From Hylemonella sp. (GTDB lineage Bacteria > Pseudomonadota > Gammaproteobacteria > Burkholderiales > Burkholderiaceae_C), in assembly GCA_044376885.1 (NCBI GenBank), contig JBILKC010000001.1:1-29276 (forward strand): DNA of 29,276 bases. The letters run 5' to 3'. Numbering within the stretch: position 1 is the first letter of the stretch; every line of letters begins with the position of its first letter. Made by a program: the position numbers and the translations under genes. The notes below the pieces were generated by a model that did no database searches, was not told the origin of the DNA, and saw nothing but the letters and a program-made list of their open reading frames with translations. Shown here one piece after another: positions 1 through 29,276 of the stretch.

Positions 1-492
1 GAAGTGTTCAAACCAGACTCCGGCCAGTAATACCGTCAAGAGGAAGCCAAATGAACCCCATAACCGGACCCGGCCATAGCGCTTGGCATCAAAAGTACCG
101 CTGCTGCTCACCAGATGCGCCATGGCGGCCTCACTCATGGGCATCATGGCACTGGTGTGCATGAACATGAAAAACAACACAGCAGCAAGCCAGAGTAAAC
201 CGCCGTCCAGCCACAGTCCTGCAGAAATCAGCAGGGACACTGTTGCGCTGTAACGCAAGAGCTTGACACGCTCGCCGGTGTGGTCACTGAGCCAGCCCCA
301 ACCATAAGGTGCGATCAGGCGGGTGGACGCTTGAACCGAGGTCAGCAGGCTAATGGCAAAAATGCTTAAACCCTGGTCCTGCAACCACAGGGGCAGGTAG
401 GGATTGAAAAAACCGATGTGTGCGAAGTAGCTGGCTGAAAGGGCTGCGAATGGAACAAGCTGGCTGCGAGAAATCCGCACGGATGGGTTCAC
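1..492 (-). CDS. MFS transporter (HcaT/MFS_1-like), 3' part runs off the window edge
   Basis: Not in the ORF track; translated by hand. Open frame from GTG 492 (or GTG 480) to base 1: ...FAALSASYFAHIGFFNPYLPLWLQDQGLS...WGWLSDHTG...RYGRVRLWGSFGF. Hydrophobic, with the YGRVRLWGS motif. Confidence 0.85.
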   Translation of the reverse strand, partial: MNPSVRISRSQLVPFAALSASYFAHIGFFNPYLPLWLQDQGLSIFAISLLTSVQASTRLIAPYGWGWLSDHTGERVKLLRYSATVSLLISAGLWLDGGLLWLAAVLFFMFMHTSAMMPMSEAAMAHLVSSSGTFDAKRYGRVRLWGSFGFLLTVLLAGVWFEHF

Positions 493-501
493 CCGGACAA
501 C

Positions 502-690
502 CTACTTCTTGTCACTCCACAGCTGTCCGGCAGTCGCCCAATCCGATTTCTTGATGTCTGTCAGGATCACGTCCACCGAGTCCGGCGATGAGCCAAGCGT
601 CTTGACTGCGGCTTCCGTGAGTGCTTTGACAAAATCCCGTTTCTGCTCCGGGGTACGACCTTCGAACATCTCGACGCGAATGGTTGGCAT
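502..690 (-). CDS. 4-oxalocrotonate tautomerase family protein
   Basis: 62 aa; Pro directly after Met (MPTIRVEMFEGRTPEQKR); SD-like AAAGGA upstream. Confidence 0.9.
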   Translation of the reverse strand: MPTIRVEMFEGRTPEQKRDFVKALTEAAVKTLGSSPDSVDVILTDIKKSDWATAGQLWSDKK

Positions 691-750
691 ATCTGATTCC
701 TTTGGATAAAAAGCTGTTTTATTTAGGACTGGCTGTGTTGATCGCCAGCA

Positions 751-1845
751 TCAGGGTTGACCTGGGACAGGACCGACAGCCAGACTCACGTCTGCACATT
801 GGGCCCGGTGCCGCAAGGCATGTTCCATCACCACCAGGGCCAGCATGGCCTCGGCAATCGGTGTGGCGCGAATGCCCACACAGGGGTCGTGCCGCCCCTT
901 GGTCACCACTTGCGTGCTGTTGCCGTTGGTATCGATAGACTCGCGTGGCGAGATGATGGAACTGGTTGGCTTGATCGCAATCGAGACCTCCAGGTCCTGA
1001 CCGGTGCTGATGCCCCCGAGCACACCCCCGGCATTGTTGGACAAAAACCCCCGAGGTGAGATTGAATCGCCATGAACAGTGCCACGTTGGCTGACACTGG
1101 CAAAGCCGGCACCGATCTCGACACCCTTGACGGCGTTGATGCCCATCATTGCAAACGCAATGTCAGCATCGAGTTTGTCAAACAAGGGCTCGCCAAGACC
1201 CACGGGCATGTTGGAGGCAGTCACCCGGATACGGGCACCACAAGAATCGCCTGCCTTACGCAAGGCATCCATATAGTCCTCAAGATGCGTGACTTCTGCC
1301 ACCGGCGCATAAAAGGGATTGTTTGTCACATGGTCCCAGGAGTGAAATGGAATAGCAATGTCGCCGATAGCTGTCATACAGCCTCTGAATTGAATGCCAT
1401 ATTTTTCCAGCAACCATTTCTTGGCCACTGCACCTGCTGCGACCATGGGAGCGGTAAGCCGGGCAGATGAACGGCCGCCGCCACGCGGGTCCCTGATGCC
1501 GTATTTGTGCCAGTAGCTGTAGTCGGCGTGCCCGGGGCGAAACGTTTGCAGGATATTGCCATAGTCCTTGCTGCGCTGGTCGGTGTTTTTGATGAGTAGG
1601 CAAATCGGTGTTCCCGTCGTCTTGCCCTCATACACGCCAGAGAGAATTTCCACCGCATCGGGTTCGTTGCGTTGGGTGACATGCCGGCTGGTTCCGGGGC
1701 GCCGACGGTCCAGATCTGGCTGGATATCTGCTTCACTTAAGCTCATGCCCGGGGGGCAACCATCAATGACACAGCCTATAGCCGGACCGTGGGACTCCCC
1801 AAAATTCGTGACGGCAAAGAGATTTCCGAAGGTATTTCCGCTCAT
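751..1845 (-). CDS. aroC: Chorismate synthase
   Basis: [27 protein letters not shown] and GRHDPCV motifs. Start moved from 1902 to ATG 1845. Confidence 0.97.
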
Positions 1846-1860
1846 GGGGACATTATCCCA
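1846..1860 (-). promoter_or_regulatory. Candidate extended -10 element directly before the aroC start (leaderless-type)
   Basis: Minus strand reads TGG-GATAAT-GTCCCC-ATG; no SD. Confidence 0.45.
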
Positions 1861-1921
1861 GAGCGGCACGTGCAGGGGTGAACACGTCTTGCGCAGCCGC
1901 AAGCTGCGGTGTCAAGCGTGA

Positions 1922-2377
1922 CTAATTGGAGGTGGCGTCGTTGTCTTGCGGCCAATCGCGTATGTAGGCCTTGAGCATCTGATTCTCGAAGTTCTGGCTC
2001 TCAACCACCGATTTGGCAACGTCATAAAAACTGATCACGCCCATGAGTATTTTTTGGTCCATGACGGGCATGTAGCGGGCATGGCGCTCCAGCATCATGC
2101 GGCGAACTTCATCTATTTCAGTCTCCATGCCGCAGGTCAAAGGGGAGCTGTCCATGGCAAGCGCAACCTGGGTGGTCCCGATGCTGTGCTTGTTCTTGAC
2201 CAGGGCTTGAATAACCTCGCGAAAGGTCAACATGCCGACCAATTCGCCGCGGGACATCACCACCAGCGAGCCTATGTCTTTTTCTGCCATCAACTCTACT
2301 GCGCCGGCCAGTGGCTCATCAGGGTGCACGGTATACAGGGTATTGCCCTTGACTCGAAGAATATCGCTGACTTTCAT
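1922..2377 (-). CDS. Tandem CBS-domain protein
   Basis: MKVSDILRVKG...AVELMAEKDIGSLVV...GVISFYDV; SD GAGGAG upstream. Confidence 0.9.
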   Translation of the reverse strand: MKVSDILRVKGNTLYTVHPDEPLAGAVELMAEKDIGSLVVMSRGELVGMLTFREVIQALVKNKHSIGTTQVALAMDSSPLTCGMETEIDEVRRMMLERHARYMPVMDQKILMGVISFYDVAKSVVESQNFENQMLKAYIRDWPQDNDATSN

Positions 2378-2454
2378 GGTGAACTCCTCACAGGATAAGT
2401 GTTGTTCTTTCTGTTGAAATATAGCCCATCCTAACCTTGATGCGAAGTTTTCTT

Positions 2455-3774
2455 ATGGCTGGCTATTCTGACCCTGGCTTTGACACACTGGCACTGCATG
2501 CCGGTGCCAGTCCCGACCCCGCCACCGGGGCGCGGGCCGTGCCTATTCACCTGACCACCAGCTTTGTCTTTGAATCCAGCGACCATGCAGCCGCCTTGTT
2601 CAATCTGGAGCGGGCCGGCCATGTGTACAGCCGGATCAGCAACCCGACCAACGCCGTGCTGGAGCAGCGGGTGGCTGCCCTGGAGGGTGGCATCGGCGCC
2701 ATCGCAGTGGCTAGTGGCCAGGCGGCCCTGCACTTGAGCATTGCCACCCTCATGGGTGCGGGCTCACACATCGTCGCCAGCACTGCGCTGTATGGCGGCT
2801 CGCAAAATCTTCTGCACTACACGCTGCGCCGTTTCGGGATAGAAACGACTTTTGTCAAGCCCGGTGACACCGACGCCTGGCTGGCAGCCGTTCGCCCCAA
2901 CACCAAATTGTTTTTTGGGGAAACTGTGGGTAACCCGGGGCTTGATGTGCTGGATATACCCACCATCAGTGAGGCAGCACATCAGGCAGGGGTGCCATTG
3001 CTGGTGGACTCCACCCTGACCTCCCCCTGGCTCATCAAGCCTTTTGAGCTGGGTGCCGACCTGGTCTACCACTCCGCCACAAAGTTTCTCAGCGGGCACG
3101 GCACCGTCATTGGGGGTGTGGTGCTTGATGGCGGCAGTTTCGATTGGGAGTCCGCACGAGACGCACAAGGTAAACCCCGGTTTGCCGAGTTGTGCCAAGC
3201 CTACGACGGCTTTCACCAAATGGTGTTCACCGAAGAGTCCACCGTTGGCGCTTTTCTGCTGCGGGCACGCCGCGAAGGCTTGCGGGACTTTGGCGCCTGC
3301 ATGAGCCCCCACACTGCGTGGCTGATACTGCAAGGCATTGAAACCTTGCCGCTGCGCATGGCGCGGCATATGAGTAACACTGAAAAGGTGGTTGCCTTCC
3401 TGGCCAGTCAGGCTTTTGTGTCGCGAATTGGTCACCCCTTGATGGAAAACCACAGCAGCCATGCCTTGGCAAAGAAATTGCTCCCCAAGGGGGCAGGATC
3501 GGTATTTAGCTTCGATATCAAGGGGAGCCGGGAACAAGGCAAAAAATTCATTGAAAGCCTGAAAATATTCAGCCATCTGGCCAATGTGGGCGACTGCCGG
3601 AGCCTGGTGATTCACCCGGCAAGTACCACCCACTTCCGCATGAGTGACGAGGCTTTGGCAGCAGCGGGCATTTCACAGGGCACTATCCGCCTGTCCATCG
3701 GCCTCGAAGATCCGGACGACCTGATTGACGATTTGAAGCGCGCCCTGAAGGCGGCAGAAAAGGCAGGTGCGTGA
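2455..3774 (+). CDS. metY: O-acetylhomoserine aminocarboxypropyltransferase (MetY/CysK-Met family PLP enzyme)
   Basis: FDTLALHAG, YSRISNPT, PLP-lysine motif HSATKFLSGHG, HLANVGD, IRLSIGLED. Start taken at ATG 2455. Confidence 0.88.
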   Translation: MAGYSDPGFDTLALHAGASPDPATGARAVPIHLTTSFVFESSDHAAALFNLERAGHVYSRISNPTNAVLEQRVAALEGGIGAIAVASGQAALHLSIATLMGAGSHIVASTALYGGSQNLLHYTLRRFGIETTFVKPGDTDAWLAAVRPNTKLFFGETVGNPGLDVLDIPTISEAAHQAGVPLLVDSTLTSPWLIKPFELGADLVYHSATKFLSGHGTVIGGVVLDGGSFDWESARDAQGKPRFAELCQAYDGFHQMVFTEESTVGAFLLRARREGLRDFGACMSPHTAWLILQGIETLPLRMARHMSNTEKVVAFLASQAFVSRIGHPLMENHSSHALAKKLLPKGAGSVFSFDIKGSREQGKKFIESLKIFSHLANVGDCRSLVIHPASTTHFRMSDEALAAAGISQGTIRLSIGLEDPDDLIDDLKRALKAAEKAGA

Positions 3775-4595
3775 TGGAACTGCTTGTCAACGGCAACAAG
3801 ACCTACTGCTACACCGGTGGCAAAGCATTCAGGGCCGATCAACCCACCGTCGTTTTTATTCATGGCGTGCTCAACGACCACAGCGTCTGGATTCTGCAAA
3901 GTCGCTACCTGGCGAATCATGGCTGGAATGTGCTGGCCGTGGACTTGCCTGGTCATTGCCGCAGTGGCGGCGATGCACCGGCAAGTGTGGAAGCGGCGGC
4001 CCGCTTCATCGCTGAATTGCTGGATGCGGCAAGTGTTGAAAACGCCGCTTTGATTGGACACAGCTGGGGCTCGTTGATCGCACTGCAAGCCGCTTCCGAG
4101 CTGAAAGCGCGCGTGAGCCATTTGGTCCTGGTGGGAACAGCCTACCCCATGAAGGTGTCCCAGGCGCTGCTGGACGCCTCACGCAATGAGCCCATGAAGG
4201 CTTTGGGCATGATCAACTCCTTCTCGCGCAGCACATTGGCACCGCCACCCTCGGTACTTGGGCCTGGCACCTGGGTTTATGGCGCCAGCATGGCATTGGG
4301 ACGGCGGGTATTGGCAAGTAACAAAAGCGTCAATGTGTTCCACCGTGGCTTCAAAGCCTGTGACAGCTACGACAACGGCGAAGAAGCCATCGCGCAAGTC
4401 TCTTGCCCGGTGCTGTTCCTGCTCGGTCAAGCCGACCAGATGACCCAGGCCAAAGCCGCTCAAGGGCTGATCGCCCAGGCGCTCAAGTCTGGCAAACGGC
4501 TCAAGGTTGTCCAGCTCAAGGTCGGACACCACCAAATGGCTGAAGACCCGGAGCAAACGCTGTTTGCGATCCGTGATTTTTTAGGGATTGTTTGA
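3774..4595 (+). CDS. Alpha/beta hydrolase
   Basis: FIHG, VDLPGHC, nucleophile elbow GHSWG, GQADQMT, GHHQM. TGATG overlap with the metY stop. Confidence 0.88.
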   Translation: MELLVNGNKTYCYTGGKAFRADQPTVVFIHGVLNDHSVWILQSRYLANHGWNVLAVDLPGHCRSGGDAPASVEAAARFIAELLDAASVENAALIGHSWGSLIALQAASELKARVSHLVLVGTAYPMKVSQALLDASRNEPMKALGMINSFSRSTLAPPPSVLGPGTWVYGASMALGRRVLASNKSVNVFHRGFKACDSYDNGEEAIAQVSCPVLFLLGQADQMTQAKAAQGLIAQALKSGKRLKVVQLKVGHHQMAEDPEQTLFAIRDFLGIV

Positions 4596-4679
4596 TATGA
4601 AATCTTTTGGCATGCTGAATGGGCAAAGCACGGTTTTACCTATCGATATGATCCAACCCTCACTTTTTCGGAGTCCCCT

Positions 4680-5615
4680 GTGAATCAACTCAGTGCTTCA
4701 GCCACCGGCGTCTACCTGATCGCAGTGACACCTTTCTCCGACAGCGGTGAACTGGACCTGAAAAGCACCGACAGCATGGTCGATTTTTATCTGGACTGCG
4801 GCGTCAACGGCCTGACGGTTCTTGGCATCATGGGTGAGGCCACCAAGCTGACCGCGGAAGAATCAGCTACCTTTGTCAAAAGGGTCTTGGCCAGGGTGGC
4901 AGGTCGTGTGCCGGTGGTGGTTGGTGCGTCTGCGCCCGGCTTTGCACCCATGAAAGAACTCACGCATAGCGTCATGTCACTCGGCGCTGCCGGTGTCATG
5001 GTGGCGCCTCCCTCATCGGTCCGTACGGACGATCAGATCGTTCAGTACTTTGACATGGTCAATGAAACCCTGGGCAAGGATGTGCCTTGGGTGTTGCAGG
5101 ATCACCCGGTCTCAACGGGCGTGCAGATGTCCACCGCTGTCATCCTGCGAATCCTTAAAAATTCCCCGACATGCGTGATGCTCAAGCACGAGGATTGCCC
5201 CGGCTTGGCCAAGCTTAGTGCCATCCGTGCTGCCAGTGACAAGGGCGAACTGGCCCGGGTGTCTATCCTCACCGGAAATGGTGGCGGTTTGTTTTTGCCC
5301 GAAGAGCTCATCCGCGGCGCAGACGGTGCCATGACCGGCTTTGCCTACCCGGAGATGATGGTGGAGGTGTGCAAGGCACATGCCAGCGGCTATACCGAAA
5401 GAGCACAGGATATTTTCGATGCCTACCTGCCCCTGGCACGTTATGAACAGCAGGCAGGTATCGGCCTGGCGGTACGCAAGCACATCATGGCCGAGCGCGG
5501 TGTTATTGCCAGCGCAGCGATACGCAGACCCGGCCCCAAGTTGTTAGCCATGGACATTGCCGATATTGCACGCCTGACTAAGCGTCAAAACAAACGCCTG
5601 GCAGAGCTTGCCTGA
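4680..5615 (+). CDS. Dihydrodipicolinate synthase-like (DapA/NAL superfamily) enzyme with non-canonical active site
   Basis: TPFSDSGELD, GIMGE, LQDHP, MLKHED, GADGAMTG; GTG start with GGAG SD. Confidence 0.88.
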   Translation: MNQLSASATGVYLIAVTPFSDSGELDLKSTDSMVDFYLDCGVNGLTVLGIMGEATKLTAEESATFVKRVLARVAGRVPVVVGASAPGFAPMKELTHSVMSLGAAGVMVAPPSSVRTDDQIVQYFDMVNETLGKDVPWVLQDHPVSTGVQMSTAVILRILKNSPTCVMLKHEDCPGLAKLSAIRAASDKGELARVSILTGNGGGLFLPEELIRGADGAMTGFAYPEMMVEVCKAHASGYTERAQDIFDAYLPLARYEQQAGIGLAVRKHIMAERGVIASAAIRRPGPKLLAMDIADIARLTKRQNKRLAELA

Positions 5616-5678
5616 GATTTCCTCAAAAGCTGACCGAACCCATCCCCTGATACCAGCCCTGACTGTTTGGACCCACTT

Positions 5679-6401
5679 ATGAACACCACCATCGACATGA
5701 CCCTTGAACCTGAGGTGGTTGAGATCCTCTCCAAGGTGACCACCGCCACCCTGACCACCATCCTGCTCAAAAAGGGACTGCGCAATGTCTGGCTACGAGG
5801 TACCCGCCCCCTGCAATCCGGCCAACCCAGGCTGGTCGGCCGCGCCTTTACCTTGCGATTTGTCCCTGCTCGTGAAGATCTCGCGACACCCGAGTCTTGG
5901 TCATCGCCCATCTCCACCCGGGCAGCCATTGAGGCCATGCCTGCTGGTTGCATCACTGTCGTCGACGCCATGGGCGTCACCGATGCCGGAATTTTTGGCG
6001 ACATTCTTTGCGCGCGCATGGTCAAACGCGGCGTCTCGGCGCTGATCACCGACGGCGTGGTACGCGATGTGGCAGGCGTGCTGGGTACGAAGCTGCCGGT
6101 GTGGTGTCGTGGTGCGGCAGCGCCGCCTTCTGTGGCGGGTTTAACTTTTGTCGACTGGCAGCGTCCGATTGGCTGCGGCGGTGTGGCGGTGTTTCCGGGC
6201 GATGTAGTGGTGGTGGACGACGATGGTGCAGTGCTCATCCCTGCGGCCTTTTTGCAGGATATGCTGAAACTCGCACCCGAACAGGAACGCATGGAAGCCT
6301 GGATCATGGAGGAAGTGAACCGGGGTGCGGCGCTACCCGGGCTGTACCCCATGAATGCACAAACCAAGGAACGGTATCAGGCCGCCCAGCCAAAGCGCTG
6401 A
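5679..6401 (+). CDS. RraA-like / HMG-CHA aldolase family protein
   Basis: LVGRAFTLRF, AGIFGDIL, LITDGVVRD, VFPGDVVVVDDDGAVLIP. Start uncertain (5667, 5679 or 5697). Confidence 0.85.
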   Translation: MNTTIDMTLEPEVVEILSKVTTATLTTILLKKGLRNVWLRGTRPLQSGQPRLVGRAFTLRFVPAREDLATPESWSSPISTRAAIEAMPAGCITVVDAMGVTDAGIFGDILCARMVKRGVSALITDGVVRDVAGVLGTKLPVWCRGAAAPPSVAGLTFVDWQRPIGCGGVAVFPGDVVVVDDDGAVLIPAAFLQDMLKLAPEQERMEAWIMEEVNRGAALPGLYPMNAQTKERYQAAQPKR

Positions 6402-6487
6402 AGCAAAGCAAGAGCCGATTGATAAAGCATTTTCATGAGGGACTCTCCCGGGCTGGGCATCCCGCCCCCAAGAAAACGCTACGCTAT

Positions 6488-7699
6488 TTATAGCACCTGA
6501 CGTAACATTAACGTGGGTAAACCCGTGCTTTTCCAAAGTGCCTCAACAGCGGGCGTGCGCTCCAGCAGCAAGCGCTCAAGCAAGGGTGCCAGCGGTGTAT
6601 TGTCGGGGTCAGCGAGCAAAACATAGCGACGATTGGGTTCGTCCTCGTCCTGGAGCAGTTGCACCCAGTCAAGCCCGGCAAGGGCTTCCATCACCGGCTC
6701 AAGTTGAAGCCCGTCCACCTTCAACCGTTGCGCCAGATCAGATGCCGTTTTGCCTTTTTCCGGCGTCTGACGGCACAAATACAGCTGCTGCAATACCTCC
6801 AGAGAGAGCTGGAATTGCCCGCCATGGGCACTGATCCGTCGTCGAACGCCCTCCAGCAAACTTGGCAAGTAAGCCGTAATCACGGCACCCAGCAGCACGA
6901 TCACCCAGGCTACATAGATCCAAATCAGCAAAATGGGTACAGTGGCAAAAGCGCCGTAGACCACGGAGTAGGTGGGGACCAGGCCCAGATAGAAAGCCAG
7001 CAGTTTTTTGGCAAGTTCAATTCCTGCAGAGGCGAATAAACCTCCCAACCACGCATGACGCCACTTCACCTGGGTATTGGGCACGAAGTAGTAAGTTGCT
7101 GCCATACCGCCTGCCACCATGGCAAATTCCAGCGTATCGAGCAAGAATCGCAAACCGCCGGGCATGGACCCGACCACATCTTTGGAACTGGAAATGACAT
7201 ACGAGGTCATGGTCAGGCTAGCCCCAAGCAGCAGCGGCCCCAGCGTGATGGCGGTCCAGTACACCAGCAAACGTTGACCAAAAGGCCGGGGGCGTCGAAC
7301 GCGCCAGATGCTGTTGAGTGTTTTGTCGATGGTAAAGACCAGAGTCAAGGCCGTGGTGAAGAGGATGGCCACACCCGCGGCACCGAGCTTGCTGGCTTTA
7401 CCCGAAAATTGGGTCAGGTAACCCAGGACCTGGCGAGCAATGTTGTCGGGGATCAAACTCTCAATGAGCCACTTTTGCAGGACGTCCTGCAGCTTGGCAA
7501 ACATAGGAAATGCGGTAAACACGGCCAACGCCACCGTGAGCAGGGGAACCAGGGCGATGGTGGTGGTGAAGGTCAGACTGCCAGCAGTCAAGCCCAGGCG
7601 GTCTTCACGGAAACGCTCGCGCAAGGTAATGGCTGTGGTTTTCCAAGGAAAACGTGACAAGCTGTCGGCAAAAGCATCTAAGCGCGCGGTCAAGGTCAT
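6488..7699 (-). CDS. YihY/BrkB-family inner-membrane protein with C-terminal winged-helix-like extension
   Basis: AGSLTFTTTIALVP, YSVVYGAFATVPILLIWIYVAW; C-terminal ASDLAQRLKV...LAGLDWV segment. Confidence 0.9.
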   Translation of the reverse strand: MTLTARLDAFADSLSRFPWKTTAITLRERFREDRLGLTAGSLTFTTTIALVPLLTVALAVFTAFPMFAKLQDVLQKWLIESLIPDNIARQVLGYLTQFSGKASKLGAAGVAILFTTALTLVFTIDKTLNSIWRVRRPRPFGQRLLVYWTAITLGPLLLGASLTMTSYVISSSKDVVGSMPGGLRFLLDTLEFAMVAGGMAATYYFVPNTQVKWRHAWLGGLFASAGIELAKKLLAFYLGLVPTYSVVYGAFATVPILLIWIYVAWVIVLLGAVITAYLPSLLEGVRRRISAHGGQFQLSLEVLQQLYLCRQTPEKGKTASDLAQRLKVDGLQLEPVMEALAGLDWVQLLQDEDEPNRRYVLLADPDNTPLAPLLERLLLERTPAVEALWKSTGLPTLMLRQVL

Positions 7700-7719
7700 G
7701 CCGCTATGATGCCACCTCC
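7700..7719. promoter_or_regulatory. Overlapping divergent -10-like elements between yihY and the DUF2069 gene
   Basis: 20-nt spacer. Minus strand TGG-CATCAT-AGCGGC-ATG; plus strand TATGAT (7705-7710), 9 nt, ATG 7720. Confidence 0.4.
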
Positions 7720-8130
7720 ATGAACCACAACACTTCTTTACGCAACCCGGTGCACCTCACGCGTGTGCTTGCGGTGGGCAGCCTGCTCGGCCTGATCATT
7801 CTCGGACTGGCCTGGGAACTTTATCTGGCACCCGTCAAGCCTGGCGGCTCCCTGCTGGCGCTCAAAGTGCTGCCTTTGTGCATTCCACTGGCCGGCTTGC
7901 TGAAAAACCGCATGTACACCTACCGCTGGCTCAGCCTGATCATCTGGCTGTATTTCACCGAAGGGGTGGTGCGTGCGGCCTCGGATCGCGCGCCAAGCGC
8001 TTACCTGGCGGGTATTGAGGTGCTGTTGTGTCTGGTGCTGTTTGTTGCTTGCTCGCTGCATGTTAGGCTACGTTTCAAAAATATCAACCATGCACTGAAA
8101 ACAGAAACTTCTTCCCTGCCCCCACCATGA
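7720..8130 (+). CDS. DUF2069-like membrane protein
   Basis: LAWELYLAP, LKVLPLCIPLAGL, YTYRWLSLIIWLYFTEGVVRA. Start moved from 7654 (which overlaps yihY) to ATG 7720. Confidence 0.8.
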   Translation: MNHNTSLRNPVHLTRVLAVGSLLGLIILGLAWELYLAPVKPGGSLLALKVLPLCIPLAGLLKNRMYTYRWLSLIIWLYFTEGVVRAASDRAPSAYLAGIEVLLCLVLFVACSLHVRLRFKNINHALKTETSSLPPP

Positions 8131-9548
8131 ACGCTTATCAAGAACTGCTTGAATCTTTGCGCAGCATTACCGGTGCTGCCCACGTGTTGACCGAAGGCGA
8201 CCTCACCGCCTGGGAACTGGACTGGCGCAAGCGTGAACGCGGCAAGGCGCTGGCTGTTGTTCGTCCCTCATCCACCCCCGAAGTCGCAGCGATAGTCAAG
8301 GCCTGTGCAGCCGCCGGTGTCAGTATCGTTCCGCAAGGTGGCAATACCGGTATGGTGGTGGGCTCTACACCGGACGCCAGCGGAACCCAGGTGGTGCTGA
8401 GCCTGACCCGCATGAACCGGGTGCGCAACCTTGACTCAGGCAACCTGACCATCACCGTTGATGCCGGTTGTGTGCTGCAAACCCTGCAAGAGACTTGCGA
8501 GAAAGCCGGTTTTTTGTTCCCTTTGAGTCTGGCCTCAGAAGGCAGTTGCACCATCGGTGGCAACCTGGGAACCAACGCAGGCGGCACGCAGGTGGTGCGC
8601 TATGGCAATACACGTGAGCTCTGCCTTGGGCTGGAGGTGGTCACGGCGCAAGGCGAGATCTGGAGCGGCCTGACAGGCCTGCGCAAAGACAACACCGGTT
8701 ATGACCTGCGGCATTTGTTTATCGGGTCCGAAGGGACCTTGGGCATCATCACAGGCGCGACCATGAAGCTTTACCCGCTGCCCACATCGCAGCTCACCGC
8801 CATGGCTGCCGTGCCGTCGCTGGATGCGGCGGTGGAATTGCTGGGACTGGCGCATCGGCACCTGGCCTCTGGCCTAACGGGCTTTGAAGTGATGGGACAG
8901 TTCGCCCTGAGCCTGGTGGTCAAGCATTTCCCGCAGCAACGCGTGCCCCTGTACCAGCAGACACCTTACTGTGTCGTTCTTGAAAATTCGGGCTACGAGT
9001 CGGAGGAACATTCGCGCACCCAGTTCGAGCGTCTACTCGAAGCCGCCATGGAATCGGGCTGTGTGACCGATGCGGTAGTGGCCGAAAGCATCACCCAGGC
9101 CCGGGCGCTGTGGCACATCCGCGAAAGCATTCCGCTGGCGCAAGCGGAAGAGGGCTTGAACATCAAACACGACATTTCAATTTCGGTGTCGCGCATTCCG
9201 GCCTTCGTTGATGAGACCAACGCCTTGCTGCTCAAGGCCTTCCCTGGTGCACGACTGGTCACCTACGGTCATTTGGGCGACGGTAATCTGCACTACAACG
9301 TTCAGGCGCCGGAACACGATGATCAGGCGCGGTTTCTCAACGAAGAAGAGGCCCCCATGAATGCGCTGGTTTATGAAGTGGTTGACCGCTACAACGGCTC
9401 CATATCCGCCGAGCACGGTATCGGCAGCCTCAAAGTCGAGAAACTGGAACACCACAAGTCCCCTGTTGCCATGGACCTGATGCGCAGTATCAAAAAGGCA
9501 CTGGATCCCCACAACTTGATGAACCCCGGGCGGATGCTCAGAGGGTAA
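8127..9548 (+). CDS. FAD-binding oxidoreductase, D-2-hydroxyacid dehydrogenase (GlcD/D2HGDH-like)
   Basis: [51 protein letters not shown]; ATGA overlap with upstream gene. Confidence 0.92.
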
Positions 9549-9555
9549 TTTGGCC

Positions 9556-10437
9556 ATGAATTCGTCGACCAATTTCCCTACGTCTAGCCTCAGCCAGTTG
9601 CGCCCGGTACGAAGTCAGTATGAAGACTTCATGCGCCATGTGGACCACAACGGGGTATACAAACCCGACCGTACCGGCACGGGCACCAAGAGCGTATTTG
9701 GCTACCAGATGCGCTTTGACCTCAATGAAGGCTTCCCGCTGGTCACCACCAAAAAAGTGCACCTGCGCTCCATCATTCAAGAACTGCTCTGGTTTCTCAG
9801 TGGTTCATCCAATAACAACTGGCTCAAAGAGCGCGGCGTGAGCATCTGGGACGAATGGGCACGACCGGATGGCGACCTTGGGCCTGTCTATGGCGTGCAA
9901 TGGCGAAGCTGGCCGACGCCCACCCCGGACAATCCGGATGCGCACATCGACCAGATATCTGAAGTCATCAAAACACTGCGAACCAACCCTGACTCGCGCC
10001 GCATCATCGTGAGCGCCTGGAACGTGGCTGAACTCTCCAAAATGGCGTTGATGCCGTGCCATGCCTTTTTTCAGTTCTATGTCGCCCCGTCTGAAGTGCC
10101 GGGTGAAAAGGCCAGGCTGAGCTGTCAGCTGTACCAGCGCAGCGCGGATATCTTTCTGGGTGTGCCTTTTAATATTGCCAGCTATGCCCTGCTCACGCAT
10201 ATGGTGGCGCAGCAGTGCGATCTGGCAGCGGGCGACTTTATCTGGACCGGCGGTGACTGCCACATTTACAGCAATCACCATGAACAGGTGGCCGAGCAAC
10301 TGTCCCGCGCTCCCTACCCCTACCCCACCTTGAACATCAAGCGCAAGCCCCAGTCCATCTTTGACTACCAGTTTGAAGACTTTGAGGTGCTGGACTACCA
10401 GTGCCACCCGGCCATCAAGGCACCGGTGGCGGTGTGA
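9556..10437 (+). CDS. thyA: Thymidylate synthase
   Basis: [50 protein letters not shown]. Confidence 0.97.
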
Positions 10438-11333
10438 TCAGACCGCACCAATTGCTCGCGCTGGTGGGCCTTACCCTGATGTGGGGCATCAACTGGCCGA
10501 TGATGAAACTTTCCCTGCGGGAAATGACCCCGATGTACTTTCGGGCCATCACCATGTCTGGCGGGGCGCTGTGGCTGTACCTGTTTTACCGCGCCCGTGG
10601 CGTACGCATGTGGCCGCAGCGTAACGAATGGCGCTCGTTGATCCAACTTGGCACATTCAACATGTTGGGCTGGCATGCCATCTCCATCCTGGGCGTGCGG
10701 GAGCTGGCTTCCGGGCGAGCCGCCATTCTGGGCTTCACCATGCCCATCTGGACGGTGTTGATCAGCGTGCTTTTTCTGGGTGAAAAATTGACCCGACGTC
10801 TGGCTTTTGCCGTTGTTGCCGTTGCTGTTGCGATTTTTCTGCTCACCGCCAACGAGCTCACCACCCTGGCAGGCAGGCCCCTGGGTGTCCTGTGGATGGA
10901 AATCAGCGCGATCCTATGGGCCATAGGAACGTTGATGATGCGCCGCGCCCAACTGACCCTGCCTGTGGAAACCCTGACTGTGTGGATGATGATTCTTTCC
11001 AGCGCCTGTTTGTGGGTCATTGCCCTGACCTTCGAGCCCTGGCCAAGTTGGCAGTTCTCAGGGGCCTTTTGGGGCAGCGTGGCCTACGGCGCATTGATCA
11101 ACTATGGCTTTGCCCAAATCATCTGGGCCAGTCTGGCGCGCAATCTGCCGCCCTCCACCAGTGCCATGAGCATCATGGCCATTCCGCTGGTAGGCATACT
11201 GGCTGCCACCTTCATTGTGGGTGAATGGCCACACTGGCAGGACTTTCTGGCCATCGTCTTTGTCATGGCTGCCATTGCCGCGGTGCTACTGCCGCCGCGC
11301 AACCGGCCTCGCCCAAACACACTAGACCCATGA
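10434..11333 (+). CDS. EamA/DMT family transporter
   Basis: About 10 hydrophobic segments, [22 protein letters not shown]; GTG start overlapping the thyA stop (GTGA). Confidence 0.9.
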
Positions 11334-11839
11334 ACATTCAGCTCATATTTGCCCGCGCTGCCAATGGCGTGATTGGCAAGGACAACGCCATGCCCTGGCA
11401 TCTGCCGGAAGACCTGGCGCACTTCAAACGCACCACCATGGGAGCCCCGGTCATCATGGGGCGTAAAACCTGGGACTCATTGCCCCCGAAATTCCGGCCC
11501 CTGCCCGGGCGGATCAACGTGGTGGTCACGCGGCAAACCGATTGGTTGCACCATGCAGGCAATCCCGTCGGCGTGCAGTACGCAAACGGTCTTGGTCTTG
11601 CCCTGGACCAACTGCGCAGCCACGCGAACGTCTGGGTGATCGGTGGCGCCGAGATTTATGCACAAGCCATGCCGCTTGCCAGCAAAGCCGTGGTGACTGA
11701 AATTGATGCCACCTTCGAGGGCGATGCTTTTGCCCCGCAATTCGGACCCGATTGGACAGAAACCACGCGTGAAAGCCATGTTTCATCGACAGGCCTTCAG
11801 TTTAGTTTTGTGACCTACACACGAAAAGAAGGAGACTGA
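11330..11839 (+). CDS. folA: Dihydrofolate reductase
   Basis: NGVIGKDNAMPWHLPEDLAHFK, IMGRKTWDSL, RPLPGRIN, WVIGGAEIY, FEGDAF; ATGA overlap with the EamA stop. Confidence 0.95.
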   Translation: MNIQLIFARAANGVIGKDNAMPWHLPEDLAHFKRTTMGAPVIMGRKTWDSLPPKFRPLPGRINVVVTRQTDWLHHAGNPVGVQYANGLGLALDQLRSHANVWVIGGAEIYAQAMPLASKAVVTEIDATFEGDAFAPQFGPDWTETTRESHVSSTGLQFSFVTYTRKEGD

Positions 11840-11840
11840 T

Positions 11841-12434
11841 ATGTCCGGTAATGGATTTCACGTACACGGCCCGCACGACCACGAGCTGGAGCACGCCCAG
11901 CAGGGTGGCCACGGCGAACACGGCTCAGGCGGCATGATCAACCAGATTGCCATGTTCACGGCCATCATTGCCACGGTGGGCGCGCTGTTTTCCTATATGG
12001 GCGGGGCTACCCAGGCCAACGCCGGGCTGTTCAAGAACAATGCCGCCATCAAAAAAACAGAGGCATCCAACCAGTGGAATTATTTCCAGTCCAAAAGCAC
12101 GAAGCAATCGCTGGCCGAAGTCTCGCGTGACCTGACCCCACGTGAAGAAGACAAGTCCAAATACCAGGCCAAGATTGACCGCTACGAAAAAGAAAAACTC
12201 GAGATCAAACTGGCTGCAGAAAAGCTGGAAGCAGAAGCCACCTCCTGGGACCATCAAAGCGATGAGCAAATGCACCAGCACCACCGCTGGGCCCAGGCCA
12301 CCACCGTGTTGCAGGTGGCCATCGCGCTGGCTGCCATTGCACTGCTGACCAAAAAGAAATGGCTGGAATACGCCATGTTTGTCGGTGGTGCCGCAGGTGT
12401 TGTCATCGGCTTGCTTGCCGCGCTACACATTTAA
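11841..12434 (+). CDS. DUF4337-like membrane protein with His-rich N-terminus
   Basis: GFHVHGPHDHELEH, ASNQWNYFQSKS, coiled segment, two terminal hydrophobic helices; starts 1 nt after the folA stop. Confidence 0.8.
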   Translation: MSGNGFHVHGPHDHELEHAQQGGHGEHGSGGMINQIAMFTAIIATVGALFSYMGGATQANAGLFKNNAAIKKTEASNQWNYFQSKSTKQSLAEVSRDLTPREEDKSKYQAKIDRYEKEKLEIKLAAEKLEAEATSWDHQSDEQMHQHHRWAQATTVLQVAIALAAIALLTKKKWLEYAMFVGGAAGVVIGLLAALHI

Positions 12435-12501
12435 GCGCATAAAGCCATTGATCTGTCTGCAAATAATCAGTTAGGACGCATAAAAACGGTTGACGACACT
12501 C

Positions 12502-13269
12502 ATGAAACTTGCCACCTGGAATGTGAACTCTCTGAACGTGCGCCTGCCGCAGGTCATCGCCTGGCTGCAGGACAATCCGGTTGATGTGCTGGCGCTGCAG
12601 GAGCTTAAGCTCACCGACGACAAGTTCCCGCACGACGCGTTTGCCGACATCGGCTACACAGCGCAGTGTTTCGGCCAGAAAACCTACAACGGGGTGGCGC
12701 TGCTCTCGCGCCTGCCGGCTGCCGACGTGGTGAAAAATATTCCCGGCTTTTCCGATGAGATGGCGCGCGTGATCACGGGCACATTTGACAATGACATCCG
12801 GGTGGTTGGTGCCTATTTCCCCAATGGTCAGGAGCCGGGCAGCGATAAATTTGAGTACAAGATGAACTGGCTCAAAGGCCTGCGCAGCTGGATACAGCAA
12901 GAACTGCTGATCCACCCCAAGCTGGTGTTAATGGGGGATTTCAACATCACCTTTGATGACCTCGATGTCTGGGACCCGGTGGGCATGCGCGACCAGATTC
13001 ACTGCACCGAGGAAGAGCGTTACCACCTGAGGGCGCTGATTGCCATGGGTTTTCACGACAGCTTGCGGCTGTTCGAGCAGCCTGCCAAAAGCTACTCGTG
13101 GTGGGACTACCGCGATTTCGGGTTCAAGCGCAACCGTGGGCTTCGCATCGACCACATCCTGGTGAGCTACGCCCTCAAACCCGGGGTGAGCGCCTGTCAG
13201 ATAGACAAAACACCCCGAAAAAACGAACGCCCCAGCGATCATGCGCCGGTGGTCATCAGCCTGGCTTGA
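12502..13269 (+). CDS. xth: Exodeoxyribonuclease III
   Basis: MKLATWNVNS, LQELK, YNGVALL, YFPNG, GDFNI, GLRIDHIL, SDHAPV. Confidence 0.95.
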   Translation: MKLATWNVNSLNVRLPQVIAWLQDNPVDVLALQELKLTDDKFPHDAFADIGYTAQCFGQKTYNGVALLSRLPAADVVKNIPGFSDEMARVITGTFDNDIRVVGAYFPNGQEPGSDKFEYKMNWLKGLRSWIQQELLIHPKLVLMGDFNITFDDLDVWDPVGMRDQIHCTEEERYHLRALIAMGFHDSLRLFEQPAKSYSWWDYRDFGFKRNRGLRIDHILVSYALKPGVSACQIDKTPRKNERPSDHAPVVISLA

Positions 13270-13286
13270 ATCCGTCGGATTCGTTT
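13268..13286. terminator. Weak hairpin between convergent xth and ntrC
   Basis: GAATCC-GTC-GGATTC followed by GTTT; short stem and short U-tract. Confidence 0.3.
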
Positions 13287-13312
13287 CGCCGGATCCATTT
13301 CACCGGCTTGAC

Positions 13313-14785
13313 CTACTCCAGCCCGAGTTCCTGGATCTTGCGCGTGATGGTGTTGCGGCCTATGCCCAGCCGGACGGCCGCCTCGATACGACGACCATGT
13401 GTGCTGTTCAGGGCAGACGCGATCAGTTGAGACTCAAAGCGTCGCGTCAGAATATCCCACACGTCGTTGTGACCGCTCGCCAACAACGCATCCGCTTCGG
13501 CTTTGAGGCCGGATTCCCAGCTCATGCCCGTATTGGACACAGGGGCCAACCCGGCAGACGCATCCATCACGTTGTCGCCAACCGGTATGTCGGTGACTGA
13601 TGTTGGCAGCGTTTGAGGGATTTTGACGTCCACTTCAGGGGGCAGGTCTTTGGGCTCAATCAACTGCGCCGGGGCCATCACCGTGAGCCAATGGCAAATA
13701 TTTTCCAGCTGACGCACATTGCCCGGGAAACTGAATTTAGCCAGCCAAGCCAGCGCCGAGTCGGCGATTCGCTTGGGCTCCACATCCAGCTGCATGGCAC
13801 TGATGTGCAGGAAATGGCGCGTCAGCATGGGGATGTCCTCCAGCCGTTCACGCAGGGCGGGTAGTCGCAGGCGAATGACGTTGAGCCGGTGAAAAAGGTC
13901 TTCGCGGAAATTACCTTCTGCCACCCGCTGCTCCAGGTGCTGGTGCGTGGCGGCAATCACGCGGACATTGGCTTTGACTGCGCTGTGACCGCCCACCCGG
14001 TAGAAGTGGCCATCACTGAGAACACGCAAGAGACGGGTTTGCAGATCAAACGGCATATCGCCGATTTCATCCAGGAACAGCGTACCGCCATCAGCCTGCT
14101 CAAAGCGTCCGCGCCGCATGGTCTGGGCACCTGTAAACGCGCCGCGCTCGTGACCGAAAAGCTCAGACTCCAGCAGGTCTTTAGGAATGGCTGCCGTGTT
14201 GATGGCCACAAAAGGGCCCTTGGAACGGGGCGAGTGCTTGTGCAAAGCACGGGCCACCAGCTCCTTGCCTGAGCCGGATTCGCCGGTGATCAGTACCGTC
14301 ACATGGCTGTGACTCAAACGCCCGATGGCCCGGAACACATCCTGCATGGCCGGCGCGTGGCCAAGCATTTCAGGCGCCTCTTCCATACGGTCTTCCGCCA
14401 CTTCTTCACGCTGGCTTTCCTCTACCGCGCGGCGAATCAACTCGACTGCTTTGGGCAAATCAAAAGGCTTGGGCAGGTACTCGAAAGCACCGCCCTGAAA
14501 CGCAGACACTGCGCTGTCAAGGTCAGAGAAGGCCGTCATGATGATGACCGGCAGGCCAGGATGCAGGGCTTTGACTTTCTCCAGCAAATCCAGTCCGGAG
14601 CTGCCCGGCATGCGAATGTCGCTGACCAGAATTTGCGGGCCGTCTTCCTCGGTTGCACTCGCCAGGGCAGCCAGAACATCACGGGGGTTCGAGAAGCTCC
14701 GGGTGGGCAGTTGTTCGCGCAGCAATGCCTTTTCCAGCACAAAGCGGATGGACTGGTCATCATCTACGATCCAAATCGGCTTCAT
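13313..14785 (-). CDS. ntrC: Nitrogen regulation response regulator NR(I)
   Basis: Receiver (WIVDDD, SDIRMPG), AAA+ ([14 protein letters not shown]), C-terminal HTH ([12 protein letters not shown]). Confidence 0.97.
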
Positions 14786-14815
14786 GTCGTGTCCAAGGTC
14801 AGGCTGCCTGAAACG

Positions 14816-15889
14816 TCAGGGCAACGGTATTGATATTTTGAAATGCGTACGACCGGGCTCGCTGTCACATTCAATCAGGCCATGGTGCTGCTGAACAAAG
14901 GTTTGAGCCAAAGTCAGCCCCAGGCCAGAACCACCCTCCCTGCCCGACACCAGCGGATAGAAAATGCGGTCCTTGATCGAATCTGGCACGCCAGGTCCGT
15001 TGTCTATGACATGCAATTCCAGTGCCAACTTGTAGCGGTTTTTCCCCAGGGTAACCTGCCTCACGACACGGGTGCGAAAGATCAGTTCGGCATCACCGTA
15101 GGAAATTCTGTCCACCAGAGCCTGACAGGCATTTTGCGCAACATTGAGTACGGTTTGGATGAGTTGCTCACGGTCCCCCCGCAAGGTTGGAATCGAGATA
15201 TCGTAATCCCGGACCAGGCGTAAACCTTTGGGGAACTCAGCCAGAACCAGCGAGCGAACCCGCTCACACACCTCATGCACATTGACCTCCCCCACCACAT
15301 GAGGGCGGCGGTGCGGCGCGAGCAGCCGGTCAACGAGTAACTGCAAGCGATCCGCCTCGTGAATGATCACTTGGGTGTATTCCCGCAGTTCGCGCGAGTC
15401 AATCTCCATCTCCAGCAGCTGTGCCGCACCGCGGATGCCCCCCAGAGGGTTTTTGATTTCATGCGCCAGATTCCGGATCAGTTCCTTGTTGGCCTGCGCC
15501 TGATCGAGCAGCCGCTCCTCCCGGTCCTGGCGGGTTTGTTGTTCCAGGGGCAGCAACTCAACGATGATTTCGTCTGGTTTTTCGGTTTGGGTGACCGTGA
15601 TGTGAAGCGGCATGAGATCACGGCTCGGTCGCTTGAGCCAGCCGTCATAGCGCAATACGGCAAATTTATTGCCGCCTACAGAGGCCAGTGCATTTTTGAG
15701 AACCTGCGGTTCTGTCAGGTTGTCGGCAAAGTCGGTTCCTTCCAGATTGCGGCGGGACGAGCCCAAGGTATCTTCCAGTGTTGAGTTGACAAACGACAGG
15801 GTTGCGTTGCTGTCAACCACAGCAACCAGGGTTGCCAGAAGATCAAAGGCTTGAAAGCGTACCGGTGAAGTAAGGTCGTCGCGTTGCAA
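14816..15889 (-). CDS. ntrB: Nitrogen regulation sensor kinase NR(II)
   Basis: PAS-like N-terminus, LAHEIKNPLGGIRGAAQLL, DNGPG, GSGLGL; TTG start. Confidence 0.95.
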   Translation of the reverse strand: MQRDDLTSPVRFQAFDLLATLVAVVDSNATLSFVNSTLEDTLGSSRRNLEGTDFADNLTEPQVLKNALASVGGNKFAVLRYDGWLKRPSRDLMPLHITVTQTEKPDEIIVELLPLEQQTRQDREERLLDQAQANKELIRNLAHEIKNPLGGIRGAAQLLEMEIDSRELREYTQVIIHEADRLQLLVDRLLAPHRRPHVVGEVNVHEVCERVRSLVLAEFPKGLRLVRDYDISIPTLRGDREQLIQTVLNVAQNACQALVDRISYGDAELIFRTRVVRQVTLGKNRYKLALELHVIDNGPGVPDSIKDRIFYPLVSGREGGSGLGLTLAQTFVQQHHGLIECDSEPGRTHFKISIPLP

Positions 15890-15895
15890 TTGGAG

Positions 15896-16384
15896 CTACT
15901 TTGAAACAGGAAGGCGCGCGATTTCACGCCGGATGCCACCGATGTCACTCTCCAGCCGGTCCAGGCCTAGTTTGAGTTCAGCCACCCGGTCAAGGTACTT
16001 TTGGTGGTTACGCGTCTCCGGGCCCAGCTTGTCAGGCTCGCCGTTGTTGTATTCCCGCAGAAGCTCATCGCGGCGGGCTTCTGCGCGTTTCAACTCAGAC
16101 TCAAGAATCAGCCGGGTATCGGAGTCGCGCGAGCGCTGGTCGATGCCATCCCCACGCGGCGCAGCGGGTCCGGTGTTGGCCACTCGGGCAGGTGCAGGTA
16201 CAACTGGCGGACGTTGGCCCTGAACCACCGTGACATTGCCGCCTTCGAGCAATTGACAACTGCCCTTCTGCGCCTCGGTAATGGTGTTGGTGTACGCATT
16301 GCCGCATCGGTAAATTCGGTTTTGTGCCTGCACATTGGCAACAGCCACTAGGGCAGCGAGAAGAATCAGTAAAACATGTTTCAT
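15896..16384 (-). CDS. Secreted hypothetical protein (DUF4124-like N-terminus, coiled-coil C-terminus)
   Basis: Signal peptide MKHVLLILLAALVAVANVQA, then IYRCGNAYTN, a Pro-rich linker and a helical C-terminus. Confidence 0.8.
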   Translation of the reverse strand: MKHVLLILLAALVAVANVQAQNRIYRCGNAYTNTITEAQKGSCQLLEGGNVTVVQGQRPPVVPAPARVANTGPAAPRGDGIDQRSRDSDTRLILESELKRAEARRDELLREYNNGEPDKLGPETRNHQKYLDRVAELKLGLDRLESDIGGIRREIARLPVSK

Positions 16385-16422
16385 GATGTGTTTACGCACC
16401 CATCAAGGCGGGGCGTCTGGCC

Positions 16423-16450
16423 AGTATCCCCCAATCAACAGGAAATTCAA
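16423..16450 (-). promoter_or_regulatory. Candidate sigma70 promoter for hypothetical-ntrB-ntrC
   Basis: TTGAAT-N16-GATACT just downstream of the glnA terminator; only 4/6 matches in each box. Confidence 0.3.
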
Positions 16451-16470
16451 ATACGGGCATTGCAGAAATG

Positions 16471-16496
16471 GAAAAGGACGGCAGGCCGTCCTTTTC
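16471..16496 (-). terminator. Intrinsic terminator downstream of glnA
   Basis: Perfect inverted repeat GAAAAGGACGGC / GCCGTCCTTTTC; minus strand continues TTTTCCATTTC. Confidence 0.8.
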
Positions 16497-16539
16497 TATG
16501 CCGAACCATCTCGCAAAAGATGGTCCTGCGAATAGCCAC

Positions 16540-17955
16540 TTAGAGTGAATAGTACATGTCGTACTCAACAGGATGCGGTGCCATACGGAAACGCGTGACT
16601 TCTGTCATTTTGAGCTCGATATAGGCATCGAGCATGGAATCGGTAAACACGCCGCCTTTGGTCAGGAAACTGCGATCCTTGTCAAGATACTCCAGCGCCT
16701 GATCAAGGCTGTGGCAAACGGTTGGAACTTTTGCATCTTCCTCGGGAGGCAAATGGTACAGGTCCTTGGTGGCGGCTTCGCCGGGATGGATCTTGTTTTC
16801 CACGCCATCCAGACCAGCCATCATCAATGCCGAGAAGCACAGGTAGGGGTTGGCAGACGGATCGGGAAAGCGCGTCTCAATGCGACGGCCTTTGGGGTTG
16901 GCCACAAAGGGAATACGCACCGAAGCCGAGCGATTGCGTGAGCTGTAGGCCAGTTTCACAGGAGCCTCAAAACCGGGGACCAAGCGCTTGTAGCTGTTGG
17001 TGCCTGGATTGGTAATGGCGTTGAGCGCACGTGCGTGCTTGATCACGCCACCAATGTAATACAGGGCAAAGTCGGACAAACCAGCATAGCCGTCACCCGC
17101 AAACAGGTTTTTGCCGTCTTTCCAGATGGACTGGTGCACGTGCATGCCGCTTCCGTTGTCGCCAGCGTAGGGCTTGGGCATGAAGGTGGCAGTTTTGCCA
17201 TACGCATTGGCCACATTCCAGACCACATACTTGAGCACCTGGGTCCAATCGGCGCGCTGCACCAGCGTGCTGAACTTGGTGCCGATCTCGTTTTGACCGG
17301 CGCCCGCCACTTCGTGGTGGAACACCTCAACCGGAATGCCCAGGGATTCAAGAATCAGGGACATCTCAGCGCGCATGTCCTGGGTGCTGTCAACGGGAGG
17401 TACGGGGAAGTAACCTCCTTTGACCGTAGGACGGTGGCCGCGGTTGCCGCCTTCAAGCTTGGCACCGGTATTCCAGGGAGCTTCGTACTCTTCAATTTCA
17501 AAACCGACTTTGCCGGGATCGTTGGACCAGCGCACGCCATCAAAAATAAAGAACTCGGGTTCGGGGCCAAAAAATGCGGTATCGCCCAGACCTGAGGCTT
17601 TCAGGTAAGCCTCTGCGCGCTTGGCAATGGAACGGGGATCACGGTCGTAGGCTTTGCCATCGCTGGGCTCTACCACATCACAGCTCATGAACATCGTGGT
17701 TTCTTCAAAGAAGGGGTCGATGTTGGCGGTGTTGGGATCGGGCATGAGCTGCATGTCTGATGCTTCAATGCCTTTCCATCCGGCAATCGAGGAACCGTCA
17801 AACGCATGGCCTGAGGTGAACTTATCTTCATCAAAGTGCGACACCGGCACCGTGACGTGCTGCTCTTTGCCGCGGGTATCGGTGAAGCGGAAGTCAACAA
17901 ACTTGACTTCGTTTTCTTTCACCATCTTCATTACGTCTGCGACGGTCTTGGCCAT
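16540..17955 (-). CDS. glnA: Glutamine synthetase type I
   Basis: [41 protein letters not shown], adenylylation loop TKDLYHL; SD GGAG. Confidence 0.98.
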
Positions 17956-18007
17956 CAAATACTCCTGGTTGGACAATTGTTAATAAAACTTGCTCAGTGA
18001 TACCGTA

Positions 18008-18023
18008 TGCAGTTTTTGTGCCA
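18008..18023 (-). promoter_or_regulatory. Sigma54 (-24/-12) promoter of glnA
   Basis: Minus strand TGGCACAAAAACTGCA: GG-N10-GC with TGGCAC core. Confidence 0.85.
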
Positions 18024-18108
18024 AATATCAATCTGACCTGAAACCACAGAAGCCGTATTCTGCCTTGAGTTTGCAGCCCTCAGAAGCAGCCACAGCAACA
18101 AAAAGAAA

Positions 18109-18125
18109 TGCACCATACAAGGTAA
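18109..18125. promoter_or_regulatory. NtrC-type binding site (one good half-site)
   Basis: TGCACCA-TAC-AAGGTAA versus consensus TGCACCA-N3-TGGTGCA; about 120 nt upstream of the inferred start site. Confidence 0.55.
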
Positions 18126-18137
18126 CAACTCACAAAA

Positions 18138-18154
18138 TGCACCAATGTTGTGCT
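18138..18154. promoter_or_regulatory. NtrC-type binding site (enhancer)
   Basis: TGCACCA-ATG-TTGTGCT, 12 of 14 consensus positions; about 150 nt upstream of the inferred start site. Confidence 0.7.
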
Positions 18155-18183
18155 TAATTTGTAAGGCAATGACTTTTAAGGGA

Positions 18184-19035
18184 TTAATTTCGCACCAATT
18201 CAGGGCCAAGCTTGCATCCATCTGCCGACAAGCTTGCAAACATGGCTGAATAAGCCGGTTCAACATGCGAAATCAGGCCCTTGACGCCCAGTTCGATGTG
18301 ACGCCCGTACTCCGGGTGATCCACGCTGGGCAAGCTGAACACCTTGATGTTCGGATAGTTGCGCTCAAGGACTTCCATCAAGGGCGTCAGGTTCGACTCC
18401 ATGGCGCCCAGCACAATCACCGATTTCTCCACCCAGGCGGCCGTTTGAAAGAACGCGCTGTAGTGTGTGTCCAGTGTTGCTGCCACCATCGGCCAGGCCA
18501 TCACCGGAAAGCCCGGCACGAAATGCACAACGCCCCCTAGGGGGGAACGGCAGCTAAAGCCGGGTATCTTGTTATACGGGTTCGCAATGATCTCGGCCCC
18601 GACCGGAAAGACCCCCATGTTGAGCCGGTGAATGTTGTCAGCCCGGTCCGGGTTGTAAGGAACACCCTGCTCCAGAGCGACCTCTTTGATGCGTTCCCGA
18701 ATCAGCAACTCGGCCTGTGGGTGTAGCACCAGATCGGTGCCCAGCGCCCGGGCAGCACACTGGCGCGTGTGGTCGTCGGGTGTGGCGCCAATGCCGCCGC
18801 AGGAAAACACCACGTCGCCAGATTCAAATGCGCGCTTGAGTGTGGCGGTAATACGATCTGGTGAATCCCCAACGTAATCTGCATAACTGAGTTGCAAACC
18901 GCGCTCGTGCAGCAGTTCTATGACTTTGGGCAGGTGTTTGTCTACGCGCTTGCCGGAAAGAATTTCATCGCCAATGATGATCAATCCAAAAACCGGCGTT
19001 TCTGAAGTGGGCTTAGGGGTGCTGGGGTGTGTCAT
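18184..19035 (-). CDS. Molybdopterin-binding-domain protein (CinA N-terminal / COG1058-like)
   Basis: IIIGDEILSGKR, GGIGATPDDHT, NPYNKIPGF, FVPGFPVMAWPM; no CinA C-terminal deamidase domain. Confidence 0.88.
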   Translation of the reverse strand: MTHPSTPKPTSETPVFGLIIIGDEILSGKRVDKHLPKVIELLHERGLQLSYADYVGDSPDRITATLKRAFESGDVVFSCGGIGATPDDHTRQCAARALGTDLVLHPQAELLIRERIKEVALEQGVPYNPDRADNIHRLNMGVFPVGAEIIANPYNKIPGFSCRSPLGGVVHFVPGFPVMAWPMVAATLDTHYSAFFQTAAWVEKSVIVLGAMESNLTPLMEVLERNYPNIKVFSLPSVDHPEYGRHIELGVKGLISHVEPAYSAMFASLSADGCKLGPELVRN

Positions 19036-19867
19036 GCTGCAATGCTAACGGCTCAGAAGAAGGGGGAGGCGTGTTCTGGTCACGAACCAGAACCAGGGCA
19101 GCCAGGCAGAAATGGGCAAACCACAACGCCGAGAAAACAAATACCAGGGTGTAGAGCAATATCGCCAACGGCACCATCAGGGGGGCCATAACGACTGCCG
19201 CCGCGCCAAATGTAAACACCAGTGCAGGTGCCGACCCCAGATAAGCAGTCAGGACACCAATGGCCAATAACCACAAACGATGCTGTTGCATGACTTCAAT
19301 CCGCTCAGCTTGTGTTGCATGGGCGGCCAGCACATCAAAGCTCATCACCCGGTAGGTCAACCAGCCCCAGACCAGGGGAGGCAGAATCATGATGAGCGGC
19401 GGAATGAACCACAGGGGCATTGAAATCACCAGCGCAAGGATTGCGAGCACCGAAGAGCTCAGCCCCAACCACAGGCTGGGCCACAGGGTACTGCCAGGCT
19501 GTGCCTGAAGAGTTGGGAAGCGCCGTTTAGCCACCAGCGTCACCAAGGGAGGCATCAGTATCCAGGTGACCAGCAGCAGCGTGATCATGATGATCAACGG
19601 AATTGCCAGACACAAAACAATGAATGGCGCGAGCACATTGCGCAGACTCTGCCCCCCCACGGCATCCAGCCACTTCAGAAAGGTCTCCAGCAAAGCCAGT
19701 TGACCCACCCATTGCTGCACGGCATTGACGGCAGGCTCCCAGAAAAAGTAGCTGAGCGCACTGCCGAGCCCCACCATCAACAGCTGGGGCACCAACAACA
19801 AGACCATGACCCGCGGGTGCAGACAATACCCCAATGCACGCCAGAAAGAGTCCATGAACAAGCTCAT
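19013..19867 (-). CDS. EI24/CysZ-like membrane protein
   Basis: SFWRALGYCLHP, VAKRRFPTL, WGWLTYRVMSFDVLAAHA; multiple hydrophobic helices; ATGA overlap with the desaturase stop. Confidence 0.82.
   Translation of the reverse strand: MSLFMDSFWRALGYCLHPRVMVLLLVPQLLMVGLGSALSYFFWEPAVNAVQQWVGQLALLETFLKWLDAVGGQSLRNVLAPFIVLCLAIPLIIMITLLLVTWILMPPLVTLVAKRRFPTLQAQPGSTLWPSLWLGLSSSVLAILALVISMPLWFIPPLIMILPPLVWGWLTYRVMSFDVLAAHATQAERIEVMQQHRLWLLAIGVLTAYLGSAPALVFTFGAAAVVMAPLMVPLAILLYTLVFVFSALWFAHFCLAALVLVRDQNTPPPSSEPLALQHDTPQHP
19036..19050 (-). promoter_or_regulatory. Candidate -10 directly before the COG1058-like gene start (leaderless-type)
   Basis: Minus strand TAGCAT-TGCAGC-ATG; no SD; lies inside the EI24 3' end. 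Confidence 0.4.
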
Positions 19868-20820
19868 GCGCGACCCATCAGACGTAACACGCCCTGCCAT
19901 TGTTGAGACCAGAAACCCCGGCCATACTCACGCCCCTGTTCGACCTGGTCACGCACGCCGGTCGGTTCAAAACGACGCTCAAAGTTGGCGGTGCCCCAGA
20001 GCATGTCCCACCACGGGAACAACACCCCGAAATTGCAACCACCCAGGGTCTGGCGACCACCCGACTCGTGTCCCACGCCTATGCTGTGGTGCATGCGATG
20101 AAAGCGGGGGCTGACCCACAGCCGCTCACCCCAGCGGCCGAACCAGAGCCTCAGATTGGCATGCTGAAAGTTTTCACTGAGCTGGGTGATTGCGACAATT
20201 GCCACAAACTGCCCCGGTGCCACGCCGATGAGGTGGGCCAGGGCCACCAGGAGCAGGTCGCGGATCAGGTCATCAAGCAGGTGGTTGCGGTTGTCGCTCC
20301 ACATCGTCATCTGGCGCTGGGCATGGTGCAAGGCATGCAGTCGCCACCACCATTCAAGATGGTGCTGGCCGCGATGAATCCAGTAATCGGCAAGATCAAA
20401 AACCAGCAGGTAGATCAGCAAACTCACCAGCGGCAGATCGGTCAGTCCCGGCACCAGGTCATCCAGTTGAAACGTGCCCAGACCGGCCACTCGCATCAGC
20501 CCAAAAAAGTCATCGACCAGCGGCGTGACAGCAAAAAACATCACCAGCCTGAACAGCCCCAGCCGGTGGATCAACGTGTAAATCATGTCGGTGCGCACGG
20601 TGGCTCTGTCGGTCACGGCTTCAACCGGCCACAAGCGCTGCAGCGGGCCGATCAGGCATACCAGAACCAGCAACTGAATAGCCCCGACCAGCAGCCAGCC
20701 TGTGGCATCAAAGGCATCCTCCAGTCGACCGCCCAGACCCATCTTGAACACCAGCGGGCCCACAACCGACTCGAACAAGCCTTGCTGCAGCTCTGAGAAC
20801 AGATTGATCCAGTCGTTCAT
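19864..20820 (-). CDS. Sterol desaturase / fatty-acid hydroxylase family (membrane di-iron enzyme)
   Basis: His boxes YWIHRGQH, LHALHH, FQHAN, HRMHH; NFGVLFPWWDMLWGT. Start 20820 or TTG 20838. Confidence 0.9.
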   Translation of the reverse strand: MNDWINLFSELQQGLFESVVGPLVFKMGLGGRLEDAFDATGWLLVGAIQLLVLVCLIGPLQRLWPVEAVTDRATVRTDMIYTLIHRLGLFRLVMFFAVTPLVDDFFGLMRVAGLGTFQLDDLVPGLTDLPLVSLLIYLLVFDLADYWIHRGQHHLEWWWRLHALHHAQRQMTMWSDNRNHLLDDLIRDLLLVALAHLIGVAPGQFVAIVAITQLSENFQHANLRLWFGRWGERLWVSPRFHRMHHSIGVGHESGGRQTLGGCNFGVLFPWWDMLWGTANFERRFEPTGVRDQVEQGREYGRGFWSQQWQGVLRLMGRA

Positions 20821-20838
20821 GTCTTCATCACACCACAA

Positions 20839-21663
20839 CTAACGCGGAAACTGACTCAGCCAGGCCTGATAGGACGGGTGGGTACGCAGGGTCTGAAAGC
20901 AAAAACCACGTTCTTTGAGCCCCACAATCAGCGGCTCCAGAACACCGGGTGCCCAGGGGTCTTGTCTTGACCAGATGCCCAGATGCGCCATCAAAATGTC
21001 ACCGCTGCGAATGTCCTGCAAGGCACGGCGCAACAGCGTCGTATTGCTGAACTTGTCGCTGGGCAATTCATCACCCAAAAAACCTGCCGCAGCCCACGCC
21101 ACGTGCTCAAACCCGCAGTCACGGGCAGCCTTGAGCAAAGCGGGCGATGTTTTGCCGCCTGGGGCACGAAAAAGCGGCAATGTTTTTTTACCGGTAACCG
21201 CTTCCAGCCGCAGCGCTGCATCCTGAATGGCGCTGCAGTATTGGCGGGCATCCCACACCATGTCTTGCCCGGCCAAGGCTCCCGCACTGGGGCGCACCCG
21301 AAAACGAGCCTCAGACGCGTCAGGGGTGCTGACATCCGCACGCCAGTAGACATGGTCCAGCGTGTGCGAGGCAAACTCATGGCCCTCTGCGGCTCTGGCT
21401 TTCCACCAGGGTGCCCAGTACTCGCCCAGACTGCCGTCCCCCTGGCGGGTACGCTCCTGGGCACCAAAAAAGGTGGCACGCACCTGCTGGCGCGTCAGCA
21501 CCTCAGCCACCAGATCCGCCACACCCATGTGGCCGGTATCAAACGTCAGATACACCGGTTTCTTACAAGATAATTCGCCTTTAGCCCATGAAGGTAAAGG
21601 GTTTATAGCTACAAATGTTATAGCTATAAGGAATTTCAGGAAGGCATTATTGGCGCGGCGCAT
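20839..21663 (-). CDS. Exported polysaccharide deacetylase (CE4/NodB-like)
   Basis: Signal-like N-terminus; YLTFDTG, ATFF, FASHTLDH, FRAPGG, DILMAH. Confidence 0.87.
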   Translation of the reverse strand: MRRANNAFLKFLIAITFVAINPLPSWAKGELSCKKPVYLTFDTGHMGVADLVAEVLTRQQVRATFFGAQERTRQGDGSLGEYWAPWWKARAAEGHEFASHTLDHVYWRADVSTPDASEARFRVRPSAGALAGQDMVWDARQYCSAIQDAALRLEAVTGKKTLPLFRAPGGKTSPALLKAARDCGFEHVAWAAAGFLGDELPSDKFSNTTLLRRALQDIRSGDILMAHLGIWSRQDPWAPGVLEPLIVGLKERGFCFQTLRTHPSYQAWLSQFPR

Positions 21664-22627
21664 GGTCCAGCGTCCAAACCCCATGGGGGGATTTACCCAC
21701 CTTGACCTGACGCACCACCTGGCGCGTCGTGGTGTCGATCACCGTGAGCCGCTTGGCCCAGCGGGATGTGACGTAGAGAAACCGGCCATCTTTGGACACA
21801 TCCATGCAATCGGGCCCGCTGGGGGCGGCGAAAGTATCAACCGTGGTGAGTGTCGCGAGGTTGATCTTGCTGATGGAGTCGGCCACCCGGTTGCTGACAA
21901 AGACGTGCTTGGCATCGCCTGCAGCGCGAAACGCATGAGCGCCCTTGCCGGTCTCGATAGTTTTGACCAGCTTAGGATCGGCACCGGTTGCGTCATAGAC
22001 CTCCACACCATTGCTGCCGGTCAACCCCACCAGAATCAGCCTGTCATCGGCGGTGCCAAAAACATCCGCGGGCATCTGGCCGGTTTTGACGCGCGACTTC
22101 ACCGCCTGCAAAGCCAGATCGATCACCACCAGCTCGTTGCTGTCCTGCATGGTCACATACACCACCGTGCTGCGCGTATCAATCCACAAATGGCTGGGCG
22201 TCTTGCCGGTTGCAATCCGCTTGGCCAAATGAAAATCCTTGCCGTCCCAGCGATAAATATCGACGTGGTTGAGCCGGTTGGCAGCAGTCACAAACCATTT
22301 CATGTCGGGAGAAAAGCGCAGGTGGTAGGGATCCACAATGCCACGCACGGTACGCTGCACTTCAGCGGTTTTAGGGTCAAGAAAAGTCAGGGAGTCGCTG
22401 GCGGCATTGGCCACAATAAGGGATTTTTCGTCAGGTGTCAGGTACAGATGATGCGGCTCTTTACCGGTAGGAATGCGCCGGATTTCGGTCCATGTGTCCG
22501 GGTTGATCACACTCACATTGGCATCCAGCGAGTTCAGCACAAACAGGGGGTAAGACTGGGCCGTCACCACGGGTGCGAAGAGCCCAAGCAAAGCCAAAAC
22601 CCAGGAAAAACGAAAAATTGAGATCAC
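21647..22627 (-). CDS. Exported YVTN/YncE-type beta-propeller protein
   Basis: Signal peptide; about seven repeats (IPTGKEPHHL, IATGKTPSHL, VKTGQMPADV, IETGKGAHAF, VKVGKSPHGV). Confidence 0.88.
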   Translation of the reverse strand: MISIFRFSWVLALLGLFAPVVTAQSYPLFVLNSLDANVSVINPDTWTEIRRIPTGKEPHHLYLTPDEKSLIVANAASDSLTFLDPKTAEVQRTVRGIVDPYHLRFSPDMKWFVTAANRLNHVDIYRWDGKDFHLAKRIATGKTPSHLWIDTRSTVVYVTMQDSNELVVIDLALQAVKSRVKTGQMPADVFGTADDRLILVGLTGSNGVEVYDATGADPKLVKTIETGKGAHAFRAAGDAKHVFVSNRVADSISKINLATLTTVDTFAAPSGPDCMDVSKDGRFLYVTSRWAKRLTVIDTTTRQVVRQVKVGKSPHGVWTLDHAPRQ

Positions 22628-22726
22628 AAAAAAACCGTTTCGAAGATTGCTGTCAAGTGTAACGGGGTGCCATTCAAGCCGATGCCATGAGCCTGATGAT
22701 CATGTGGACAATTCTGCCCGGTCAAA

Positions 22727-23467
22727 TCATTTGAGCAGCAGCAGGTCAGCTGCATCGAGCCAGCGCCATTGGCCCGGTGCCATATCGGCGGGCAACTGCA
22801 AGCCACCTATGCTTGATCGGTGCAAGCCCTCGACCCGGTTACCCACCGCCGCCAGCATGCGTTTGACCTGGTGGTATTTGCCTTCGGTCAGCGTCAGCCT
22901 GAGGTGATGGCTGTCTGTTTGCTCACAGGCCGCCGCACGCACAGATTTGGGGTCGTCATCCAGCACCACACCAGCCAGCAGTTTGCTGATCTGGTTTGCA
23001 TCCAAAGCATGCTTGACCGTCACTTCATACACCTTGGGTACGTGGTGGCGCGGCGAGCTCATGCGGTGAATAAACTTGCCGTCATCGGTAAGCAACAGCA
23101 GGCCAGTGGTATCTTGGTCCAGACGGCCCACCGCCTGGACGCCCTGCACCGCTCCCTTCTGGGGCCGCATCCGCAGGGGTGTCGGCAGCAGGGTGTAAAT
23201 GCTGGGGTAGGTGGATGGCTTTTGCGAGCATTCGGTACCGGCCGGCTTGTTCAACATCAGGTAAGCCAGCGGGTGGTAGGTCCAGTCCACGCCCATCACC
23301 CGAAAGCGAAGCTGGTTTTCAGTGAGAACTTTCGCAGACTCAAGAACCGTCACAGGCTCTGTCGCGTCTTCACCCTCAAATACCTGAACCAGGCCCTGTT
23401 GGATCAGGCCTGCGCAGACCCGGCGCGTTCCAAAACCCTGTGAATAAAGAATATCTTGCAATTGCAT
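22727..23467 (-). CDS. rsuA: RsuA-family rRNA pseudouridine synthase
   Basis: LMLNKPAG, VGRLDQDTTGLLLLTDDG, LTEGKYHQVKRM, LHRSSIG. Confidence 0.9.
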   Translation of the reverse strand: MQLQDILYSQGFGTRRVCAGLIQQGLVQVFEGEDATEPVTVLESAKVLTENQLRFRVMGVDWTYHPLAYLMLNKPAGTECSQKPSTYPSIYTLLPTPLRMRPQKGAVQGVQAVGRLDQDTTGLLLLTDDGKFIHRMSSPRHHVPKVYEVTVKHALDANQISKLLAGVVLDDDPKSVRAAACEQTDSHHLRLTLTEGKYHQVKRMLAAVGNRVEGLHRSSIGGLQLPADMAPGQWRWLDAADLLLLK

Positions 23468-23482
23468 GCCAGGAGTATCTCA
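23468..23482 (-). promoter_or_regulatory. Candidate extended -10 directly before the rsuA start (leaderless-type)
   Basis: Minus strand TGA-GATACT-CCTGGC-ATG; no SD. Confidence 0.4.
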
Positions 23483-23755
23483 AAGCCACTGCTGCGCCTG
23501 TACTTCAGATGGAAATATCACGGCAACGCCCAGGTGCACTCAACAGCGGTCAGGGCAATCGGGTCCTTGCCGCGCTGGCATTGCGATGCATCGAGATGGA
23601 TAGTTCACAGGGTACGCTGCCCAACAGACCAATTTACACCAGCAGCTGATGCTCGCTCCTGTATTTCCAACCGGAAATACACGCAAACAAACTCATCACA
23701 AATGACCCGACACAGCGTATCAATGAAGCCATTCCAAGGTGGGGAGAAATAGCTG

Positions 23756-24487
23756 TTGACACCCTGGAGGCCAAAATTTGCCCATCTGCAACGCAGAAGG
23801 CTCCATGTTGAAGTACACCGCATGGACCGAATTGGCTGGCTGCGCGCTGCTGTGCTGGGTGCCAATGACGGCATTGTTTCAACTGCCAGTTTGATGGTTG
23901 GTGTCGCAGCCGCGAACACCAGTCTGCACAACATCCTTGTGACGGGCGTGGCTGGTCTGGTTGCCGGTGCCATGTCCATGGCCGCAGGAGAATATGTGTC
24001 CGTGCACTCCCAGGCTGACACCGAAAAGGCAGACCTGGCTCGCGAGACCCTGGAGTTGCAAACAGATCCGACCACCGAATTGAAGGAACTGCAAGACATC
24101 TATATCTCCAGAGGGGTGGAACCTGCCATCGCCTTGCAAGTTGCAACACAACTGATGCGTCAGGATGCCATTGGTGCACATGCGCACGACGAGCTGGGCA
24201 TCACGCAAACGATCAGTGCTCGCCCCGTACAGGCAGCGCTGGCTTCTGCAGGCAGTTTCGCTGTAGGTGCTTGCTTGCCCTTGGGGGTTGCGGCAATAGC
24301 CCCCAGAGCAACCCAGATGATCTGGATGGTCGGTATGTCCCTGGTCTTCCTGGCACTCATGGGCGTACTTGCGGCCAAAGTCAGCAAGGTCAATTCATGG
24401 GTTAGCGCACTTCGCATCACCTTCTGGGGGGCGCTGGCCATTGCAGTAACGGCGGGTGTTGGCTCGCTTTTCGGTGTTGTTGCGTGA
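23756..24487 (+). CDS. VIT1/CCC1 family Fe/Mn transporter
   Basis: WLRAAVLGANDGIVS, AGAMSMAAGEYVSV, AHAHDELGI, PVQAALAS. Start uncertain (TTG 23756 with upstream GGGGAG). Confidence 0.9.
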   Translation: MTPWRPKFAHLQRRRLHVEVHRMDRIGWLRAAVLGANDGIVSTASLMVGVAAANTSLHNILVTGVAGLVAGAMSMAAGEYVSVHSQADTEKADLARETLELQTDPTTELKELQDIYISRGVEPAIALQVATQLMRQDAIGAHAHDELGITQTISARPVQAALASAGSFAVGACLPLGVAAIAPRATQMIWMVGMSLVFLALMGVLAAKVSKVNSWVSALRITFWGALAIAVTAGVGSLFGVVA

Positions 24488-24671
24488 TGAGTGAGCTGGA
24501 TCCTGCAGTGAGCCTTGGCGCAGCAGAAATGGCTTTTGCCTTCATGGGTCTTTACTGTAATTGCTTCTTCCCTCGGTACGCTGTCGCACAGCGCAAACGA
24601 GGGTGATTCGCGATAGTCCGCTGGCGTGCTGCCAAAACTTCGGCACCGCCTGCAAGCATCCAAAAGAAGGA

Positions 24672-25169
24672 ATGACCATGCGCAATTTTGTTACCGTGGT
24701 GTTCGATGACACGCAAAAAGCCTATAAGGGTCTGCATGCCTTGTGGCAACTCGACGAGGCCGGCGACATCACCGTGCACCGCACGGCCGTCGTTCATCGC
24801 GACGAGTGGGGTCACTTTCGGGTAGACACCAAGGAGACTCATGCCGTGTATGCGACCGCAGTTGGCGTTGGCATCGGCGCATTGCTGGGCATGCTGGCAG
24901 GGCCTGCTGGCGTGGCCATCGGTGCTGCTGGCGGCGCAGCCATTGGCGCGACGGCCGGAGCAGTGATCGGTAGCGCCATAAGTATGGGTCGCTCACAGGC
25001 CCTTGACGATGTGGGTTTTAAGGCAGGATTTGTGCTTGACCGTAGCCACTCTGAAGTCATCGCCGACATCACTGAAGATTGGCCTTGGGACATCAATGCC
25101 CGGATGCGTAGCCTTCAAGGAACAGTATTTCGGCGTTCCTTGGCAGTATCAGGCCTGATCCCACGGTAG
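24672..25169 (+). CDS. DUF1269-like glycine-zipper membrane protein, possibly 3'-truncated
   Basis: SD GAAGGA; FVTVVFDD, GVGIGALLGMLAGPAG, EDWPW...GTVFRR; stop lies inside the convergent nnr 3' end. Confidence 0.7.
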   Translation: MTMRNFVTVVFDDTQKAYKGLHALWQLDEAGDITVHRTAVVHRDEWGHFRVDTKETHAVYATAVGVGIGALLGMLAGPAGVAIGAAGGAAIGATAGAVIGSAISMGRSQALDDVGFKAGFVLDRSHSEVIADITEDWPWDINARMRSLQGTVFRRSLAVSGLIPR

Positions 25170-26660
25170 CTGGCGAAGCACCGCCGGCAGGCTGTCGGGC
25201 AAATCTTCGGCCAGCAGGCCAGGGCCAAAGTGGGCGGCAGCAGCACCATGCAGCCACACGGCGGCGGCGGCGGCCATGAAGGGCTCCATACCCTGTGCCA
25301 GCAGGCCCAGAACCATGCCCGCCAGCACATCACCGGAACCGGCTGTGGCCAGCGTAGGCGGCGCGTTGGCGTTGATGATGGCGCGTCCATCGGGCGAGGC
25401 AATCACGGTGTCGCTACCTTTGAGCACAACAACCGCCTGGCAAGCCTGAGCGGCAGCGCATGCGCGGGACAGCTTGTCGCCGCGCATGTCGATGAGGCCT
25501 TCAAACAGCCGCTTGAACTCGCCCTCGTGGGGCGTGAGCACACACGGGCCGTGGATGGACTTGAACAAGGTGTCGGGGTTGTCCTTGAAGCTTGACAAAG
25601 CGTCGGCATCCAGCACGGTGGCACGGCCGGTTTTGAGCATCGCCAGCACGCGCGACTGCGTCTCTCGTGCTACGCCTGCACCAGGGCCAATCAGCAGGGC
25701 GCGAAAGCGCACATCGGACAGCAAAAGATCCAGATCCTGCGGCCGGGCCACCGGGCTCACCATCACGCTGGTCAACGCTGCGGCATAGACCGGCAGCGCA
25801 ACTTCGGGCACGGCGACTGTGGTCAGGCCTGCACCCATCCGGGCTGCAGCCCGCGCCGCCATACGCGCTGCGCCGGTCGTCGGCCAGCCACCCCAAACCA
25901 AGGCGTGACCCCGGGTGTATTTGTGACCGTCTGCTTGCAAACCCGGCATGGCAGCAGCCCAGAGTGCGGGGGCGTTCTCAAAAATGGCGGGCTTGATGTG
26001 CTCGAATACCGAAAGCGGCGTTCCGATGTCTTGCACCACGAGTTCGCCGCACAGGCTACGGCCTGGCTGCAGCAAGTGGCCTGGCTTTTTGCGGAAAAAA
26101 GTCACGGTCAGCACAGCGGGCACCGCGCCCAGGTTGGCTCCGGTATCACCCATCAAGCCGCTGGGCACATCAACGGCCACGATGGGCAGCTTGCGCGCTG
26201 CCGCCTCGGCCAGGGTCTGTGCGGCCGCACCGTCGAGCGCGCGACTCAGACCCGCGCCAAAAAGGGCATCCACCACCAGTTCGGCCATGTCCAGTGCAGC
26301 AGGCACCAAGGGTTCGACAGGTCCGTGCCATAGGCTGGCGTGATGCGCCGCCGCACCGCGCAGGGTCGGCACTGGCACCAGCGTGGCCACACGCACCGGC
26401 CAGCCCGCCGCTGCCAGTTGACGCGCGATAACAAAGCCGTCACCACCGTTGTTTCCTGGCCCGCAAAGCACCAGTACGGCGCAAGACGCCCAGCGCTGTC
26501 GAATCGCCAAAGCCACGAGCCGACCCGCGTTGTCCATCAAATGGTTCTCGCCGAGTCCGCCGGCTACGGTCAGACGGTCGGCCAGCGCCATCTGAGAGGC
26601 TGTCAACAGTGCGGTTGGGCAGTCAGGACCGGCGAAACCGGTGTCCGTCACGCGCTGCAT
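25149..26660 (-). CDS. nnr: Bifunctional NAD(P)H-hydrate epimerase/dehydratase
   Basis: LMDNAG, CGPGNNGGDG, VDALFGAG, AVDVPSG, HKYTRG, LDADAL, TPHEGEF, LATAGSGDVLAG. Confidence 0.95.
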   Translation of the reverse strand: MQRVTDTGFAGPDCPTALLTASQMALADRLTVAGGLGENHLMDNAGRLVALAIRQRWASCAVLVLCGPGNNGGDGFVIARQLAAAGWPVRVATLVPVPTLRGAAAHHASLWHGPVEPLVPAALDMAELVVDALFGAGLSRALDGAAAQTLAEAAARKLPIVAVDVPSGLMGDTGANLGAVPAVLTVTFFRKKPGHLLQPGRSLCGELVVQDIGTPLSVFEHIKPAIFENAPALWAAAMPGLQADGHKYTRGHALVWGGWPTTGAARMAARAAARMGAGLTTVAVPEVALPVYAAALTSVMVSPVARPQDLDLLLSDVRFRALLIGPGAGVARETQSRVLAMLKTGRATVLDADALSSFKDNPDTLFKSIHGPCVLTPHEGEFKRLFEGLIDMRGDKLSRACAAAQACQAVVVLKGSDTVIASPDGRAIINANAPPTLATAGSGDVLAGMVLGLLAQGMEPFMAAAAAVWLHGAAAAHFGPGLLAEDLPDSLPAVLRQLPWDQA

Positions 26661-26688
26661 TGCTTTGAGTCATTGAGGTTGCTGTTGT

Positions 26689-26766
26689 CCACGGTGCCCC
26701 GGTCATGGTTTCGGAAACTTGCCAGAGTCTAGCCGCCTGTGCCCGATCCCGGGCCATCTGCGCTAC
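26689..26766 (-). pseudogene. C-terminal remnant of a short-chain dehydrogenase (retinol-DH/WWOX-like SDR)
   Basis: Translates as VAQMARDRAQAARLWQVSETMTGAPW, resembling the A-x-D-x3-A-x-RLW-x-x-SE-x-x-TG terminal helix; no upstream gene body. Confidence 0.6.
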
Positions 26767-26767
26767 T

Positions 26768-26887
26768 TCAGACCGGCGCGGCGAAGTGACCCATCCGCAC
26801 CAGTTTTTTGTTGACAAATTCCTGAATGCCCATATTGCCCGACTCGCGACCGTAGCCGGAATTGGGATTGATACTTTGGTAGCTCAT
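26768..26887 (-). pseudogene. Internally deleted NAD-dependent aldehyde (succinate-semialdehyde-type) dehydrogenase: 39-aa in-frame N/C fusion
   Basis: Below the ORF-track cutoff. ATG 26887 to TGA 26768 gives MSYQSINPN-SGYGRESGNMGIQEFVNKKLVRMGHFAAPV; GAGAG SD-like sequence upstream. Confidence 0.85.
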
Positions 26888-26899
26888 GACAGTGTGCTC

Positions 26900-27937
26900 T
26901 CAGGTTTCGATGATGACTTTAAGCGCGTGCGTCTTGGCCGCATGGCCGAAGGTGTCGTAGGCGTCCAGGATTTGCGCAAGCTTGAAGCGATGGGTGATGA
27001 GCGGCTTGGGATCGAGCCTGTGCGAACACAGCGTCTTGAGCAACATCGGCGTGCTGACCGTATCCACCAGCCTGGTGGTGATGCTGATGTTGCGGTCCCA
27101 CAGCTTCTCCAGGTGCAGATCGACCTTGACGCCATGCACGCCGATATTGGCCAGGACCCCTCCAGCCGCCACGATTTGTTGGCACAACTCGAAGGTCGCG
27201 GGCATACCGACCGCCTCAATGGCCGTATCAACGCCCAGGCCATCGGTGAGCTTCATCACCGTCTCGACCGCCTTGCCATTGCTGCTGTTGATGGTGTGGG
27301 TGGCGCCAAAGCGTTTAGCCACCTCCAGCCGACCATCATCCAGATCAATCATGATGGTCTGTGCCGGCGAATAAAACTGTGCTGTCAAGAGCGCCGCCAA
27401 ACCGATAGGCCCTGAGCCGACGATGGCGACCGTGCCGCCCGGCTGCACGCGGCCGTTGAGAACCCCGCATTCCAGTGCAGTAGGCAGAATGTCACTGAGC
27501 ATGACCAGGGCCTCTTCATCGGCCCCGGCCGGGATGGGATACAGGCTCATGTCCGCATGCGGAATTCGCACAAACTCAGCCTGGGTGCCGTCAATGGTGT
27601 TACCCAGAATCCAGCCGCCGGTGGTGCAGTGCGAATACATCTGGCGGCGGCAAAAGCTGCACTTGCCACAGGCACTGACGCACGAAATGAGCACCGGGTC
27701 GCCGATTTTGAAAGCGGTGACACCCGCGCCGACAGCGTCAATAACGCCCACACCCTCGTGACCCAGGATGCGCCCGGGTGTACAGGTCGGTACGTCGCCC
27801 TTGAGAATATGGAGATCGGTCCCGCAGATCGTCGTTCGGGTGACCCGCACGATGGCGTCGGTGGCTGCGCTGATGGCTGGCTTGGGACGGTCCTCCAGCG
27901 ACTTTTTGTTGGGGCCAAGATAAACGAGGGCTTTCAT
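26900..27937 (-). CDS. Zinc-dependent alcohol dehydrogenase (MDR family)
   Basis: ICGTDLH, GHEGVG, structural Zn CGKCSFC...C, GSGPIG, IEAVG. Confidence 0.95.
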   Translation of the reverse strand: MKALVYLGPNKKSLEDRPKPAISAATDAIVRVTRTTICGTDLHILKGDVPTCTPGRILGHEGVGVIDAVGAGVTAFKIGDPVLISCVSACGKCSFCRRQMYSHCTTGGWILGNTIDGTQAEFVRIPHADMSLYPIPAGADEEALVMLSDILPTALECGVLNGRVQPGGTVAIVGSGPIGLAALLTAQFYSPAQTIMIDLDDGRLEVAKRFGATHTINSSNGKAVETVMKLTDGLGVDTAIEAVGMPATFELCQQIVAAGGVLANIGVHGVKVDLHLEKLWDRNISITTRLVDTVSTPMLLKTLCSHRLDPKPLITHRFKLAQILDAYDTFGHAAKTHALKVIIET

Positions 27938-28013
27938 GCGGGACCTTCTGAGTCAGTAAACCCCTATGCTCATCGCTTGCCCCACGATGGGTCTGTTCGC
28001 TGGGACACCCAGC

Positions 28014-28739
28014 CTATATCTGGTTTGGGATTGGCGGGTTCGAAATCGTTCCCAGTGAATGCAAAACTGAATGGAGGTCAGGGCCCGAAAAATGGGGCTG
28101 CGGCGACAAGGCTTCAAACGGCAAACCTTGCCGGTTAACCCAATGCGTAGTAAAGCCAAACCAGGTGGCCCCCAACACATCCCATCCATTGCTGGAGACA
28201 AACAGCACTTCATCCTTGTTGACAGCCATGTTCTGTTGGACCAGTCCGTAACTTTCGGGAGAAGTCTTGAACAGGCGAATCGGATCAACGGACAGGAGGT
28301 GATCCAAAACATCCGCCATCCCCGCGCTCTTGACGGCTGAGGTGAGCATCTCCACACTGCCATTGGACAGGATGGCTGTCGTCAGGCCCATGGCTTTGAT
28401 CTGTTGAAGCACAGCCAAGTTTTCTGGAAACGGCGTGAGGTGCGCATATTGCTGCATCAGCTTTTCAACCTGCCCGGATTTGCGGTCCAAGGCCAGCCGG
28501 TCCAAGGTGTATTCCAGGGACAAGCGCGTGAGTTCCCAAAACGGGCGGAAAAAACGGCTGCCCGTCGCGTTGTGCGGATCTGACTGGGTGATCAGCCGGG
28601 TGTATTCAATTTGCTTGTCGCGCCACTTCGCCGCAATATCCGCCCCATTTCCAGGGTAGAAGGCTTCCGCCAGAACCTGGATGGAATAAACGTCAAACAA
28701 GGTACCGTAGGCATCAAAAACAACCGCTTTAATCTTCAT
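28014..28739 (-). CDS. Haloacid dehalogenase type II (HAD-IA)
   Basis: VVFDAYGTLFDV, WRDKQIEY, ILSNGS, FKTSP, FVSSNGWD, WVNR. Confidence 0.92.
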   Translation of the reverse strand: MKIKAVVFDAYGTLFDVYSIQVLAEAFYPGNGADIAAKWRDKQIEYTRLITQSDPHNATGSRFFRPFWELTRLSLEYTLDRLALDRKSGQVEKLMQQYAHLTPFPENLAVLQQIKAMGLTTAILSNGSVEMLTSAVKSAGMADVLDHLLSVDPIRLFKTSPESYGLVQQNMAVNKDEVLFVSSNGWDVLGATWFGFTTHWVNRQGLPFEALSPQPHFSGPDLHSVLHSLGTISNPPIPNQI

Positions 28740-28848
28740 GATATTGACCTCAATGGGAATCAAACAACTGTCTTGGCATCTTAGCCAAAGAACAGAAGTC
28801 CATCATGCTTCAAACACGTGTGACCCTGCAGAGCAGCCTTAGTCCCAC

Positions 28849-29276
28849 TCAGCCAGACGTCTCGTCTGGCGTCAGTTTTGTAACGTCCCATGTCCAGTTG
28901 CGTATGTCGGGCATATCCTGGCCGTGTTCCCGGATGTAGCGGGCGTGTTCAACAAGTTTGGCTGCGAGCCTCACTTTGAGCGCAGCACCTGCAGACCCCG
29001 TCTGCGGCAGACGATCAATGGTGTCCATCACCAGGTGGAATCGGTCCATGTCGTTCAGAACCGTCATATCGAAAGGTGTGGTGATCGTCCCCTCTTCCTT
29101 GTAGCCGCGCACATGGATGTTGCCGTGGTTGGTTCGCCGGTAGGTCAGGCGATGGATCAGCCAGGGGTAGGCATGAAAGGCAAAGATGACCGGCTTGTTG
29201 CGGGTGAAAAGCGCATCGAAGGCCGCATCGCTCAGGCCGTGCGCGTGCTCGGTCTGTGGCTGCAGCTTCATCAGAT
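28849..29276 (-). CDS. xfp: Phosphoketolase (Xfp family), C-terminal part; 5' end outside the window
   Basis: Frame open to the window edge (..LMKLQ); [55 protein letters not shown]. Confidence 0.93.

Follow-up and report, generated by a model that had tools for sequence, protein, structure and literature searches.

A five-gene block upstream of glnA in Hylemonella sp. as a probable juxtaposition of two independently conserved units

Five co-oriented genes are packed tightly on the minus strand upstream of glnA in Hylemonella sp., raising the question of whether they encode one pathway or two that happen to share a locus. The window analyzed here is the whole 29,276-nucleotide stretch of DNA from this genome; the block spans positions 18184–22627. 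ORF calls and sequence analysis identified the products, in order, as a YncE-like β-propeller, a deacetylase of the CE4 family, an FA_hydroxylase-family protein, an EI24 protein and a stand-alone COG1058 protein. None of our literature searches turned up a description of the cluster, and in the annotated records that we examined the proteins had no more than generic names (such as "sterol desaturase family protein," "polysaccharide deacetylase family protein" and "hypothetical protein"). The reading that we favor, and consider probable, is that the block is a lineage-specific arrangement in which two units, each conserved in its own right, stand side by side upstream of a glnA gene that is transcribed separately. 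Unit 1 (propeller, CE4 and hydroxylase) would be a self-contained envelope operon, probably for head-group modification, and unit 2 (EI24 and COG1058) would be separate in function.

Layout of the block

The first gene (21647–22627, minus strand) has a GTG start and encodes an exported, YncE-like (YVTN) seven-bladed β-propeller of 326 aa. It is followed on the same strand by the genes for an exported CE4 (NodB-fold) deacetylase of 274 aa (20839–21663, from the ATG giving MRRANNAF...) and an OlsE-like membrane di-iron enzyme of the FA_hydroxylase superfamily, 318 aa in length (19864–20820, ATG start; an alternative TTG start at 20838 abuts the CE4 stop). The remaining two genes, also on the minus strand, encode an EI24/CysZ-family polytopic membrane protein of 284 aa (19013–19867) and a stand-alone COG1058 protein (CinA N-terminal, MoCF fold) of 283 aa (18184–19035). 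The glnA gene (16540–17955, minus strand; TIGR00653, 654 bits) lies outside both units and is considered only as context.

Read from the sequence, the propeller and CE4 genes overlap by 17 nt (21663–21647), the CE4–hydroxylase gap is 0–18 nt depending on the start codon chosen, the hydroxylase and EI24 genes share an ATGA (19867–19864), and the EI24 and COG1058 genes overlap by 23 nt (19035–19013). The co-orientation and the three overlaps were as described in the initial annotation of this DNA, and Pfam agreed with the families named there for all five genes. Hydropathy also agreed with its assignment of signal peptides to the first two products and membrane location to the next two: the propeller and CE4 proteins each have a single N-terminal hydrophobic segment, while the hydroxylase has at least three transmembrane segments and EI24 at least five.

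Conservation and separation of the two units

Approximately 190 related loci were compared, most of them from related Comamonadaceae, so that the counts are not independent. In locus-order shorthand (prop, propeller; FAH, hydroxylase; CinA, the COG1058 gene), the full order rsuA-prop-CE4-FAH-EI24-CinA-glnA-orf167-ntrB was found in 56 of 80 hydroxylase-centred Comamonadaceae loci, a recurrence showing that the five-gene arrangement is not due to chance. The five-gene order is old: it was also present in Ralstonia and other Burkholderiaceae-type genomes, and it covers four to six families that fall in two of the hydroxylase tree's three main clades.

Beyond these lineages, the first three genes behaved as a unit. 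Gene order within the trio was unchanged across about 17 families of the Burkholderiales, which include the plant pathogens Ralstonia and Acidovorax. The propeller gene was directly upstream in all 38 hydroxylase-orthologue loci from 18 families, with CE4 intervening in 34; where CE4 was absent, the propeller and hydroxylase genes remained. The trio was followed by EI24 and CinA only in families f1, f276, f13 and f10, and by CinA alone in f262 and f263, where the hydroxylase gene and the COG1058 gene either touch or overlap. In ten families, the trio stood alone, with neither gene next to it. Likewise, plasmid pL11-C of the alphaproteobacterium Pseudoroseomonas cervicalis carried a YncE–CE4–sterol desaturase trio (37, 45 and 41% identity, respectively) with no EI24 or CinA gene accompanying it, and the Paraburkholderia plasmid pBN1 carried only the propeller and hydroxylase genes. 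The hydroxylase was present in 66 of the 301 genomes of the order and in one of about 398 other genomes of the class; searches elsewhere in the phylum returned nothing convincing.

Conversely, six Comamonadaceae-type genomes retained EI24-CinA-glnA with no trio alongside, and in two of these rsuA directly abuts EI24. Genome-wide searches of five of the six revealed an intact trio on a separate contig in one (G014) and no orthologue of any trio gene in the other four (G009, G003, G005 and G016), the trio having been lost as a whole. In two complete genomes, the units were far apart. In G538, the trio maps to 0.95 Mb, glnA to 2.2 Mb and EI24-CinA, still adjacent, to 3.62 Mb; in G664, the trio is at 1.06 Mb, glnA at 3.59 Mb and the pair at 3.88 Mb. 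EI24 thus stays beside the COG1058 gene where the trio is absent or megabases away. A COG1058 orthologue was found in 34 of about 248 other genomes of the class, and in 20 fetched neighbourhoods from other orders the genes alongside were unrelated and never included EI24.

The propeller, CE4 and hydroxylase genes therefore share order, strand, tight junctions and all-or-none occurrence across families, as expected of a three-gene operon, whereas the five genes do not stay together across lineages as a single module would, the trio and the pair being found apart or alone in many genomes. The neighbourhood comparison across Burkholderiales that the initial annotation had called for showed that the trio and the pair are separable. 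Of the single envelope system that it had proposed, the first three genes stand as a conserved unit, down to the alphaproteobacterial plasmid, but EI24 and COG1058 fall outside: the pair persists far from the trio or in its absence, and in most relatives is itself preceded by a promoter-like element.

The junctions gave a similar picture. Since the starts in the relatives were placed through alignment offsets, the gap figures are approximate. Over about 100 loci, the median gap was −1 nt from propeller to CE4 and 9 nt from CE4 to hydroxylase. From hydroxylase to EI24 the median was 39 nt, with an overlap in only 3 of 99 loci, and from EI24 to CinA it was −4 nt, with an overlap in 73 of 95. The ATGA overlap of the hydroxylase and EI24 genes is thus peculiar to the genus of this Hylemonella sp. 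A −10-like TACACT (GCTACACT in relatives) at 22656–22661 on the minus strand, 28 nt before the propeller start, is conserved; of 88 Comamonadaceae-type loci, 51 had the element ahead of the propeller gene, compared with 1.6 in shuffled sequences, and it was absent from every other junction. In 70 of 105 loci, including 3 of the 5 trio-less loci examined, a TATGCT-type −10-like hexamer lies 6–9 nt upstream of the ATG of EI24; it was seen at no other junction. In this window, no terminator-like site or recognisable promoter was found between the units, and all five genes are therefore probably co-transcribed here, the spacer between the units having collapsed to the ATGA overlap in this genus. 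Such a local fusion does not demonstrate that the units belong to one pathway. Some selection for holding the two units together is possible, given the age of the five-gene order and the adjacency of the COG1058 and hydroxylase genes in f262 and f263.

The proximity of glnA had suggested a link to nitrogen, which did not hold. A sigma-54 promoter, TGGCAC-N5-CTGCA, is located at 18008–18023 on the minus strand, 53 nt before the glnA ATG at 17955, and matches TGGCACNNNNNYTGCW exactly. This promoter sets the downstream boundary of the block. The spacer between CinA and glnA had a median length of 208 nt and exceeded 100 nt in all 85 loci; in Ralstonia, a divergent sulfurtransferase gene lies between the two, and glnA was 0.3–2.5 Mb from the trio in complete genomes. 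Neither unit shows a link to glnA.

Predicted activities and the role of the trio

The propeller matched PF21783 (YNCE) with 537.7 bits against a threshold of 27.1, placing it among the YncE-like β-propellers. Its N-terminal hydrophobic segment comprises residues 2–20, and the blade motifs GKEPHHL, PSH and SPHG are conserved. It scored below the E. coli YncE equivalog NF052280 (58.4 bits against a cut-off of 400), and the PQQ-catabolism-associated family TIGR03866 was rejected on its score (122 versus 287 bits). The CE4 protein (PF01522, 63.8 bits, threshold 23.1) has the catalytic Asp, the H(S/T)xxH ligands, the RxPxG Arg and the LxH His of CE4 carbohydrate esterases, with D42, H100, T101, H104, R166 and H227 invariant and four Cys conserved. 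The second Asp of the TFDD motif is replaced by Thr, a position at which PdaA-type enzymes have Asn. The predicted structure (pLDDT 89.8) matched CE4 enzymes in general, with E-values of about 1e-11 to 1e-12, and no equivalog cut-off was reached (PdaA, 50.1 versus 298 bits; NodB, 37.1 versus 240; HfsH, 17.7 versus 400).

The hydroxylase matched PF04116 with 97.7 bits (threshold 31) and has the three His boxes of the FA_hydroxylase/sterol desaturase superfamily (HX3-4H, HX2-3HH, HX2-3HH) at H149/H153, H162/H165/H166 and H241/H244/H245, invariant in 30 orthologues. Its sole NCBIfam match was OlsE (NF052566), aligned over the full length with 60.4–60.5 bits against a cut-off of 475, and its best Swiss-Prot fold match was also OlsE (F2VS69; E 2.2e-10, TM 0.67, residues 1–318). 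As an OlsE orthologue, the protein was rejected on the NCBIfam score.

For the pair, EI24 matched PF07264 with 98 bits (threshold 32), the domain covering residues 19–230 of the longest ORF; no NCBIfam model, and hence no curated CysZ model, matched at E 10. The COG1058 protein matched PF00994 with 93.7 bits, together with CinA-related NCBIfam models, every one of them below its cut-off, and the PDB entries 6MR3, 3KBQ (Ta0487) and 8RON, an FAD synthase isoform 2. COG1058 proteins have an MoCF fold with the signatures GXEX3G and GGL/IGPX3D (PMC3680494). Here, GDEILSG fits exactly and GGIGATPDD fits except for a Pro to Ala change, both motifs being invariant in 41 orthologues, which places the protein in the family. 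Hydropathy showed no signal peptide and no transmembrane segment, and the family consists of cytoplasmic ADP-ribose/dinucleotide pyrophosphatases (PMC3680494). On both grounds, it is not an envelope protein, although it had been included in the suggested envelope module; it is probably a cytoplasmic nucleotide pyrophosphatase, as judged from its sequence. Unit 2 would then pair a membrane protein with a cytoplasmic enzyme.

In unit 1, we propose that an inner-membrane OlsE-like di-iron oxygenase works with the seven-bladed propeller as its obligate periplasmic partner, while the periplasmic CE4 de-N/O-acetylase would be a frequent but dispensable third component. Together, these proteins most likely modify a lipid or glycolipid anchored in the membrane, hydroxylating its polar head group with or without deacetylation. 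The initial annotation had likewise named a lipid or glycolipid substrate, and this is still a reasonable guess, because the nearest characterised relative of the hydroxylase is an amino-lipid head-group hydroxylase; the trio is, however, also found in genomes without OlsB, and the relatives of CE4 act on glycans.

Three alternatives were weighed against this proposal. That the five proteins form one periplasm/inner-membrane pathway for a single envelope substrate, with EI24 as transporter or scaffold, COG1058 as a further component and a possible nitrogen link through glnA, would account for the overlapping, co-oriented genes, the order kept in most Comamonadaceae loci, in Ralstonia and other Burkholderiaceae-type genomes and in two hydroxylase clades, and the contact between CinA and the hydroxylase gene in f262 and f263. 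We nevertheless consider it unlikely: the trio lacks the pair in ten families and on two plasmids, the pair occurs without the trio, and the units can be megabases apart. In addition, the hydroxylase–EI24 junction is the least tight of the four and has a promoter-like element, the COG1058 protein lacks an export signal and comes from a cytoplasmic family, and glnA, with a sigma-54 promoter of its own, is not linked in other families. Somewhat less probable still is that the substrate of the trio is a glycan or small molecule of the periplasm, as in peptidoglycan/MurNAc remodelling, the processing of chitooligosaccharides or the breakdown of exogenous acylated compounds, with a lactonase-like propeller. 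The closest sequence relatives of CE4 are PdaA-type MurNAc deacetylases, which share its YLTFDxG motif, and the structures matched by its fold are deacetylases of the peptidoglycan, xylan and NodB types, whose substrates (peptidoglycan, chitooligosaccharides and xylan) are glycans, not lipids. The propeller also matched Pfam Lactonase (58.5 bits), and the Paraburkholderia copy, called a "beta-propeller fold lactonase family protein" by PGAP, lies among sugar-acid catabolism genes. However, the characterised relatives matched by the FA_hydroxylase model all act on lipids or sterols, the glycan-type enzyme is dispensable, since the propeller and hydroxylase persist without CE4, and the genes on either side are unrelated and of the housekeeping kind, none of them for transport or catabolism.

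An ornithine-lipid modification system, in which the hydroxylase is a functional equivalent of OlsE acting on the ornithine head group and CE4 and the propeller are accessory, appears very improbable. It is in keeping with the OlsE matches, and G000 and four further trio genomes encode an OlsB-type PF13444 acyltransferase, but the hydroxylase falls far short of the OlsE cut-off. OlsB also showed no enrichment, being present in 49 of 66 trio-positive and 153 of 235 trio-negative genomes by a hand tally, and the OlsB/OlsF-type context expected for OlsE was not found throughout the trio genomes. By a tally of the match listings at E 1e-15, OlsB-type PF13444 was absent from 17 of the 66. Family f8 has the trio in five of six genomes and OlsB in none, and in five trio genomes (92–100% complete) nothing matched PF13444 convincingly even at E 0.01, where the matches were only at the level of control genomes (E. 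coli and others). The trio shows no dependence on OlsB, and the substrate cannot be set as ornithine lipid, because the trio also occurs in genomes that lack this enzyme.

Dividing the block into a mobile, all-or-none trio and a separate pair shows experimenters which genes to delete together, and removes a misleading association with nitrogen metabolism. If the trio does modify a membrane lipid or glycolipid, it would represent a new hydroxylase system for bacterial envelope biology and would assign a YncE-type propeller, for the first time, a function as partner to a membrane enzyme.

Comparison with known systems

We suggest, tentatively, that the trio is an undescribed Burkholderiales system for envelope-lipid head groups, in which a propeller-dependent OlsE-like hydroxylase acts on a substrate other than ornithine lipid (e.g., a glycolipid or a CE4-deacetylated lipid-linked amino sugar), and that EI24 and COG1058 are a new membrane-coupled nucleotide-pyrophosphatase pair. 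OlsE, the ornithine-lipid C4 head-group hydroxylase of Rhizobium tropici, belongs to the same superfamily as the hydroxylase and resembles it in its three His boxes, length and N-terminal transmembrane architecture. The two are, however, only 20% identical (60 versus 475 bits), and the trio gene, which also occurs in genomes without an OlsB-type synthase, always follows a gene for a periplasmic propeller; a review of ornithine lipids mentions no propeller partner for OlsE (PMC12971839). The propeller is a periplasmic seven-bladed YVTN protein like E. coli YncE and the PQQ-catabolism-associated propellers (3VGZ, 7SEU; PF21783), but scores below both cut-offs and is tied genetically to a membrane hydroxylase. 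CE4 has the same NodB fold, catalytic Asp, H-x3-H metal ligands, Arg and acid His as PdaA (1W17/1NY1), B. anthracis 2J13, the peptidoglycan GlcNAc deacetylases, NodB and ArnD, and has YLTFDxG in common with the PdaA type. It differs in reaching no subfamily cut-off, in the Thr of its DD motif, in its four conserved Cys, and in being an exported proteobacterial protein encoded between propeller and lipid-hydroxylase genes.

EI24 shares its Pfam domain and polytopic character with the CysZ/EI24 family (PF07264), but has no NCBIfam CysZ match, no solved relative by sequence and no tie to sulfate uptake. Finally, the COG1058 protein has the MoCF fold, the GXEX3G and GGIG...D signatures and the stand-alone form without PncC found among COG1058 ADP-ribose pyrophosphatases (the stand-alone A. 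tumefaciens enzyme, Ta0487/3KBQ and the CinA N-terminal domain; PMC3680494). It differs from these in the Pro to Ala change in the second signature, in having about 90 additional residues at the C-terminus, and in the coupling of its gene to that of an EI24-family membrane protein in Burkholderiales.

Five genes between rsuA and glnA

The initial annotation had described five co-oriented genes at 18184-22627, and both the open reading frames and the family profiles confirmed this observation. Running from 22627 down to 18184 on the minus strand, they encode a beta-propeller (21647-22627; PF21783, 537.7 bits), a CE4 deacetylase (20839-21663; PF01522, 63.8 bits), a di-iron hydroxylase (19864-20820; PF04116, 97.7 bits), an EI24 membrane protein (19013-19867; PF07264, 98 bits) and a stand-alone COG1058/CinA-N protein (18184-19035; PF00994, 93.7 bits), the last with CinA-related NCBIfam matches below cut-off. 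Overlaps of 17 nt (propeller/CE4), ATGA (hydroxylase/EI24) and 23 nt (EI24/COG1058) were also borne out, using start codons that suit the homologues. The block is flanked upstream by rsuA (22727-23467) and downstream by glnA (16540-17955), followed by a small exported ORF and then ntrB. By hydropathy, the propeller and the CE4 protein have one N-terminal hydrophobic segment each, the hydroxylase has at least three transmembrane segments and EI24 at least five; the COG1058 protein has no such segment.

Each of the five proteins falls in a known superfamily, and all score below the cut-off of any characterised equivalog. The annotated records carry only generic names for the block proteins, the ESM Atlas gave generic names or nothing, and full-text literature searches combining the names of the families turned up no paper that describes it. 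The closest relatives of the hydroxylase are in Hylemonella and Curvibacter MAGs, which places the organism in the Comamonadaceae.

The small ORF between glnA and ntrB (15896-16399, minus strand) has a hydrophobic segment at the N-terminus of its 167-aa product, and Comamonadaceae and Burkholderiaceae-type loci alike keep it in this position. In Ralstonia its annotation is DUF4124 domain-containing protein; the copy in the window had no Pfam match at E 0.01.

A trio and a pair

Gene neighbourhoods were sampled in three ways: around EI24 in 27 relatives, around the hydroxylase in 80 Comamonadaceae contigs, and around the hydroxylase in genomes from the whole order. In the EI24-centred set, most family members had the order rsuA-propeller-CE4-hydroxylase-EI24-COG1058-glnA-orf167-ntrB. 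Six of the 27 kept EI24-COG1058-glnA without an adjoining propeller-CE4-hydroxylase trio, and in two of these six rsuA directly adjoins EI24. Five of the six were searched genome-wide for the trio genes: one (G014) had an intact trio on another contig, and four (G009, G003, G005 and G016; 99-100% complete) had no orthologue of the propeller, the CE4 protein or the hydroxylase. The full nine-gene order was present in 56 of the 80 Comamonadaceae contigs, with contig ends cutting most of the others, and one Polaromonas MAG had the trio alone. The block is complete in Acidovorax sp. GW101-3H11 (L044), a strain for which there is a public RB-TnSeq fitness data set.

Of 301 genomes of the order, 66 had a hydroxylase orthologue, and these come from about 20 families. 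At 38 such loci from 18 families, the propeller gene was always directly upstream of the hydroxylase gene on the same strand (38/38), and the CE4 gene stood between them at 34. Downstream of the hydroxylase, EI24 and COG1058 together occurred only in four families and COG1058 alone in two, with nothing related in ten. Two complete genomes with a stand-alone trio (G538 and G664) still had EI24 and COG1058 adjacent to each other, 2.7-2.8 Mb away, and glnA elsewhere again. Stand-alone trios are bordered by unrelated housekeeping genes that vary by family (NUDIX, HtpG, RNA methyltransferase, malonyl-CoA decarboxylase, HD-domain protein). The idea that these loci share a conserved fourth gene was considered and rejected, as no flanking gene recurs across families.

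The proposal in the initial annotation that the five genes form a single pathway is not supported by this comparison, in which the trio and the EI24-COG1058 pair are found apart or alone. The trio is a genuine three-gene operon, conserved but uncharacterised, and in some lineages it is fused to a separate pair of genes.

A tree of the hydroxylase, with stand-alone paralogues as the root (quick IQ-TREE, moderate support), fell into three groups: loci with COG1058 downstream and EI24 present or absent; trio-only loci (18 rows, nine families); and mostly five-gene loci, with trio-only loci nested within. This spread of five-gene and trio-only loci implies that the five-gene order is old and that the two units have become unlinked several times. 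The tree shows no split within the trio, save for loss of CE4 in one clade, where a search of three genomes recovered no CE4 orthologue at any position. The Paraburkholderia plasmid pBN1 carries the propeller and hydroxylase genes only. A second hydroxylase paralogue (37-39% identity) is present in some Comamonadaceae genomes (loci L156 and L157, G702:C25 and G661:C59; also G1061); this copy is solitary, adjoining neither a propeller nor a CE4 gene.

The hydroxylase is rare outside the order, occurring in 1 of about 398 genomes of the class, with only a 35% identity match elsewhere in the phylum. In the alphaproteobacterium Pseudoroseomonas cervicalis, the 195-kb plasmid pL11-C carries an intact YncE-CE4-hydroxylase trio (37, 45 and 41% identity, respectively), without EI24 or COG1058. 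On this plasmid (NZ_CP115854.1, 1233-5948; L180), genes for an SDR oxidoreductase, a second polysaccharide deacetylase and a divergent PHB-depolymerase-family esterase lie just 5' of the trio and may be extra partners of it in that lineage. The COG1058 orthologue is far commoner than the hydroxylase outside the order (34 of about 248 other genomes of the class). Pairing of EI24 with COG1058 outside Burkholderiales was rejected (0 of 20 neighbourhoods), ferrochelatase and other genes adjoining instead. At 4 of 10 non-Burkholderiales loci examined (L166, L173, L164 and L167), the stand-alone COG1058 gene immediately follows a co-oriented ferrochelatase gene.

Junctions and promoter-like elements

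Junctions and upstream elements were compared for the transcription units that we infer for the block. Intergenic distances, which are approximate, were taken over about 100 loci. The median gap was -1 nt from propeller to CE4, 9 nt from CE4 to hydroxylase and -4 nt from EI24 to COG1058, where 73 of 95 loci overlap; from COG1058 to glnA it was 208 nt, with none below 100. At the hydroxylase/EI24 junction, the median was 39 nt and only 3 of 99 loci overlap, making the ATGA overlap of the window and its congener the exception.

A GGTATGCT/GGTATCCT hexamer lies 6-9 nt 5' of the EI24 ATG at 70 of 105 loci (including L014, L015 and L019), compared with about one in shuffles; of five loci examined that lack the trio, three have it. 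Relatives with the element include Acidovorax and Variovorax. No pattern of this type was found at five other junctions. The distance is that of a -10 element, and the sequence suggests a candidate -10 from which most relatives would make a leaderless EI24-COG1058 mRNA. The hexamer is absent from 19868-19900 in the window, this genus having lost spacer and element together.

Upstream of the propeller gene, a GCTACACT element occurs at 51 of 88 Comamonadaceae-type loci and not in other families. Its form in the window is TACACT (22661-22656, minus strand), 28 nt 5' of the propeller start, with no good -35 hexamer 17 nt from it. In E. coli, yncE is under iron regulation; for the propeller gene, an upstream Fur box was rejected, the best matches being no better than shuffles.

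The position of the block next to glnA had raised a possible link to nitrogen. An exact TGGCAC-N5-CTGCA motif is present 53 nt 5' of the glnA ATG. Nitrogen control of the block was rejected, since there is no sigma-54 motif upstream of the propeller gene and the only exact one nearby is glnA's own. In Ralstonia solanacearum, a divergent sulfurtransferase gene lies between the COG1058 gene and glnA. One R. solanacearum replicon (strain RSCM, "plasmid p-unname2", CP025986.1, 2.2 Mb; L178) bears hrpA, the five-gene block, glnA and ntrB, and its plasmid label may be worth checking.

Proposed function and characterised relatives

Our best reading is that the trio would modify a membrane-anchored lipid or glycolipid at its head group, the hydroxylase and propeller being the core of the system and CE4 an accessory, and that the EI24-COG1058 pair would have a separate job. 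The COG1058 protein bears the family signatures of ADP-ribose pyrophosphatases and has no export signal. The CE4 protein keeps the catalytic Asp, the His-His pair, the Arg and the His, and its four conserved Cys would fit an oxidising periplasm. A Tat signal was rejected: an RR pair is present, but it is unconserved and there is no canonical RRxFLK. By sequence the protein is closest to PdaA-type enzymes; by fold no subfamily was singled out, all CE4 classes scoring about equally.

An ornithine lipid as the necessary substrate is argued against by co-occurrence. Genes of the PF13444 (OlsB) type, the acyltransferase of ornithine-lipid synthesis, were present in 49 of 66 genomes with the trio and 153 of 235 without it (hand tally), showing no enrichment, and there are clear trio-positive, OlsB-negative lineages; in one family with six genomes, five have the trio and none has OlsB.

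The propeller is of the YVTN/YncE type, with conserved His-containing blade motifs, but is not the equivalog of E. coli YncE. The hydroxylase has all three His boxes (structure model pLDDT 89.6), and neither a sequence search nor Foldseek against the PDB found a solved structure for it. OlsE, which acts on ornithine lipids by hydroxylating C4 of their ornithine head group (PMC12971839), is both its only curated-family match and its best reviewed fold match; however, the hydroxylase scores 60 bits against a cut-off of 475 and is thus a relative of OlsE rather than its orthologue.
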